Below, piece by piece: positions 1-64,000 of a stretch of 64,000 bases of DNA. Position 1 is the first letter of the stretch. Every line of letters begins with the position of its first letter. The stretch is from an uncultured Acholeplasmataceae bacterium. Its GTDB lineage: Bacteria > Bacillota_I > Bacilli_A > Acholeplasmatales > Acholeplasmataceae. Position numbers and translations under genes: made by a program. Below the pieces are notes generated by a model. The model made no database searches and was not told the DNA's origin. It saw only the letters and a list, made by a program, of their open reading frames with translations. Location of the stretch: assembly GCA_963544825.1 (NCBI GenBank), contig CAUUGG010000001.1, positions 80,890-144,889 on the forward strand, read 5' to 3'.

Positions 1-1
1 A

Positions 2-1111
2 TATAAAGCAGAAGTAGTTAGTGTTGGTGTATATACTCCTGAAATGCGTGAAACCGATACTTTGGCAGCGGGAGAAGTTGGATTTATCTACGCCCAAATT
101 AAGTCAATTCAAGACATTCAAGTCGGAGATACCATTACTTTTTTTGAAAATCAAGCAACTGAACCTCTGCCCGGATATAAAAAATTAAACCCTGTTGTTT
201 TCTCAGGTATTTATCCAGTTGAAAATAAAAATTACGCTCAATTGAAAGAAGCACTTGAAAAACTAAAATTAAACGATGCGGCTTTAACTTACGAAATGGA
301 GACTTCTAAAGCACTTGGTTTTGGTTTTAGAACAGGTTTCCTAGGATTGCTTCACTTAGAAATTATTCAAGAGCGAATTCGCCGCGAGTTTAATATTGAC
401 ATTATTGCCACTGCTCCGTCAGTTATTTACACAGTTCATTTAACAAATGGCAATGTTATTCAAATTCAAAACCCGTGTGAACTGCCAGAACCACAACAAA
501 TTTCCTATATTTTAGAGCCTTTTGTGAAAGCCTCTATTATGACTCCATCTGAATACGTCGGCAGTGTTATGGAAATTTGTCAGGCTAAACGCGGGGTTTT
601 TGTCTCAATGAATTACTTAGATAAAAACCGCGTGAACATCATTTACAAGCTACCGCTTTCTGAAATCGTTTATAACTTTTTTGACAAACTAAAATCACAA
701 ACTAAAGGTTATGCGTCGTTTGACTACGATATGGACGAATATGTACGCTCTAACTTAGTTAAGTTAAATATCTTGTTAAACGGTGAACAAATTGATGCTC
801 TGGCAACAATTGTACACAAAGATTTTGCTGAGTCCAGAGGCCGTGCCTTGACTGAGAAAATGAAGGATTTAATTCCAAGACAAATGTTTGAAATTCCCGT
901 GCAAGCGGCAATTGGTAACCGAATTATTGCAAGATCAACAATTAAAGCAATGCGCAAAGACGTGCTGGCTAAATGTTATGGCGGTGATATTTCTCGTAAG
1001 ATGAAACTCCTTCAAAAACAAAAAGAAGGTAAAAAGAAAATGAAACAAATCGGTCGTGTTTCAGTACCACAAGAGGCTTTTTTGGCTATCTTAAAACAAG
1101 GGGATGATTAG
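2..1111 (+). CDS. lepA: Elongation factor 4 (LepA), C-terminal part. The frame is open to the window edge, so the 5' end lies upstream.
   Basis: The translation ([48 protein letters not shown]) is typical of the LepA C-terminus. There is no stop between nt 2 and the listed ATG at 44. Confidence 0.9.
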
Positions 1112-2208
1112 TGCGTGGGCTTTACGTACACATCCCTTTTTGTCATTTAATTTGTTCGTATTGTGACTTTGTCAAAAAACAAGTTAAAGACAAAGCAGAA
1201 GAAGATGGATATATAAAAAGCCTAATTGAAGAGCTAAATAGTGTGTATTTAGACAACCTATATTTTGACACTGTCTTTATTGGCGGTGGGACTCCGAATA
1301 ATCTGAGTTTAGAAAATATAAACTTATTGTTAAAAACCTTAAAAAAGTTTAAAGGTGTAAAAGAGTATACAATTGAATGCAATCCCGAACTAATTACCAA
1401 AGAACAAGTTGCTTTATTTAAGAAATATGGCGTAAACCGTGTGTCTTTAGGCGTGCAGAGTTTTAACCCAGAAACCATAAAATTTCTGAAACGCAACCAC
1501 ACAGTTTTAGATGTTAAAAACTCAGTTAAACTAATTAAAAAGGCTGGTATTCAAAACATTTCTTTTGATTTGATGTACGGTATAAAAAATCAAAGTTTAG
1601 AAATACTAAAAAAAGATTTAGAAATTGCAATAAAGTTTAAACCTAAACATATATCATATTATGCCTTAATTTTAGAACAGAACACCTTTTTAGCGTTCTT
1701 AGAAAAGCAAGGTATCAAAACGACTTTAGCAGACGAAATGTGTTTGAAGCAATATAACTTTATTAAAAAAATCCTAAGAAAACACCACTTTTCACAATAC
1801 GAAACTTCAAATTATGCAAGGTCAAAATACCAGTCACAACATAACTTAATCTACTGGACAGACTCGACATATATAGGCGCTGGGCTTGCTGCAAGCGGCT
1901 ATACCGCGGGAATGCGTACAAATAACACCGCAATTTTGCACGCCTACATTAACAAAGGACCAGAAAAAACAGAAGTAAAACAAAGTGAAAGTGAGTTAAT
2001 TTCAACAGCAGTAGTGCTTGGACTTCGTAAAACTAATGGTATAAAACTTAAATATTTTAAGAAAAAATACAGCGTTGATTTACTTAAATATTTCCCGGTA
2101 ATTAAGAAATTACTTACAAGAAAAATGTTGAGATACACCAAAGGTAGGTTGTATATACCATATAAATACATTTATTTAGAGAACCAAATTATGCAGGAGT
2201 TTGTATGA
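1111..2208 (+). CDS. hemW: Radical SAM heme chaperone / coproporphyrinogen III oxidase-like protein (HemW/HemN family)
   Basis: It has an N-terminal CxxxCxxC motif (HIPFCHLICSYCDF) and a GGGTP motif. The GTG start overlaps the lepA stop, and it sits in the conserved lepA-hemN neighbourhood. Confidence 0.85.
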   Translation: MRGLYVHIPFCHLICSYCDFVKKQVKDKAEEDGYIKSLIEELNSVYLDNLYFDTVFIGGGTPNNLSLENINLLLKTLKKFKGVKEYTIECNPELITKEQVALFKKYGVNRVSLGVQSFNPETIKFLKRNHTVLDVKNSVKLIKKAGIQNISFDLMYGIKNQSLEILKKDLEIAIKFKPKHISYYALILEQNTFLAFLEKQGIKTTLADEMCLKQYNFIKKILRKHHFSQYETSNYARSKYQSQHNLIYWTDSTYIGAGLAASGYTAGMRTNNTAILHAYINKGPEKTEVKQSESELISTAVVLGLRKTNGIKLKYFKKKYSVDLLKYFPVIKKLLTRKMLRYTKGRLYIPYKYIYLENQIMQEFV

Positions 2209-3113
2209 AACCGTTTTTAATCAATGAATTTATTTTATATTTAAAAAACGAAAAGTCTTTAGCGAAAACTACCCAAAATGCCTACAAGGTTGACATTCAA
2301 CAGTACTTTGAGTTCTTTAAAAAATATCACAAAGAAATCCAAAGACCTGAACAAATTAGTCCTAAACTGATTAAAAACTACATTAGAACGTTGCAAAAAA
2401 AATATGACAGTAGGACAACTAATAGAAAAATTTCAGCAATCAAAACGTTTCATGTTTTTCTTGAAATGGATGGTTTGACTAAAGAAAATCCAGCACAAGA
2501 AATTAAAAATATTAAAGAAAAAGAAAAAGTAATTCGCACTATCAACGCAGAGCAAACTAGTAAAATGATAGATTCAATTGATTTAAAAACTGTTTACAAT
2601 GTTCGCAACCTGGCGATGTTTTTAGTCTTATACGGTTCTGGTCTTCGCGTTTCTGAATTGATTGGACTTGACTTAAAGTCACTACATTTAAACGAAGGGT
2701 TTTTAATTGTTGAAGGGAAAGGCAGTAAAGAACGAACTGTACCACTTACCGAAAAAGCAGTAGAAGCACTTAAAATATACATTAAAGATGCCCGCAATAT
2801 CATCTTAAAAGAACGCACTTTACCTGCTTTGTTTGTGAGTAGAAACAACAAAAGAATAACTCGACAAGGGTTCTTTAAGATAGTTAAAAACATCGCTGAA
2901 GAAAACGAAATTGAAAATGTTTCACCACACACTTTCAGGCATTCTTTTGCAACACACTTGCTGGAAAATGGTTGTGATTTAAGAGTGCTACAAAAAATAC
3001 TAGGACACGAAAGCATTCAAACAACACAAATTTACACTAATATTTCAGATAAATACAAGCGAGAAAAGTACAATAAAACTAGACCAAAAATAGCAGATCT
3101 AGAAAAATCATAA
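2205..3113 (+). CDS. Tyrosine site-specific recombinase, XerC/XerD family
   Basis: It has an N-terminal SAM-like domain and the catalytic residues in GLRVSE, HTFRHSFATHLL and LGHESIQTTQIYT. The start overlaps the hemW stop as ATGA. Confidence 0.85.
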   Translation: MKPFLINEFILYLKNEKSLAKTTQNAYKVDIQQYFEFFKKYHKEIQRPEQISPKLIKNYIRTLQKKYDSRTTNRKISAIKTFHVFLEMDGLTKENPAQEIKNIKEKEKVIRTINAEQTSKMIDSIDLKTVYNVRNLAMFLVLYGSGLRVSELIGLDLKSLHLNEGFLIVEGKGSKERTVPLTEKAVEALKIYIKDARNIILKERTLPALFVSRNNKRITRQGFFKIVKNIAEENEIENVSPHTFRHSFATHLLENGCDLRVLQKILGHESIQTTQIYTNISDKYKREKYNKTRPKIADLEKS

Positions 3114-3134
3114 TTTAGTTTTTTTAAACTAAAT
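3113..3134. other. 22-bp AT-only palindrome (ATTTAGTTT-tttt-AAACTAAAT) starting at the last base of the xer stop codon. It may be a weak terminator or a protein-binding site.
   Basis: I read the 9-bp arms and 4-nt centre directly from the sequence. Confidence 0.35.
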
Positions 3135-3146
3135 GATAAAAAAATT

Positions 3147-3212
3147 AAAAAGTTTAACTTATGTTGTGGAGCGAATATCCGCGATGCTGTTAAACTTTTT
3201 TTATTTTTTAAA
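3147..3212 (+). terminator. Putative terminator for the lepA-hemW-xer unit. It is a 12-bp inverted repeat AAAAAGTTTAAC/GTTAAACTTTTT with a 30-nt loop and a following T-run.
   Basis: The arms at 3147-3158 and 3189-3200 are perfectly complementary and are followed by TTTTTTATTTTTT. The loop is long, so function is uncertain. Confidence 0.35.
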
Positions 3213-3985
3213 TTTTTTTAAAATATAGACTTATCTTTACCATAAAATTGTGCGAAATTTAATTTAATAGCAAGTTTAGTATAATTAAACATTTATTAAA
3301 AATATAATATATTATTAAATCAAATATTTAGTGATTTTTTTATTAAAGATATTTAAGATATAAAAACAATGGAAGTATTAAATTATTTTTTATACAATCA
3401 TTTTGCTATATACTCATCTAAACTAAAAAAGTTTATCTCCGTCTATCTGTGTTTAATTTGGGCAGGTAAAAAAACTATGTTATTTTAAGACGCTCTAGGA
3501 CAAAACAGAATGGATAATTGCCCATAAAACATAATAATAATCGCTCAAAACACGCCTATAGAAAGTTTAGTATATGTAATGTTTAATTAAAAATAGTAAA
3601 AAAGTTTAATAGTATTTAAATAGTATTTATACCTGGGCACAATGCTAATAAATTTTAATTTATAGTTTTTCACTATTTTTTCCAAACTGAATACTCTGGA
3701 TAAATTATCGCTAAAAAACTCGTTTTTGAGCATAGAATAGTGAAAATTCTGATAGTTAATAGTAATCCACATTCCCACACATTTTCACTTGTCGGCTTCG
3801 CTAACTTGCTATATTTTGGTTTACATAATATATATTATAGGAACAAATAAAAAAATAACAAAAAACAGAAATAAACTATGCATTCACGCTAAAATTAAAA
3901 ATAAGGTGTATAAAAGTAGTTATACTTATTTACTTCTCTCTTTTTTATGTTCACATTTGAAAAATGAATATGAAAAAAACGCAAA

Positions 3986-4061
3986 ACGAGTTTTAACGAA
4001 ATTAAATTCACAGAATTGATGGAATGACTGTGAATTTTGTTAATTTTTTGCCAAAACTCGT
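3986..4061. other. Extended imperfect hairpin of about 76 nt with helices of 9, 5 and 10 bp. It may be an ncRNA element or a minus-strand terminator.
   Basis: ACGAGTTTT (3986-3994) pairs with AAAACTCGT (4053-4061). AAATT (3999-4003) pairs with AATTT (4042-4046). AAATTCACAG (4004-4013) pairs with CTGTGAATTT (4028-4037). On the minus strand the hairpin is followed by UUUGCGUUUUUUU. Confidence 0.45.
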
Positions 4062-4380
4062 GAGTTAGCAACTTAATTAACAATTAAACTTTTATGTAAT
4101 TTACAAATAAATATTAGTAAAACTAAACTAACTAAACTACTTCTTCTCTTAGAAATAATTAGGCTTATTTTTAAATTGTTGTTTTTTATGTTGTTATGTT
4201 TTTAGTGCAGCGTTTTTCTACTAAGACAAATGTGTCGAGTCTTATTATAAATAACTAAAAAATATTAAAAAAGTTTAGTTTTATTAAACTCACAATAATT
4301 AGCGAAAAAGTCATACTTTCTGAGGCGTTGTACTTTTCGTTTGAAGAAAAATTTACAAATATTTAAGTGTACATTTTACA

Positions 4381-4416
4381 TTTAAACTAATTTAAAACTG
4401 TTTTAATTAGTTTAAA
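4381..4416. repeat. Near-perfect 36-bp palindrome TTTAAACTAATTTAAAAC-t-GTTTTAATTAGTTTAAA
   Basis: The arms pair along about 17 bp with a single 1-nt bulge, read directly from the sequence. Confidence 0.5.
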
Positions 4417-4519
4417 AATATTAAACTCATTAAAATATCATTTTCGTGTTCCAATTCTTAAGTCATTAAACTTTTTTGTAGTTTTCGTAATGAAAAATTT
4501 AGTAAACTTTTTTTATTTC

Positions 4520-4528
4520 TGTGGATAA
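4520..4528 (-). promoter_or_regulatory. Perfect DnaA-box consensus (TGTGGATAA, the reverse complement of TTATCCACA)
   Basis: It is an exact 9-mer match, flanked by 12-mer repeat copies at 4502 and 4541. One-mismatch boxes lie at 3695-3703 (TCTGGATAA) and 3763-3771 (TAATCCACA). Confidence 0.35.
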
Positions 4529-5632
4529 TATAAAAACACTGTTAAACTTTTTTAGTTTTTTTAACTTTAGTTATTTTACATTCCTGTTCTTTTCTTAAAA
4601 TATAAATAGTGCATTATTTAAAAAGGGGACAACAAACGAAGATAAACTAATGCAAGAATTTGTAAATAATTTTCAGATATTGAAATTACAAATATTATCG
4701 CAGTCTTCTGCAGCCTATACCAATCCAACAGGTTTTTTTATGTCTATGCTTTATACGGTTTTATTTACAATAACTTCAAATTAAATCCAAAAATACTCTT
4801 CAATTTTTATTTTAAACTTTTTGTATTTAAAACTATTTTGTTTATTTAAATTAAACTATGCAGATTTTAAGTTTTATTTACTAAAAGCAAACAGGACATC
4901 TAAAATGTAAAGTTATTTTAAGTTTCACTAACACTTATAAACTTCATTTTCATTTTCGTAATTTTGCAGAGCGCTAATGTGGTTCTCCTTTTTGCAAGTG
5001 GGTGAAAAAGATTTAAAATAGTCACTTCAACCGAGCTTGTGTATGTTAATGATTATTTTAAAAAACGACACTTTGTAATAATTTCTAATTTATTTTTTTA
5101 AATTGCGCAAACTGTGGAAATCAGAATTTAAAAATGTCTGTGTTTAAAAATTGTATTTTATTAACTCTAAGGCACTTCTTAAATTAGATAAATTAAAATT
5201 AAGTTAAAGACAATCTTGGTGAACTCCTAGGTAAAGCAGTCAAAAAAAACTATAAACAGTTTACGTTTTTTTGGTTTAGTTTTGTTTTAAATATGCTAAG
5301 CATAAGTGAAACACATTGATAAATAATCTGGCGCAAATATTGTCTTAAGTGTGCATTAAACTTTTTTAATATAAATGTATTTAGTTTAATTAAAATAAAC
5401 TACTGGAATTTTTGTTATCGAACAAATATAACGCAGATTTTGTATAAAACAATTTAGCCATAAAAGTTATTCGTGATATTTTTAGGCCTGTATTTTCACT
5501 AACTAGCGTATTAAAAATGGTATTAAACATAAATATAAATAATTTTAAAAGTTTAATTAAAATAAACTGCGTAAATTACAAAAATCTAATTAATGTGTTT
5601 TTTATTTGCATATAATGTTATATAATATATAA

Positions 5633-6943
<1,311 letters not shown>

Positions 6944-6984
6944 ATTTTAGTTTAATTATTTAAATACACATAAAAATGAAAGTT

Positions 6985-7018
6985 AAAAGCCCTTTGTTCT
7001 TGCACAAAGGGGCTTTTA
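6985..7018 (+). terminator. Rho-independent terminator after eno
   Basis: The GC-containing hairpin AAAAGCCCTTTGT-tcttgc-ACAAAGGGGCTTTT is followed by T residues. Confidence 0.75.
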
Positions 7019-7039
7019 ATTGTCAAAATAAGGTTAAAA

Positions 7040-7489
7040 ATGAAGATTATCGCAAACAACAAAAAAGCATATTTTGACTTTGAAATCATTAAAACCTACG
7101 AAGCAGGAATAGTTTTAACTGGTTCTGAAGTCAAGGCTCTTCGCGCCGGTAAAGTCACAATGACTGGTGCTTTTTGCGATATTACTAAACATTTAGAACT
7201 TTACTTGCGCGACATGAAAATTGGGTTTGCAAAAGAAAACCTTGCTAAGTTTCAACACAAAGAAATAAACGCTCGTAAACTGCTTTTACATAAAGCCGAA
7301 ATTATTCAAATTAAACAAAAAGTTTTTGAAAAAGGTTTGACTTTAATTCCTTTAAAAATTTACTTTAACCATGCTCTTGTAAAGGTAGAAATTGGGCTGT
7401 GTCGCGGTAAAAACTTAAGGGATAAAAGGCAAACCATTAAAGAACGCGATTTGAAACGTGAAAACGCTAAATTTAAACTAAAAGTTTAA
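7040..7489 (+). CDS. smpB: SsrA-binding protein SmpB
   Basis: The N-terminus NKKAYFDFEI..YEAGIVLTGSEVKALR and the 149-aa length are typical of SmpB. Confidence 0.93.
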   Translation: MKIIANNKKAYFDFEIIKTYEAGIVLTGSEVKALRAGKVTMTGAFCDITKHLELYLRDMKIGFAKENLAKFQHKEINARKLLLHKAEIIQIKQKVFEKGLTLIPLKIYFNHALVKVEIGLCRGKNLRDKRQTIKERDLKRENAKFKLKV

Positions 7490-7505
7490 CAAAAGGTATC
7501 AAATT

Positions 7506-10085
7506 ATGAAAAAACTAACAGGCAACCAAATCAGACAAATGTGGCTGGATTTCTTTAAATCCAAAGACCACTATGTATATAAGTCAGTTTCGTTAATTCC
7601 GAAAAACGACAAGACTTTACTGTGGATTAACTCAGGTGTAGCGTCACTTAAACAATACTTTGACGGCACTATGATGCCGCCATATCCAAGAATTACTAGT
7701 TCCCAAAAGTGTATCCGCACAAACGATATTGAAAACGTGGGACTAACCGCGAGACACCATACTTTTTTTGAGATGCTTGGTAACTTTTCTATTGGCAACT
7801 ACTTTAAAAAAGAAGCGATTGCTTTTGCTTTTGAGTTAATGACTTCACCTAAATGGTTTGGGTTTGACTTAAATAAACTTTATTTTACATATTATCCTAA
7901 AGACCTTGAAACTAAAGAAATTTGGCTAAGTTTAGGTGTTTCTGAAAGTAAATTAGTGCCGCTTGAATCAAATTTTTGGGAAATTGGCGATGGACCTTGC
8001 GGGCCAAATACCGAAATAATTTATGACCGTGGAGAAAAATATGACCCACGCGGAGAAGTAGCTTTAAGAAACGACTTAGAAACTGCTCGCTATGTTGAAC
8101 TTTGGAATATAGTTTTTTCTTCTTTTAACGCAGAAACTGGCAAAAAACGAGAAGACTACAAACCGCTTCCGCACAAAAACATTGATACTGGCGCTGGTTT
8201 TGAGCGACTTTGCGCAATTATGCAAGATGTGGAAACTAACTACGACACTGATTTGTTTGCGCCAATTATGCGAGCAATTGAAAAACAAACCAATCACAAA
8301 TACCTAGGTCAAAAAGAGTTTAAAATCATTGCTGACCACTTAAAAACTGTGACTTTTGCAGTTTCAGATGGAGCCGTGGTTTCAAATGAAGGCAGAGGAT
8401 ACGTGCTTAGAAGACTAATTCGTCGTGCTGTTAAAGCAGGGCGTAGACTTGGTATGCAGAAACCTTTTATATATCTGCTTGTGCCAAGTGTAATTGAGGC
8501 AATGTGTGAGTTTTACACTGACCTTAAAAATAGTGTTGAAGTTGTTCAAAACATTTTAAAACAAGAAGAAGAGAAGTTTTTAGAAACTATTGAAGCCGGT
8601 GAAAAAGAGTTTTTTAAACTTATTCAAATCAAAAAATCAATTTCCGGCGAAAGCGCTTTTAAGTTATATGACACCTACGGCTTCCCGTTTGAGTTAACTA
8701 AAGAGTATGCCGATGAAAACGGTGTTGAAGTTGATGAAAAAGGTTTTCATGAGTTTCTAGCCAAACAAAAAGAGCTTTCTCGCTCTGCTCGCCAAAACTT
8801 TCAGTCAATGAAGGGGCAAAACAAAGGGTTTTTAGAGTTTAGCGAAAAATCTGAGTTTATAGGATATGAAAACTTATCGTCTGAATCTAGAGTAATCAAA
8901 GTTTTTAAAGAAGGGATTGTCCTTGATAAAACTCCTTTTTTTGCAGAAACCGGGGGTCAAGTTTCGGACCTTGGAACTATTGAAAAAGCGGAAGTGAAAG
9001 GCATGCTTAAACTACCGTTTGGCCAACACCTACACATTGTTGAATCTCAGTTTAAAGAAGGCGAAGTCGTTAAATGCCAAGTTGACGAAGCACACCGCAC
9101 ACCTACTATGTATAACCACAGTGCAACTCACTTAATTCACAGAGCCTTGAAAGATGTGCTAGGTGAATACGTTAACCAAAGAGGTTCAAAAGTTTGTGCG
9201 CCTTACTTGAGATTTGATTTTAACTGCTACAATTTTCCAAAAGACGAAGAACTCTTAAAGGCTGAAAAAATTGTTAAAGATAAAATTAAAAAAGGCCTTA
9301 AAGTTAAGTATGAATACACTGATTACGACACTGCTTTAAAACACGGCGCAATCGCCTTGTTTGGCGAAAAATACGATAAAACTGTTAGAATGGTTTCAAT
9401 GGAAAACTACTCAATTGAGCTATGTGGTGGTACTCACGTTAAAAATACAAATGAAATAAAAGACTTTGCGATTACACAAATTGAGTCAATTGGTTCTGGA
9501 CTTTACCGTATTTTTGCGGTTTCTGGTGCAAACCTAAAGGCTAAAGTTGAAGAATATGCTGCACATTACTTTAATGAAGCCAGTGTTATTTTAAACAAAG
9601 TTAATGAACTAAACAATGTTTCGCTTAAATTAGAGTTTGCGAAAAAACCAGAAATTAAAGGTTCATATCAAGATATTTTAAATGCAAAATCATACCTGCA
9701 AGAAATCAAAGAACTAGCCTTAAAATATGAAAAACAAATTAGTGAAATTAACATTAAAAATGCTTTAAAATCGCTTAACAATGCGACTTCACAGAATTAT
9801 ATTTTTAAGTCAAAGATAGATTCAAAAATCGCAAAAGATGTGTTTATGCAGTATGTAAACACCCAAAAACTAAATAACTGTATTATGATAAACATAGATG
9901 GTGAAAAGGTTAATATTTTTGTTAAATCAAATACTCAAAAAGCCACTGACTACATTAAAGAAATCAACTCTATTCTTAACTCAAAAGGTGGAGGTAGACC
10001 TGATTTTGCTACCGCTGGCGGTGGTGATTTAAGCAGAGTTGACCTAGTTTTAAAGGAGTTTAACAAAAATGATTCTTGGAATTGA
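7506..10085 (+). CDS. alaS: Alanine--tRNA ligase
   Basis: The 859-aa translation has a class II AlaRS catalytic core (FEMLGNFSIGNYFK), an editing domain (HSATHL, CGGTHV) and a C-terminal DHHA1 region. Confidence 0.96.
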   Translation: MKKLTGNQIRQMWLDFFKSKDHYVYKSVSLIPKNDKTLLWINSGVASLKQYFDGTMMPPYPRITSSQKCIRTNDIENVGLTARHHTFFEMLGNFSIGNYFKKEAIAFAFELMTSPKWFGFDLNKLYFTYYPKDLETKEIWLSLGVSESKLVPLESNFWEIGDGPCGPNTEIIYDRGEKYDPRGEVALRNDLETARYVELWNIVFSSFNAETGKKREDYKPLPHKNIDTGAGFERLCAIMQDVETNYDTDLFAPIMRAIEKQTNHKYLGQKEFKIIADHLKTVTFAVSDGAVVSNEGRGYVLRRLIRRAVKAGRRLGMQKPFIYLLVPSVIEAMCEFYTDLKNSVEVVQNILKQEEEKFLETIEAGEKEFFKLIQIKKSISGESAFKLYDTYGFPFELTKEYADENGVEVDEKGFHEFLAKQKELSRSARQNFQSMKGQNKGFLEFSEKSEFIGYENLSSESRVIKVFKEGIVLDKTPFFAETGGQVSDLGTIEKAEVKGMLKLPFGQHLHIVESQFKEGEVVKCQVDEAHRTPTMYNHSATHLIHRALKDVLGEYVNQRGSKVCAPYLRFDFNCYNFPKDEELLKAEKIVKDKIKKGLKVKYEYTDYDTALKHGAIALFGEKYDKTVRMVSMENYSIELCGGTHVKNTNEIKDFAITQIESIGSGLYRIFAVSGANLKAKVEEYAAHYFNEASVILNKVNELNNVSLKLEFAKKPEIKGSYQDILNAKSYLQEIKELALKYEKQISEINIKNALKSLNNATSQNYIFKSKIDSKIAKDVFMQYVNTQKLNNCIMINIDGEKVNIFVKSNTQKATDYIKEINSILNSKGGGRPDFATAGGGDLSRVDLVLKEFNKNDSWN

Positions 10086-10488
10086 TCTTGGCTCAAAAAC
10101 TATGGGCCTCGCAATTTCTGAGTCTCATATAATTGCCAATAACTTAGAAACTTTTCGTTTTGAAAACGAAGACTACTCGCTTTGCATTGCTCATCTAGTT
10201 GAACTTAACACCAAATATAATTTTCAAGAAATCGTACTTGGCTACCCTAAACACATGAATGGAGATGTCGGAGTGCGCGCAAAAATTTCGGAAGACTTTA
10301 AGACCTTAATTGAAGAAGCACTCCCTGGTGTTAAAGTAATTTTAGAAGATGAACGCTTATCTACAAACGCCGTTTTTGGGGTTTTTAGACAAAGTAAAAC
10401 TAATATAAAACAAAGAAAACAATTTAAAGATGAACTTTCTGCTGTTGTAATTTTACAAAAATATCTAGACCGCAGATCAAGTTTTTAA
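10069..10488 (+). CDS. ruvX: Holliday junction resolvase-like / pre-16S rRNA nuclease RuvX (YqgF)
   Basis: It starts MILGIDLGSKTMGLAIS, is 139 aa long and follows alaS as in Bacillus (yrrK). Confidence 0.88.
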   Translation: MILGIDLGSKTMGLAISESHIIANNLETFRFENEDYSLCIAHLVELNTKYNFQEIVLGYPKHMNGDVGVRAKISEDFKTLIEEALPGVKVILEDERLSTNAVFGVFRQSKTNIKQRKQFKDELSAVVILQKYLDRRSSF

Positions 10489-10507
10489 ACCAAAAAAAGG
10501 TGATTTT

Positions 10508-10846
10508 ATGGAAAACGAAGAAAAAGTAATTTCTTTAAATGACAAGGTTATTGAATCCTTAAAAAAAGATAAATCCAGAGAAGTCAAAATATCTGTGGAC
10601 GGTATGGACGAAACCTTTATCGTGATTTTTACAACTACTCGTGAGTTTGCAGGAGAAACTAGAAACTATGTGGCTCTACTTGACAAAGAAGGAACTAACT
10701 TAATTTTTGCCAAATACAACGAACTTACTAAAACTGATACTAACCTTGAGTTTAGCGGTAGTTTAACAGATATAGAAGACGTTGAAGAATACAGACAACT
10801 TACCGAAGTTTTCCTTGAATACATGTCTGATTTGGAGCATGAATAG
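10508..10846 (+). CDS. DUF1292-family protein (YrzB-like)
   Basis: It is a 112-aa acidic protein in the position of B. subtilis yrzB after ruvX. A GGTG RBS lies upstream. Confidence 0.65.
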   Translation: MENEEKVISLNDKVIESLKKDKSREVKISVDGMDETFIVIFTTTREFAGETRNYVALLDKEGTNLIFAKYNELTKTDTNLEFSGSLTDIEDVEEYRQLTEVFLEYMSDLEHE

Positions 10847-11417
10847 TCTAGAATTTAATTTAGTTAAAAACCACTGCATTTTTCACCAAGTTCCTATTTT
10901 AAAAGACAGAGCAGTTTTATATATCAACGAATTGATAAAAAAACAAAACATTAAAAAAATTTTAGAAATTGGAACTGCTTACGGTTTTAGTGCTCTTAGT
11001 TTTTTAAAAGAAAATAAAAACTTAGAGATTACGACTATTGAAAAAAATCCAGATAGTTTTGCGAAAGCAAAACACAATTTTTTAATTTGTGGAGTTGAAA
11101 AACAAGTGACTCCGCTTTTAGCCGATGCAATTGATGTTGACTTTCAAGGTGAGGTTTTTGACCTAATTTTTATAGATGGCCCGAAAGCACAATATTTAAA
11201 ATATTTTGAAAAATTTCAAAACAACTTAAAAAAAGGTGGCCTGATAGTTTGTGACAACATTTCTTTTCACAAACTAAACCAGAACTCAGTTTCTAAAAAC
11301 ACAGCCCAACTTCTTAAAAAACTAGAAACTTTTAAAACCGAAGTTCTCAAAAATAATTCCTTTAAATCTGAGTTTATAGATATCGCAGACGGTCTTTTAG
11401 TATCCAAAAAGTTATGA
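10839..11417 (+). CDS. trmR: SAM-dependent O-methyltransferase, YrrM/TrmR-like (tRNA 5-hydroxyuridine methyltransferase family)
   Basis: It has the ILEIGTAYGFSAL SAM-binding motif plus FIDGPKAQY and GGLIVCDNI, and shows synteny with B. subtilis yrrM. I placed the start at the ATG at 10839 rather than the longer ORF from 10782, which overlaps the upstream gene by 65 nt. Confidence 0.75.
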   Translation: MNSLEFNLVKNHCIFHQVPILKDRAVLYINELIKKQNIKKILEIGTAYGFSALSFLKENKNLEITTIEKNPDSFAKAKHNFLICGVEKQVTPLLADAIDVDFQGEVFDLIFIDGPKAQYLKYFEKFQNNLKKGGLIVCDNISFHKLNQNSVSKNTAQLLKKLETFKTEVLKNNSFKSEFIDIADGLLVSKKL

Positions 11418-12262
11418 AATACTTAATATATCCACTTGACCTAACAAAATACGATAATGTTGATGCTACGTTGGTTTTGAGAACTGAGTTTTCATATAAA
11501 TGCTATCGCCGTTTTACAGTTGAAGAAATTAATACTTATTTAAAAAACCACAAAGCCTTCATTGATCTTTCTTTTATGGCCTATGACCAAGATTTTCCTG
11601 CACTTAAAAATTATTTAAATAAACTTAAATATAAAGAAAACATCATTGGTTATATTGTTGCTGACATCGGCGTTGCTCAGTTTTTAAAAGAAGAAAACTT
11701 ATTAAATAAGTGTGTATATAACCCAGAAACTCTAATTACCAATTGGCAAGAAGTTCAAACTATTTCTGAACTTGGTTTTTTTGGGGTATTTTTAGCTAAA
11801 GAAATTACTATTGAAAATATTTGTGAAATTAGTCAAAAAAATCCTGATTTTAATCTTTTTTTCCAAGGACACGGCAGATTTTCAATGTTTCACTCAAAGC
11901 GCCATTTACTTTCTATATACAACAAAAAATTTAAACACACCTTGGATTTAAAAAATAGAGCAGACTTGTTTTTAAAAGAAAAAAATAGGGCAGAAAAATT
12001 AAATGTCCTTGAAGATGAATTTGGTACCTATTTATTTCGCGGTAAAACTACGCAAATGTTTAGTTATATTGTAAAACTAAAAACTTGTCTTAAATACTTT
12101 GCGATAGACCCTTTGTTTTTTTCAGATGAATATGCAATAGATGCACTTAATCTTTATCAAAAAAACAACATTTTAGATACAGACATAGAACAATTTAAAG
12201 CAAAATACAGTGACTTGCAAGACACAGGTTTTGCAGAAACAAAAACGGTGTATAAAAAATGA
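11414..12262 (+). CDS. Peptidase U32 family protein, YrrN-like (TrhP partner)
   Basis: Its position and length match yrrN. The similarity to U32 is weak (QGHGRFSMFHSKRHLLS) and the Cys-rich signature is absent. Confidence 0.6.
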   Translation: MKYLIYPLDLTKYDNVDATLVLRTEFSYKCYRRFTVEEINTYLKNHKAFIDLSFMAYDQDFPALKNYLNKLKYKENIIGYIVADIGVAQFLKEENLLNKCVYNPETLITNWQEVQTISELGFFGVFLAKEITIENICEISQKNPDFNLFFQGHGRFSMFHSKRHLLSIYNKKFKHTLDLKNRADLFLKEKNRAEKLNVLEDEFGTYLFRGKTTQMFSYIVKLKTCLKYFAIDPLFFSDEYAIDALNLYQKNNILDTDIEQFKAKYSDLQDTGFAETKTVYKK

Positions 12263-13434
12263 GCGAACTGTTAGCACCAGCTGGTGATATTGAAAAACTA
12301 AAATACGCACTAATCTACGGAGCAGATGCCGTTTTTATCGGCGGGCTTGAGTTTTCTCTTCGTGCGCGTGCTTCTAACTTCACAATCCCGTTAATTAAAG
12401 AAGCGTGTGAGTTTGCGCATTCTCTTGGCAAAAAAGTATACGTGACTGCCAATATTTTGCCACACAGCGAAGACTTAGAAGGTTTAAAAAACTATTTACA
12501 AGAGTTAGAAATAGCAGGAGTTGACGCCATTATATGTGCGTCTTTTGCTATTATTCATGCTGCACGTAAATACACCAATTTAGAAATACATCTTTCAACT
12601 CAGCAAAGTGTTATCAACTCGCGCACTATTTTGTTTTGGAAAGAACTAGGTGTAAAAAGAATAGTTTTAGGCCGAGAACTTTCAATTAAAGAAATTAAAA
12701 ATCTTGACAGACATGGACTTGACATTGAAGTGTTTATCCATGGTGGGATGTGCATGAGTTATTCAGGTAGATGCTCACTTTCAAATACTTTTACAGGTAG
12801 AGATGCCAACCGTGGAGGTTGTGCACACAGCTGTCGATGGGAGTATTTTTTGTATTCAGGTGATATGCAACTTAAAGACGAACCTGTTTCTTTTTCAGCT
12901 ATGGACTTAAACGCAGTGCCGCACATTAAAAGTTTACTCTTAGCCAATGTGTCTTCGCTTAAAATAGAAGGTAGAATGAAGTCTCTACACTACATTGCTA
13001 CTGTTGTTAAAACTTATCGTCAAATGCTTGACGAAATTTATGAAACTAAAAAAATTAACTCTGTTAAAAAATATAGCCAGAAATTAAAGGCTGCTGAAAA
13101 CAGACTAAGTGCTACTGGGCACTTAGATAATTTACCTGCTGAAACCAAGGTGCTTTTTGACCAAAATACCACTAAACCAAATCAAGCATTTTGTGGGCTT
13201 TATTTAAATCAAGAAGTTAAAAAAGGTGTGTATTTATTTCAGCAAAGAAACTACTTTTCAGTTGGTGATAAAATTGAGTTAATGGCGCCATTAGGCAAAG
13301 AAAGAACATTTAAAGTTTTAAAATTATGGAATGAAAACTTTGAAAAAATCCAAACTGCAAACCATGCGATGAGTAAGGTTTATGTAAAATTAAATGCCAA
13401 AGTTGAGCCATATTCTATGATTAGAAAAAAATGA
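12259..13434 (+). CDS. Peptidase U32 family protein, YrrO/TrhP-like (tRNA uridine-34 hydroxylation)
   Basis: It carries the U32 signature EVFIHGGMCMSYSGRCSLSN followed by GRDANRGGCAHSCRW, and starts LLAPAGD. Confidence 0.85.
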   Translation: MSELLAPAGDIEKLKYALIYGADAVFIGGLEFSLRARASNFTIPLIKEACEFAHSLGKKVYVTANILPHSEDLEGLKNYLQELEIAGVDAIICASFAIIHAARKYTNLEIHLSTQQSVINSRTILFWKELGVKRIVLGRELSIKEIKNLDRHGLDIEVFIHGGMCMSYSGRCSLSNTFTGRDANRGGCAHSCRWEYFLYSGDMQLKDEPVSFSAMDLNAVPHIKSLLLANVSSLKIEGRMKSLHYIATVVKTYRQMLDEIYETKKINSVKKYSQKLKAAENRLSATGHLDNLPAETKVLFDQNTTKPNQAFCGLYLNQEVKKGVYLFQQRNYFSVGDKIELMAPLGKERTFKVLKLWNENFEKIQTANHAMSKVYVKLNAKVEPYSMIRKK

Positions 13435-14165
13435 GTGAAGATTCTTTTATCGTAACTAAGAAATTTGGAAAAGTTCTAATTAGATTTAATCAAAACATAA
13501 AAATAAGCTACTTAACCTGCGAGGCAATACAACCAGTTTTAGTTTTTCCAAGTCCTTATTTGTATCAATATAATTTTCGTGAAATAGCCTTAAAAGGCGA
13601 AAAAATAGTAAATAACTCAAGAGTTCAAGGCGATGTTTTTTACTATTTTCGCCAGTACAATCTTGAGGTTTCTCAAAAAAATAAGGTAATGGTTTTTGGC
13701 AAAATCTATGACTTTTTGCCAAGTGCGGCATTGCAAAAAAATGTATTTGGATTTGACGGAGAATCTGCTTACTTCTTTAGTTCTAAATACAAAACGTTGC
13801 AGACTGCCAAAAAAGAGTTTTACACTAAAGTCCTAAAAGACTTTCTTTTTAAATTTCTAAACCGCTCAAAAGAAAAACTTACCACCGTTGCAGACGCCTA
13901 TAGTTTTAAATTAGTCAAAGGCTACTATGGCAAATGTAAACGCACTGTTAATGATAAGACTGAAATTATTTTAAATCCAATTTTGATCTGTTTTAAAGAA
14001 GAGTTCGCTATTGAAACTATTTTACACGAGCATGTGCATTTAACTCACCCAAATCACGGTCTGCGCTTTAAGGCAGCACTAAATAAACTTTCAATTTTAT
14101 TTTTAGGCGAAGCACAAAAATCAGCGGTTGTTTTTCCTTCGTTAGTATTTAGCGAAAGACTTTAA
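13431..14165 (+). CDS. YgjP/DUF45-like zinc metallohydrolase (M48-related)
   Basis: The C-terminal HExxH-type motif ILHEHVHLTHPNHGLRF is characteristic of DUF45 proteins. Confidence 0.7.
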   Translation: MSEDSFIVTKKFGKVLIRFNQNIKISYLTCEAIQPVLVFPSPYLYQYNFREIALKGEKIVNNSRVQGDVFYYFRQYNLEVSQKNKVMVFGKIYDFLPSAALQKNVFGFDGESAYFFSSKYKTLQTAKKEFYTKVLKDFLFKFLNRSKEKLTTVADAYSFKLVKGYYGKCKRTVNDKTEIILNPILICFKEEFAIETILHEHVHLTHPNHGLRFKAALNKLSILFLGEAQKSAVVFPSLVFSERL

Positions 14166-14166
14166 A

Positions 14167-14721
14167 TTAGTATTCTAATTCTTTGGTTTTAAGAAACTCT
14201 ATTTTAGTGATATTTAACTTATCAATTTCACTAAATCTATTGATTAGTAGACAAATTAGGGCAAATAAAATTGGTGTGAAAATTAAGGTTAAACCTAAGC
14301 GAAGCAACAGGCTTAAAAAAGCAAGTTTGCCAAAATAAAACCAAGTGGCAAAAGTGTTTATCAAAGTATAGCCAAGATATCCGAAAAATGTAGCCATAAA
14401 AATAGTTAATTTAGAAATTCTTTTGAAGCAAATAATTGAGTAAAGTAACACCCAAAAATAAGTGGCAAATCCGTAGATAGGAAGATAACCAAGTGAATTT
14501 AAAAACCCAAACAAAAGGTCGTAAACTACGCCAGTAATTAGTGCATATGCTGGACCAAAAGCAATCGCAACCACGGCTAAAGCAACGATAAAAAAAGGTA
14601 CTCTAAACATACCAATTGGCACGATATATGAGTATAGTGAGTTAACTGCAACTGCGCTCGCCGTTAAAACTGCTGCAATTGTTAACTTAATTATTTCTAA
14701 CTTATTTTTAGTGATTTGCAT
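14167..14721 (-). CDS. Integral membrane protein with about 5-6 TM helices, possibly an ECF-transporter S component
   Basis: The call rests on the hydrophobic profile only. No specific motif was recognised. Confidence 0.5.
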   Translation of the reverse strand: MQITKNKLEIIKLTIAAVLTASAVAVNSLYSYIVPIGMFRVPFFIVALAVVAIAFGPAYALITGVVYDLLFGFLNSLGYLPIYGFATYFWVLLYSIICFKRISKLTIFMATFFGYLGYTLINTFATWFYFGKLAFLSLLLRLGLTLIFTPILFALICLLINRFSEIDKLNITKIEFLKTKELEY

Positions 14722-14727
14722 GTCTAA

Positions 14728-14756
14728 ATTATATCATTTTTTCGCCTTTTTTTCAC
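14728..14756 (-). promoter_or_regulatory. Extended -10 promoter (TGATATAAT) with a -35-like GTGAAA. It lies only 6 nt from the ATG, so the mRNA is probably leaderless.
   Basis: The reverse complement reads GTGAAA-N17-TATAAT-TTAGAC-ATG. There is no Shine-Dalgarno sequence between the -10 element and the start codon. Confidence 0.45.
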
Positions 14757-14818
14757 ATTAAAGTGAAGTTAAAAATCACTTATGTTGTATAATATTTAGT
14801 AGTTAACAAGGAGAAAAA

Positions 14819-15298
14819 ATGGCTAAAAAAAATGCATTAACTCAAGAAGGGTACGATAAATTAGTAAGTGAACTTAACGAACTTAAGTTTGTTAAACGCC
14901 CTAAAAACATTCAAGCAATTAAAGAAGCGCGCGCTCAAGGTGACTTGTCTGAAAACGCAGACTACGATGCTGCTAGAAATGAGCAGGCGCAAATTGAACA
15001 CAAAATCAAAGAACTAGAAAGCATTTTAAAAGACGCAGTTATTATTAAAAGTAACCGCGATGATATTTGCGTAATTGGCAATAAAGTTGAACTTAAATAT
15101 CTACACAATAAAGCAGTTGAAAACATCCAACTAGTTGGTAGCCAAGAAACTGACCTTTTTAGTGGTAGTGTTTTAAAAATTTCTGTAGAAACTCCGCTGG
15201 GCCGTGCTATTCAAAACCACAAAGCAGGCGATAAAGTTTCTTTCAAAGTTTCTGAAAACAAAAGCCTTGATGTTGAAATTCTTAAAGTTTACCAATAA
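14819..15298 (+). CDS. greA: Transcription elongation factor GreA
   Basis: It contains LTQEGYDKL..EL..LK..RP and GDLSENADYDAAR. An AAGGAG RBS lies upstream. Confidence 0.93.
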   Translation: MAKKNALTQEGYDKLVSELNELKFVKRPKNIQAIKEARAQGDLSENADYDAARNEQAQIEHKIKELESILKDAVIIKSNRDDICVIGNKVELKYLHNKAVENIQLVGSQETDLFSGSVLKISVETPLGRAIQNHKAGDKVSFKVSENKSLDVEILKVYQ

Positions 15299-16407
15299 TG
15301 CCTAAATACAGGTTTACTGCATATTTAAAAAGTATCTTTAACCTTCCTTTAGCAGAACTCAAAAATCAAGGTGTCGACACTTTGATTTTTGATTTAGACA
15401 ACACTCTGCTTTCTTATAAAGAAAACTCTTTTTCTAAAGAAACTGTAGATTTTTTTAAAAAATTAAGTGTTGATTTTAGATTGTATATTTTTAGCAATTC
15501 AGGCAAATCTAGACAACTTTTAAATAACTTGCCTGCCACCAAAGTTTTTTTTAACTTAAGAAAACCTTTTACTAAAACTGGCAAAAAGATTTACAGAACT
15601 GAACAAATAAAATGTCAAAACTCAGCGTTTATTGGTGACCAGTTGTTGACAGATGTTGTTTTTAGTAATAAAATGCAGTTTAAAATGACATTTTTAGTTA
15701 AGTCTATAGATTGCACAAGTGAACGTTTTTTGACTAAAATTAACAGATTTAGAGAAAAAATTATTTTTGCTTTTATTCGTTTTTTTAAACCTAACTATTT
15801 TAAAAGAAACTTGCTTAGATATTATTTAAACACTAACTTTAAAGCAAAAGTTAAATATTTAAAAAAAGCCTTGAAAACTAAATTAGGCCAAGACAAAGAA
15901 AGATACTTGCATTCTTTGTCTACCGCTAAAATGTGCAGGCAACTCGCAAAACACTGGAAAATTGATGAAAACCAGGCGTATCTTGCGGGTTTAATTCACG
16001 ATTTTGCCAAACACGTTAATGCAGACGAGGCTCATAGTTTAGTTAAGTTTGCATATCCTGAATTAAAACAGACAAATAGTACTAATTTACTACATGGCCC
16101 AGTATCTGCTTATTTATTTTCAGAACTAATTGATTTATCTGAAGACCAATTAAACTCAGTATTTATGCACACAACTCCAACTCCAGAAATCTCTACGCTC
16201 GGCAAAATTCTTTTTATTTCAGATAAAGCAGAAACGAGGAGAACTTTTAAGGACCTTGGAGAAATTAGAAAAGTGATGTGGCAAGACTTAAATAAGGCTT
16301 GTGTATTAGTTTTTGAAGGGGTTTTCAGGAGTTTAAAATCTAGAGGCATTGAACCTGAGCAAATACAAATTGACACTTACAACAAATTAAAACAAGAAAT
16401 TAAATAA
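15298..16407 (+). CDS. Fusion protein with an N-terminal YqeG-type HAD-IIIA phosphatase and a C-terminal YqeK-type HD-domain hydrolase
   Basis: The N-terminal half has DLDNTL and GDQLLTDV, as in B. subtilis YqeG. The C-terminal half has RYLHSL..AGLIHDFAKH..LLHGPVSAY..FISDK, as in YqeK. The gene is followed by rsfS, as in the Bacillus yqeK-rsfS arrangement. Confidence 0.8.
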   Translation: MPKYRFTAYLKSIFNLPLAELKNQGVDTLIFDLDNTLLSYKENSFSKETVDFFKKLSVDFRLYIFSNSGKSRQLLNNLPATKVFFNLRKPFTKTGKKIYRTEQIKCQNSAFIGDQLLTDVVFSNKMQFKMTFLVKSIDCTSERFLTKINRFREKIIFAFIRFFKPNYFKRNLLRYYLNTNFKAKVKYLKKALKTKLGQDKERYLHSLSTAKMCRQLAKHWKIDENQAYLAGLIHDFAKHVNADEAHSLVKFAYPELKQTNSTNLLHGPVSAYLFSELIDLSEDQLNSVFMHTTPTPEISTLGKILFISDKAETRRTFKDLGEIRKVMWQDLNKACVLVFEGVFRSLKSRGIEPEQIQIDTYNKLKQEIK

Positions 16408-16423
16408 TTTAAAAGGAGTAAAA

Positions 16424-16732
16424 ATGGACTCACTTAGATTAAAAGAAATTAATCAAGACTTAAAAGACATTGACGTTAAAGATGTTAAATACTACAATTT
16501 TACTGGAATCCATCCACTTTTTGACATCGCAGTTATTGGAACTGCAACTGAACGCCAGGCTTTAGCGTTAGTTTCTAGAGTTAAAAGCTACCCTGAGTTT
16601 AAGTCAGTTGAAACTGGCTCTGGTTGGACTTTGATTGCCACTGAGCAAATTTGGATACACATTTTTACCAAAGAGGAAAGAGAAAGTCGTGGACTTGATG
16701 ATGTCTACGCTCAATACGAGGAAACACTTTAA
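16424..16732 (+). CDS. rsfS: Ribosome silencing factor RsfS (Iojap family)
   Basis: It is 102 aa long, contains FDIAVIGTATERQALAL and GWTLIATEQIWIHIF, and sits directly after the yqeK-like gene. Confidence 0.85.
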   Translation: MDSLRLKEINQDLKDIDVKDVKYYNFTGIHPLFDIAVIGTATERQALALVSRVKSYPEFKSVETGSGWTLIATEQIWIHIFTKEERESRGLDDVYAQYEETL

Positions 16733-16734
16733 TT

Positions 16735-17250
16735 ATGATAAAGACAATTAAAACTATTTTTATAATTTTTCATTTTGTTTTAATTGGTACAGTTATTTGG
16801 TTTGTTTTAGTTAAAACTAAAGCACTTGAATATAAACTACCTTTTAAACAAGACGAAATCCAAGCGGCTTACTACTACGATGAAGTCAAAGACTTAGATA
16901 AAGATGTATTTGCTGATTACATGCACATCAAACCAAAGCCAGAAAACCGTGTAGTTGCAAATAAAGACGACGATAAAATTAAGTTAAAGTTCATAATTAG
17001 CGCTGCTTTTAATTCAAATAAAGTTATCTACAGGAAATTTCCTTTCTATAAGTCTCAGCCAAGTGGCACTAAAGAGGCAGTAGCTTTTGCCAAAAACAAT
17101 TCAGAGTTTATTGTAATTACGAGAAAAGCAGTTTACGAAATTAGTGTCATCGGCGATAAACACACTAAAAAAATTATTAGAATTATGAATTTAGGTGAAA
17201 CATTTAAAGAGATTTCAAACACTTTTGCTTATAAAATTACAAAAAATTAA
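16735..17250 (+). CDS. Hypothetical protein with an N-terminal TM anchor
   Basis: It has a single N-terminal hydrophobic helix and a GAGGAA RBS. I recognised no family. Confidence 0.5.
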   Translation: MIKTIKTIFIIFHFVLIGTVIWFVLVKTKALEYKLPFKQDEIQAAYYYDEVKDLDKDVFADYMHIKPKPENRVVANKDDDKIKLKFIISAAFNSNKVIYRKFPFYKSQPSGTKEAVAFAKNNSEFIVITRKAVYEISVIGDKHTKKIIRIMNLGETFKEISNTFAYKITKN

Positions 17251-17255
17251 AACCA

Positions 17256-17281
17256 AAACGCTTGGATTTCCAAGCGTTTTT
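17256..17281 (+). terminator. Rho-independent terminator
   Basis: The hairpin AAAACGCTTGG-attt-CCAAGCGTTTT is followed by a T tail. Confidence 0.75.
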
Positions 17282-17305
17282 AATTTGCTCATAAATAGTT
17301 TGTAT

Positions 17306-17340
17306 TTTAATTTGCAAATGCTAATCATTTGCAAATTAAA
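17306..17340. promoter_or_regulatory. Putative operator made of two copies of the palindrome ATTTGCAAAT, which together form a perfect 15-5-15 inverted repeat overlapping the -35 element of the downstream promoter
   Basis: TTTAATTTGCAAATG-ctaat-CATTTGCAAATTAAA was read directly. The right copy overlaps TTGCAA (17329-17334). Confidence 0.55.
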
Positions 17341-17357
17341 CTCATTTGGACTATACT
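17329..17357 (+). promoter_or_regulatory. Sigma-70-type promoter TTGCAA-N17-TATACT for the His-rich lipoprotein gene
   Basis: The hexamers and the 17-nt spacer were read directly. The ATG lies about 52 nt downstream and is preceded by an AAAGGA RBS. Confidence 0.45.
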
Positions 17358-17409
17358 AAATATGCAAGTTATTTTTTTAAAAAAAAATATACTTATGAAA
17401 GGACTATAT

Positions 17410-17841
17410 ATGAAAAAATTATTATTTGCACTATTTGCCTTAGTTGCTCTATTTGCTTTAGGAAGTTGCCACGACAATAGCAAAAAACCTCATCATGGCC
17501 ACCATGACCATCACGGAAAAGTTATGCATTTTCACCATCTAAAAAGCGAATACAAAGTTGGTGATGAACTTAAAGTAGAAGCACACAGCTTTAAAAAAGA
17601 AATTAAAGAATACAGATGGTATCTAAAACTAAAAGACGGAAAAACTGAAGAGTTTAAAGAAAGCACTAAAGACTTTACCTTGAAACTAGAAGAAAAACAC
17701 ATCGGCGCTGAACTCCACGTTGAAGCCCTAGACGCTGCTAAAAAAGTTATAGACAAAGCACACAAAGCCCTTAACATAAAAGCAAAAGAAACTAAACAGG
17801 CTTATAACTTTGCTTTAAAACAAAATCTAATTTTCGCTTAA
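17410..17841 (+). CDS. Histidine-rich lipoprotein, possibly metal-binding
   Basis: The signal peptide ends in a lipobox (MKKLLFALFALVALFALGSC) and is followed by HHGHHDHHGKVMHFHH. The start was moved from the track's TTG at 17329 to the ATG with an RBS. Confidence 0.75.
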   Translation: MKKLLFALFALVALFALGSCHDNSKKPHHGHHDHHGKVMHFHHLKSEYKVGDELKVEAHSFKKEIKEYRWYLKLKDGKTEEFKESTKDFTLKLEEKHIGAELHVEALDAAKKVIDKAHKALNIKAKETKQAYNFALKQNLIFA

Positions 17842-17859
17842 GTATAAGCTCTAAAATTA

Positions 17860-17906
17860 AAAAAATCCAGTAAATGAGGTACACCTCACAATTACTGGAT
17901 TTTTTT
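17860..17906. terminator. Bidirectional terminator at the convergence of the + and - gene blocks
   Basis: AAAAAATCCAGTAA pairs with TTACTGGATTTTTT, with an inner TGAGGT/ACCTCA stem. The right arm overlaps the last codons of dus. Confidence 0.65.
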
Positions 17907-18854
17907 AATTTCTTGAATAATTTTTACTAGTTCATTTTCGTCGTTTAATCTACAGACCATTTGTCTCAATTCAAATGAAATTTTAATGTTCTTTAAATAA
18001 AAAAGAATAGCACCACGCAGTAAAAGAAAGAAACGTCTTTGGTCTTTTTCTTGGTTTTTAAGCAAAGTATAGTGCTTGAAAATAATTTCAGCGATAGAAG
18101 TTGGTGCTTTTAAATTAGGTGTTTTAGTTAAAATTTCTTTAAAAACTAAAGGATTGGCAAGTGCTTTTCTGCCAATCATTACAGCGTCTACCTTGCAGTA
18201 CTCAAGCATTTTAGTAAACTCTGCTAAATTAGTGACATCTCCGTTTCCGATTACTGGAATAGAAACTGCTTCTTTGACTTTTTTAATTTCTGCAAGGTCA
18301 ACAACACCTGAATATCCCTGTTCTTTAGTACGACCGTGTACGGATATAAAAGAAACGCCTGAGTTTTCAAGAATTGTGGCAACTTCTTGGCCGTTTATAG
18401 TGTTTTTATCAAATCCTAGTCTGATTTTGGCAGAAACCGGCAGAGAAACTGCGTTAACTACAGCCTCAGCAATCGCTTTTAGTAAAGGTAAATCTTTAAG
18501 TAAATAAGAACCTGAATGACCACGGTCAGAAATTTTGGGAGCAGGACAACCGAAGTTGATATCAATGAAATCAAAATTGTAGTTTTGTTCAAGTATTTTG
18601 GCAGCCTCTGCCATGATTTCTGGGTCATTTCCAAAAATTTGCACACCTATAGGATGTTCAATTTCTTTAAACTCAAGCATATGAAGTGTTTTTTCGTCAC
18701 CATGCACCAAGGCGTATGAAGAAATCATTTCAGTGTAAAGTAGACCAGCACCCGCTTCTTTACAAATTTGTCTAAATGCAGAGTAAGTGTAGCCAGCCAT
18801 TGGGGCCAGTGCTAATTTGTTATGGAAGTTTAGTTTCTTAAAAATATCTTGCAT
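17892..18854 (-). CDS. dus: tRNA-dihydrouridine synthase (DusB-like)
   Basis: It contains LAPMAGYT, DINFGCP and the TIM-barrel FMN motifs HGRT..Q.Y.G. Confidence 0.88.
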   Translation of the reverse strand: MQDIFKKLNFHNKLALAPMAGYTYSAFRQICKEAGAGLLYTEMISSYALVHGDEKTLHMLEFKEIEHPIGVQIFGNDPEIMAEAAKILEQNYNFDFIDINFGCPAPKISDRGHSGSYLLKDLPLLKAIAEAVVNAVSLPVSAKIRLGFDKNTINGQEVATILENSGVSFISVHGRTKEQGYSGVVDLAEIKKVKEAVSIPVIGNGDVTNLAEFTKMLEYCKVDAVMIGRKALANPLVFKEILTKTPNLKAPTSIAEIIFKHYTLLKNQEKDQRRFFLLLRGAILFYLKNIKISFELRQMVCRLNDENELVKIIQEIKKIQ

Positions 18855-19612
18855 TTTTTGAACTTATATCCTTTAGTTAAAATTTCGTTTGCAAACTCAA
18901 AATCAGCCTGGTTTGCTTCTCTGACACCTCTTAGTGGATAGTTCAGCCCTAAGTCTGTCCATTTTTTGGCACCATGTGTGTGGTATTTTAAAACTTCAAT
19001 TGCGCAAACTGAAGAAAGCGAGTCTAAAAAACTACGTAAATTTTTAAGTTGAGTTGTGTATAGATTTATGCCGGGAATTATTACCTGTCTGACTACTATA
19101 TCTTTATTTTGTTCGTCTAAAAAACGGGCAAATGCATAAACCGGCTCAAGCGGTCTGCCGGTTAACCACAAATGTTTTTTTGGATCAGAATGCTTTAAAT
19201 CCAGCAAAACTAGGTCGGTGTTTTTAAGAATTTTTGCGTATTTATCTTTTTCGCTTTCTTGATATAATCCGGCCGAAGTATCTAGGCAAGTTTCAATTCC
19301 TTGACTTTTGGCAACCTTAAACAAGGCATCTAAAAACTCAAGTTGAAATAAAGGCTCACCACCACTGACAGTTAATTTAGGAGTAGTTCCGTAAAATAAT
19401 TTATACTGATTGAACTTCTTTAAAATTTCTGAAACTGTGTAAGTTTCACCTGAATTTCTGCTCCAAGATGTGCGGTTGTGGCAGAACTTACAAGCCAACG
19501 GACAGCCTTGTAGAAACAAAACAAAACGTAGACCTGGTCCGTCAAAAGCACCAAACGGTTCAATTAAATGAACTTGGCCTTTAACTTCAAGCAAGGCCTT
19601 ATCTAGTGGCAT
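18830..19612 (-). CDS. pflA: Pyruvate formate-lyase activating enzyme (radical SAM)
   Basis: It contains [23 protein letters not shown] and sits directly downstream of pflB. The start is ambiguous between the ATG at 19612 and the TTG at 19627. Confidence 0.88.
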
Positions 19613-21857
19613 GAATTGTTCTCGCAATTACCTCAAGTTTTTGTTGGTCGGTTAATTTAGAAAAGTTTACAGCATACCCAGATACCCTGATAGTTAAATT
19701 TGGAAACTTCTCTGGGTTTTTATAGGCCTCTATTAGTTTTTCTCGGTTAAAGACGTTGATATTTAAATGATATCCTTTGTTTTGAAAGTAGCCGTCTAAA
19801 ATTGAAACTAAGTTAGTTTTTCTGACTTCTTCGTAGTCAGGTAAATTACTTGAACCCAAAGACTCCGGAAGCAATTGGAAAGTATTTGAAATTCCGTCTC
19901 TAGCAAACTCAAACGGAATTTTGGCAACGGAAAGCAGTGAGTTTAAAGCCCCAGTGTTATCACGACCATGCATAGGATTTGCGCCAGGTGCAAAAGGTTC
20001 GCCTTTTTTGCGGCCATCTGGAGTAGAACCAGTGTGCATACCATAGACTACATTTGAAGTAATTGTCAAAATAGACATCGTAGGTCTGGCGTTTAAGTAG
20101 GTAGGGTTAGCAGCGATTTCTTTCCAAAAATCTTTAACAACAGCAACTGCTAGTTCATCTGCTCTGTCGTCTGCATTCCCGTATCTTGGCCAGTCACCAG
20201 TGGTTTTAAAGTCTTTAATTAAATTAGTGCTTTCGTCGTATATTGGTTCAACCCTTCCATATTTAATTGCAGAAAGAGAGTCTGCAACCACTGAAAGTCC
20301 AGCAATTCCAGTTGCAAAATTACGAGTAATTTCGTCATCAAGTAGAGCCATTTGCATAGACTCATATGCATATTTATCGTGCATATAGTGAATGATGTTA
20401 AGAGCGTTAACATACAGTTTTGCAACTTCTTTCATTGCTGCTTTAAAGGCCTTGTAAACCGCTTTAAACTCAAATTTACCGCCTTTTAACAATTCAGTTT
20501 TAGGAAGAGTTATAACCTGTTGTCCAGTCATTTCATCTCTTCCTTGGTTGAGTGCATAAAGCAGAGTTTTGGCTAGGTTAGCACGAGCTCCAAAAAACTG
20601 CATTTCTTTGCCAACTGCCATTGGCGAAACGCAACATGCAATTGCGTAGTCAGAGCCATGACATTCAGATATAGAGTTGTCGTTTTCATACTGAATAGCC
20701 GAAGTTTCAATTGATACTTTTGCGCAATACTTCTTAAAGTCAAGAGGTAGTTTTTCAGACCAAAGCACAGTTAAATTAGGCTCAGGATAAACTCCTAAGT
20801 TATAAAGAGTATGTAGCATTCTAAAAGAAGTATTGGTTACAAAAGACTTAGTAGTTCCGTTCATGCCAGCGATAGATTCGGTTACCCAAACAGGATCTCC
20901 TGAAAACACAGAATTATACTCAGGAGTGCGCGCAAATCTAACCATTCTCAACTTCAATACAAAGTTGTCAATCAACTCTTGGGCTTCAGACTCAGTTAGC
21001 CTGCCTTCTTGTTTGTCTTTTTCAATGTAGATGTCAAAAAAAGTAGAAACCCTACCTAGTGACATCGCAGCGCCGTTTTGTTGTTTAATTGCCGCTAAAT
21101 ACGCAAAATAAGTCCATTGCACGGCTTCTTTTGCAGACTGAGCAGGTAGTGAAATGTCAAAACCGTATAATTTTGCCATTTGTTTTAAGTCAGCAAGTGC
21201 TTTGATTTGCATCTCTAGGTTTTCAATTTTTTGAATAATTTCAGGGGTATAGGGAAACTCAAAACCTGCTTTGCTTTTTTGTTTTTCTAAAATCAAGCGG
21301 TCAACTCCGTAAAGTGCGACACGGCGGTAGTCACCAATAATTCGGCCGCGTCCGTATCCATCTGGCAATCCAGTAATTACGTGGTTGTGTCTAGCGATTT
21401 TAATGTTTTCAGGATACACATCAAATACACCTTGATTGTGGGTTTTTCTGTATTTTGTAAAAATTTCTTCAGTGTCTTTGTCTAGTTCATATCCGTATGA
21501 AGACAAGGCTTTTTTGGCAATCTTAATTCCGCCTTCTGCAAACAAAGCACGTTTTAAAGGTTTGTCTGTCTGCAGACCAACAATGCATTCTGGTGTTGTT
21601 TTGCTGTCTCCAAGTAAGTATCCAGGACCATATGCCAAAATATTTGAAGAGGTTTTGCATTCTGCGTCTAGAATTCCTTTTTTGGTTTCTTCGACAAGAA
21701 GTTCGTTTAATTTTTCAACTTGTTTTAAGGTATTTTGAGTTGGACCAGCTAAAGTAAGTGTGAATTTTTTTGCTTCAGTGTAGTTAGCCTGAATAAAATC
21801 AGCAACATCAATTGTCTTTTTCCAACGGTTTCCTTTAAAATTTTCATAGTATCTCAT
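19599..21857 (-). CDS. pflB: Formate C-acetyltransferase (pyruvate formate-lyase)
   Basis: The 752-aa translation has the glycyl-radical motif RVSGYAVNF and the active-site IACCVSPM. Confidence 0.96.
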
Positions 21858-22010
21858 AGCACAAATATTTTACCATTTAAAAATACAAAAAATTGTATAT
21901 TTGCTTAGAGTTTTTAGGGTATTAAAGCAAATATTTTGATTAAAACTGCTTGTTTTGTTGTTATAATGAATTTGTTAGTTATCTTTTTAAAGATGTCGCA
22001 AGGAGGCAAT

Positions 22011-22841
22011 ATGATAAATCCAAATTTAAAGAAAATTTCTAGAATTCAAACTCAAGAAGTGCAAGACTATTCGTTTGAAGAAAACGTTGTTCCGAAAACT
22101 ACTTTTAAATCTCTTTTACTAAAAAGTTTGTTTTTCGTTGGTCTGCTTTCTGCTTTTGCTTTAGTTGTATTTTTCTTAGGTTATTATTTTATTTTTAGCA
22201 ATACATCTGGTTTAACCGCGGATCAAAGAAAATCTAATTTACTTATCTTTTCAATTGTTTCGCTAAGTGCTTTTGGTTTGATGTTCTTGTTTTCGCTACT
22301 AGGTAACTTTGTGTCAATTGCTAGATTCTCAGTTTGGGTATACTCAATTTCATCAGGTGTGTTTATCGGCGCAATTACTTTAGTTTTTGAAATGATTTTA
22401 AGAGGCGTTGGTATAATTGCCCTTAGTGCAACTGCTTTTGTGTTTTTAACAGTGTTAGTTTTAAACTTAAGCAATTGGGTCAGAGGAACTCGTAAGCTTT
22501 TCAAAGTCATGATGTTTCTAGGACTAACCGTCCTTTTAATGTCTTTAGTTAACTTAGTACTTTGGTTAGTTTTTAGAAAAACTGACAATCAACTTTACAG
22601 CAATACAACTTACCTTTGGTTGCAAATCGCGCTAAGCACTGTCTACATCTTGTATTTAACAATTGTTTTGACCTTTAGCATTGAAGGGCTAAGAGAAGTT
22701 GCACAAAACGATGGTCTTGACAAAGGCTATTCTTATGTTGCGATTTTAGGATTGATTTCTACGCTTACTTGGATGTACATTGAGTTTTTAAGACTTGCTG
22801 TGATTGTTGCAATGATTTTTGCATCCAAAGCAACTGACTAA
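22011..22841 (+). CDS. Multi-pass membrane protein, possibly of the Bax-inhibitor-1/YccA family
   Basis: It has about 7 hydrophobic helices. A strong AAGGAGG RBS precedes the ATG at 22011, so the track's longer start at 21936 is unlikely. The family assignment is tentative. Confidence 0.55.
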   Translation: MINPNLKKISRIQTQEVQDYSFEENVVPKTTFKSLLLKSLFFVGLLSAFALVVFFLGYYFIFSNTSGLTADQRKSNLLIFSIVSLSAFGLMFLFSLLGNFVSIARFSVWVYSISSGVFIGAITLVFEMILRGVGIIALSATAFVFLTVLVLNLSNWVRGTRKLFKVMMFLGLTVLLMSLVNLVLWLVFRKTDNQLYSNTTYLWLQIALSTVYILYLTIVLTFSIEGLREVAQNDGLDKGYSYVAILGLISTLTWMYIEFLRLAVIVAMIFASKATD

Positions 22842-22874
22842 TTGTATTTTTAAAGCATTTTTAGAAAACTTCTA

Positions 22875-22915
22875 AGGAGATATTCCTTGGAGGTTTTTCA
22901 TTTTTAACACACTTT
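22875..22915 (+). terminator. Rho-independent terminator
   Basis: AAACTTCTAAGGA-gatat-TCCTTGGAGGTTT forms a hairpin with two G-U pairs and is followed by TTTTCATTTTT. Confidence 0.65.
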
Positions 22916-22951
22916 TAAGTATTTTAAGTCAGCACGATTAAATATATTAAG

Positions 22952-24148
22952 ATGAATAGGCAACAACAGAAAATCATTGAAAGCAAAGACCAACACATTT
23001 TAGTGTTAGCCGGTGCTGGCAGCGGAAAAACTTATACATTAATTCAAAAAATAAAGGCAATTAAGGAAAGTGAAAATAACGCAAAAATATTGTGTTTAAC
23101 ATTTTCAAATCTGGCAGCCAAGGAACTAAAGCACAGGTTAAACGAAGAAAGTGTCGGTGTATATACTTTTCACGGTTTTTGTTTTAATTTAATTAAACCG
23201 TATATTTCAGACAAACAAGTTTTGTTTGAAACTCCGCGTCTTTTTAGTAAAGGAGAAATTCTAGAAGTTTCTCTCTACAAGGCTAATCCTGACAAAAAAC
23301 CAAGTAAAACTTTAAAAAAATACAAAGAGTTTCTTGATAAAAATGCGTTAATTGATTTTGACGATATGCTTTTACTTTGTTTAGAAAAACTAAAAAATAA
23401 AGAAATTAGACAAACTTGCGACTATGTTCTAATTGACGAAGTTCAAGACACAAACCTAGTTCAGTTTCAGATTTTAAAACATTTAATTTCTCCTGACACC
23501 AAAACTATTTTAGTTGGAGACATAGACCAAGGTATTTATAAGTTCAGAGGTGCATCTTTTGATTTAATTGAAAAATACCAAGAAACCTACTTGCCTAAAG
23601 TTTATATGCTCACACAAAACTACCGCTCAGCGCCAGCAATTGTTGAATGCGCAAATAAGCTAATTGAAAAAAATAAAAAAAGGCCAGAAAAAGTACTTTT
23701 TTCAGACCTTAAAATTAAAGCAAGCATAAAAATTTATCTATACTCAAAAATCTCTGATTTTATTTTAGAACTAAAAAACTATTTAATTGCTCAAAGAAAT
23801 CAACAAGTAAAAATAAACGAAATTTGTCTATTGGTCAGAAGAAACCAAGAAAGAGTGTTAATTGAGCAAGAACTCAAGCGAGGCTTTAGGTTTTTTGAAT
23901 ATTTGCCGCAAATCTACACAGTACACGAATCAAAAGGACTTGAGTTTAAAACGGTTTTTATAGTAGGTCTTAACGAAGGGGTGTTTCCATATACTAAAAC
24001 AGGTGCATTGCTTGACATAGAAGAAGAAAGAAGGCTGATGTATGTTGCGATTACCAGAGCGAAGCAAAACCTTTTTTTAGTGAGTTTTGAGTTTAGCCAA
24101 AACGGCACAAAACTCAAACCTTCTAGATTTTTAAAAGAAATTTACTAA
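22952..24148 (+). CDS. Compact UvrD/PcrA-like SF1 helicase (398 aa)
   Basis: All SF1 motifs are present in order: AGAGSGKT, TFSNLAAKEL, DEVQDTN, VGDIDQGIYKFRGA, QNYRS, TVHESKGLEF and YVAITRAK. The length is about half that of PcrA. Confidence 0.8.
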   Translation: MNRQQQKIIESKDQHILVLAGAGSGKTYTLIQKIKAIKESENNAKILCLTFSNLAAKELKHRLNEESVGVYTFHGFCFNLIKPYISDKQVLFETPRLFSKGEILEVSLYKANPDKKPSKTLKKYKEFLDKNALIDFDDMLLLCLEKLKNKEIRQTCDYVLIDEVQDTNLVQFQILKHLISPDTKTILVGDIDQGIYKFRGASFDLIEKYQETYLPKVYMLTQNYRSAPAIVECANKLIEKNKKRPEKVLFSDLKIKASIKIYLYSKISDFILELKNYLIAQRNQQVKINEICLLVRRNQERVLIEQELKRGFRFFEYLPQIYTVHESKGLEFKTVFIVGLNEGVFPYTKTGALLDIEEERRLMYVAITRAKQNLFLVSFEFSQNGTKLKPSRFLKEIY

Positions 24149-24150
24149 GC

Positions 24151-27100
24151 CTATTTGTCTGGCAAATCATCAAGACAACTAAGGTCTAAGAATTTTTTAT
24201 AAACAGTTTTATTAACACCAGATCGTGCTTTAAAGTCTTCTTTAGAAGTGTAAAGCCCGCTCTTTCGTGCGTTTACGGAGTCAAACGCCGCTGTATCTCC
24301 AGTTCCGTCAATTGTGGCAAACGGCATTTGCAGAGTATTTCCTTTAATGTTGAAAGTTTTAGCACTAGACTCGTTAACCGCGAGTTTTGAAAAACTAAAG
24401 CCACGCGCGCAAAACTCATATGCTACTTTTAGTGTCACTAAAAGTTCTTGGTCTTTAGCCTTAATCTCATATCCCAATTGCTCAAGTTCACGGATTTTGT
24501 TGCCAATTGCTATTTTGCCGCTAGTCATCACAGTGTAGTCAAACTGAACTGCACGTTTTGAAAAAAAAGCAGAGTAGAAAAGCAAAGGTTTGTGTAGTTT
24601 AAACCAGGCAATTCTAATGGCCATAATAACGTAGGCAGTGGCGTGGGCTTTTGGAAACATATAGTTAATCAGTCCGCATGAGTAAATATACCACTCAGGC
24701 ACACCAAAGACTCTTAGTTGATTTGCGTACTCTGCCCATTTTTGTGGGTTTCTGCGGCAATTTCCTTTACGAATAAACTCCATAGCGTTAAACGCCAGAA
24801 GTGGTTCAACGTTGTATTTAGAGATCAGGGTTATCATGATGTCGTCGCGACAACCAATTAAGTTTTTAAAAGGAATTGAGCCAAACTCAGGGTGTCCATC
24901 TTTTAAGACTTTTCCGTTATTTAGCCACACGTTTTCGCCATGCGAAAGCCCAGAAATTTTAACCAGTTCCGCAAATGTTGTGGGTTTGGTTTCCGCTAAA
25001 ATTTGCGAAACAAAAGGTGTACCAAACTCAGGTAGGGCAGTAGAAGCGGTTGCCGGCATAAAAGGTGCGTTTGAGTAGTCTACGTTTAGAATTTCGTTAC
25101 CTGAAAACATTTTATAAACATCAACGTCGGCCATTGGAATGTCTCTGACTTCGCTAAAGGGAAACTCAGCAGGGTTGGCCTTGACGTAGTCAAATAAAAA
25201 CTTAATCATGGTCGGATCATCGTGTCCTAAAATATCTAGTTTTAGTAAGTTTTCTTCAAAAGAGTGGTAGTCAAAGTGAGTCGTGCGCCAACTTGCTGTG
25301 GTGTCGTCTGACGGAAATTGCACAGGTGTGACGTCAAAAATTGAGTAAGGCTTTGGCACCACAACAATACCACCTGGGTGTTGCCCTGTGGTTCGCTTAA
25401 CTCCAACAATTTTTTTAGCCAAGGCTGCAATTTTGGGTTTGCGGATTTTCATTTGCTTATCTTCAATGTAGCCCTTGACATAACCAAATGCGATTTTTTC
25501 GGCAACTCCCGATACAGTTCCTGCTCTAAAAGCGTGGTCCGCTCCAAGCAAGGTGCGAACGTATTCATGAGCTTGTGCTTGGTATTCACCTGAGAAGTTA
25601 AGGTCAATATCAGGGGTTTTGTCGCCTTGAAAACCAAGGAAGGTTTCAAACGGAATGTCGTGTCCATCTCGGTTTAGTTTAGAGCCACACACTGGACAGT
25701 CTCGTTCTTTTAAGTCGTATCCATCGTCTGCTTCGTTTAAGTCATCTTTAAACATTTCGTCAAACTGAGTAGAGGCGTAGTCTTTCTTTGAGTCTTCGTT
25801 GAACTTAAAGACCTGGAAACAACCTTTTGGACAAAAGTAATGCGGAGGTAAAGGATTGACTTCAGTTATACCTAAAATTGTTGCCACAAAAGAAGAGCCA
25901 ACAGAGCCACGGCTACCTACCACGTATCCGTCGTCGTTAGACTTTTTGACAAGTAAATAAGACATGTAGTAAATTGAGGCAAAGTTATTTTTGAGAATGG
26001 TAGTTTGCTCTCTTTTTACTCTGTCTAAAATAAAAGGGTGTGGGTTTTTGCCGTACTTTTGCTCAAGGTTTTTAGAAATTAAGCGCTTAAACTCACCTTC
26101 TATTGAAGGAATACCTTGGTCTTTAAAGTAGTCATCTGAAAACGAATACAGTCCTTCTGGAAAAGCCTTAATGTCTTGAATTAAATCAGCTATCTGATTT
26201 GAGTTTTCAACCACAATTTCTTTGATTAGTTTATCGTCATTTAAAAAAGTAAACTCAGCACTTAGTTCATCAGTTGTCTGAAAAAAGTAGTCAGGTGTGG
26301 CCTCGTATTGCGCAAGTTCATGGCGACCTCCGCCAACTAATGGAGTTCTGATAAAAAACTGATAGTAAATTTGGTCTTCTTTATTTAAGTAATGTGGATT
26401 ACTTGAGGCAACTATGGTTTTATTTAACTTTTTGGCGTGTAAAATTAGTCTAGAAATTGCGTTTTTAATTGCCTCTGTTCCACCGGCTATGTTGTCTTTA
26501 AGGTGTGAAAAACAACTTGGCGGATAAACTAAAACGTAGTCGTATTTTAAAATATGTGAGTCCAAAACATCGTCGGTTGAGTTTAGAGCATCAAACCACA
26601 GTTCACCTGCTCCGTTTGCACCAATTAACAAACCTTCTTTGTATTTTTCAAACTCAGAAGCAAGTACACGGGGTCTTTGGTGAAAGTACTCAGTTAAAGC
26701 AGAAGTTACTAACTTAAATAGATTTTTATAGCCGGTTTGGTTTTTAACCAAAAAATCCACAGCAAACGGCATTTGATGTAAGTAAGTTTTACTACGATCT
26801 ACCGTGGTTTCAAGTTCATTGAAGGTTTTGATGCCTTTTTGTGCAAGGTCTTCAAGCATTTTGATAAACATTTGACCGGTAGCATCGGCGTCATCTATCG
26901 CGCGGTGGTGGTTTTCTAAGTTGATTTTAAAGAAACGAGAAAGTGTGCCTAAGTTAAAACGCTTAAGTTTGTCTGAGTAGTGATATCTGGCTAAGTTAAG
27001 AGTATCAATGTACAGTACATTTTCGCCAAATGAATAGTTTAAGACTTTGGCTTTATGAAGCACATTTAAGCAGTCAAACGATGCGTTGTGAGCAACTAAC

Positions 27101-28599
27101 ACTGAGTCTTTTGCAAACTCTATAAAGTCTTTTAAGACAACTTCAATTTTGGGTTGTCCTTTTAGCATCTCGTCGGTAATGTTAGTTAAGTTTGAGACAA
27201 ACTCAATTAAATTTTCTTCAGGGTCACAAAACGCCTGAAATCTGTCAATGATTTGACCGTTTTTGACTTTAACTGCACCAATTTCAATAATTTTGTCGTT
27301 AACTATGGAAAGTCCGGTGGTCTCTAAGTCAAATACCACGTAAGTAAGGTCTTTAAGTAAGGTGTCTGAATCTCCCTTTTTAATGTAAAAAGAGTCGTCA
27401 ATGTAGGGCATTTGCACGCCGTAAATTGGTTTAATTTCGGCTTTTTTGCAGGCTTGCGCAAATTGTGGGTATGCATAAATTCCGCCAGAGTCAGTAACAG
27501 CGATGGCTTTGTGTCCAAAAGACTTAGCCAAGGCTACGTAGTCTTTAATCTCACCCACTCCGTCCATGTTAGAAAGTTTAGTTTGAACATGTAGTTCAAT
27601 TCTCTTGTCTTCTGCTTTGTCTTGGCGAGTAAATAATGTGTTTTCTTCGTTTTCATTTTCTTTGTTGACAATTTCAAAGTTTTTAAGCATCAAAACAACG
27701 TCGGCAGCATAGGTGTCGTATTGAACTTCTGCAATAATTTTTAAGTTAGTGCCGGGCTGAATTTTTTCAGCCTCTGCGATTTCTTGGTTGTATAGAAACT
27801 TCTTGGCCAAAATAGCATCTGTTTCATCTTCTAAAGTCATTTGAAGCAGCGTGTATTTGCCATCTTTGAGTTTTCTAATTTCTGCCTCTACTACGGTAAC
27901 GTGAAACTTATAAACTAGACTTTCGCCTTGATTTTGTTTTTTTGTAACTTCGTAGTTGTCATAAGGAATTTCTTTTAATTTCTTTAAAGAAAGGTCATCT
28001 CTAAAAGAGTAGCTACGGCGTCTTGAATAACCTTGGTTTGAACGCACAGTTTGGGTGTATGCTTGGTTTGAACCAGTTTGAATGTTTTCGGACTGAGTGT
28101 TTAATTCAAAAGTGGTTTCGCTAACCGGTCTTTTTTTGAAATTAAAGATAAAAGGTAAGCCAAAATAGTTAGAAAAAGCATTAAATAAAGTTTTGCTTAA
28201 GTTCTGTTTAATAGCCCAGTTAAGCGTATTTGCGTCAACTGTGATGTCAATAGTTTTGTTGGTTTCGTCAACTTTAAACTCAGATTTTAAAACAACTTCA
28301 AGAAAGCGTTTATTTATAGGATCGTTGGTATTGAAACTTTTAATTTGAACCTGAAAATAACTAATAAAGTGCACATCTAATTTGGAGTAGGTTTCATAGG
28401 TAAAAATTAGTTTTGTGTTTTTTGGTGCTCCGGCGTTTTGCAAAAATTTAAAAGTTTCTTGGTTAAGTGAAAAAAAATCAGAATACGAAATTACTTCTTT
28501 TAACCTAATAGTAACTTCTAGTTTTTCGTCAGTTTGCTTAAAATTAACAACGGTTGGCGAAAAGTCAAAATTTTTTTCAAAAAAATCTTTTATACTCAT
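24151..28599 (-). CDS. polC: DNA polymerase III alpha subunit, PolC type
   Basis: The 1482-aa translation has a PHP domain, an inserted DEDD exonuclease (VVFDLETTGL, HNASFD, HRAIDDA) and a pol III core. An AGGAG RBS lies upstream. Confidence 0.97.
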   Translation of the reverse strand: MSIKDFFEKNFDFSPTVVNFKQTDEKLEVTIRLKEVISYSDFFSLNQETFKFLQNAGAPKNTKLIFTYETYSKLDVHFISYFQVQIKSFNTNDPINKRFLEVVLKSEFKVDETNKTIDITVDANTLNWAIKQNLSKTLFNAFSNYFGLPFIFNFKKRPVSETTFELNTQSENIQTGSNQAYTQTVRSNQGYSRRRSYSFRDDLSLKKLKEIPYDNYEVTKKQNQGESLVYKFHVTVVEAEIRKLKDGKYTLLQMTLEDETDAILAKKFLYNQEIAEAEKIQPGTNLKIIAEVQYDTYAADVVLMLKNFEIVNKENENEENTLFTRQDKAEDKRIELHVQTKLSNMDGVGEIKDYVALAKSFGHKAIAVTDSGGIYAYPQFAQACKKAEIKPIYGVQMPYIDDSFYIKKGDSDTLLKDLTYVVFDLETTGLSIVNDKIIEIGAVKVKNGQIIDRFQAFCDPEENLIEFVSNLTNITDEMLKGQPKIEVVLKDFIEFAKDSVLVAHNASFDCLNVLHKAKVLNYSFGENVLYIDTLNLARYHYSDKLKRFNLGTLSRFFKINLENHHRAIDDADATGQMFIKMLEDLAQKGIKTFNELETTVDRSKTYLHQMPFAVDFLVKNQTGYKNLFKLVTSALTEYFHQRPRVLASEFEKYKEGLLIGANGAGELWFDALNSTDDVLDSHILKYDYVLVYPPSCFSHLKDNIAGGTEAIKNAISRLILHAKKLNKTIVASSNPHYLNKEDQIYYQFFIRTPLVGGGRHELAQYEATPDYFFQTTDELSAEFTFLNDDKLIKEIVVENSNQIADLIQDIKAFPEGLYSFSDDYFKDQGIPSIEGEFKRLISKNLEQKYGKNPHPFILDRVKREQTTILKNNFASIYYMSYLLVKKSNDDGYVVGSRGSVGSSFVATILGITEVNPLPPHYFCPKGCFQVFKFNEDSKKDYASTQFDEMFKDDLNEADDGYDLKERDCPVCGSKLNRDGHDIPFETFLGFQGDKTPDIDLNFSGEYQAQAHEYVRTLLGADHAFRAGTVSGVAEKIAFGYVKGYIEDKQMKIRKPKIAALAKKIVGVKRTTGQHPGGIVVVPKPYSIFDVTPVQFPSDDTTASWRTTHFDYHSFEENLLKLDILGHDDPTMIKFLFDYVKANPAEFPFSEVRDIPMADVDVYKMFSGNEILNVDYSNAPFMPATASTALPEFGTPFVSQILAETKPTTFAELVKISGLSHGENVWLNNGKVLKDGHPEFGSIPFKNLIGCRDDIMITLISKYNVEPLLAFNAMEFIRKGNCRRNPQKWAEYANQLRVFGVPEWYIYSCGLINYMFPKAHATAYVIMAIRIAWFKLHKPLLFYSAFFSKRAVQFDYTVMTSGKIAIGNKIRELEQLGYEIKAKDQELLVTLKVAYEFCARGFSFSKLAVNESSAKTFNIKGNTLQMPFATIDGTGDTAAFDSVNARKSGLYTSKEDFKARSGVNKTVYKKFLDLSCLDDLPDK

Positions 28600-28684
28600 T
28601 ATTTCCTACTCCTGAAAATCTTTAAATGACTTGGCAAGTCTATCAATATCATACTGCAATTTCGGCTTTTTTTCAATTTAAATT

Positions 28685-28728
28685 AAGATAAAAAAGCAAT
28701 TTTAAATCTGAATTAAAATTGCTTTTTT
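28685..28728 (-). terminator. Hairpin terminator upstream of the polC promoter region
   Basis: It has a perfect 15-bp stem AAAAAGCAATTTTAA / TTAAAATTGCTTTTT with a 7-nt loop. It lies just downstream of the stop at 28744 of the tail ORF. Confidence 0.6.
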
Positions 28729-28743
28729 AAAACTAAATTTAGA

Positions 28744-28947
28744 CTAAAAACGGTTTTTAAGTAAATCAATTATGGTGTTGTTTTTTAAATCATCTAAGTT
28801 AAAAAGTTCGTATAAAACTTCTGAAGTATCCTCTAGGTTATTCTTTGCTGACTTCCATCCTGCTCCATCTGTGAACCAAACAAAATTAAAGCCTTGAATC
28901 TCTTTAACAGAAGTTGCTAGGTTTTGTTTTATTGTCTTAAGTGTTTT
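28744..28947 (-). other. 67-codon open frame with no ATG, GTG or TTG, in the -1 frame relative to the 883-aa gene. It may be a frameshifted C-terminal extension.
   Basis: It translates as KTLKTIKQNLATSVKEIQGFNFVWFTDGAGWKSAKNNLEDTSEVLYELFNLDDLKNNTIIDLLKNRF*. It opens inside the A6 run (28944-28949) that lies 5 codons before the annotated stop. Confidence 0.4.
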
Positions 28948-31580
28948 TTAACTTTAAACTCGCCTCTGTTGAAAAATTCATTTTCCATTATTAACTCAAA
29001 ATCATCTGAATAAAAGCAAATTATTAAACCAATCAGAATAAATAAATTCATCTTAACTTTACCGTTGATTTCAACTTTGGGTAAGAAGTTTTTATCGCAA
29101 ATAATTTCATCCAAAGTAACTTCTGGCTTATCATCTAATTTGCTTTCTAAATACTTTTTAAAACTATGTTTTTCATCATTATTGAAATTAACTTTATCTA
29201 AACAAATTAACTTATTTGAACTTATCACCATATACTGTTTTTTTAACATATTAACAAACTCAAAAACAGTAGTTCTTTTTGCAGGAGTGACTTGCGGAAG
29301 GATAAACTTATTGAGTTCTATTATGTCAATAATTTCTTTATCCTTAATAAAATCAGCAACTAGTTCGTTATATTCTGGAAAAACTGTTTCTAAATTACCA
29401 ATTAAAGGTCTTTTAAATGCAAAGTCTTTGGCAAAAAACTGTTTTGCTAAATTAAAAATGTCATAAGGGTATAGGATTTTGTGCCTGTAAATAAACTCAG
29501 GCATTTCTGCCTTGCATGCCAAATATATATACTGATCAGTGCGGTAGCCAATTTTGATTGCTTTTAAAGATTTTTCAATAATGGCTTTTAAATTTTTTAG
29601 TTCTGTGTCAGTTATTTTGAAATTCTTAAAGTAGATATAGCCGCGATTCCAAAAATAAATAAAGTTTTTAGTCTCTGAAATCTCTGTTGAAAATACGCTT
29701 TTGGCAACCCCTTTAAACTCATTTTCAAATTTTGTATAGTCAAAAAATTCGGTTTGTGAAATCAACCATGCTTTAATTTTGCTACGTAAGGTTTCGTTGC
29801 CACCAAGTGGTAGCAAATAATCGCGCTTGCCTTTAAATAACTGATTTTCATAGTGGGAAAGGGCGCCCTTAAGTTGGTATCTGTTAGTAATATTGAAGTC
29901 TTTTAGTTCGCTTTTAAAAATTTTTAAAATACCTGAATACGAAATCGGATGATTTTGATTTTGCAAGTAGACAGATATTTTTTTAGCAAAGTCTAAAGTA
30001 ATTTGAGGTGAGTCGTTGACGTGCGCGTAAGTTCCACGGTCTATTAATTGAACGTTGCTTCTTTCAATTATTGCTTGGACAGTGTGGTAATACTTATTGT
30101 CAGGTTTATTTGTTTCTTCAAACAAAATATTGCCAAATTCAGCAAGAGAGCACTCGTTGATGCGTTTAATATCGTTATAATCAGAACAGTGAAAACCATT
30201 TTTGAAATGCTTTTCAATTAAAATTTCTGTTTTTTGCTTTTTAGATAAGCTAAAATTGTATCTAATATAGGTGCCTTTTCTTAGATGAAAATTATTGGAA
30301 ACATAAGTTTTTATACTATTTTTTGTCATTTTAAAGTTCGGCAGAAGTTGTCTAATTTTTTTGATTTTTAAAAGCAGGTCTTCTTCTTTAAAATAATGTT
30401 TAAAGACCTGTTTTTCAACCTCTAGGAATTTATCTAAATGTTCTTTTGCAGAAAAAAATCCGTGGAACTGCTCAAGATATCCTGTGCTAGTTACCACGTT
30501 TAGCTTTTTGAGTAAAAAAGAAGTAGCGTCGTAGTTATATTTAAGTTTGTCTTTCAAGGATATGAAGTCAAAAAAGTAGCGGCGTTTTGTAAAGACAAAC
30601 ATAAAGTCTATTGACTTAAATGTAAAGTTTTTTAAATAAAATGCATTAAACTCACTAACCATTTTATCTATTCTTTGTCTTACTCTTTCTCTAGTTAAAT
30701 CAAATTTCTGGCCAATTTCATCTAAAGTAAGGTGGTTTCTTTGACCTAAAATTTCAAAATCTGTGTAACTGTAGCCTCGCATCGCACCAATAAATAACTC
30801 AATAAATAAGTAGTATTTATCAGTTGCTGAAAAAAATAAAATATTTGCAAGTTTATTTAGTTCAAGGCCATATTTAAAAAATAATTCTTCAATTTTAGCG
30901 TCTTTAATTTCTTGAATTAGTTCAGCAAAATTACCTTTATATGAATTGTTATTTTCAAACATTTTGAGTAAATTAAAACATTTTTCTTCGTTTTCAGGCA
31001 AAATATATTTAGCGTAATAAGGAATTGCTTCGCTTAAAATTAAGAGTTCTTGAAAAATAAAATGTGGATTGATGGTTTCATTGGTTTTGTTTAAAATAGT
31101 TTCTCTAGCAATTGTAAAGTCAAATAAGTTTTGATTGATTCCACAATTGATTTTCTCCTGATTTTTAGTAGCACCAATAATATCTGCAATTTGAATATCA
31201 GAAATTTGTTTTCTAGTTTGAGGGCTGATTTCGGTGTTTAAAAGGTCTGTATTCAGGCCAGTTAGAGATTTAATTAACTTAAAACCATTTTCAAAAGATT
31301 TTAAAAACAAGTGATCGTCTAGTGTACAGAGGTTTTCATACTTTTTAGTTTTCTCTGAAATTAACTTAGTTTCGGCGTCTATTTTAAAATCCCATTGAAG
31401 AATATACTCAAATTTCTTTGCATTCATTGGGGAATTAAAATCCACTTTAAATCTGCTATAAAGCGTAGAAACTTTTTTACCAACAAATTGTTTGCAAAAA
31501 ATATAAAAATATTGTCTAGACAACCAAACATTTTTTCTAATTTCAAATAAATTTGTCTCTTTAAACTCAAATAAATTCAC
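28929..31580 (-). CDS. Large hypothetical protein (883 aa) with a central sigma-70 region-4-like HTH
   Basis: The segment LTLDEIGQKFDLTRERVRQRIDKM matches the sigma-70 r4.2 HTH pattern. I recognised no NTPase or nuclease motif. The start was moved to the GTG at 31580 (RBS AGAGGTG), because the track's start at 31688 overlaps tRNA-Glu. Confidence 0.6.
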   Translation of the reverse strand: MNLFEFKETNLFEIRKNVWLSRQYFYIFCKQFVGKKVSTLYSRFKVDFNSPMNAKKFEYILQWDFKIDAETKLISEKTKKYENLCTLDDHLFLKSFENGFKLIKSLTGLNTDLLNTEISPQTRKQISDIQIADIIGATKNQEKINCGINQNLFDFTIARETILNKTNETINPHFIFQELLILSEAIPYYAKYILPENEEKCFNLLKMFENNNSYKGNFAELIQEIKDAKIEELFFKYGLELNKLANILFFSATDKYYLFIELFIGAMRGYSYTDFEILGQRNHLTLDEIGQKFDLTRERVRQRIDKMVSEFNAFYLKNFTFKSIDFMFVFTKRRYFFDFISLKDKLKYNYDATSFLLKKLNVVTSTGYLEQFHGFFSAKEHLDKFLEVEKQVFKHYFKEEDLLLKIKKIRQLLPNFKMTKNSIKTYVSNNFHLRKGTYIRYNFSLSKKQKTEILIEKHFKNGFHCSDYNDIKRINECSLAEFGNILFEETNKPDNKYYHTVQAIIERSNVQLIDRGTYAHVNDSPQITLDFAKKISVYLQNQNHPISYSGILKIFKSELKDFNITNRYQLKGALSHYENQLFKGKRDYLLPLGGNETLRSKIKAWLISQTEFFDYTKFENEFKGVAKSVFSTEISETKNFIYFWNRGYIYFKNFKITDTELKNLKAIIEKSLKAIKIGYRTDQYIYLACKAEMPEFIYRHKILYPYDIFNLAKQFFAKDFAFKRPLIGNLETVFPEYNELVADFIKDKEIIDIIELNKFILPQVTPAKRTTVFEFVNMLKKQYMVISSNKLICLDKVNFNNDEKHSFKKYLESKLDDKPEVTLDEIICDKNFLPKVEINGKVKMNLFILIGLIICFYSDDFELIMENEFFNRGEFKVKKHLRQ

Positions 31581-31652
31581 AAATACACCTCTGGTATTAT
31601 CTTTATTTAAAAAAAAATACTCAAGTTGCCTTGAGTAAATTATTTTTAAAAA

Positions 31653-31728
31653 TGGTGACCCGTACGGGATTTGAACCCATAAATGCATGCGTGAAAGGCA
31701 TGTGAGTTAACCGTTTCTCCAACGGGCC
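31653..31728 (-). tRNA. tRNA-Glu (anticodon UUC), CCA encoded
   Basis: The reverse complement GGCCCGTTGGAGAAACGGTTAACTCACATGCCTTTCACGCATGCATTTATGGGTTCAAATCCCGTACGGGTCACCA folds as a cloverleaf with anticodon loop CTTTCAC and a GGTTCAAATCC T-arm. Confidence 0.9.
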
Positions 31729-31790
31729 AATACTAAAATAGTATAGCCTGATTTTTAAAAAAATACAAGCAATAACTAGTTTTTTTAAAA

Positions 31791-31864
31791 TGGTGCCTAC
31801 ATAAAGAATTGAACTTTAGTTTTAGCATTACCATTGCTACGTACTACCACTGTACTATGTAGGC
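31791..31864 (-). tRNA. tRNA-Thr (anticodon GGU), CCA encoded
   Basis: The reverse complement is GCCTACATAGTACAGTGGTAGTACGTAGCAATGGTAATGCTAAAACTAAAGTTCAATTCTTTATGTAGGCACCA. The acceptor stem is GCCTACA/TGTAGGC and the anticodon stem TAGCA/TGCTA closes the loop ATGGTAA. Confidence 0.8.
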
Positions 31865-32000
31865 GTTTTTAGACCGACTTAATTATAGCGTATTTTAAAT
31901 ATTTTTAAAATTATTTTGCTAACTTGCTAGTTTTTTTTACCTAAGATTAGTCCTTTGGCCTATTTATGTATTATTGCTTTATAAGGCTAAAATAAAAAAA

Positions 32001-32738
32001 TTACTCAGGTGTTTTTTCAACTTGGTTGCTAAAAATGTTGGTGCCTTTTTCTTTGCCTTGAAACAATTTTAAAATGTTTTTACGATGTTTTAAAAGCACT
32101 AGACAAGAAAGTAGTAAAACTACTGCCAATTCAAGTGAGTAACTTAGCAAACTTTTAGACATTTGTCTGTAGATTAAGTTGGGACTAAATATTCTGAACA
32201 ACAAAAGTGCGATAAAACTAAAAAATACAGCCAGCAAAGAAGCAAGAGACACTAACTTTTTAAACAAAAAGAAAACTGTTAAAAAAGTAAGAACGTAAAT
32301 TAAGCCAACTAACGGAAAAGCGACTAGTAAAAACCCAAATAGTGAAGAGATACCTTTGCCACCTTGAAAGCCTAAATAGACAGGATAAAGATGTCCAAAG
32401 ACGGCAGACAAACCATAAAGCGGATAGATATACACTAATGTTGCTTTAGTTTTAACTTGAACTAAAGGCTGAAACATGTCTGCGTTGATAAGGTAAAGGA
32501 TTAAAACAAAGGCTATAAAAAGCGCACCTTTTAAAACATCTAAAAGAAAAACTATAAACGCTAGTTTAAAGCCAAGAACTCTGGAAACATTGGTTGCACC
32601 AATGTTTCCAGAATACATTGTTCTTATGTCTGCGTTTTTAAACTTCTTGCTAAAAATTAAGCCAAAAGGGATTGAGCCAAATAAATAAGCAAGTAAGCAA
32701 AGTAATATAACTAAAAAAACGTTTAGGTAAGCGTTCAC
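32001..32738 (-). CDS. plsY: Glycerol-3-phosphate acyltransferase PlsY
   Basis: It contains GSIPFGLIFSK and SGNIGATNVSRVLG..DVLKG, with a C-terminal extension of about 40 aa. Confidence 0.88.
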   Translation of the reverse strand: MNAYLNVFLVILLCLLAYLFGSIPFGLIFSKKFKNADIRTMYSGNIGATNVSRVLGFKLAFIVFLLDVLKGALFIAFVLILYLINADMFQPLVQVKTKATLVYIYPLYGLSAVFGHLYPVYLGFQGGKGISSLFGFLLVAFPLVGLIYVLTFLTVFFLFKKLVSLASLLAVFFSFIALLLFRIFSPNLIYRQMSKSLLSYSLELAVVLLLSCLVLLKHRKNILKLFQGKEKGTNIFSNQVEKTPE

Positions 32739-32773
32739 AAATTAAAATTAAAAAGGGTTTTTAAACAGTCTAA

Positions 32774-33322
32774 TCAGTTTAAATTAAGTTCAGAAAGGTA
32801 AGTTAAGAAACGAACATTTTTGCTAACTTTGGTCGGAATTTCACTAACTTTTAGTGAAACTACTTTAGTTTCTTTGCCAAGGTATGAAATGTTTTCTTTA
32901 AAGGTAAAAACTAATCTTGGTGTACCTTTTTGCATTTTTGGCTCAACTTTAGTGATATTTTGATTTAAAAAGGTAAAAAGAACGGTTTCTTCCTTTGCTT
33001 TGTTTAAAGTAACTAATTCTACTCTGTCTGCCTTGATTTCAAAAGCAGCGTGTTTGTATACCGAAGTTTTGGCTGCAAACGAAAAAACATCGCGTTCTTT
33101 AAAGTGGCTAAGCAGATTTTGCACTTCGTTTTGCTGAAAACGGTTGTATAAAATTAGCGTTGAAATTAAAAAGACTAAGAAAAAGAAAGTAGGAATAATT
33201 GAATATACCGATTCTTGGCGAGAAATTACGATGTAAAGTAAAACTGCCAAGGTAGAAAGTAGGGCAAGTAAACTAAATAATAAAGCAAGTAGAAAAAAGA
33301 TTTTTTTATTTCTCATCATCAA
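32774..33322 (-). CDS. Hypothetical membrane protein with 2 N-terminal TM helices
   Basis: The call rests on the hydrophobic N-terminus only. Which of the three initial Met codons is the start is uncertain. Confidence 0.45.
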   Translation of the reverse strand: MMMRNKKIFFLLALLFSLLALLSTLAVLLYIVISRQESVYSIIPTFFFLVFLISTLILYNRFQQNEVQNLLSHFKERDVFSFAAKTSVYKHAAFEIKADRVELVTLNKAKEETVLFTFLNQNITKVEPKMQKGTPRLVFTFKENISYLGKETKVVSLKVSEIPTKVSKNVRFLTYLSELNLN

Positions 33323-34823
33323 ACTCCTTATTTGATTTAATGTCTTTGCGTTTTAAGTGCGGAAACAAAATAACGTCGCGAATTGATTGGCGGTTGGTAA
33401 GCAACATAATAAAGCGGTCAAGTCCAATACCAAGGCCTCCGGTTGGCGGCATTCCGTATTCTAAGGCTTCTAAAAACTCACTATCTAGTTCACAAGCCTC
33501 GGCGTTGCCAGATGCTCGCTCTTTAAGTTGCGCCTCAAAACGTGCGCGTTGGTCAAGCGGATCGTTTAACTCAGAGTAGGCGTTGGCGTATTCTTTTCCA
33601 ACAATAAACACCTCAAAACGACGAGTAAAACGTGGATCTGGTCCTTTTTTGGCCAGTGGTGAAATTTCAACTGGGTGTCCATAGATAAAAGTAGGTTCAA
33701 TTAGTTTGTCTTCAACATACTTTTCAAAAAATGCGTTTATAATATGCCCAATTTCAAAATGAGGTTCAACTTTGATGTGGTGACTATCTGCAAGTGCTTT
33801 AGCGGTCTCAAAGTCTTTGACCTGGTAAAAGTCAACATTTGCGTATTTTTTAACAGCATCTACCATGTGCAGACGAGTAAATGGTTTTGCAAAATCCAAC
33901 TCAAACTCGCCAAACTGAACTTTAGTAGTGCCAAGGACTTTTTTGGCAACTTCGCGAAAACTAGTTTCACAAAGTTCCATCATAGTGTCTAAGTTAGCAT
34001 AAGCCTCATAGACTTCCAAAGTCGTAAACTCAGGGTTATGAGTTGAGTCCATCCCTTCGTTTCTAAACAAACGAGCGATTTCGTAGACTTTTTCCATCCC
34101 ACCCACAATTAGTTTCTTTAAAGGAATTTCTTGGGCAATTCTTAAATAAAACGGCATGTTCAGAGCATTGTGGTGAGTGACAAAAGGACGAGCTGCCGCC
34201 CCGCCAAGCGTAGGGTGCAAGACAGGTGTGTCTACCTCTATAAAGTCTTTTTTGTCAAAAAAATCGCGAAAGGCTTTAATAATTTTTGGACGCATAAAAG
34301 AGACTGCTTTAATTTCTGGATTAACTATTAAATCAAGATAACGTTTGCGTCTACCTTCTTCAACGTCTTGCAGACCATGGAATTTGTCAGGCAGTGGTTT
34401 TAAGGCTTTAGTTAAGTAAGTGTATTTAGAAACTCTTACAGAAAGTTCGCCGGTGTGGGTTTTAAAAATTACGCCATCAATTCCGACAAAGTCACCAAGA
34501 TCTGTTAACTTCCAGGCCTGAAAATCGGTTTCCTTGATGTTGTCTTTGCGGACATACAACTGAATTTTGCCAAAGCGGTCTTGAATGTGCATAAAACCGG
34601 CTTTGCCTTGTGCACGGTTTAAAACAACGCGGCCGGCAATTTTGACTTTTTTGTTTAGTTTTTCAAGATCCTCGCCAGAAAAATCTTGGTATTTTTTAAA
34701 AATTTCTTGGGTATTTGAGTTTGTTTTAAAAGCGTGGCCAAAGGGGTCAATTCCAAGTTCCTTTAACTTTATGACTTTATCTCGTCTTGCTTGTTCTTGG
34801 TCAGTTAATTGAAGTTCTTGCAT
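33306..34823 (-). CDS. lysS: Lysine--tRNA ligase (class II)
   Basis: The 505-aa translation has an OB anticodon-binding domain and the class II motifs FRNEG and GGLGIGLDR. Confidence 0.96.
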   Translation of the reverse strand: MQELQLTDQEQARRDKVIKLKELGIDPFGHAFKTNSNTQEIFKKYQDFSGEDLEKLNKKVKIAGRVVLNRAQGKAGFMHIQDRFGKIQLYVRKDNIKETDFQAWKLTDLGDFVGIDGVIFKTHTGELSVRVSKYTYLTKALKPLPDKFHGLQDVEEGRRKRYLDLIVNPEIKAVSFMRPKIIKAFRDFFDKKDFIEVDTPVLHPTLGGAAARPFVTHHNALNMPFYLRIAQEIPLKKLIVGGMEKVYEIARLFRNEGMDSTHNPEFTTLEVYEAYANLDTMMELCETSFREVAKKVLGTTKVQFGEFELDFAKPFTRLHMVDAVKKYANVDFYQVKDFETAKALADSHHIKVEPHFEIGHIINAFFEKYVEDKLIEPTFIYGHPVEISPLAKKGPDPRFTRRFEVFIVGKEYANAYSELNDPLDQRARFEAQLKERASGNAEACELDSEFLEALEYGMPPTGGLGIGLDRFIMLLTNRQSIRDVILFPHLKRKDIKSNKEFDDEK

Positions 34824-34827
34824 TTGC

Positions 34828-36897
34828 TTACTTAGCCTCGCTTTCTGTATTGGTTTTTTTAGCAGTAGTTTTTTTAGGTTTATTTACGTCTTCTTTGGCA
34901 AGTTTTGCAAAGTCAGGAGTTTCGCCTTTTTGCATGTCTACTCGCTCAAGGTGTCCGGTTTCGTGAATTTCGTGAATGTCTTCGCGAGTCAGAGTTTCCA
35001 CTTCTCTTAAATAAAAGGCAATTGCTTCAAGTAGTGGTAGATTTGCCAAAATTAAGGATTTCGCTTTTTCGTGGCATTCATTCATGAGTTTTCTAATTTC
35101 AAGGTCTATTTCGTGGGCTACTGTGTCTGAAAAATTCTTTTCACTAAAGTAGTCACGGCCTAAAAACACTTGAGACCCCGCTTTTTCGTATTGGACAAAG
35201 CCAAGTTCAGACATTCCATATTGTGTGACCATCGCACGCGCGATTTGAGTGGCTTTTTCAAAGTCGTTATGCGCTCCGTTTGTAACTGAGGCAAACTTAA
35301 TTTCTTCGGCAACTCGGCCTCCTAAAAATCCGGTAATTGACTCAGTAAGTTGTTCTTTGGTTTGAAAGAAAGACTCTTCTTTTGGCATCATTAAGTTGTA
35401 TCCACCAGCCTCGCCGCGCGGAATAATTGTGACTTTTTGAACTTCGTTTGCAGACTCTAAAAGCAGACCAATCACGGCATGTCCGGCTTCGTGGTAGGAA
35501 ACTATTTTTTTCTCGGTTTCTGAATACTTGCGAGAAACTTTGGCAGGTCCCATCATTACGCGGTCCACACCTTCGTCTAAGTCTGAAATGGTAATCTCAA
35601 CTCGGTTAGCGCGTGCTGCAAGCAAGGCAGCCTCGTTCATTAAGTTTTCAATGTCAGCCCCAGAAAAGCCAGGAATGCGGCGAGCCAGGTCTTCAAGATT
35701 AACCTCGGCTGCCAGATTTTTGTTTCTAGAGTGCACCCCAAGGATTTTAGTTCTACCTTTTAAGTCAGGCAGAGACACGGTAATCTGGCGATCAAAGCGG
35801 CCAGGTCTAAGGAGTGCTGGGTCAAGTACATCTGAGCGGTTGGTAGCCGCTAGCACGATAATTCCAGAATTTGTTGAAAATCCATCCATTTCTACCAAAA
35901 TTTGGTTCAAGGTTTGTTCACGTTCATCGTGTCCGCCACCAATACCCGAACCTCTTTGGCGTCCAACTGCGTCAATTTCGTCAATAAAAATGATGCAAGG
36001 CGCGATAGACTTTGCGGTGTCAAATAAGTTTCTAACACGTTTAGCCCCAACTCCGACAAACATTTCGACAAACTCAGAACCAGAAAGCGAAATAAAAGAA
36101 ACATTGGCCTCACCTGCGACAGCCTTAGCCATTAAAGTTTTACCGGTTCCAGGGGGCCCAACTAAAAGCACACCTTTTGGAACTCTCGCGCCAACTTTGG
36201 TGTATTTAGCCGGATCTTTTAAGAAGTCTACAATTTCTTGCAGTTCGTATTTCTCTTCGTCCAAGCCAGCAACATCTTGGAAAGTCACATTGGTTTTCGC
36301 AGTTTTAACGTCGCTGTTGACAATATCTAGGTTTTGTTGATTCATTGATTGGTATGATTTGTAAATCAAATACAAAAACAAACCGCTAATTACAAAAGGC
36401 AAGGCCGACAAAATAAATGAAAAAATATTGAAACTAGACTCAAGGACGTTGCTGTAAAGTATCTTTTTATCCGTTGAGTTGTAGTACTCAACAATGTGTC
36501 TAATTTCACTGGCCTGCGCGCGGTCAATTCGCTCGTAAACTGTGGCTCTGATTTGCTTGCCATTTTTTTGGTATCTAAAGTCAATGTGTAAGTTACCAGC
36601 AGCGGTTTCACGAATACTTAAGTGAGTTACTGAAAGCTCTGATTTAATTAGTTGTTTTTCTAAATATTTTTTAAGAGAGTCGTCAAACTTATCGTAGCCA
36701 AGTGCCACGTTTTTCGCACCCAGTTGAGTTTTAAGTTCAGCATATGCTACTTTTACTTTTAAATTATCGTAAATTCTTCTGCTAATTCTAATTACAAAAA
36801 TTACGACAATTACAGTAACAATTAAGTTAATCCAAAAACTTTTGTTAGAAAATAAATTGAATTTTTTAGGTTGTTTATTTGGTTTATTTGATTTCAT
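34828..36897 (-). CDS. ftsH: ATP-dependent zinc metalloprotease FtsH
   Basis: It has 2 N-terminal TM helices, Walker A GPPGTGKT, the SRH motif and the HEAGH zinc site. Confidence 0.97.
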
Positions 36898-36906
36898 TTA
36901 TCAGTC

Positions 36907-37467
36907 TTATCCTTTCTGCTCACTTAAAACGCTGGGTTTCAGTAAAGCAATGTAGGGCAAATTACGGTAAAGTTCTTTGTAGTCCAGACCAAATCCAACA
37001 ATGAAAAGGTCAGGGATTTTAAAAGCAGCGAAATCAGGCTCAATTTCTACTTTTCTCTTCGTGATTTTGTTTAAAAGTACCGATGTCTTAACGGATTTTG
37101 CTCCGTTTTTAAGAAGCGTTTCTTTAATTAAGTTAAGAGTTATTCCTGAGTCCATAATATCGTCAACTATCAATACATCTCGGTCTTTGACATCTGGAAG
37201 CAGACTAGAGTTCAGAAGAACTTTGCCAGTTGACTCAGTTCCGCCAAAATAAGACTTAGTCGACATATACTGAATTTCGCAGTTAATAGATAAATTCAAA
37301 GAAAGCTCAGTTAAAAAAGGAACAGAGCCGTTTAAAATGCCAATTAAAAGCGGAGTCTTGTCAAAGTAAGCCTTGGAAACTTCCTTTGCTACTCGCTTAA
37401 TTTGTCTTTTGATACTAAAGCGAGAAATTAGGACTTTTTGGATATCTTTTTTGAGTAAATTTCGCAT
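36907..37467 (-). CDS. hpt: Hypoxanthine phosphoribosyltransferase
   Basis: It has the PRPP-binding motif VLIVDDIMDSGITL and sits in the conserved tilS-hpt-ftsH order. Confidence 0.9.
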   Translation of the reverse strand: MRNLLKKDIQKVLISRFSIKRQIKRVAKEVSKAYFDKTPLLIGILNGSVPFLTELSLNLSINCEIQYMSTKSYFGGTESTGKVLLNSSLLPDVKDRDVLIVDDIMDSGITLNLIKETLLKNGAKSVKTSVLLNKITKRKVEIEPDFAAFKIPDLFIVGFGLDYKELYRNLPYIALLKPSVLSEQKG

Positions 37468-38729
37468 AGTTCACCTATAAACTCAATTTTAAGAGTTTCG
37501 TCAACCCCAAGAGTGTCGTTTTTATATAGTTTTGGAATGTAGATAATTTGGTCGGCTGAATCTGTTAAAATCGGGTATTGCTTTCTAAAATAAAGTGGTA
37601 CTTTGGCGTCTTTAAACAACTTGGCTACAGATTTTTTGCCGAAACTGTAGTTAAGTAAGTCACCAGGCTTGTGAGTTCTGACTAAAAAAGGCAGTTTAAG
37701 CGTACCAGTACTATATTCAATTATACAGTTTATTAAACTGGTTTGTGGTTGTTTTGAATTAAAACAAAAATTATCTATATTATATTTATATAATAGTGGC
37801 GAATTTGCTTGTTTTTTTAGCGAAAAATCCTCGTAAGTTTTTTTAAAAAACCAGGTATCACTTAATTTGATTTCACCGTTTGGACGAGCGCTTGAAATTA
37901 ACTTATCAATTTGCGTAATTTTCTTTAAATTAAAAGAGACTTTGTTTTGATTTAATAGTTCTGCCAAAATATATAGTCTAATGTGCAAAGGATGTTTTAA
38001 GTATTCAGAAATTGTAAAAATTTCTTTGTTTTGAATAAAGTCAAGAGCAGTTTTTTTAAGGCTTGAGTCAAGTGACTGAAAAATTTCTGAAAGCAAAAAC
38101 ATTCTGTCTGTCAGTTTAGGGTTTTGTTTTTCTAGTTCAGGAATAACTAAGTTTCTAAATTGGTTTCTCGTGTAGTTGTTTTTAAAATTACTCTCGTCTT
38201 CAAAATAATTGAGTTTGTGATTTTTTGCGTATTCATACAGCTCTGATTTTTTAATTTCTTTAAAAGGCTTTAAAAAAATAAATCCATCGTCTTCGTGTTT
38301 AGCGTCAAAACCGCTTAGTGATTTAAACATACCTTGGCTGACAAAGTTCATCACCATAGTTTCAGCAAGGTCATTTAAGTGGTGAGCAGTCACGATTAAG
38401 TTTGTGTTGTTTTCCTTAGCAATTTCTTTTAATAAGGCTATTCTACAGTCTCTTGCGAGTTTTTGGAAATTACTATTTTTTTCAATTTTAATATCTTTAA
38501 GTACTACTTTTAAGTTGTTAACATGAGCCGTTTTCTCAACTAATTTTGCTTCTTTTTCGCTGGCTTTTCTCTTATGGTGATTGAAATTTACCACAATGCA
38601 ATTTAGTTTTATTTTAATTGCTGCGTCTAGTAAAACCATACTATCAACCCCACCAGATATTGCTAAAATAAAAGTTTTATTTGGGTAAGATGCTTGGATT
38701 TTTTTTAAACTATCAAAAATTTTTTTCAT
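37428..38729 (-). CDS. tilS: tRNA(Ile)-lysidine synthase
   Basis: It has the PP-loop ILAISGGVDSMVL and is 433 aa long. Confidence 0.9.
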   Translation of the reverse strand: MKKIFDSLKKIQASYPNKTFILAISGGVDSMVLLDAAIKIKLNCIVVNFNHHKRKASEKEAKLVEKTAHVNNLKVVLKDIKIEKNSNFQKLARDCRIALLKEIAKENNTNLIVTAHHLNDLAETMVMNFVSQGMFKSLSGFDAKHEDDGFIFLKPFKEIKKSELYEYAKNHKLNYFEDESNFKNNYTRNQFRNLVIPELEKQNPKLTDRMFLLSEIFQSLDSSLKKTALDFIQNKEIFTISEYLKHPLHIRLYILAELLNQNKVSFNLKKITQIDKLISSARPNGEIKLSDTWFFKKTYEDFSLKKQANSPLLYKYNIDNFCFNSKQPQTSLINCIIEYSTGTLKLPFLVRTHKPGDLLNYSFGKKSVAKLFKDAKVPLYFRKQYPILTDSADQIIYIPKLYKNDTLGVDETLKIEFIGELCEIYSKKISKKS

Positions 38730-38801
38730 AATTTCTTTATTTAATATATAATATTATAACACAAGCCAGATAGGTGTTTTTCACAAAAACAAGAGGTAAT
38801 T

Positions 38802-39374
38802 ATGTTAATTTTAGCCAGTCAATCACCACGTAGAATTCAAATTTTAACTGAACATAATTTTGATTTTAAAGCCATTAAACCAAGTTGGGATGAAAGCAAA
38901 ATAAGTGCTGTAAATTGGCGTAGTTACGCGACTATACAGGCTTATTTTAAAGCAAAATCTGTTCTGGAAGAAGAAAACTTATCTCAAGGCGATATAGTAT
39001 TGGCAACAGATACCACAGTAGTTTTGAAAAACGAAATTTTAGAAAAACCAGAAACCGCTGAGCGTTGCTTTGAGATGTTAAAAAAGTTAAATGGTAAAAA
39101 GCACAAAGTAGTTAGCGGAGTGGCAATAATTCACAAAACCAAAGTCTATTCGTTTCAAGTAACAACTTACGTTTATTTTAAGAAAAATAGCGAAGCAGAA
39201 ATTCAGAAATACATAGAACTCACTAAACCTTTTGATAAGGCGGGTGGATACGGTATACAGGATAAGGAAAACAATTTAATTGAAAAAATTACTGGAGACT
39301 ACTTAAATGTAGTTGGTATGCCAGCGGCTGCTTTAAATAAAATTGGGGAAATTTTAAAATGCGAAGCGATGTAG
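38802..39374 (+). CDS. maf: Maf-like nucleoside triphosphate pyrophosphatase
   Basis: It contains LILASQSPRR, DKAGGYGIQ and VVGMP. Confidence 0.9.
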   Translation: MLILASQSPRRIQILTEHNFDFKAIKPSWDESKISAVNWRSYATIQAYFKAKSVLEEENLSQGDIVLATDTTVVLKNEILEKPETAERCFEMLKKLNGKKHKVVSGVAIIHKTKVYSFQVTTYVYFKKNSEAEIQKYIELTKPFDKAGGYGIQDKENNLIEKITGDYLNVVGMPAAALNKIGEILKCEAM

Positions 39375-39820
39375 ACCAACTTAAGTTAAACAGAGTTAAA
39401 CAAACTTATTTTGTTAAGTTAAAAGAAAAAAACTTTACCTTCTTAGAAGTAGGTTACCTTTTTGCATTGTTTTTTGAAGTGATTTTTTCAGCGTTAATTG
39501 TTTATTTAGCACTAAACTGGCAAAGCAGTTACAACCTTATAAGTTGGCTGAATGCCTTTACTATTTCAACTGTTTTTGTTTTCTTTATTGGTTGGGTAAT
39601 TTTGATGGCCAACAAAAATATACTGTCTCCACTTTTTTACGGAACAAAGTCTTTTTTTACGGTCTTAACTGGACAAAAACTGGGAGAGACTTATTTTGAA
39701 TACTGCCAAAGATGGACAGAAAAACCGATTAAGCGTTTCTACTATATTTCTAATTTCTTAATCGCTTTAACGCACTTTTTAGTTTCTATTATTCTTTTAA
39801 TTGTCTACTACGCTAAATAA
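39359..39820 (+). CDS. Hypothetical integral membrane protein with about 4 TM helices
   Basis: The call rests on the hydrophobic profile. The gene overlaps the maf stop. Confidence 0.45.
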   Translation: MRSDVDQLKLNRVKQTYFVKLKEKNFTFLEVGYLFALFFEVIFSALIVYLALNWQSSYNLISWLNAFTISTVFVFFIGWVILMANKNILSPLFYGTKSFFTVLTGQKLGETYFEYCQRWTEKPIKRFYYISNFLIALTHFLVSIILLIVYYAK

Positions 39821-39845
39821 CAGATTACGAACAAGTTTCTTTTAT

Positions 39846-40667
39846 CTAAATGCGGTTGCCTTTTCGGTAATTGCGCTGATGACAAAGCGTTTGTAAATTA
39901 TTTAAATCGCTTTTGCCACCTTTAGAAATTGGATATATATGGTCAATTTCTAAGTCTTCGGTATCGCCACATTTAACACAACGATAGTTATCGCGTGCAT
40001 AAATAGCAAATCTAACTTTATTTGAAACTCGTGCTCTTTCTACTTTAGTAATTGAGTCCCAGATTTCTGGATTCAAATAATAATCTCCTCGTCTTTCTTC
40101 AATCATTCCGATAAGTTCAACAATTGTCTCACTATCAAATTTGTCTTTTTTATAGCTAACTAGACGACCGTTTAATAAAGACCGGTAGATTTCAACTAAA
40201 ATAGTAAACTCAGTAACTGGTTTTTTAACTCCTTTAGACATGACATCGGTTAACACCTGTTTTAAATATTGTGTGTTATTAAAAGGTATAACGGTGTCAA
40301 AGTCAAAAACTAAACATTCATTTTTAACTCTTTTTAAATAAATTTCGTGTTTTTTCTGATTTATCTTAGCGTATTGTATGTTTTCTTTCACTTTTTCTTT
40401 TAAAAACCTTAACTCATAAATTAAAAAGTCAACAGGTTGAACAATTTCAAAAAAATGCTCGTTATCATAAATTTTTTCTAAATTTAAATTCTCAACTTTA
40501 AGAAACTGATACTCTAAATTAAGTTCTCTTAATTTCTTCAAACCTAAACTATGTTTATCAACAAAATCATAATATTGCTTTCTTCTTAGCGAACTTATTA
40601 AAAAGGCTAAAAAAATTAGTGCTAAAAGCAAAACTATTAAACATATAAAAATTAAGATAATTAACAT
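39846..40667 (-). CDS. Membrane-anchored HNH endonuclease-domain protein
   Basis: It has an N-terminal TM helix (LIILIFICLIVLLLALIFLAFLISS, then RRK). The C-terminal HNH motif reads RDNYRCVKCG..LEIDHIYPISKGG..NLQTLCHQRNYRKG. An AAAGAGGTG RBS lies upstream. Confidence 0.75.
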   Translation of the reverse strand: MLIILIFICLIVLLLALIFLAFLISSLRRKQYYDFVDKHSLGLKKLRELNLEYQFLKVENLNLEKIYDNEHFFEIVQPVDFLIYELRFLKEKVKENIQYAKINQKKHEIYLKRVKNECLVFDFDTVIPFNNTQYLKQVLTDVMSKGVKKPVTEFTILVEIYRSLLNGRLVSYKKDKFDSETIVELIGMIEERRGDYYLNPEIWDSITKVERARVSNKVRFAIYARDNYRCVKCGDTEDLEIDHIYPISKGGKSDLNNLQTLCHQRNYRKGNRI

Positions 40668-40724
40668 TTTTCACCTCTTTAAGTTTTAAAAAAATAAAAA
40701 TTATTTGTGTATATTATTTAGATT

Positions 40725-40774
40725 AGTAAATAAAAATGACTGCCTGCAAAGTTAAACTCTTTGCAAAGCAGTCA
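40725..40774 (-). terminator. Rho-independent terminator after rnpB
   Basis: ATGACTGCCTGCAAAG pairs with CTTTGCAAAGCAGTCAT. On the minus strand the hairpin is followed by UUUUUAUUU. Confidence 0.75.
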
Positions 40775-40780
40775 TTTTTT

Positions 40781-41108
40781 TAAAAAAATACATAATAAGC
40801 CATGTTCTGTATTTAAACAATCATTTATCTAATGCATATGCATTCCGTTTGTCTCTTCTTAATTTGAAACAAAAGCGGTTCCCCTACCAAAATTTGGGTT
40901 TCTAGCTTGTGGAGTTTACCCGTTTCACTTGAACTAAATCAACTCGTCTCTGTGGCACTTTATGAAAATAAACATTTTCGTCGTCAAGGCAGTGCGTTGC
41001 CTTGCCCAAGGTTATTTATTGCCTTGGCACAATCACTACTGGCATCACAGCCAGTGCTAGCATGGACTTTCCTAACGTTTCCGCTCGATTGTCTGTGCAT
41101 TTTTTTTA
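40781..41108 (-). ncRNA. rnpB: RNase P RNA, type B (Bacillus-like). The ends are approximate.
   Basis: The reverse complement contains GUUAGGAAAGUCCAUGCUAGCAC (P4 5' strand), AAAGUGCCACAGAGACGA, GUGAAACGGGUAAACUCC, AGAAACCCAAAUUUUGGUAGGGGAACC and ACAGAACAUGGCUUA. These match my recollection of the conserved blocks of B. subtilis RNase P RNA. Confidence 0.9.
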
Positions 41109-41118
41109 CTTATAGAAC

Positions 41119-43242
41119 CTATTTAGTTTTGTTTTTCTTTAAAACTTCCTTGCGGGAAAGGTCAACTCTACCTTTTTCGTCAACGCCGATACATTTAACT
41201 AAGATTTGGTCGCCAAGTGAAAGCACGTCTTCTACTTTTTCAATGCGTTCAAGCGCGATTTGAGAGATGTGCATTAAACCTTCTGTACCTGGCCAAAGTT
41301 CAACAAAAGCTCCATATTTTTCAATTCTAGTAACTTTTGCTTCGTAAACTGCGCCAACTTCAACTTCGCGAGTTAAGTTATATACCTTGTCGTAAGCCAT
41401 TTGGATGTATTTAGCCTCAGGGTGTCTAATTACCACTTTTCCGTCTTGAGAAATTTCAATATCACAGTTTCCACAATCTTGAATGATTTGGTTAATCACT
41501 TTGCCGCCACTGCCAATTACATCTTTAATTTTATCTGGGTTAATGTTTAGAACTTTAACGTGAGGTGCGCAGTCTGCAACTTCTTTTCTTGGCTCAGCGA
41601 TGGTAGTTTGCATGTGGGCAAGTAAAGCAAAACGCGCTTCTTTTGCGTCGGCTAAAGCCTCGGTTAAAATGGCTTTGTCAATTCCGTCAATTTTAATGTC
41701 CATTTGCAAAGCAGTAATACCTGTCTTTGTTCCAGCAACTTTAAAGTCCATGTCACCAAGGTGGTCTTCCATGCCTTGAATGTCGGTTAAAATTGTGTAG
41801 TTTTTACCTTCTTTAATTAGACCCATTGCAATACCTGCAACTGGTGATTTTAAAGGTACACCACCCGCCATTAAGGCCAAGGTTGAGCCACAAACTGTTG
41901 CCATTGAAGACGAACCGTTAGATTCCAGAATTTCTGAAACTAAACGCACAGTGTATGGGAACTCTTCTTCAGATGGAAGCATTGGAAGAATTGCACGACG
42001 TGCTAAAGTACCATGTCCGATTTCTCTACGGCCAGGTGCTCCGTATCTGCCGGTTTCACCAACTGAGTAAGGTGGGAAGTTGTAGTGAAGTGTAAATCTC
42101 TTGTCTTCTTCAAAGCCAAGGTCATCAATAATTTGTTTGTCTTTTTCGCCACCCAAAGTTAAAACTGCTAATGCTTGAGTTTGGCCACGAGTAAACAAAG
42201 CAGAGCCGTGTGCTCTTGGCAAAATGTCTAGTCTTGATGAAAGTGGACGAATTTCTTTGACTTTTCTTGAGTCAGGACGGATTTTGTCAACAGTAATAAG
42301 TTTTCTAAACTCAATTTTAACTAAGTCTTCGTATGCTAAAAATACTTCGTTATCGTAAAGTTTGCGAGTATCTTCGTCTAAATTTAATCCATCGTATTGT
42401 TTTGAGTAAAGTTCAATGACTTCTGCTCTTAAAGCCTCTAGCGCTAAGTCGCGTTCTTGTTTGTCAAAAACTAAAAGTGCGGTTTTGATTTTTTTAGCAT
42501 AGTTTTTCTCAAGTTCACCAACTAATTTAGGGTTATATACAGTGATTTCAACTGGTTTTTTAGCCTCACCGATTTCTGCTTGAATTGAAGAAATGAATGC
42601 ACAGATTTTCTTAATTTCAGCGTGCGCAAATAAAATTGCTTCAACCATCGTCTCTTCGCTTAACTCATTTGCTCCAGCTTCTACCATGTTAATGGCGTCT
42701 TTAGTACCAGCAACTGTTAAGTTTAAACTAGATTTTTCTAAATCAGCAATAGATGGATTGATTACAAACTGACCATCAATCATACCAACAGTTACACCAG
42801 CAATTGGTCCTTCAAAAGGCAGTGAAGATATAGACAAAGCAATAGATGAACCTAGCATAGCAGTAAGTGGTGCAGAGCAGGCTTCGTCAAAAGACATTAC
42901 AGTGTTAACAACTTGCACTTCGTCTTTATATCCTTCTTTGAAAAGCGGGCGAATTGGTCTGTCAATTAATCTAGACATTAAAGTTTCGTATTCCGAACCT
43001 TTTCCTTCTCTTCGCATAAAGTTGCCAGGAATTTTACCACCAGCGTATTTTTTTTCTTGGTAAATTACCATTAGTGGAAAGAAATCTTGTAGTGGGTTTT
43101 CATTTGCTTTTGAACAAACTGTAGAAAGCACACAAGTATCTCCATAATAAACTAAAGCAGAGGCTTGCGCTTGTTTAGCAACTTCGCCAATCTCTACTCT
43201 TAGGCTACGACCACCGATCGTAGTTGAAAAGACTTTTTTCAT
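41119..43242 (-). CDS. pnp: Polyribonucleotide nucleotidyltransferase (PNPase)
   Basis: The 707-aa translation has two RNase PH domains followed by KH and S1 domains (GAVYEAKVTRIEKYGAFVEL). Confidence 0.97.
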   Translation of the reverse strand: MKKVFSTTIGGRSLRVEIGEVAKQAQASALVYYGDTCVLSTVCSKANENPLQDFFPLMVIYQEKKYAGGKIPGNFMRREGKGSEYETLMSRLIDRPIRPLFKEGYKDEVQVVNTVMSFDEACSAPLTAMLGSSIALSISSLPFEGPIAGVTVGMIDGQFVINPSIADLEKSSLNLTVAGTKDAINMVEAGANELSEETMVEAILFAHAEIKKICAFISSIQAEIGEAKKPVEITVYNPKLVGELEKNYAKKIKTALLVFDKQERDLALEALRAEVIELYSKQYDGLNLDEDTRKLYDNEVFLAYEDLVKIEFRKLITVDKIRPDSRKVKEIRPLSSRLDILPRAHGSALFTRGQTQALAVLTLGGEKDKQIIDDLGFEEDKRFTLHYNFPPYSVGETGRYGAPGRREIGHGTLARRAILPMLPSEEEFPYTVRLVSEILESNGSSSMATVCGSTLALMAGGVPLKSPVAGIAMGLIKEGKNYTILTDIQGMEDHLGDMDFKVAGTKTGITALQMDIKIDGIDKAILTEALADAKEARFALLAHMQTTIAEPRKEVADCAPHVKVLNINPDKIKDVIGSGGKVINQIIQDCGNCDIEISQDGKVVIRHPEAKYIQMAYDKVYNLTREVEVGAVYEAKVTRIEKYGAFVELWPGTEGLMHISQIALERIEKVEDVLSLGDQILVKCIGVDEKGRVDLSRKEVLKKNKTK

Positions 43243-43268
43243 ATTTTTCTCCTTAATTTAACTGCTTA

Positions 43269-43277
43269 ATTATAACA
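43269..43277 (-). promoter_or_regulatory. Extended -10 element TGTTATAAT upstream of pnp
   Basis: The reverse complement reads TGTTATAAT-taagcagttaaattAAGGAGaaaaatATG. Confidence 0.45.
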
Positions 43278-43283
43278 TTTTTA

Positions 43284-43307
43284 GCAGAAAATCAGGTTGT
43301 TTTCTGC
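43284..43307. terminator. Hairpin GCAGAAAA-N8-TTTTCTGC between comEC and pnp
   Basis: The 8-bp stem is flanked by an A-run and a T-run. The T tail is better on the + strand than on the coding (-) strand, so its function is uncertain. Confidence 0.4.
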
Positions 43308-43341
43308 TTTTTTAGACGGTTTTCAAAATAAAGTCTGGATT

Positions 43342-45306
43342 TTAGAGTTTTTGTAAAAACATAAATTGCTCGCTGTATCTAAAGACTGCGTTTTTAGTTA
43401 AAAAATAGGTGTCTGCAATTTTGGTAGTTGCTATGTTTTTAACATATCGCAACTTGTTTTGAAAATAAGGTTCAGTTGCTGCGCTTTTGGGTCTGGCAAA
43501 AATATGGGTAGGTTTTAAGTCTTTGTACTCATTGAAAAATAAGTTAAGTTTTGATTGAGTTGCTGAGTTTAGAAAAACTAACGAAACTTTTTGGTGTTTA
43601 AGTTCTAACACCGGACCTCGATTGCTAGTGTGTTCATAAGTTTTAGTTGTGTGCAGCAAATTTAACTCAAATTGCCCAATTTGAAAATTATTTGGCAAAA
43701 AATAGTAGTTATCTTGCACAGTTTTAGGAAGTTTTGTAAAGTAAAATTTACTTGGGTTAATTTCGTTTATGGCAAATAACTCTTTTTCAAAATAATATAG
43801 GTCTGTATAAATTACTTCAGGTTCAAAAACAAGCCCAAGCTTCTTAAATGTACTAAGGGTTTTGCTTGCAGGATTGATGAGTGTGGCTTTAGCATTTGAA
43901 ATTAAAATCATCGCCGTTGTATTGCTTTCTTGTACAGTTTTTAAACAGGGTAAAGGTGTGAGTAAAAACTTTATTTTAAATAAAACTAACGCAAAAAGAA
44001 ATATGTATTTTTTTAGATAAACATGGGTAGTTTTTCTAAAAACTAAGTATATTAAAAGTAGATAATAAAGAGCAAGTAAGTAAGGTGAAAACTGAGGGAA
44101 ACTCAGTTCTAAGAAGTTCATTCTGGAATGCTTAAATAATGTTAAAATCGCCCGATAAGGATATTCTAAAGCATATGCAAAGGGATAAAAAAATAGTAAA
44201 ATTATAATTAAAGGAAAATAAAAATAAGTTAAAAACTGTAAAATAAAACTACTTAAAAACAAGGTGACTAAATTGAGTTTGCCACCAAAGTTCACACTCA
44301 GCGGAAAAATAATTAAATAAAAATAAATACTTGATTTGATTTTTCCTTTAAAAAAGCCCTGCTGCCATTTGAAGTTTACTTTATTTAAAATTGAAAAAAA
44401 CGAAATTAAATAAGTTAAAACAAATCCGTAGTTAAATACTGAAAAAGGATTTAAGACAAATGCTGCCAGACCAGTTAAAGAAAGTGCGTTAATTTTACTG
44501 ATTTTAATTTTTTTTAAGTTTGCAGTTAAATAAATGATGTAGATAAAAGCAAACTTAAAACTGCTGGCTTTAGGATTGGAAAAGTGCATCCAAAATAAAA
44601 AAACAGTTAAAAAAATTAACTGCTTTTTTTCGCTTACCGAAAAATAGTTAAAAACTTTTTTAATTAAAGTAATTAAAAATGCGGTAAAAAGACCGCTTGC
44701 AGAAATTACTGAAGTCAGTCCATATCCAGAAATTAGTCTGCGTGTATCTAGGTCAGCAGTATTTTCTGCCAGTAAAAACGTTGAGAGCCAAGTTTTGATG
44801 TTTTCAGGAAATAGGGTTAAATATTTAGTCAAATAATACGAGTAATAGAAATATTTTAAACTAAACCTAGATGGATTGTGTCTAATGTAGTAGTGTCCCG
44901 CAATTTGTTTTGAAAACTGATTTAAATCCACTTCTCTGGCAAAGTAAAAACGCGAATCTATTTTAATAAAATCACCAACCTGAAGGTCTGACTCAGCGTA
45001 CACAGCAAGCCGAGTAAAACCGTTTGTTAAGTAAGCGGTATCCCCCGTTTTTTTAAAACAATAGTAGTAATTGCCAAAATATGGATAATTAAAAAGTAAG
45101 TAATTAAGCAAGTAAATTAGTCCAAAAAATAAAATCACGGAAAATAATAATTTATGCGAAACTACTTTTCTAGCAAAGTAAATATAAGGAAGTAAAATCA
45201 GTAAAAAAAGTGGGAATTTTAATGCTACTAAAAAAATTGCGGTAAGCGGAAAAATTAAGTAAAGTTTATTTTTAATCTGCAAAAAAGTAGGGTTTAATTT
45301 GTTCAA
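43342..45306 (-). CDS. comEC: DNA internalization competence protein ComEC/Rec2-like
   Basis: It is a 654-aa polytopic membrane protein located immediately after comEA. The C-terminal region of about 190 aa has an MBL-like layout, but I could find no HxHxDH motif in it. Confidence 0.7.
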   Translation of the reverse strand: MNKLNPTFLQIKNKLYLIFPLTAIFLVALKFPLFLLILLPYIYFARKVVSHKLLFSVILFFGLIYLLNYLLFNYPYFGNYYYCFKKTGDTAYLTNGFTRLAVYAESDLQVGDFIKIDSRFYFAREVDLNQFSKQIAGHYYIRHNPSRFSLKYFYYSYYLTKYLTLFPENIKTWLSTFLLAENTADLDTRRLISGYGLTSVISASGLFTAFLITLIKKVFNYFSVSEKKQLIFLTVFLFWMHFSNPKASSFKFAFIYIIYLTANLKKIKISKINALSLTGLAAFVLNPFSVFNYGFVLTYLISFFSILNKVNFKWQQGFFKGKIKSSIYFYLIIFPLSVNFGGKLNLVTLFLSSFILQFLTYFYFPLIIILLFFYPFAYALEYPYRAILTLFKHSRMNFLELSFPQFSPYLLALYYLLLIYLVFRKTTHVYLKKYIFLFALVLFKIKFLLTPLPCLKTVQESNTTAMILISNAKATLINPASKTLSTFKKLGLVFEPEVIYTDLYYFEKELFAINEINPSKFYFTKLPKTVQDNYYFLPNNFQIGQFELNLLHTTKTYEHTSNRGPVLELKHQKVSLVFLNSATQSKLNLFFNEYKDLKPTHIFARPKSAATEPYFQNKLRYVKNIATTKIADTYFLTKNAVFRYSEQFMFLQKL

Positions 45307-45802
45307 AGGTTTTTGGGCCTATACCTTTTATTTCAAGTAGTTCCTCAACTGATTTAAATTGAGTAGTTCTTTGTTTAACTAAGATGTTAGTCGCAATTTC
45401 TTCAGTAATTTTTGGAATTTCAACGAGTTGCCTATAGGTAACTGTATTTAAGTTATAAGTTTTGGTGATTTTGCCTTTTGTGTCAGTTTTAACTAAAAAA
45501 GTACGGTTTCGGTCAATTTTAGTCTGCTCGGCTAGGTCTCTGACTGCGTTTTCGGTGTATCCACCTGCATAGTTTAAAACAGATGCAAGTTCTGTACCTT
45601 TCATTACACGGTAAGTTCCTGGAAACTTAACTTCACCCATAATTTTTACATCAAAAAACTTAATTTCTTTACCTTGCTTTGTGACCTTTAGTCTATTTTG
45701 TCTTAAGATAAAGAAAGTTGTAAAAAAAATAAGCAAAATAACTTGCAGTGCAATTAAAAATACATACAGCGTAAATCTTTTTTTAAATATTTTTTTGTGC
45801 AT
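45272..45802 (-). CDS. comEA: Competence protein ComEA (DNA receptor with helix-hairpin-helix)
   Basis: It has an N-terminal TM helix, an SLBB-like segment (GEVKFPGTYRV) and a C-terminal HhH (LLEIKGIGPKTFEQI). The start was set to the ATG at 45802, which has an AAAGGA RBS. Confidence 0.82.
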   Translation of the reverse strand: MHKKIFKKRFTLYVFLIALQVILLIFFTTFFILRQNRLKVTKQGKEIKFFDVKIMGEVKFPGTYRVMKGTELASVLNYAGGYTENAVRDLAEQTKIDRNRTFLVKTDTKGKITKTYNLNTVTYRQLVEIPKITEEIATNILVKQRTTQFKSVEELLEIKGIGPKTFEQIKPYFFAD

Positions 45803-45859
45803 ATTTGCGTCCTTTTTAGTTTTTCGCAAATATACTTGCCAAAATACGCGTGAATTACT

Positions 45860-45897
45860 CAAAAAAATAAAATAAGCACTCATTTAGAGTGCTTATT
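45860..45897 (-). terminator. Rho-independent terminator after tRNA-Leu
   Basis: AATAAGCACTC-attta-GAGTGCTTATT is followed on the minus strand by TTATTTTATTTTTTT. Confidence 0.75.
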
Positions 45898-45913
45898 TGT
45901 TAAATCTTTTAAA

Positions 45914-45998
45914 TGGTGCTCGATATCGGGGTCGAACCGATATGGATTTCTCCGTACGATTTTGAGTCGTATGCGTCTGCCAATTCCGCCAATCGAGC
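45914..45998 (-). tRNA. tRNA-Leu (anticodon CAA), class II with a long variable arm, CCA encoded
   Basis: The reverse complement is GCTCGATTGGCGGAATTGGCAGACGCATACGACTCAAAATCGTACGGAGAAATCCATATCGGTTCGACCCCGATATCGAGCACCA. The anticodon loop is CTCAAAA and the T-arm is GGTTCGACC. Confidence 0.9.
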
Positions 45999-46011
45999 AG
46001 TTTGACAAAAT

Positions 46012-47673
46012 TTACATTTTGTCAATCGGACATATTCCAAGCAGTTTTAAACCTTTTTCTAAAACTAATCTCACGAAGTAAAGGAAGCATAGGTTTGCGT
46101 TTTGAACTAAACTATCTTTAACTATAAAGTGAGTTTGGGCGTATAGTTTATTAAAACTAGCGCATACATTAAGTAAATATTTAGCCACAGTAGAAGGCAT
46201 TAAAGTCTCGGCTGCTTTTTCAATAGTTTCTTTAAAACCATCAATTAATTTTAACACAGGCCAAAACTCTTTAGTTAAATATTTAGAGTCAAACTTAGTA
46301 AAGTCAGATGTTTGGCCTTCAAGTATGGAAGCAATTCTGACAACAGTATATTGAATATAGGGACCTGTTTGACCTTCAAACTTCAAGGCTTGGTTTAAGT
46401 TAAACTCAAAATCCAGGGTTCGGTCGTTTTTAAGGTCATTGAAGATAATTGCGCCAACTCCGATTCTTTCAGCGAGATAATCAATTTCTTTAGTCTCTGG
46501 TCTTTTTTCTAAAATTATATTTTTAGCACCTAAAATCGCAAGATCTAGCAAGGCTTTTAAACCTTTGGTTTTACCTTCGCGCGTTGACATTTTTTTACCG
46601 TTTGTCAAAACTAGCCCAAAGCCAACATGTGTAATGTTGGTGTCAATTCCGTAGATTTTGGTCAGTCTTTTTAGTTGTTCAAAGTGCAGTTTTTGCTCGT
46701 TTCCAACTACGTATAAAATGTCTGTAAAGTTATGTAGATTTTTTCTGTATTCAAGGGCTGTCAGATCACGAGTTAAGTAAAGAGTAGCACCGTCTGAACG
46801 CACCAGCAAAGCAGGTGGGATGTCTTCGCCTAGCCTTACAATTTTTGCGCCTGCGTCTTTTTCCAAGACTTTAATTTCACTAAGTTTGGCTAAAACTGGC
46901 TGCATCTTGTCGTTGTAAAAAGATTCACCCGAAATATTTTCAAACTCAACCCCGAGCGTACGGTAAACTTTTAAAAATTCTGTTATAGATATTTCTCTAA
47001 ATTGGCGCCAAAGTTCTAGGTATTTCTCGTCTCTGTCTTCAAGGTTTTTAAAAATTTCTCGAGCCTTGTCTTCAAGTTGTGGGTTCTCTTCGGCTTCCTT
47101 GTGGAAACGCACATATAGAGATTGCAGATGCTCGAGTGGGTTTTTTTGAAACTCAGTGGTGTCTAGCCAGTTTTCATAAGCGTAAATCATCTTACCAAAC
47201 TGAGTTCCCCAGTCGCCAAGGTAGTTTTCACCATACACCTCTGCTCCTGCGCACTTTAAGATTTGTTTAAGAGAGTTTCCAATTACTGTAGACCTTAGAT
47301 GGCCAACTGAGAAAAACTTAGCAACATTTGGACTTGAGTAGTCAATGAAGTACTTACGCTTGTTTGGCAAAAAAACCGGGAAGTTTGTGTTTTCTTTAAC
47401 CAAAACTTTAAATAAATCTGCTTTAAACTTATCTTGATTTAGTTTAATATTTAAAAACCCGTTTAAAAAAACGAGTTCTTGAATAATATTTAAATTAGCG
47501 ATTTTTTGTTCAATTGAAAGAAAAATCTCGACTGGCTTTTGCTTAGTTAAAGCAGCCAGTTTAAAAAGCGGCAGGGCTAAGTCAAAGTCAGGATTTTTAG
47601 AGATATCTAGAGCACTTAAGTCAAAGTCAGGTGCTGCTGTCTGAATTTGTTTAATGTATTGATTTAAAATCAT
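46012..47673 (-). CDS. argS: Arginine--tRNA ligase
   Basis: The 553-aa translation has a class I HIGH-type region (SSPNVAKFFSVGHLRSTVIGN) and a C-terminal DALR anticodon-binding domain. Confidence 0.94.
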   Translation of the reverse strand: MILNQYIKQIQTAAPDFDLSALDISKNPDFDLALPLFKLAALTKQKPVEIFLSIEQKIANLNIIQELVFLNGFLNIKLNQDKFKADLFKVLVKENTNFPVFLPNKRKYFIDYSSPNVAKFFSVGHLRSTVIGNSLKQILKCAGAEVYGENYLGDWGTQFGKMIYAYENWLDTTEFQKNPLEHLQSLYVRFHKEAEENPQLEDKAREIFKNLEDRDEKYLELWRQFREISITEFLKVYRTLGVEFENISGESFYNDKMQPVLAKLSEIKVLEKDAGAKIVRLGEDIPPALLVRSDGATLYLTRDLTALEYRKNLHNFTDILYVVGNEQKLHFEQLKRLTKIYGIDTNITHVGFGLVLTNGKKMSTREGKTKGLKALLDLAILGAKNIILEKRPETKEIDYLAERIGVGAIIFNDLKNDRTLDFEFNLNQALKFEGQTGPYIQYTVVRIASILEGQTSDFTKFDSKYLTKEFWPVLKLIDGFKETIEKAAETLMPSTVAKYLLNVCASFNKLYAQTHFIVKDSLVQNANLCFLYFVRLVLEKGLKLLGICPIDKM

Positions 47674-47679
47674 TTAAAG

Positions 47680-48393
47680 TTATTTTCTAAAAGTTTTTTT
47701 AGCAATTAGTTCAATGAATCTTTGAACTTCCAGACGGATGTCTGAATGTGATTCAAGTGTGGTTTTAAGTTGTTCTTCGGCACTTAAATCAAGGAGTTCG
47801 CCTTTGTAGAAAACTAACATTGTTTGGCTGTATTTAGGTTGATACAGACCTGGGTATTTTTTCTTAAAGTTTTTGTAGTCAGGATAGTAGTATTTTTCGT
47901 CTTCAATTTCAACTGGTTTTTTAAGTAAATCAAGGAAGTATATTTTTTTGCCAGTAACTTTTGCAAACTCTTCGTCTTTTTCAACTTTAGTTTGTGCGTT
48001 TTCGTAACCGTCAAATAAACGAGTAAACTCTTCGTTAATTGGTCCTAGGTTTTCCAAAGTGTTTTTGTGAGTTCTAGTTCCGTAGTAGGCAAAAACTAGG
48101 CTTTCAGTAGCAGTTTTTGATTTTTCTAACACTGAGTATAGTTTTCTTTGAGAAATTGGAATGTAGATGTTTTCAGTTGGCAAGTATCGTGTGTATTTAT
48201 CCGAGTTTGCCAATTGACGACCAAATTTTAAATTAGAGTAGTTTTTTTGAATTTCGTTAGTAAATCTAGTTTTAGCACTTGGAGTGATAAAAACTATGGT
48301 AATTGAGATTAAAACTAAGAAAAATGCAAGTACAACATATGCAAGAGGATGAACTTTTCCAGCAGCATTTTCGTATTTTTTTCTTTTCAGCAT
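47680..48393 (-). CDS. Hypothetical membrane-anchored protein
   Basis: A GGAGGA RBS lies 6 nt before the ATG at 48393. It has a single TM helix (LAYVVLAFFLVLISITIVFI). I recognised no family. Confidence 0.5.
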   Translation of the reverse strand: MLKRKKYENAAGKVHPLAYVVLAFFLVLISITIVFITPSAKTRFTNEIQKNYSNLKFGRQLANSDKYTRYLPTENIYIPISQRKLYSVLEKSKTATESLVFAYYGTRTHKNTLENLGPINEEFTRLFDGYENAQTKVEKDEEFAKVTGKKIYFLDLLKKPVEIEDEKYYYPDYKNFKKKYPGLYQPKYSQTMLVFYKGELLDLSAEEQLKTTLESHSDIRLEVQRFIELIAKKTFRK

Positions 48394-48563
48394 TGATGTC
48401 CTCCGTGGGTTAAATAAACACAAAAAATTATACCACATCTAAGGCGTTATCAGCCTATTATGTTATATAGAACGCTGTTTAAGTTAATAGGATAAAAAGT
48501 TTTTAAGTTTGATAAAGACTGGTTGTTCCATTAGTTAGGGGATTTGTTTGGTGGTTTTCAAAT

Positions 48564-48664
48564 ATATGTCTAAAATGCATCACAAAAGTGCTTAAAAACA
48601 TACAGTTTTTTGAAAAAATTTTTTAAAACATTTTTTAATTGTTTTTATAATTCATATGTCTAAA
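48564..48664 (+). promoter_or_regulatory. Promoter region of the XRE gene, with two copies of ATATGTCTAAA (48564-48574 and 48654-48664) and a TATAAT at 48646-48651
   Basis: The 11-nt direct repeat is exact. The second copy starts 3 nt after the -10 hexamer. Confidence 0.4.
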
Positions 48665-48682
48665 GTTTAAAAAGGAGGGGAT

Positions 48683-48877
48683 ATGAATTACTCTGCGTTA
48701 ATTAAAGAACTAAGGGACCGTCGTTTTTTGTCACAAACCGATCTTGCCAAAATTTTAGGGGTTACCTACGTTACGATTTCTAGGTGGGAAAGTGGGCGCT
48801 TCAAACCTACTTTTAGTTCTAAAAGAAAACTTAATAACTTGTTTATAGAAGAGAAACTAATTGAAGTTAAACAATAA
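48683..48877 (+). CDS. XRE-family helix-turn-helix transcriptional regulator (64 aa)
   Basis: The segment LSQTDLAKILGVTYVTISRWESGRFKP is a classic Cro/C1-type HTH. A strong AAAGGAGGGG RBS lies upstream. Confidence 0.85.
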   Translation: MNYSALIKELRDRRFLSQTDLAKILGVTYVTISRWESGRFKPTFSSKRKLNNLFIEEKLIEVKQ

Positions 48878-48880
48878 TAT

Positions 48881-48905
48881 AAAAACGCCTGATAAGGCGT
48901 TTTTA
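48881..48905. terminator. Bidirectional terminator between the convergent XRE and lipoprotein genes
   Basis: AAAAACGCCT-gata-AGGCGTTTTT has A/T runs on both sides. Confidence 0.8.
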
Positions 48906-48907
48906 TA

Positions 48908-50503
48908 TTATTTATTTAGTTTTAAATTTTCAATTAGTTTATCTAAGTATTCGCTCAACTTAGTTATTCCATTTGCTTGTTTTTCAAGTAATTCGTTTAG
49001 GTTTTTAATCTTGTTGTAGTCTTTAACTAACTGATGTACAAAATCATTGTAAAACAAATCAATTAACTGTTTAGCAGATGGATGCATAGTTTTAGGATCT
49101 TCTAATTTTTCTGAATGCGCTAAGATTGAGTAAACACCGTTGCAAAATAAAAAGAATTTATCGTATTTTTCGGCTTGATACTCAGGCGAAATAACACCTG
49201 CTTGATTTTTTAAGGCACGAGCTCTTTTTTCGCCCAATTTGTAAATTAGGTTTAACAAGAAATGAGGAAGTTCGTTTAAAGTTTTTATGTATTCTTGATG
49301 TTCAGTTTCACTTAAGTTGGCAAGTTCTTTAACTAAACCTTTGATAGAGTCAGCAATTTTAGTAATTTGCTCTTTTTGTTTTGAAAGAACTTCTGCTAAG
49401 TTTCCAGCAGTTGCTTGGTTTGCAGAAATTAGTGATTTAATTTCATTAACTAAAGCGACTTTTTTTGCTAAATCTGACTCTGCGGAAATTTTGTTTTTAA
49501 GTTCAGTAATTTTGGCAAAATTCGCTTGATATTCCTTTACTGCAGTTTCAACATCTTTAAATTTAGAAAAATCAATGTCTTTTAATTGAGAGAAACTTAA
49601 AATGTGCGCTCCAAGTTTATCAAGTAAATCAAAATACTTTTTAGAAGAATCACTGTTAATTAGTTTAATTAACTCATCTTTGTGGGTGTCTGGTCTGTTT
49701 GGATTTCTTACAAACATAGCGTAACTTAAGGCTTTAAGAAGATTTACTTTTAAGTTAGTTCCCAGTTTAGACAAATCAGCAAAGTTGATAAAGTTTTCTA
49801 TCTTAATTTCTTTAGCATAAGCAATTTGTGCAAGATAAAAAACATTTGGTTTTAGGGTTTCAATAAATTCTTCTAGTGGTTTTAATTCAGGGTGATTTGG
49901 GAATTTAATATCTGACTTTAAAAATTCAGTAATGGTTCCAAGTGCATTTTTTTCAAGTTTTTGTTTAAGTTCATTAAGATCGTTTACTTTAAAAGCGTTT
50001 AAAATGATTTGCCAAACTTCTTGTAGACTATCTATTCTTTTGGCAATCTTATTAAACTCATCTAAATAAGGAAGTTGGTCAATAAGTTTGTTAGTCTCAA
50101 AGCCGTATGTCTCTAGATTTTTCAATTCACTTTGATAAATAAACTCAGTTTTGGTTTCAATTGTTGAATTTGCTGTAACTTCAAAGCCAAGTTTCATAAT
50201 GTCTTTAAGTAGTTTATCTGAAAGCAAGTATTCTTTTTTATCTAAAGCAACGCCAATGATTTTAAGGTTGTCTTTTTTTGCAGCCTCTAAATCTAGTTCA
50301 AACTTAACTAAGGTTTTTTCTGAAACAGTTTGTGGGCTAACTGGTTTTTCAACACCAGCAATAGTTGGCTTGATGTATTTGTCGTAAGTCACCGTGTAGG
50401 TTTTTGGTGGTACTGGTTTTGGTTTTTCTGGGTTTTTTGGTTTACACGAATAGAAGAGAAAACCTAGAATAAAAGTTAGTAAAATAACTAAAGTTTTTTT
50501 CAT
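48908..50503 (-). CDS. Large predicted lipoprotein (531 aa), probably helix-rich
   Basis: It has a signal peptide with a lipobox (MKKTLVILLTFILGFLFYSC) and a Pro/Lys-rich linker (KPKNPEKPKPVPPK). I recognised no family. Confidence 0.7.
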   Translation of the reverse strand: MKKTLVILLTFILGFLFYSCKPKNPEKPKPVPPKTYTVTYDKYIKPTIAGVEKPVSPQTVSEKTLVKFELDLEAAKKDNLKIIGVALDKKEYLLSDKLLKDIMKLGFEVTANSTIETKTEFIYQSELKNLETYGFETNKLIDQLPYLDEFNKIAKRIDSLQEVWQIILNAFKVNDLNELKQKLEKNALGTITEFLKSDIKFPNHPELKPLEEFIETLKPNVFYLAQIAYAKEIKIENFINFADLSKLGTNLKVNLLKALSYAMFVRNPNRPDTHKDELIKLINSDSSKKYFDLLDKLGAHILSFSQLKDIDFSKFKDVETAVKEYQANFAKITELKNKISAESDLAKKVALVNEIKSLISANQATAGNLAEVLSKQKEQITKIADSIKGLVKELANLSETEHQEYIKTLNELPHFLLNLIYKLGEKRARALKNQAGVISPEYQAEKYDKFFLFCNGVYSILAHSEKLEDPKTMHPSAKQLIDLFYNDFVHQLVKDYNKIKNLNELLEKQANGITKLSEYLDKLIENLKLNK

Positions 50504-50543
50504 AAATTACTCCTTTTTTAAAAACATTTCAAGCAAGATTATA

Positions 50544-51338
50544 CTATGCTTGCTTTAATTTTGCTATTTCGGTTAAAATTTTCTTAAAAGAATCCAGAGA
50601 AGGTATTAGTTTATCTAGGTATTCGTTTTCTTTTTCTAACACATTTGGAGTTAGTCTAAGCACCTTATCTGAAATTAAAATAGTTAGCGTGTTTAGTTTT
50701 TTGACTAAAATCACTGAGTTGAACCTAGCAAAAGTACTATAGATTTGAGTGTATGTGTGCTCAGCAAACAAATTTGGTTGTTTAGTGTAAAGTTTAAATT
50801 TATTTTTAAAAGGTGTGGGTAGGTTTTTGACTAAAAATTGACGATTGACTTTTGGTTTATTTAAAGCGTAGTGATTAAATATAGCAAAGTCAGGAAGATC
50901 TGTTAAGAAATTAGTAAACTCAATTCTAACTAAAGGTCTTGAGAAAATTGCGCTTTCCTTAAATTCAGTTAAAATAATTCCGGTTTCTTCGTTTACCAAA
51001 TTCAAATTACTTTTTTTGTTTATTTTGTATTCAGGTGTGTAAGCAAGCGTTGGCATGTATGTAAGTTCTAACTTGTTTTTAATTCTTAGACTTACTTCTT
51101 GAAACTCATTAGACTTAAAAAAGTCTTTTAAGTATAGTGACTCTAAATGCCTTAAATAAAAAAGCAACATTACAACAAGTAAAGGAATTAGCGCAAAAAC
51201 AAAAATCCCAAATATTATTTGCATGTCTTTTTCTTTGAAAAGGAACGGAAAAAAAACAATCGCTACCAATTCAAATCCAAGAAGCACATACAAATAACTC
51301 ATAAAATGTTTGTAAATTCTTTTAATTTTTTTCTTCAT
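50544..51338 (-). CDS. Hypothetical membrane protein with 2 N-terminal TM helices
   Basis: The call rests on the hydrophobic profile. The gene overlaps the stop of the upstream permease gene. Confidence 0.45.
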   Translation of the reverse strand: MKKKIKRIYKHFMSYLYVLLGFELVAIVFFPFLFKEKDMQIIFGIFVFALIPLLVVMLLFYLRHLESLYLKDFFKSNEFQEVSLRIKNKLELTYMPTLAYTPEYKINKKSNLNLVNEETGIILTEFKESAIFSRPLVRIEFTNFLTDLPDFAIFNHYALNKPKVNRQFLVKNLPTPFKNKFKLYTKQPNLFAEHTYTQIYSTFARFNSVILVKKLNTLTILISDKVLRLTPNVLEKENEYLDKLIPSLDSFKKILTEIAKLKQA

Positions 51339-52629
51339 TTTTTAAATTTTTCCTCTGAGATTTTTTAAAAATTTGGCTAAGTTTAATTTTTTCGTATCTC
51401 AAAACAAAGAAACGATAAATCTGCGGTGCGTAGTAGAAAAGCACAAACACGCAAATTGTGTTCAGGGCAAAAATAACTAAGGTTTCAATAATTGAGATAG
51501 TGCCTGCTAACATCAAAGCTGGTGCTGTGATTAGTCCGGTAAGTGGAAAATATGCAAAGACGTGAATTAAGGTTTGTGCGAAACTAGACTCTGAGTTATA
51601 GGTGAAAAACACCACATAGAAAGGAGCTATGAAAATCAGCATCAAGACCGAAAAAATATTTTGAAAAGACTCTGAATTATGTGCAAATGACGCCAAAATT
51701 CCGGAAATCAAAATGGACGCAAACAATAGCATAAATAAACCAAGTAAATCAAGGGTTAGCGGAGTGGTAATGGCTGCTTTTAATTCAGAGGTGATTTTAA
51801 GTCCTGTTAACTGCACGCCTGAGTTGATGCTTTGTCCGAAAAACACGGAAGCCAGCGTAGAGTAGACAAAAAGCAGTGCAAACTGAATTAAGATATAGCC
51901 AATTATTGCTAAAAACTTAGTATAAAAGTGTTGACGCGGAGAAATTGACTGAAAGATTAACTCAACTGTTTTGCTTTGTTTTTCGCTAAAAATGTCTGCG
52001 GAAAACAACTGAGAAGTAAAGGCAAACACAAAAATAAATACGGTAAACATCGCAACAAGTAAAATAAGGGCAATCCGTTTGGTGTCCAGAGTTAACTTGT
52101 TTTGATTGATTTGTGGGTTTACTTGATCTTCTGTTAAATTATAAAAATCATATACCGCAAACTTGCGAAGTTGTGCGTTTAGTTCAGTTTGCACACTTTG
52201 TTTAGTTTGATTAAAGTAAACTTCTGTGACTAACTTAGAGTTTTCCATTTTAAAGTCAACTAAAGCAGTGGCTTTTTTGTTTTCAAGGAAAGTCTTAATT
52301 GAACTTGCTTGATTTAACTTAAAATTAAAGTCAGTGATGAACTCAAGTTCAAAATTACTTTTTTTAGGGTCTTTGCCAACTAGACGGTCTTTTAACTTAT
52401 TCTTAAAATCAGCAATTGAGTAAGTGCCGTACGCACAGTCTTTTAAGGTGTTGACAATAACTTTACTTTTAACAAGTTCTGCTTTATTTTTACGGCCAGC
52501 AATTAAATTAGGCAGAGCACTTAAAATAAAGATTAAAAAGAATAAAATTAAGTTAGTAAATAAAAAGGTCTTGGTCTTTAGGCGTCTTGTTAAATTATAT
52601 AAAAACAACTTACCAAATTTGCTATTCAT
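51322..52629 (-). CDS. ABC-2 type transporter permease (NatB-like)
   Basis: It has an N-terminal TM helix, a large extracytoplasmic loop and 5 C-terminal TM helices. It overlaps the ABC ATPase gene. Confidence 0.6.
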   Translation of the reverse strand: MNSKFGKLFLYNLTRRLKTKTFLFTNLILFFLIFILSALPNLIAGRKNKAELVKSKVIVNTLKDCAYGTYSIADFKNKLKDRLVGKDPKKSNFELEFITDFNFKLNQASSIKTFLENKKATALVDFKMENSKLVTEVYFNQTKQSVQTELNAQLRKFAVYDFYNLTEDQVNPQINQNKLTLDTKRIALILLVAMFTVFIFVFAFTSQLFSADIFSEKQSKTVELIFQSISPRQHFYTKFLAIIGYILIQFALLFVYSTLASVFFGQSINSGVQLTGLKITSELKAAITTPLTLDLLGLFMLLFASILISGILASFAHNSESFQNIFSVLMLIFIAPFYVVFFTYNSESSFAQTLIHVFAYFPLTGLITAPALMLAGTISIIETLVIFALNTICVFVLFYYAPQIYRFFVLRYEKIKLSQIFKKSQRKNLKNEEKN

Positions 52630-53524
52630 AATTCTTCACCTTTGCGATAAAAATTTCTTTTAAAGAAGCGTAGTCTAGTGAATATCTCTTGATGTCTACT
52701 TTGTCTTTTATGAAATTAAAAATCGGCTGGCTGTAGTTTTCTGATTTTAAAGTTAGTCTAATTTGGTTTAAAGAAAGTTCTTTAATTTCACAAATTCCAT
52801 CTAGCCTTGAAAAAGACTGCTTGGCAATTTCTGGGGCTTCGATGTTTAGATAAACTTTTGAAAAGTTTTGTTTAATCTCGTTTAAATCGCCTTGTACGAC
52901 GGTTTTACCTTGATTTAAAATTAAAACCTTTGAGCAAAGCGACTCAACTTGATCAATTTGGTGTGAAGAAAATATTACCATTGTACCTGACTTAATTAAG
53001 TCGTTAATTACTTCCATAAATAACTTGATATTAAAAACATCTAACCCTGTAAACGGTTCGTCTAAGATCAATAGTTTTGGTTTATTTAACACAGCTACAA
53101 TAAATTGCAAGCGCTGTTGCATACCTTTGGAAAGTTCTTGGATTTTTGAGTCAAACTTGTCTTTCAGCCCAAAAAACTCAAGGTGTTTTTTAAGTTCTAA
53201 CTCTACTTCTTTTTTAGACATATCTTTTAGCATACAAAGGTAGTAAACGTAGTCTTTAACCTTCATATTTTGAATTAAACTGCGTTCTTCAAGCATATAA
53301 CCAATGTCTTTTGAAAGCGCGTAGCCAGGTTCTTTTTCAAAGATAGAAATTGAACCACTTACTGGTTTTATCAGTCCAGTAAGTAAACGAAAAGTAGTAG
53401 ACTTACCAGATCCGTTGGCACCAAGTAAGCCCATTATTTCGCCAGGTTTTAAAGTAAAACTAAGGTCAGTTAAAACTAAGTTTTTCTTATCGTAAGAAAA
53501 ACTAACATTTTTAAACTCAATCAT
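52622..53524 (-). CDS. ABC transporter ATP-binding protein
   Basis: It has Walker A GANGSGKST, the signature LSKGMQQR, Walker B LILDEPFTGLD and the H-loop SSHQ. Confidence 0.9.
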   Translation of the reverse strand: MIEFKNVSFSYDKKNLVLTDLSFTLKPGEIMGLLGANGSGKSTTFRLLTGLIKPVSGSISIFEKEPGYALSKDIGYMLEERSLIQNMKVKDYVYYLCMLKDMSKKEVELELKKHLEFFGLKDKFDSKIQELSKGMQQRLQFIVAVLNKPKLLILDEPFTGLDVFNIKLFMEVINDLIKSGTMVIFSSHQIDQVESLCSKVLILNQGKTVVQGDLNEIKQNFSKVYLNIEAPEIAKQSFSRLDGICEIKELSLNQIRLTLKSENYSQPIFNFIKDKVDIKRYSLDYASLKEIFIAKVKNYE

Positions 53525-55459
53525 TTATTTTAAGCCTTTAGTTTTAATTTCTTTTTTAAGTAGTTTAATAAAGTCACCAGTCTTAATTTCAGTTTGTTGA
53601 GTTTCTCCGTATTTACGGTAAGTTACTGATTTGTTTTGAACTTCGTTGTCGCCAATTACCAAAGTATAGTTAACTTTTTGAGTTTGAGATTGTCTAATTT
53701 TGTAGCCAAGTTTTTCAGAAGAAGCGTCAAGATAAACAATAAAACCTTGTTTTCTTAGGCGAGCGACAACTTGTTTTGCGTATCTTAAGTGAAACTCGTT
53801 GTTCACAGGAATTACTCTGATTTGATCTGGCGATAGCCAAAGTGGGAAAACTCCTTTGGTCTCTTCAAGTAGATAGGCAATGAAACGCTCCATTGTAGAA
53901 ACCACACCGCGGTGAATTACCACTGGTGTTTTTTCTTTGCCGTCTTTGTCAACATAAGTTAGGCCAAAACGGTTGGCAAGCAAGAAGTCTAGTTGAACAG
54001 TTGAAAGCGTTTCTTCGTGGCCAATTGCTGTTTTGATTTGCACGTCTAGTTTAGGTCCGTAGAAAGCAGCCTCGCCTTTTGCCTCAAAGTAGGTTAGCTT
54101 AAGTGAGTCCATAGTTTCTTTTAGGTATTTTTCTGCCATGTCCCACATTTTGTCATCTGGATAGTATTTTTCTTTATCTTCTTTATCGCGGTATGACAAT
54201 CTAAACTTAAAGTCTTTGATATTAAAGTCTTTGTAGCAATCTAAAATTAGTTTTACAGTTTGACTAAACTCTTGTTTAATTTGTTTCGGAGTTACAAAAA
54301 TATGAGCATCGTTTAAAGTCATTTCGCGAACTCTTTCCAGACCAGTTAGTGCACCTGACTTTTCGTATCTATGCATCATTCCAAGTTCAGCAATTCTAAG
54401 TGGTAGCTCTTGATATGAACGCAGTTTTTGGGAAAATATTTGCATGTGATGCGGGCAGTTCATTGGACGCAACACCATTTTTTCACCACTTTTGAACTCT
54501 AATACTGGAAACATTGAGTCTTTGTAGTGAGCAAAGTGACCAGAGGTTTCGTAAAGCGAAACGTTTGCCAAAATTGGCGTGTAGACGTGTAAGTATCCAA
54601 GTGCTAGTTCTTTGTCGGTAATATAACGCTCAACTGTGCGGCGAATAGTTGCACCTTTTGGTTGCATAAAAACTAGACCTGGGCCAACTTCTTTGGAAAT
54701 AAAGAAAATGTCTTGTTCTTTTCCGACCTTGCGGTGATCGCGATCCTTTCGCTCTTGCAGTAGTTTTAAGTAAGCATCTAAGTCGCCTTGCGTAAAAAAA
54801 GCACATCCATAAATTCGCGTAAGTGGTTTTTCTTTAGCAGAACCTTTAAAGTAAGAACCTGATACTGAAAGTAATTTAAAAAACTGAACTTCCCCTGTTG
54901 ACTTAACATGTCCACCACGACAAAGGTCTGAAAACTCACCTTCTGTGTAGACAGTTAAACCTTCGCTTGCGTGTTTTTCAATTAAGTCTAGTTTATATGG
55001 ATTTTCTTTAAAGATTTCTTTGGCTTCATCAAGTGTCACTTCTTTTCTTAAAACTGGAAAGTTAGACTTGCTAAGTTCATGCATTTTCTTTTCAATTAGC
55101 GCAAAATCTTGGTCTGAAATCACAGAACCTGCTAAATCCATGTCATAGTAGAAACCCTCTTCAATTGCAGGTCCAACCCAAAATTTAGTGTTTGGATATA
55201 GTTCATGAACGGCGTATGCCAAAAGATGTGCGGCTGAGTGGTTTAGAATTTTTAAAGCAAGTTCGTCTTTTTTAGTTAAAATTAAAAACTCACCACTTTC
55301 TAAAATTGGTTCGTTTGCACCAATTAAGCGATCGTTTAGTTTAGCACCAACTGTGGCTTTTTTTAAAGAAAGTGAAATATTTTCGGCAACTTCTAAAACA
55401 GTTGTGCCAAGAGCATACTCTTTTTTGTCTTTGTTCGGAAAAGTTAATTCTATTTTCAT
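53525..55459 (-). CDS. thrS: Threonine--tRNA ligase
   Basis: The 644-aa translation has a TGS domain, the editing-domain motif HSAAHLL and a class II core (RPMNCPHH, HRGVVSTMERF). Confidence 0.96.
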   Translation of the reverse strand: MKIELTFPNKDKKEYALGTTVLEVAENISLSLKKATVGAKLNDRLIGANEPILESGEFLILTKKDELALKILNHSAAHLLAYAVHELYPNTKFWVGPAIEEGFYYDMDLAGSVISDQDFALIEKKMHELSKSNFPVLRKEVTLDEAKEIFKENPYKLDLIEKHASEGLTVYTEGEFSDLCRGGHVKSTGEVQFFKLLSVSGSYFKGSAKEKPLTRIYGCAFFTQGDLDAYLKLLQERKDRDHRKVGKEQDIFFISKEVGPGLVFMQPKGATIRRTVERYITDKELALGYLHVYTPILANVSLYETSGHFAHYKDSMFPVLEFKSGEKMVLRPMNCPHHMQIFSQKLRSYQELPLRIAELGMMHRYEKSGALTGLERVREMTLNDAHIFVTPKQIKQEFSQTVKLILDCYKDFNIKDFKFRLSYRDKEDKEKYYPDDKMWDMAEKYLKETMDSLKLTYFEAKGEAAFYGPKLDVQIKTAIGHEETLSTVQLDFLLANRFGLTYVDKDGKEKTPVVIHRGVVSTMERFIAYLLEETKGVFPLWLSPDQIRVIPVNNEFHLRYAKQVVARLRKQGFIVYLDASSEKLGYKIRQSQTQKVNYTLVIGDNEVQNKSVTYRKYGETQQTEIKTGDFIKLLKKEIKTKGLK

Positions 55460-55479
55460 TTGTAAACTCCTTATATAGG

Positions 55480-56217
55480 TTAAGCGATTTCAACAATGTT
55501 TTTACCAGTAAGTATTTTTATCTTACTGCAAATTTGTAGAGCAAGTTGTACATCGCCAGTTTTTTCACTAATTTTTTTATAGTATTCTTTTAAGTTAAAA
55601 TTAGATGAAAAAATCGTCGTGAGACTATAGTTTAAACGGTGCTCTAAAATCGGCACTAAAACAGATTTGTACAACCAGTCTGCACCTTGTTCGGTACCAA
55701 TATCGTCAAGAATTAAAACAGGTGTGTTTTTAAATAACTCTAGGTATTTACGGTTGTTTGGTTCAACTGGATTAGCATAAGTAAATAAGTCTATTGGAAA
55801 AACATGCAGAACTTCGGTGTTTTTGCGGCGCAAAGCAGTGGCTAGTGCTCTAAGTAAAAAAGTTTTGCCAACTGCGTTTTGACCGGTTAACATAAAACCA
55901 AGGGGAGTGTGTTCAGCAGTAATTTCTGAAATTACTCGGTCTGCATAAAATTTAGCATTTTTTTGGCCAGGCATTTTTTCTTGAAAACCACTAAGTTCAG
56001 CGTCTGGTTGTATAAACTTACCAGCAATAGAAGCAGATGCTACTTTTTCAATTGGTCTGATTTTAAGTGCGTTGTTTTTATCTCTATAAAGTTCAGCAGG
56101 TTTGTTTTGACTTAAGTAATAGTTAATATAAAATAAAATTGTTTGTTTATCTAAAGTGTTTAGGTCAATTTTAAGGTTTGGATATTTTTTTAATATTGCT
56201 TTAATTTCGGCTTGCAT
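55480..56217 (-). CDS. dnaI: Primosomal helicase loader DnaI (AAA+, DnaC/IstB-like)
   Basis: It has Walker A GQNAVGKTFLL and Walker B LILDDIGTE, and sits in the conserved dnaB-dnaI-thrS order. Confidence 0.8.
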   Translation of the reverse strand: MQAEIKAILKKYPNLKIDLNTLDKQTILFYINYYLSQNKPAELYRDKNNALKIRPIEKVASASIAGKFIQPDAELSGFQEKMPGQKNAKFYADRVISEITAEHTPLGFMLTGQNAVGKTFLLRALATALRRKNTEVLHVFPIDLFTYANPVEPNNRKYLELFKNTPVLILDDIGTEQGADWLYKSVLVPILEHRLNYSLTTIFSSNFNLKEYYKKISEKTGDVQLALQICSKIKILTGKNIVEIA

Positions 56218-56219
56218 AA

Positions 56220-57422
56220 TTAAAACCCTTCTACTAGTTTATCTGCCCAACTAGGCGAAAAACTACTGTTGGTTGAATTTGTTTTTCTAGTTTTAGGAGC
56301 AGTATTTGAAATTAATCTTTCGGCTAATTTTTGTGAAAGCAAAACTGCGTCTTTCGTGGTTTTTACTTTATAGTCGATTATCCAAATGTTTAAAGCCTTT
56401 TCTAAAAAAGTATTTGTAGGTAGACGATCTGCGAATTCTTTTTGTTGGTATTTGCAAGAATGCAAAATTAACATATTTAGCACACCAAGGTTGACATTTT
56501 CTTTGTGTTTTTCTATAAAGTCAATCAGTTGAACAAAATCTTTTGCATCAATTTTAGTGACTTTAGTTTGTTGTTTAATCGCTTCAACAAGCGATTTTAC
56601 ATCAATTGAACTCAACCATTTAGTAATTTCTGAAGCACTATCTTCTTTAGTTTTTTGACTAAAACGATATGTTGAAATTGCAACTTTTAAAGCATCAATA
56701 TTTGGTGCTTTTTTGTCTTTAATATTGGCTATAAAAATTTCTGCAAGTTCTTTTTCTTTTAATGAAAAATTTAAAGCCAAAGAAATAAGTCGTGATTTAT
56801 AACTTTCGTTTTCAAGTTCATTACCAGAAAAAGGGACTTTTGATTTAGTTAAAAAACCAGTGAACTCAACAAAATCAAACTCAGATATAAACTCAGGAAC
56901 TCTTGTTTTGTCAATTCCGTAGCTTTCGGCTACTGCTACTTTTTTAGGATCGAACGCTCCAAAGGTTTTGACTAAGTTAGTCTCAGTTATATTAGTGTAG
57001 TTTTTTGAAATGAATGAATTAGTATGAAATATTTGTTTAATTGAGTTATAGGTTTCTAAACTTGGAATATTTTTTTGTAGTAAAACATGCAAGTTAGGGT
57101 TTCCAAAAAAAGAGTTGGCAGTAAGTGGATTATTTAAAATTAAAACTAAGTTGTCTTGATTTTCAAAAGTGTCAATTAGTCCGATTGCCTCTAGTTTGCG
57201 CCTAGTTTCGGTAAGTTTTTGGGGTGAAATATTTAGTAAATTTACAAAAAAATTGTGGTCAAAATCCAAAGATTTGCCCACAGAAAAATTCACCAATTGC
57301 ACAAAGGAAAGATAAAGCGAATAGGCTTTTTTCCCCAAAATTGGCAAGTATAGATAAGTTAAAACTTTTACTTGTTCTGCTGTTAATTGTGATTTTTTAT
57401 AAACTGTGATTTTAGTTGCCAT
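56220..57422 (-). CDS. dnaB: Replication initiation / membrane attachment protein, Bacillus DnaB/DnaD family
   Basis: The N-terminal YLPILGKKAYSLY is DnaD-like. Synteny upstream of dnaI supports the call. Confidence 0.65.
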   Translation of the reverse strand: MATKITVYKKSQLTAEQVKVLTYLYLPILGKKAYSLYLSFVQLVNFSVGKSLDFDHNFFVNLLNISPQKLTETRRKLEAIGLIDTFENQDNLVLILNNPLTANSFFGNPNLHVLLQKNIPSLETYNSIKQIFHTNSFISKNYTNITETNLVKTFGAFDPKKVAVAESYGIDKTRVPEFISEFDFVEFTGFLTKSKVPFSGNELENESYKSRLISLALNFSLKEKELAEIFIANIKDKKAPNIDALKVAISTYRFSQKTKEDSASEITKWLSSIDVKSLVEAIKQQTKVTKIDAKDFVQLIDFIEKHKENVNLGVLNMLILHSCKYQQKEFADRLPTNTFLEKALNIWIIDYKVKTTKDAVLLSQKLAERLISNTAPKTRKTNSTNSSFSPSWADKLVEGF

Positions 57423-58014
57423 AATGCATTTTTAAGACTGAAAATAGAGCAGAAACTTCGTTTTCTAAACTTAAATTCATATGATTATTATATACTACAT
57501 AATCTGCAAAAAGCAATTTCTCATCGTTAATTATCTGGTGTTTTAAGATAGAAAAAAACTCTTTTTCGCTGTTTTTTCGGGTGGCTAAAAATCTGTTTTT
57601 AGACGTTTCTAAATCAGCATATACTAGTACTACAAAGTCAAATTTATCGCGTAAATTTCGTTCAAAAAGCAAAGGAACTTCAACAAAAATGTATGCATTT
57701 TTTGAATTTACTTGAACTTCTTTTAGTTTTGCAAAAACTTGCGGGAAAAAAATATCTTCCAGTTGCTTTAGTTTTTTTGGTTGACTAAAAACTAGTTTCT
57801 TAACAGTTTCTTTAAGTTCAGGTGACAGCGTCAACGAAAAAGTTTCGGCAATTTTTGCCAAGTTGTTTTTATCTTGCCAAAGTGTGTCTACTATTTTGTC
57901 AGTAGATATAGTTTCATGTCCTTGTTTTTTAAGTAAAGATAAAAACTCAGTTTTGCCAGAGCAAATATTGCCGGTAATTGCAATTAACTTACTTTTGGCA
58001 AACTTCGCAGACAT
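57412..58014 (-). CDS. coaE: Dephospho-CoA kinase
   Basis: It has the P-loop IAITGNICSGKTEF. The likely start is the ATG at 58014; the track's start at 58059 overlaps mutM by 70 nt. Confidence 0.85.
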   Translation of the reverse strand: MSAKFAKSKLIAITGNICSGKTEFLSLLKKQGHETISTDKIVDTLWQDKNNLAKIAETFSLTLSPELKETVKKLVFSQPKKLKQLEDIFFPQVFAKLKEVQVNSKNAYIFVEVPLLFERNLRDKFDFVVLVYADLETSKNRFLATRKNSEKEFFSILKHQIINDEKLLFADYVVYNNHMNLSLENEVSALFSVLKMHYGN

Positions 58015-58786
58015 AACTGCCTCTTCCTGCAACTTTGATTTTCTTAATTTCAGTACCACAAACCAAACAAAGTTTCCCCGCTCTAGTGTGTACTTTTAAA
58101 TAATTTTGAAAACTACCGTTTAAACCTTCAGCAATTTCAAAACTAGAAATAGTAGAACCACCTAGTTCTACTGCTTTTTTTAAAATTATTTTTGAGTTTT
58201 CTAGAATTTTTTCAAAGTCTGCTTTAGTTAATGTATCTATTGTTCTGGTTGGCAGGATTTTACTTGCAAACAAAACCTCGTCAACGTAAATATTGCCAAG
58301 ACCGGCGATGTTGTGTTGGTCAAGCAAAAAAGCCTTTACTAAACTGCTTTTGTGCTTGGCTTTTAAAACCAACTCATCGGCAGTTAAGTCAAAAGGTTCT
58401 TTTCCAACTTTATCAGAAAGATAGTCGCCAATTGAATCTGTTTTAACTAAAACAAAGTTACCAAATTTTCGTCTATCTACAAAATCCAGAGTTTCTTTGC
58501 CTTCAAAGTAAAAACGGACTCTGGTATGGGGGTTGATTTGTGAGTTTAAGTAATATCTGCCTTCCATTCTTAGATGAGAAATTAAAGTCATGTTGTTATC
58601 TAAGTCTAAAAATAAGTATTTTGCGCGTCTACGAACATATTTAATTGTGGTGTTTAGGATTTGTGATATAACGTCGTTGGAAATAATTTTTTCATTAGAA
58701 AAATTATCTATAGTCTCAATTTTTTTGCCAACTATAGATTGACTTAAGTATTTTCGGACGTTTTCAACTTCAGGAAGTTCAGGCAA
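57989..58786 (-). CDS. mutM: Formamidopyrimidine-DNA glycosylase (Fpg/MutM)
   Basis: It has the N-terminal MPELPEVE, an H2TH domain and a C-terminal zinc finger CLVCG..CEVCQ. Confidence 0.94.
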   Translation of the reverse strand: MPELPEVENVRKYLSQSIVGKKIETIDNFSNEKIISNDVISQILNTTIKYVRRRAKYLFLDLDNNMTLISHLRMEGRYYLNSQINPHTRVRFYFEGKETLDFVDRRKFGNFVLVKTDSIGDYLSDKVGKEPFDLTADELVLKAKHKSSLVKAFLLDQHNIAGLGNIYVDEVLFASKILPTRTIDTLTKADFEKILENSKIILKKAVELGGSTISSFEIAEGLNGSFQNYLKVHTRAGKLCLVCGTEIKKIKVAGRGSYVCEVCQK

Positions 58787-58787
58787 T

Positions 58788-61361
58788 TTACACCTCTATC
58801 CAGCGTTTTGCGCTGCTTTCGCTAACAAGTAGCGGAACATTTAAATCAAAATCAGTCATGATTTTTTTAATTTCAGGAATTAAATGTTCTTCTCCTTCTT
58901 TAATTTCAAAAATCAACTCATCATGAATTTGCATGAGCATTCTGCTTTCGGCTTGCTGCTCTTTTAAAAACTTACTGATTTTTAGCATAGAAATTTTCAA
59001 AATATCGGCAGCAGTTCCTTGAATTGGTGAGTTTACAGCAAGTCTTTCAAAAAGTTTCGGGTTACGGCGAAAATAAAGAGTTTCTGGATCTAAATAACGT
59101 CTACGTCCAAATAAAGTTTCGGTAAATCCATTAGTTTTAGTGTCTTGAATTTGCTTATATTGCAAAGGCAAGACTTCAGGGTAGGCAGCAAAGTAAGTTT
59201 TAATGTACTGATCTGCTGTTTTAATGTCTAAAGAAAGTGCTTTGCTAAGACCATAGGCAGACATTCCATAAATCAGTCCAAAGTTAATTGCTTTGGCTTT
59301 ATGTCTTTGTTCTTTGTCTACTTCTTTGGTGTTAAAAATACGCATCGCTGTCGCTGTGTGGATGTCTTTGTTTAAAGAAAAGTCTGAAAGCATATTCTTG
59401 TCTTTAGAAATTGTGGCTAAAACTCTAAGTTCAATTTGTGAGTAGTCTAGTGAAAGAAATGAAAAACCAGTTCTCGCAGCAAAAGCATTTTTGATTTTAC
59501 TTCCGAGTTCTGAGTGCGTAGGGATATTTTGCAAGTTTGGATTAAAGGAACTAAGTCGTCCTGTTGCAGTTTGAGTTTGATTATAAGTTGTGTGCACAAT
59601 ATTTTCGGTATCTACAGATTCAAGCAGACCAACTGCGTAAGTTTGCAAGATTTTGGCGTAAATTCGGTACTCTAAAATAAGTTTTACAATAGGGTAAACC
59701 TCTGAGTATTCAGCCAAAGTTTCTGAGTCTGTAGAAGCCGCTCCTTTTGCAGTTTTTTTAGTTTGCTTTAGTCCAAGGTCTTCATATAACAATTTAGCAA
59801 TTTGTTTTGGACTAAGTGGGTTTAAATCGTATCCTGCAAGTCGGTTAATTTCTGCTTTTAGTTCCACTAACTTAACTTCAAACTCTGCTTTAAGTTCTTT
59901 TAAGTAAGCAGTGTCTATGAGTACCCCTGTGTTTTCCATTTTTGCGAGAACCAAAGAAAGAGGAAGTTCAATAGAGTGGTATAGTTCATATCTTTTTGTG
60001 TCTTTAAGTTCAGTTTGTAACTTAGTAAAGGCTAAATCGGTTAACTTAACTTTTTTACTAAGAGTGTTTAAGTCAAGGTTTGAGTTAGACTTGGTTTCAT
60101 AGGCTTTTGGCACTTCAATTAAATCATCAAACTCATTGTTTGCAAGAAAATTAAAGTATTGTGTGCCACTTTCTGCGTCCTTGCAGTAGGCAAGTAAAAG
60201 TGCGCAGTCAAACTTAGCAAAATTAAACTCAATTTGATTTTTAAGTAAAACCTTGATAAATCTTTTTACATTAAAAATAACTGCTTTAGTTTCGCTTTTT
60301 AAAAAGGCTAAAAACGCAGGACTAGAAAACGCATGTTCTTTTTTTAAAAACAAGTAATTGGTTTTGTTAAATAAAACCAGGTGAATTAGTTCGTCTTTAT
60401 CTGTGTACTCAGCAAACAAGGCAGATGGTGTTTTTAAAAACTCAGCGATTTCTTTTTCTTCAGTTGCATACTGAAAACTTTGAATAAAAGTGCTTGTGTT
60501 GTTTGAAACTCCTTTTTCTCTGTAGAGTTGATTTAACTCAAACTCACGAAAAAAGTTTTGCAAGCCTGCTTCGTCTGCTGGTTGTTTTTGAGTTACTTCC
60601 ACTGAAAATAACTTATCTGTGTAAATTTTTCCAAGAAAATAAGAAAGCTCAGCATCTGCTTTGCCGTTTTCTAACTTAGTTTTTTGCGCTCCTTTTAACT
60701 CAGAAATGTGCGCGTATAAATTTGTAACAGAGCAGTATGTTTGAATTAGTTTAAGTGCAGTGACTTTCCCAATTCCAGCAACTCCTTTGATGTTGTCAGA
60801 AGTATCTCCTTGCAGTGCTTTTAGGTCAATTAACTGAAGGGGTTCAAGACCATATTCTGTAAATATAACTTCAGGAGTATACTCAATAATTTCTCCCATC
60901 CCTTTTTTAATTAAAGCAACGGTTGTCTTTTTGTCAACCAGTTGAAGCAAGTCGCGGTCAGACGAATAAATTATAACTTCGTCAATTTCAGGTGAGTTTT
61001 TAGAAATTGAGCCAATTATATCGTCAGACTCGTATCCAGATTTTTCAAGGCAAGCAACACCTTGCAGAGCAAGATATCTTTTAATTGAGTCAAACTGTAC
61101 AAAAAGTTCAGGGTCTCCGGCTTTTCTACCTGCTTTGTAGTCTGCGTATACTTTGTGTCTAAAAGTTGGCTCTTTTAAGTCAAAGGTAACTGCGATGTGT
61201 GTGGGTTTTTTGGCAAGAATTTTTTTAAACATATTGATAAACGCAAGCAAGGCATTGGTAGGTACGCCTTTAGAAGTTCTTAAAATCTCGCCAGTATACG
61301 CAGTTGCGTGGTAGGCTCTAAAGATAAGTGAGTTTCCGTCTACTAAAATTAGTCTAGACAT
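58788..61361 (-). CDS. polA: DNA polymerase I
   Basis: It has a 5'-nuclease N-terminus (LVDGNSLIFRAYHA) and the polymerase motifs DYSQIELRVLA, KAINFGLIYGMS and QIHDELIFE. Confidence 0.96.
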   Translation of the reverse strand: MSRLILVDGNSLIFRAYHATAYTGEILRTSKGVPTNALLAFINMFKKILAKKPTHIAVTFDLKEPTFRHKVYADYKAGRKAGDPELFVQFDSIKRYLALQGVACLEKSGYESDDIIGSISKNSPEIDEVIIYSSDRDLLQLVDKKTTVALIKKGMGEIIEYTPEVIFTEYGLEPLQLIDLKALQGDTSDNIKGVAGIGKVTALKLIQTYCSVTNLYAHISELKGAQKTKLENGKADAELSYFLGKIYTDKLFSVEVTQKQPADEAGLQNFFREFELNQLYREKGVSNNTSTFIQSFQYATEEKEIAEFLKTPSALFAEYTDKDELIHLVLFNKTNYLFLKKEHAFSSPAFLAFLKSETKAVIFNVKRFIKVLLKNQIEFNFAKFDCALLLAYCKDAESGTQYFNFLANNEFDDLIEVPKAYETKSNSNLDLNTLSKKVKLTDLAFTKLQTELKDTKRYELYHSIELPLSLVLAKMENTGVLIDTAYLKELKAEFEVKLVELKAEINRLAGYDLNPLSPKQIAKLLYEDLGLKQTKKTAKGAASTDSETLAEYSEVYPIVKLILEYRIYAKILQTYAVGLLESVDTENIVHTTYNQTQTATGRLSSFNPNLQNIPTHSELGSKIKNAFAARTGFSFLSLDYSQIELRVLATISKDKNMLSDFSLNKDIHTATAMRIFNTKEVDKEQRHKAKAINFGLIYGMSAYGLSKALSLDIKTADQYIKTYFAAYPEVLPLQYKQIQDTKTNGFTETLFGRRRYLDPETLYFRRNPKLFERLAVNSPIQGTAADILKISMLKISKFLKEQQAESRMLMQIHDELIFEIKEGEEHLIPEIKKIMTDFDLNVPLLVSESSAKRWIEV

Positions 61362-61367
61362 GGTGAT

Positions 61368-62801
61368 TTAAAACCACCTTCTTTGTTTGTTTTTGCCCTT
61401 ACCTTTTTTTGTCTGCCCTTGGCTTTGGCCGTTTAGTAGTTTGCTTTGTAGTTCTTCAAACATTTTAGCAAGTTCATCTTCTTTTGGTGGTTCGTTTAAA
61501 TCTAAGTCTAAGTTATTGGCAAAAATTTGTCTCATCATTTGTTTTTGCTTTGAAAAAGCCTGCTCTAATTTGCGAACTTCGCGAGTTGGCATCCCGCAAC
61601 CCTTGGCTATTCGCATACGACGAGTATCTGAGTAGGCTATCAAATCTGGGTCTTTACGCTCTTGCTTAGTCATTGACTGAATGATGTGTTCGTATTTATA
61701 AAAAGTAGCATCGTCTATTTCGCTCAAGGCTTTTTTGATTTGCGAAAGCCCTGGGATAAATGAAAAAATTTTGGCGATTGATCCCATTTTTTTCATAGAC
61801 TTAAATTGTTTAAGTAGGTCGTTGTAGTCAAAAGTGTTGTTTTTAATTTTATCAATTAGTTTCTTTGACTCTTTTTCTTCAAAACTTTCTTCGGCTTTCT
61901 CAATTAAGGTAAGCAAATCGCCCATGCCAAGAATACGGTTAGCAATTCGTTCTGGGTGAAATACCTCAATATCGTCAATTTTTTCGCCAAAAGTTTGAAA
62001 CATGATAGGCACACCAGACTCGGCTTTAACTGAAAGCACAGCACCGCCTCTTGAGTCTCCGTCAATTTTAGTCAAAACTACACCTTGGACAAAAATATTT
62101 TCCATGAAGGTTTTAGCAACGTTTGCAGCCTCTTGGCCGGCCATTGAGTCTAGTGTTAATATGGTTTCGTTAATTTTGAAATTACTTTGAATTGACTTTA
62201 GTTCATGCATTAGCACGTCGTCAATTTGCAGACGGCCCGCTGTATCAATAATTACCACATCATGCAGGTTTTCTTTTGCGTAAGTAAGTGCTTCTTTAAT
62301 TGTTGAAAGTGGGCCAGCTAAGCCTTTTTCAAATACTTTAACGCCAATTGAAGAGCCTAGTGTTTTAAGTTGTTCAATGGCAGCGGGTCTGTAGATATCA
62401 CAGGCTACTAAGAGTGGGTTTTTGCCTTCTCTAGTTTTAACTAAGTTAGCAATTTTAGCACAAGTTGTGGTTTTACCAGAACCTTGCAGACCTGCTAGCA
62501 TTATCAAAGTAGGGTTGGCGGTAAACTCAAGTAGACGCGGGTTTGCACCCATTATTTCAGTCAGCTCATCTTTAACAACTTTTACAACTTGCTCACCTGG
62601 ATTTAGACCTTTTAAGATTTTTTGACCAAGTGCTTTTTCTTTAATTGCAGTACTTAATTTCTTTACAACTGCATAAGAAACGTCGGCTTCCAATAAAGAA
62701 AGCCTAATTTCTTTCATCATTTTTTCAATATCACCCTCATATAACTTGGCAGTGCCAGTTACTTTACGTAGGGCCATTTGTATTTTATCTGCAAGTGACA
62801 T
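61368..62801 (-). CDS. ffh: Signal recognition particle protein Ffh
   Basis: It has the NG domain (GLQGSGKTTT, DTAGR, TKIDGD) and a Met-rich M domain. A GAGGAT RBS lies upstream. Confidence 0.96.
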   Translation of the reverse strand: MSLADKIQMALRKVTGTAKLYEGDIEKMMKEIRLSLLEADVSYAVVKKLSTAIKEKALGQKILKGLNPGEQVVKVVKDELTEIMGANPRLLEFTANPTLIMLAGLQGSGKTTTCAKIANLVKTREGKNPLLVACDIYRPAAIEQLKTLGSSIGVKVFEKGLAGPLSTIKEALTYAKENLHDVVIIDTAGRLQIDDVLMHELKSIQSNFKINETILTLDSMAGQEAANVAKTFMENIFVQGVVLTKIDGDSRGGAVLSVKAESGVPIMFQTFGEKIDDIEVFHPERIANRILGMGDLLTLIEKAEESFEEKESKKLIDKIKNNTFDYNDLLKQFKSMKKMGSIAKIFSFIPGLSQIKKALSEIDDATFYKYEHIIQSMTKQERKDPDLIAYSDTRRMRIAKGCGMPTREVRKLEQAFSKQKQMMRQIFANNLDLDLNEPPKEDELAKMFEELQSKLLNGQSQGQTKKGKGKNKQRRWF

Positions 62802-62816
62802 AACTAATCCTCAAAA

Positions 62817-63011
62817 TTATTCGTCCCACCATTCACCGCCATCAAACTCATACACTAATTTTCTTTCTTCTGGCGTAAGTTTATTGAATTTCCAACCAAA
62901 GAATCCTCTTAATTTCTTATTTTTTGCTAGCTCACAATATTTTAAATAGCGGATTTTTCTATTTTTCCAACGAATTTTAATTTTAGTATATAATTTTTTT
63001 TAAAAAAACAT
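62817..63011 (-). pseudogene. Small basic ORF between ylxM and ffh, interrupted by an in-frame TAA at codon 4
   Basis: A GGAG RBS lies 7 nt before the ATG at 63011. The frame reads ATG TTT TTT TAA and then 60 open codons: KKLYTKIKIRWKNRKIRYLKYCELAKNKKLRGFFGWKFNKLTPEERKLVYEFDGGEWWDE*. There is no ATG or TTG start after the TAA; the only GTG is at codon 48, just 13 codons before the stop. Confidence 0.4.
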
Positions 63012-63013
63012 AA

Positions 63014-63328
63014 TCAAACTCCTTCAATATCTTCAAACTCTTTTAATGGAATTTGATATTTATCTGATATATTCTTAATTATTTTGTGTAGATTTTCAGT
63101 CTTTTTAACTAATTTCAACTTAATTTCAAAATCAACTAACTTGCGTTCAGTTTGTTTAAGCGAAAGAAAAATAGCATTCCTAGAAACGCCTTCGTTTTCT
63201 GCAATTTCTGCGAGCGAATGGTCTAAAAAGTAATGTGCATGAAAGTAATCTGCCTGAGTTTTGGTAAGCAGAGGTGAGTAAGTTAAGTAAAGCGAAATTA
63301 AGTGTTCTTTACTAGCAAGCGGTTTCAT
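63014..63328 (-). CDS. ylxM: YlxM/UPF0122 putative HTH protein of the SRP operon
   Basis: It is 104 aa long, contains LSLAEIAENEGVSRNAIFLSLKQ and lies between ftsY and ffh as in Bacillus. Confidence 0.88.
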   Translation of the reverse strand: MKPLASKEHLISLYLTYSPLLTKTQADYFHAHYFLDHSLAEIAENEGVSRNAIFLSLKQTERKLVDFEIKLKLVKKTENLHKIIKNISDKYQIPLKEFEDIEGV

Positions 63329-64000
63329 TTAAAAAAGTTCCTGAAAAACAACGGACATATAGCGCTTAAGTTCAAAGTCTAAAAGATCGTTTTCCTTTTC
63401 GCCAACTCCAATTAGTTTAGTTGGAATTCCAAGTTCACTTTTAATTCTAAAAATGATACCACCCTTGGCAGTTCCATCCATTTTAGTCAAAGCCAGCGCC
63501 GAAATATCGGTGATTTCTTTAAAAGACTTCGCCTGCTCAAATGAGTTTTGACCCAGGTTTGCGTCTACTACCAAAATAGTTTCGCTTAGTTCTTTGCCTA
63601 GTTTTTTGACAACTATCTTTTTTATTTTGGCAAGTTCGGCCATTAAGTTTTGTTTGTTTTGCAGACGCCCTGCAGTGTCAATTAAGCAATAGCTATATTC
63701 TTCTTTAATTGCTTTTTCAAGACCGTCAAAGCAAACTGAGCCAGCGTCTTTAGTGTTGGGGTTTGAAAATACATCTATGTGTAGGCGTTTTCCCCATTCA
63801 ACTAATTGGTCAACTGCACCTGCTCTAAAGGTATCGGCAGCAATCAATAGTACTTTTTCGCCTTGTTTTTTTAATCTAGCAGCAAGTTTTGCGATGGTTG
63901 TTGTTTTGCCAGAGCCGTTAACTCCGACAAACATATAGGCAGTCAGCGGGTTTTCTTTAGCTAAAGAATTGTCCGCATCTACACTTTGATTTTTGTAAAC
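63329..64000 (-). CDS. ftsY: SRP receptor FtsY, C-terminal NG domain. The gene continues past the window end.
   Basis: It contains FVGVNGSGKTTTIAKLA, DTAGRL and LTKMDGTAKGG. The frame is open from 63934 to nt 64000. Confidence 0.93.
   Translation of the reverse strand, partial: VYKNQSVDADNSLAKENPLTAYMFVGVNGSGKTTTIAKLAARLKKQGEKVLLIAADTFRAGAVDQLVEWGKRLHIDVFSNPNTKDAGSVCFDGLEKAIKEEYSYCLIDTAGRLQNKQNLMAELAKIKKIVVKKLGKELSETILVVDANLGQNSFEQAKSFKEITDISALALTKMDGTAKGGIIFRIKSELGIPTKLIGVGEKENDLLDFELKRYMSVVFQELF

Follow-up and report, generated by a model that had tools for sequence, protein, structure and literature searches.

We found that the gene at 28929 to 31580 on the minus strand of the window, the whole 64,000-nucleotide stretch of DNA analyzed here, probably encodes a non-enzymatic, multidomain DNA-binding protein of a defense-associated family, which is intact in a decaying defense islet without its restriction-modification (R-M) partner. 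We regard it as an accessory gene in such an islet because the R-M pair has been deleted here and because the gene is broken in 11 of 18 congeners. The protein consists of a subfamily-specific N-terminal domain, a sigma-70 region 4, and a long winged-helix array.

Gene structure and domain architecture

The features of the locus, by position in the window, are as follows.

28747 to 28926, minus strand: relic covering codons 229-288, the 3' end, of a 288-codon DpnII-family endonuclease gene (tblastn)
28929 to 31580, minus strand: coding sequence of the 883-aa sigma-like winged-helix protein, GTG start, TAA stop
28944 to 30605, minus strand: about seven predicted tandem winged-helix modules, residues 326-879, family-wide homologous core (AF2, Foldseek)
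30624 to 30818, minus strand: sigma-70 region 4 (4.1 and 4.2), residues 255-319 (Pfam and profile matches, model helices)
30660 to 30740, minus strand: region 4.2 helix-turn-helix (HTH), residues 281-307, with recognition-helix motif T296-R-E-R-V-R-Q302
30825 to 31580, minus strand: N-terminal domain, residues 1-252, subfamily-specific (AF2 model, Foldseek, Pfam)
31618 to 31637, minus strand: terminator-like hairpin and T-run, between tRNA-Glu and the GTG
31653 to 31728, minus strand: tRNA-Glu (UUC)
31791 to 31864, minus strand: tRNA-Thr (GGU), with a promoter-like TTTAAA-16-TATAAT at 31909-31882

The longest frame runs from 28929 to 31688 on the minus strand (919 aa), and its first 36 codons overlap tRNA-Glu. 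The GTG at 31580 is preceded by an AGAGG Shine-Dalgarno sequence and yields 883 aa, and the homologues from other assemblies have the same length and the identical start site. The open reading frame is confirmed as genuine. As the initial annotation had described, the gene lies between polC (24151-28599) and the tRNA pair, with 72 nt separating the 3' end of tRNA-Glu (31653) from the GTG. The GC content of the coding sequence is 28.4%, against 34.3% for the 0.73-Mb genome, which places it at the 2nd percentile among 2.65-kb windows. The hairpin upstream of the GTG probably terminates the tRNA-Thr/tRNA-Glu transcript; it is overlapped by a weak promoter-like TTGAGT-17-GATAAT (31624-31596), the sole promoter-like site for the 883-aa gene.

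The HTH had been placed around residue 330, a position that holds in the uncorrected 919-aa frame; in the 883-aa protein the HTH occupies residues 281-307 (RNHLTLDEIGQKFDLTRERVRQRIDKM). Its assignment to sigma-70 region 4 was upheld by two kinds of profile evidence. Pfam Sigma70_r4 (PF04545) scored 24.8 bits (cut-off, 24.1) and was matched in all 28 subfamily members, and family profiles matched region 4 of SigA in the PDB at E values of 2e-8 to 5e-8 over residues ~255-313, spanning 4.1 and 4.2. The AF2 model places the helices of region 4 at residues 255-267, 272-280, 286-292, and 297-319. R299 and Q302 do not vary among 54 family members, in which T296, R297, E298, and R301 are at least 90% conserved. 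The host's own SigA carries TLEEVGNIFSVTRERIRQ as the counterpart of this motif. We take the TRERxRQ positions to correspond to sigma70 R584/E585/R586/R588/Q589, as in the established structures of sigma-4 on -35 DNA. Judged by these residues, the recognition helix appears to keep the positions by which primary sigma factors read the -35 hexamer. A scan of genome contigs with the generic sigma motif [LIV]TRER[VI]RQ returned one irrelevant locus.

The protein is not a canonical sigma factor, in agreement with the initial annotation: region 4 was the sole match, and PF04542, PF04539, and PF00140 gave no match in Pfam searches even at E <= 1. The NCBIfam sigma models cover just ~25 of its residues. 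It therefore shares with SigA/RpoD the 4.1/4.2 fold and the -35-contact residues, but it lacks regions 1.2, 2, and 3, and thus a core-binding or -10 recognition module, and carries an extra 560 aa of winged helices after region 4.

In the AF2 model (overall pLDDT, 88), sigma region 4 is followed by ~550 aa of about seven tandem winged helices, a recurring H-H-H-beta-beta pattern with pLDDT mostly >85. The top Foldseek matches were UFL1, SelB WH1-4, and Dcc1, while Rpc82 and cullins appeared at non-significant E values only. The C-terminal 550 aa form the same kind of winged-helix array as these top matches. The likeness is confined to architecture: the sequences are not homologous, and the domains are arranged differently, which keeps the TM-scores low. 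A Foldseek search of the full model against BFVD returned nothing informative. No enzyme fold was found in the AlphaFold model by Foldseek, and the domain searches and the model likewise bore out the earlier statement that Walker, nuclease, and transmembrane domains are missing.

The N-terminal domain was modeled with similar scores (residues 1-258: pLDDT, 88.6; pTM, 0.85). Foldseek against the PDB found no structural relative (best E, 0.22), Pfam gave no match in the protein or in the subfamily members, and hhalign gave no significant alignment with the N-termini of other subfamilies. An alpha-CTD (PF03118) upstream of sigma-4 was matched in none of the 28 subfamily members, and hhalign gave E values of 0.016 and 0.43. 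Helices at residues 218-252, with an invariant G238, occupy the place expected for a degenerate helix-hairpin-helix, which is a hint only. A DNA_primase_S match (20.9 bits, below the cut-off) was rejected as spurious; it is present in 1 of 28 subfamily members.

Family membership and defense contexts

The protein had been called an orphan. We found instead 431 cluster representatives of its family in an exhaustive search, 223 of them at E <= 1e-10 (phmmer). BLASTP aligned residues 285-879 to P0013 at an E value of 1e-20, and hundreds of representatives align. The claim that no family could be assigned thus stands for curated libraries only, given hundreds of uncharacterized relatives; no name for the family was found in the literature searched.

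Common to the family is a core made up of sigma region 4 and the ~550 aa after it, to which long forms add RNA polymerase alpha-CTD domains. Members of the wider family, such as WP_186860172.1 from Clostridium hominis, are homologous over residues ~280-880 (21-30% identity, E down to 1e-117) and have the TRERxRQ recognition helix and the winged-helix array in common with the 883-aa protein. The subfamily of the 883-aa protein differs in having no detectable alpha-CTD and its own 250-aa N-terminal domain without a structural match, and the gene stands alone in this genome, whereas family members elsewhere typically lie in defense-type operons. DNA binding by family members, and its specificity, are predicted from homology. 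The distribution of the gene within the order is patchy (21 of 307 genomes, 4 of 43 genera), and the gene is missing from all sampled genomes but one in the other genera of the host family. This distribution and the broken copies in congeners agree with the earlier proposal of an accessory gene.

Outside the genus, we found the gene in or adjoining defense-type cassettes or mobile-element-like modules at 11 of the 12 loci sampled; at the 12th, a DUF4143 ATPase was its sole neighbor. Typically, family members are the first or last gene of defense-type operons, mostly based on DNA modification. The phage-defense candidate PDC-M33 of PADLOC (genes A, B, and C) lies beside a family member in five loci. 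A DNA methylase is adjacent in four of these, and in three it is of the Dam class (D12), with 30-37% identity to the methylase of this genus. The other contexts were BrxP (BREX type 4-like), SspBCD, PLD-SNF2/AAA_23/GmrSD within an integrase-bearing island, and mobile-element-like Macro/DUF2130/ARH modules beside Rep_trans or DNA polymerase A.

PDC-M33 resembles the locus studied here in that its cassettes are flanked by a gene of the same family, which adjoins Dam-class methylases there and M.DpnII in this genus; it differs in that PADLOC leaves the sigma-like gene out of its definition of the system. None of the 19 genus genomes matched PDLC04582, and tblastn with PDC-M33A, B, and C against this genome was negative, although the positive controls worked. 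In a sequence search, a PDC-M33A protein had no match in the PDB. Since the known partner genes of the family are missing from this genome, the 883-aa protein acts alone here, whatever its role. The best NCBIfam/PADLOC match was MzaA (NF041931/PDLC02203) of the MZA system (mzaABCDE), likewise a large defense-associated protein with a sigma-70 region-4 HTH. However, the match reached 23 bits against a cut-off of 800 and covered ~25 HTH residues only, the remainder being unrelated.

Decay of the islet between tRNA-Glu and polC

The gene lies between tRNA-Glu and polC in 18 of 19 genus genomes, and this fixed position implies that any insertion is older than the genus. The suggestion that tRNA-Glu served as a landing site was not supported: from tRNA-Glu to polC there is no integrase open reading frame, and a search for direct repeats of the tRNA-Glu 3' end turned up chance AT-rich 12-mers only. 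Other genera lack the tRNA-Glu/polC adjacency: their polC N-termini are only ~30% identical, and at 25 loci from 13 of these genera the 1.5 kb upstream of the polC match contained no tRNA. Homologues of the open reading frames upstream of polC in those genera are absent from the genome studied here.

An intact DpnII R-M pair (methylase and endonuclease) follows the gene directly on the same strand in five assemblies (G005, G007, G008, L016, and L017), and R-M relics follow it in G000, G012, and G002. In the genome studied here, 60 codons of the endonuclease remain, which match the intact gene of L016 at 90% identity over 60 aa (E, 4e-34); the relic has no start codon, and the partner methylase gene is gone. 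A reading of 28744-28949 as a -1 frameshift extension of the sigma-like gene was ruled out, as this frame is the 3' end of the deleted DpnII gene.

In the 11 congeners with broken copies, the sigma-like gene has suffered frameshifts, truncation, or deletion: G002 retains codons 1-86 only, and the product that contains the HTH is lost in G001 and G004. Of the seven mapped frameshifts, five fall within codons 1-252, as does the sole mapped nonsense codon, and a sixth is at codon 254. In the frameshifted copies, the sigma-4 and winged-helix part is still open for 635-708 codons. Intact copies give a dN/dS of 0.17-0.25 in each of the three protein regions, at dS up to 1.3. Frameshifted copies give 0.2-0.3; the possible explanations are that the breaks occurred recently, that assembly errors account for some of them, or that the split products are functional. 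A change from T7 to T8 at codon 249 in G012 had prompted the idea of phase variation. As a general mechanism it was discarded, because the seven frameshifts are at differing sites, mostly outside long homopolymer runs.

In five assemblies the gene immediately precedes the HTH-Dam methylase and DpnII genes, and Dam-class methylases also occur at three of the five PDC-M33 loci. The protein could thus be dedicated to the neighboring DpnII-type R-M system, as a component or controller that would time methylase and endonuclease expression or read GATC methylation. We consider this unlikely. The R-M pair is intact beside a frameshifted gene in G007 and G008, and the gene is intact without R-M in G000, G010, and G013; the integrity of one is uncorrelated with that of the other, and strict functional dependence is therefore improbable. 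The genus methylase, moreover, already has its own N-terminal HTH, and DpnII-type R-M systems function as two-gene units.

It was also considered that the gene, once accessory, has become a domesticated, genus-specific housekeeping transcription or nucleoid factor, a second promoter reader alongside SigA. Its fixed position, its dN/dS of ~0.2, its status as the only sigma-4 domain protein in the genome besides SigA, and its retention in a 0.73-Mb genome after loss of the neighboring R-M system would all fit such a role. Against it stand the frameshifts, stops, and large deletion in 11 of 18 congeners, including the loss of the product with the HTH in G001 and G004, and the near absence of the gene from the other genera of the host family, so we judge it rather improbable. 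Finally, the gene might be a remnant without function that is turning into a pseudogene and is intact here by chance only, as the independent disruptions among congeners, the lost partners, the low GC content, and the hairpin immediately upstream might suggest. This is hard to reconcile with an 883-codon frame kept open in 28% GC DNA at such dS and dN/dS values and with the long open core even of frameshifted copies, and it appears improbable.

Proposed role of the protein

The reading we prefer remains a DNA-binding protein of a defense-associated family in a decaying islet. In the genus ancestor, the sigma-like gene and a DpnII-type R-M pair (Dam-class methylase and GATC endonuclease) would have formed a small defense islet between tRNA-Glu and polC, and piecemeal decay of this islet is under way across the reduced genomes of the genus. 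The R-M pair has been deleted from the genome studied here, whose sigma-like gene is intact and subject to purifying selection. Sigma-4 may bind promoter-like (-35-type) DNA, and the winged-helix chain may extend along the DNA or recruit partners. The protein would be a DNA-reading or regulatory subunit of such systems, with some autonomous DNA-binding role kept here. The initial suggestion of a DNA-binding scaffold, a regulator, or a defense or mobile-element cargo protein fits both the predicted fold and the family contexts.

A bolder and quite doubtful proposal is that the modules derived from RNA polymerase (sigma-4, and alpha-CTD in long forms) are integrated decoys or promoter mimics and that the solitary copy is a silencer of foreign DNA. 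If so, the protein would detect phage factors that take over the host RNA polymerase or would occupy -35/UP-like sites on incoming AT-rich DNA, and the winged-helix chain would relay the signal to an effector encoded next door. The solitary copy would be an autonomous promoter-occluding silencer, a defense function without any enzyme.

For the family under our preferred reading, the recurrence of members beside very different defense systems based on DNA modification suggests a common, portable DNA-reading or regulatory module. The genome studied here offers a natural experiment, a minimal genome without the partner genes in which purifying selection continues to act on the 883-aa protein. Among sister species, it is the N-terminal domain that breaks while the sigma-4 and winged-helix core stays open. 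This suggests that the core is the functional unit and, together with purifying selection without partner genes, that the protein has some autonomous activity.

Gene model and sigma-70 region 4

The features of the window that bear on the sigma-like gene are as follows.

22952-24148 (+): UvrD-like helicase, 398 aa, convergent with polC
24151-28599: polC, 330 bp downstream of the sigma-like gene
28690-28728 (-): AT-rich hairpin
28744-28926 (-): start-less frame
28929-31580 (-): sigma-like gene, 883 aa
28929-31688 (-): longest frame that includes the sigma-like gene, 919 aa; its 5' end overlaps tRNA-Glu
31618-31637: terminator-like hairpin and T-run, between tRNA-Glu and the GTG start
31653-31728: tRNA-Glu
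32774-33322 (-): 182-aa open reading frame in the lysS/plsY interval

The 883-aa product starts from GTG at 31580, with AGAGG in front, and homologues in other assemblies have the same length and the identical start residue. As the initial annotation stated, this GTG lies 72 nt from the 3' end of tRNA-Glu; tRNA-Thr lies farther upstream, and the gap before the GTG contains only a weak promoter-like site. The GC content of the gene is 28.4%, at the 2nd percentile of the 727-kb genome (34.3% GC).

Several neighboring features were also recorded. polC has a promoter-like site, TTGAAA-17-TATGAT, at 28676-28648. The helicase is about half the usual size and was found at the same position, with 88-99% identity, in all congeners examined. 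The 182-aa frame had no match in Pfam and is kept in the same place in congeners (180 aa).

Pfam and profile matches to SigA/RpoD region 4 confirmed the sigma-70 region-4 HTH that had been read from the sequence. The motif occupies residues 281-307; the earlier position of about 330 was in the numbering of the uncorrected frame. The Pfam Sigma70_r4 score passed narrowly (24.8 bits vs a gathering score of 24.1). Profiles of the close-family (A1) and subfamily (A3) alignments matched region 4 of SigA/RpoD entries of the PDB (E values, 2e-8 to 5e-8); the match spans residues about 255-313 and so covers regions 4.1 and 4.2. All 28 of the 28 subfamily members matched PF04545. R299 and Q302 did not vary among the 54 family members compared, and T296, R297, E298 and R301 were each at least 90% conserved. 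By established sigma-4/-35 DNA structures, the conserved positions of T296-Q302 are the equivalents of sigma70 R584, E585, R586, R588 and Q589, which make the -35 element contacts. The corresponding stretch in the host SigA is TLEEVGNIFSVTRERIRQ.

Predicted structure and family

The AlphaFold2 model, built on a 54-sequence alignment, had a pLDDT of 88 and placed an N-terminal region at residues 1-252, sigma-4 at 255-319 and about seven successive helix-helix-helix-hairpin modules at 326-879. In a Foldseek search of the PDB, the top matches were tandem winged-helix proteins (UFL1, SelB C-terminal WH1-4 and Dcc1); full-length sigma factors matched weakly, Rpc82 and cullins appeared only at non-significant E values, and no enzyme fold was found.

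Modeled alone, the N-terminal domain had a pLDDT of 88.6 and a pTM of 0.85. It had no structural match (best E, 0.22), and profile comparison with the N termini of other subfamilies gave no significant similarity. Its final two helices (218-252, with the invariant G238) coincide with the location of the alpha-CTD helix-hairpin-helix in relatives, a placement that is no more than a hint of that motif.

The initial annotation described the protein as an orphan. A word-based search returned homologues at 64-91% identity only. The orphan description was overturned by an exhaustive phmmer search of 1.84 billion representatives, which gave 431 matches at E <= 1e-3, of which 223 reached E <= 1e-10. 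The N-terminal domain is shared by six or seven relatives (P0132-P0137) that are full-length and 26-30% identical; the remaining relatives align from the HTH onward only (residues about 280-880). Between one and three RNA polymerase alpha-CTD domains (PF03118) precede sigma-4 in longer members, the largest of which reaches 2030 aa. A literature search found no paper characterizing the family. The protein is a new member of this catalogued but uncharacterized family, and a solitary one.

The locus across the genus

Relatives were found in 21 of 307 genomes of the order, in 4 of its 43 genera, and in 18 of the 19 genomes of the window's genus, where the gene order is fixed as lysS - orf - plsY - tRNA-Thr - tRNA-Glu - gene - polC. 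The initial annotation regarded tRNA-Glu as a landing site for accessory DNA. Neither an integrase nor a repeat of the tRNA end was found at the locus, and that proposal was not supported. In other genera polC does not adjoin a tRNA, so they offer no empty site for comparison.

The start-less frame directly after the stop codon is what is left of a DpnII-family endonuclease gene: its final 60 codons, which share 90% identity with the gene that congeners keep intact. This ruled out a -1 frameshift extension of the sigma-like gene. In the window's genome (G000), deletion has removed the methylase gene along with endonuclease codons 1-228. Directly 3' of the relic's TAG, the AT-rich hairpin (AAAAAAGCAATTTTAA ... 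TTAAAATTGCTTTTTT) is probably the former terminator of the restriction-modification (R-M) operon.

State of the sigma-like gene and of the DpnII R-M pair in genomes (G) and assemblies (L) of the genus
G005, L016, L017: gene intact; intact HTH-Dam methylase (353 aa) and DpnII endonuclease (288 aa)
G007, G008: gene frameshifted; intact R-M pair
G000: gene intact; only the last 60 endonuclease codons remain, as a relic (28747-28926)
G012: gene frameshifted; relic, more degraded
G002: codons 1-86 left, fused by one deletion to DpnII codons 210-288
G010, G013: gene intact; no trace of R-M
G001, G015: gene disrupted; no trace of R-M

The gene is clearly intact in G000, G005, G009, G010 and G013, apparently intact in G003 and G018, where contig ends cut it, and disrupted in 11 genomes (G001, G002, G004, G006, G007, G008, G011, G012, G014, G015 and G016). 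Seven frameshifts and one nonsense codon were mapped in congeners, and no two of them are the same event. They are concentrated in the first 255 codons; in the frameshifted copies, the part that encodes sigma-4 and the winged helices is still open (635-708 codons). A T7 run at 30834-30840 (-), at codon 249, where the N-terminal domain meets sigma-4, is T8 in G012, which splits the gene. This run is a possible slippage hotspot; just one mapped break lies there, and other congeners are broken elsewhere.

The dN/dS of intact copies was 0.17-0.25 in all three protein regions. That of disrupted copies was 0.14-0.31; therefore, the breaks are recent, some split products are useful, or some breaks are assembly errors. 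Truncated products were found repeatedly in independent samples.

Genomic context and interpretation

Twelve loci outside the genus were surveyed. In five, the gene and PDC-M33A/B/C (DUF6339) show translational coupling, with the gene as the operon head or, in one case, the operon end; four of these loci have an adjacent DNA methylase, which is Dam-class D12 at three of them, and four have Cas9 or other R-M genes close by. At two loci BrxP, a PAPS-reductase protein, comes after the gene, as does a product of about 1400 aa, and one of the two has a WYL regulator upstream. Single loci have the gene directly after SspB-SspC-SspD (G082, from the same family as G000), at the head of a PLD-SNF2 helicase / AAA_23 / GmrSD_N / DndB cluster within an integrase-bearing island, and beside an AAA_14/DUF4143 ATPase (G048). 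At the two loci from the full-length subfamily that is closest, the gene is the last in a conserved Macro / Sel1-TPR / DUF2130 / ADP-ribosylglycohydrolase block that adjoins Rep_trans or DNA polymerase A and looks like a mobile element.

Except for the DUF4143 ATPase, these partners have no homologue in G000. That ATPase has four paralogues there, outside the window and away from the sigma-like gene (C2:55076-56371, C8:7051-8292, C9:15430-16596 and C3:968-2140), and a similar ATPase is near the gene in locus L092. A short gene of 65-82 aa, frequently of the Xre/HTH_26 type, lies immediately 5' of the sigma-like gene at many related loci, and in many cases the two overlap at the start of the latter (L089:5902-6117, L092:6779-6976, L018:6783-7004 and L057:7780-8004); none is present in the window, where 72 nt separate tRNA and gene.

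The results fit an old accessory islet, comprising the sigma-like protein and the DpnII R-M pair, that became fixed in the tRNA-Glu/polC interval in the ancestor of the genus and is now eroding mosaically. R-M presence and gene integrity vary independently across the genus, which argues against both an obligate R-M controller role and essentiality of the sigma-like protein. A decoy or promoter mimic is the boldest option that the data allow, and we consider it improbable. As far as family and context go, the earlier proposal of a non-canonical sigma-4 protein, a DNA-binding scaffold of defense or mobile-element origin, was supported. Since the gene is intact and constrained in G000, a DNA-binding protein is probably still made. 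Its sigma-4 domain would read -35-like hexamers, and the winged-helix chain may extend the contact with DNA or serve as a platform for partner proteins, which in other bacteria would be the adjacent defense modules.
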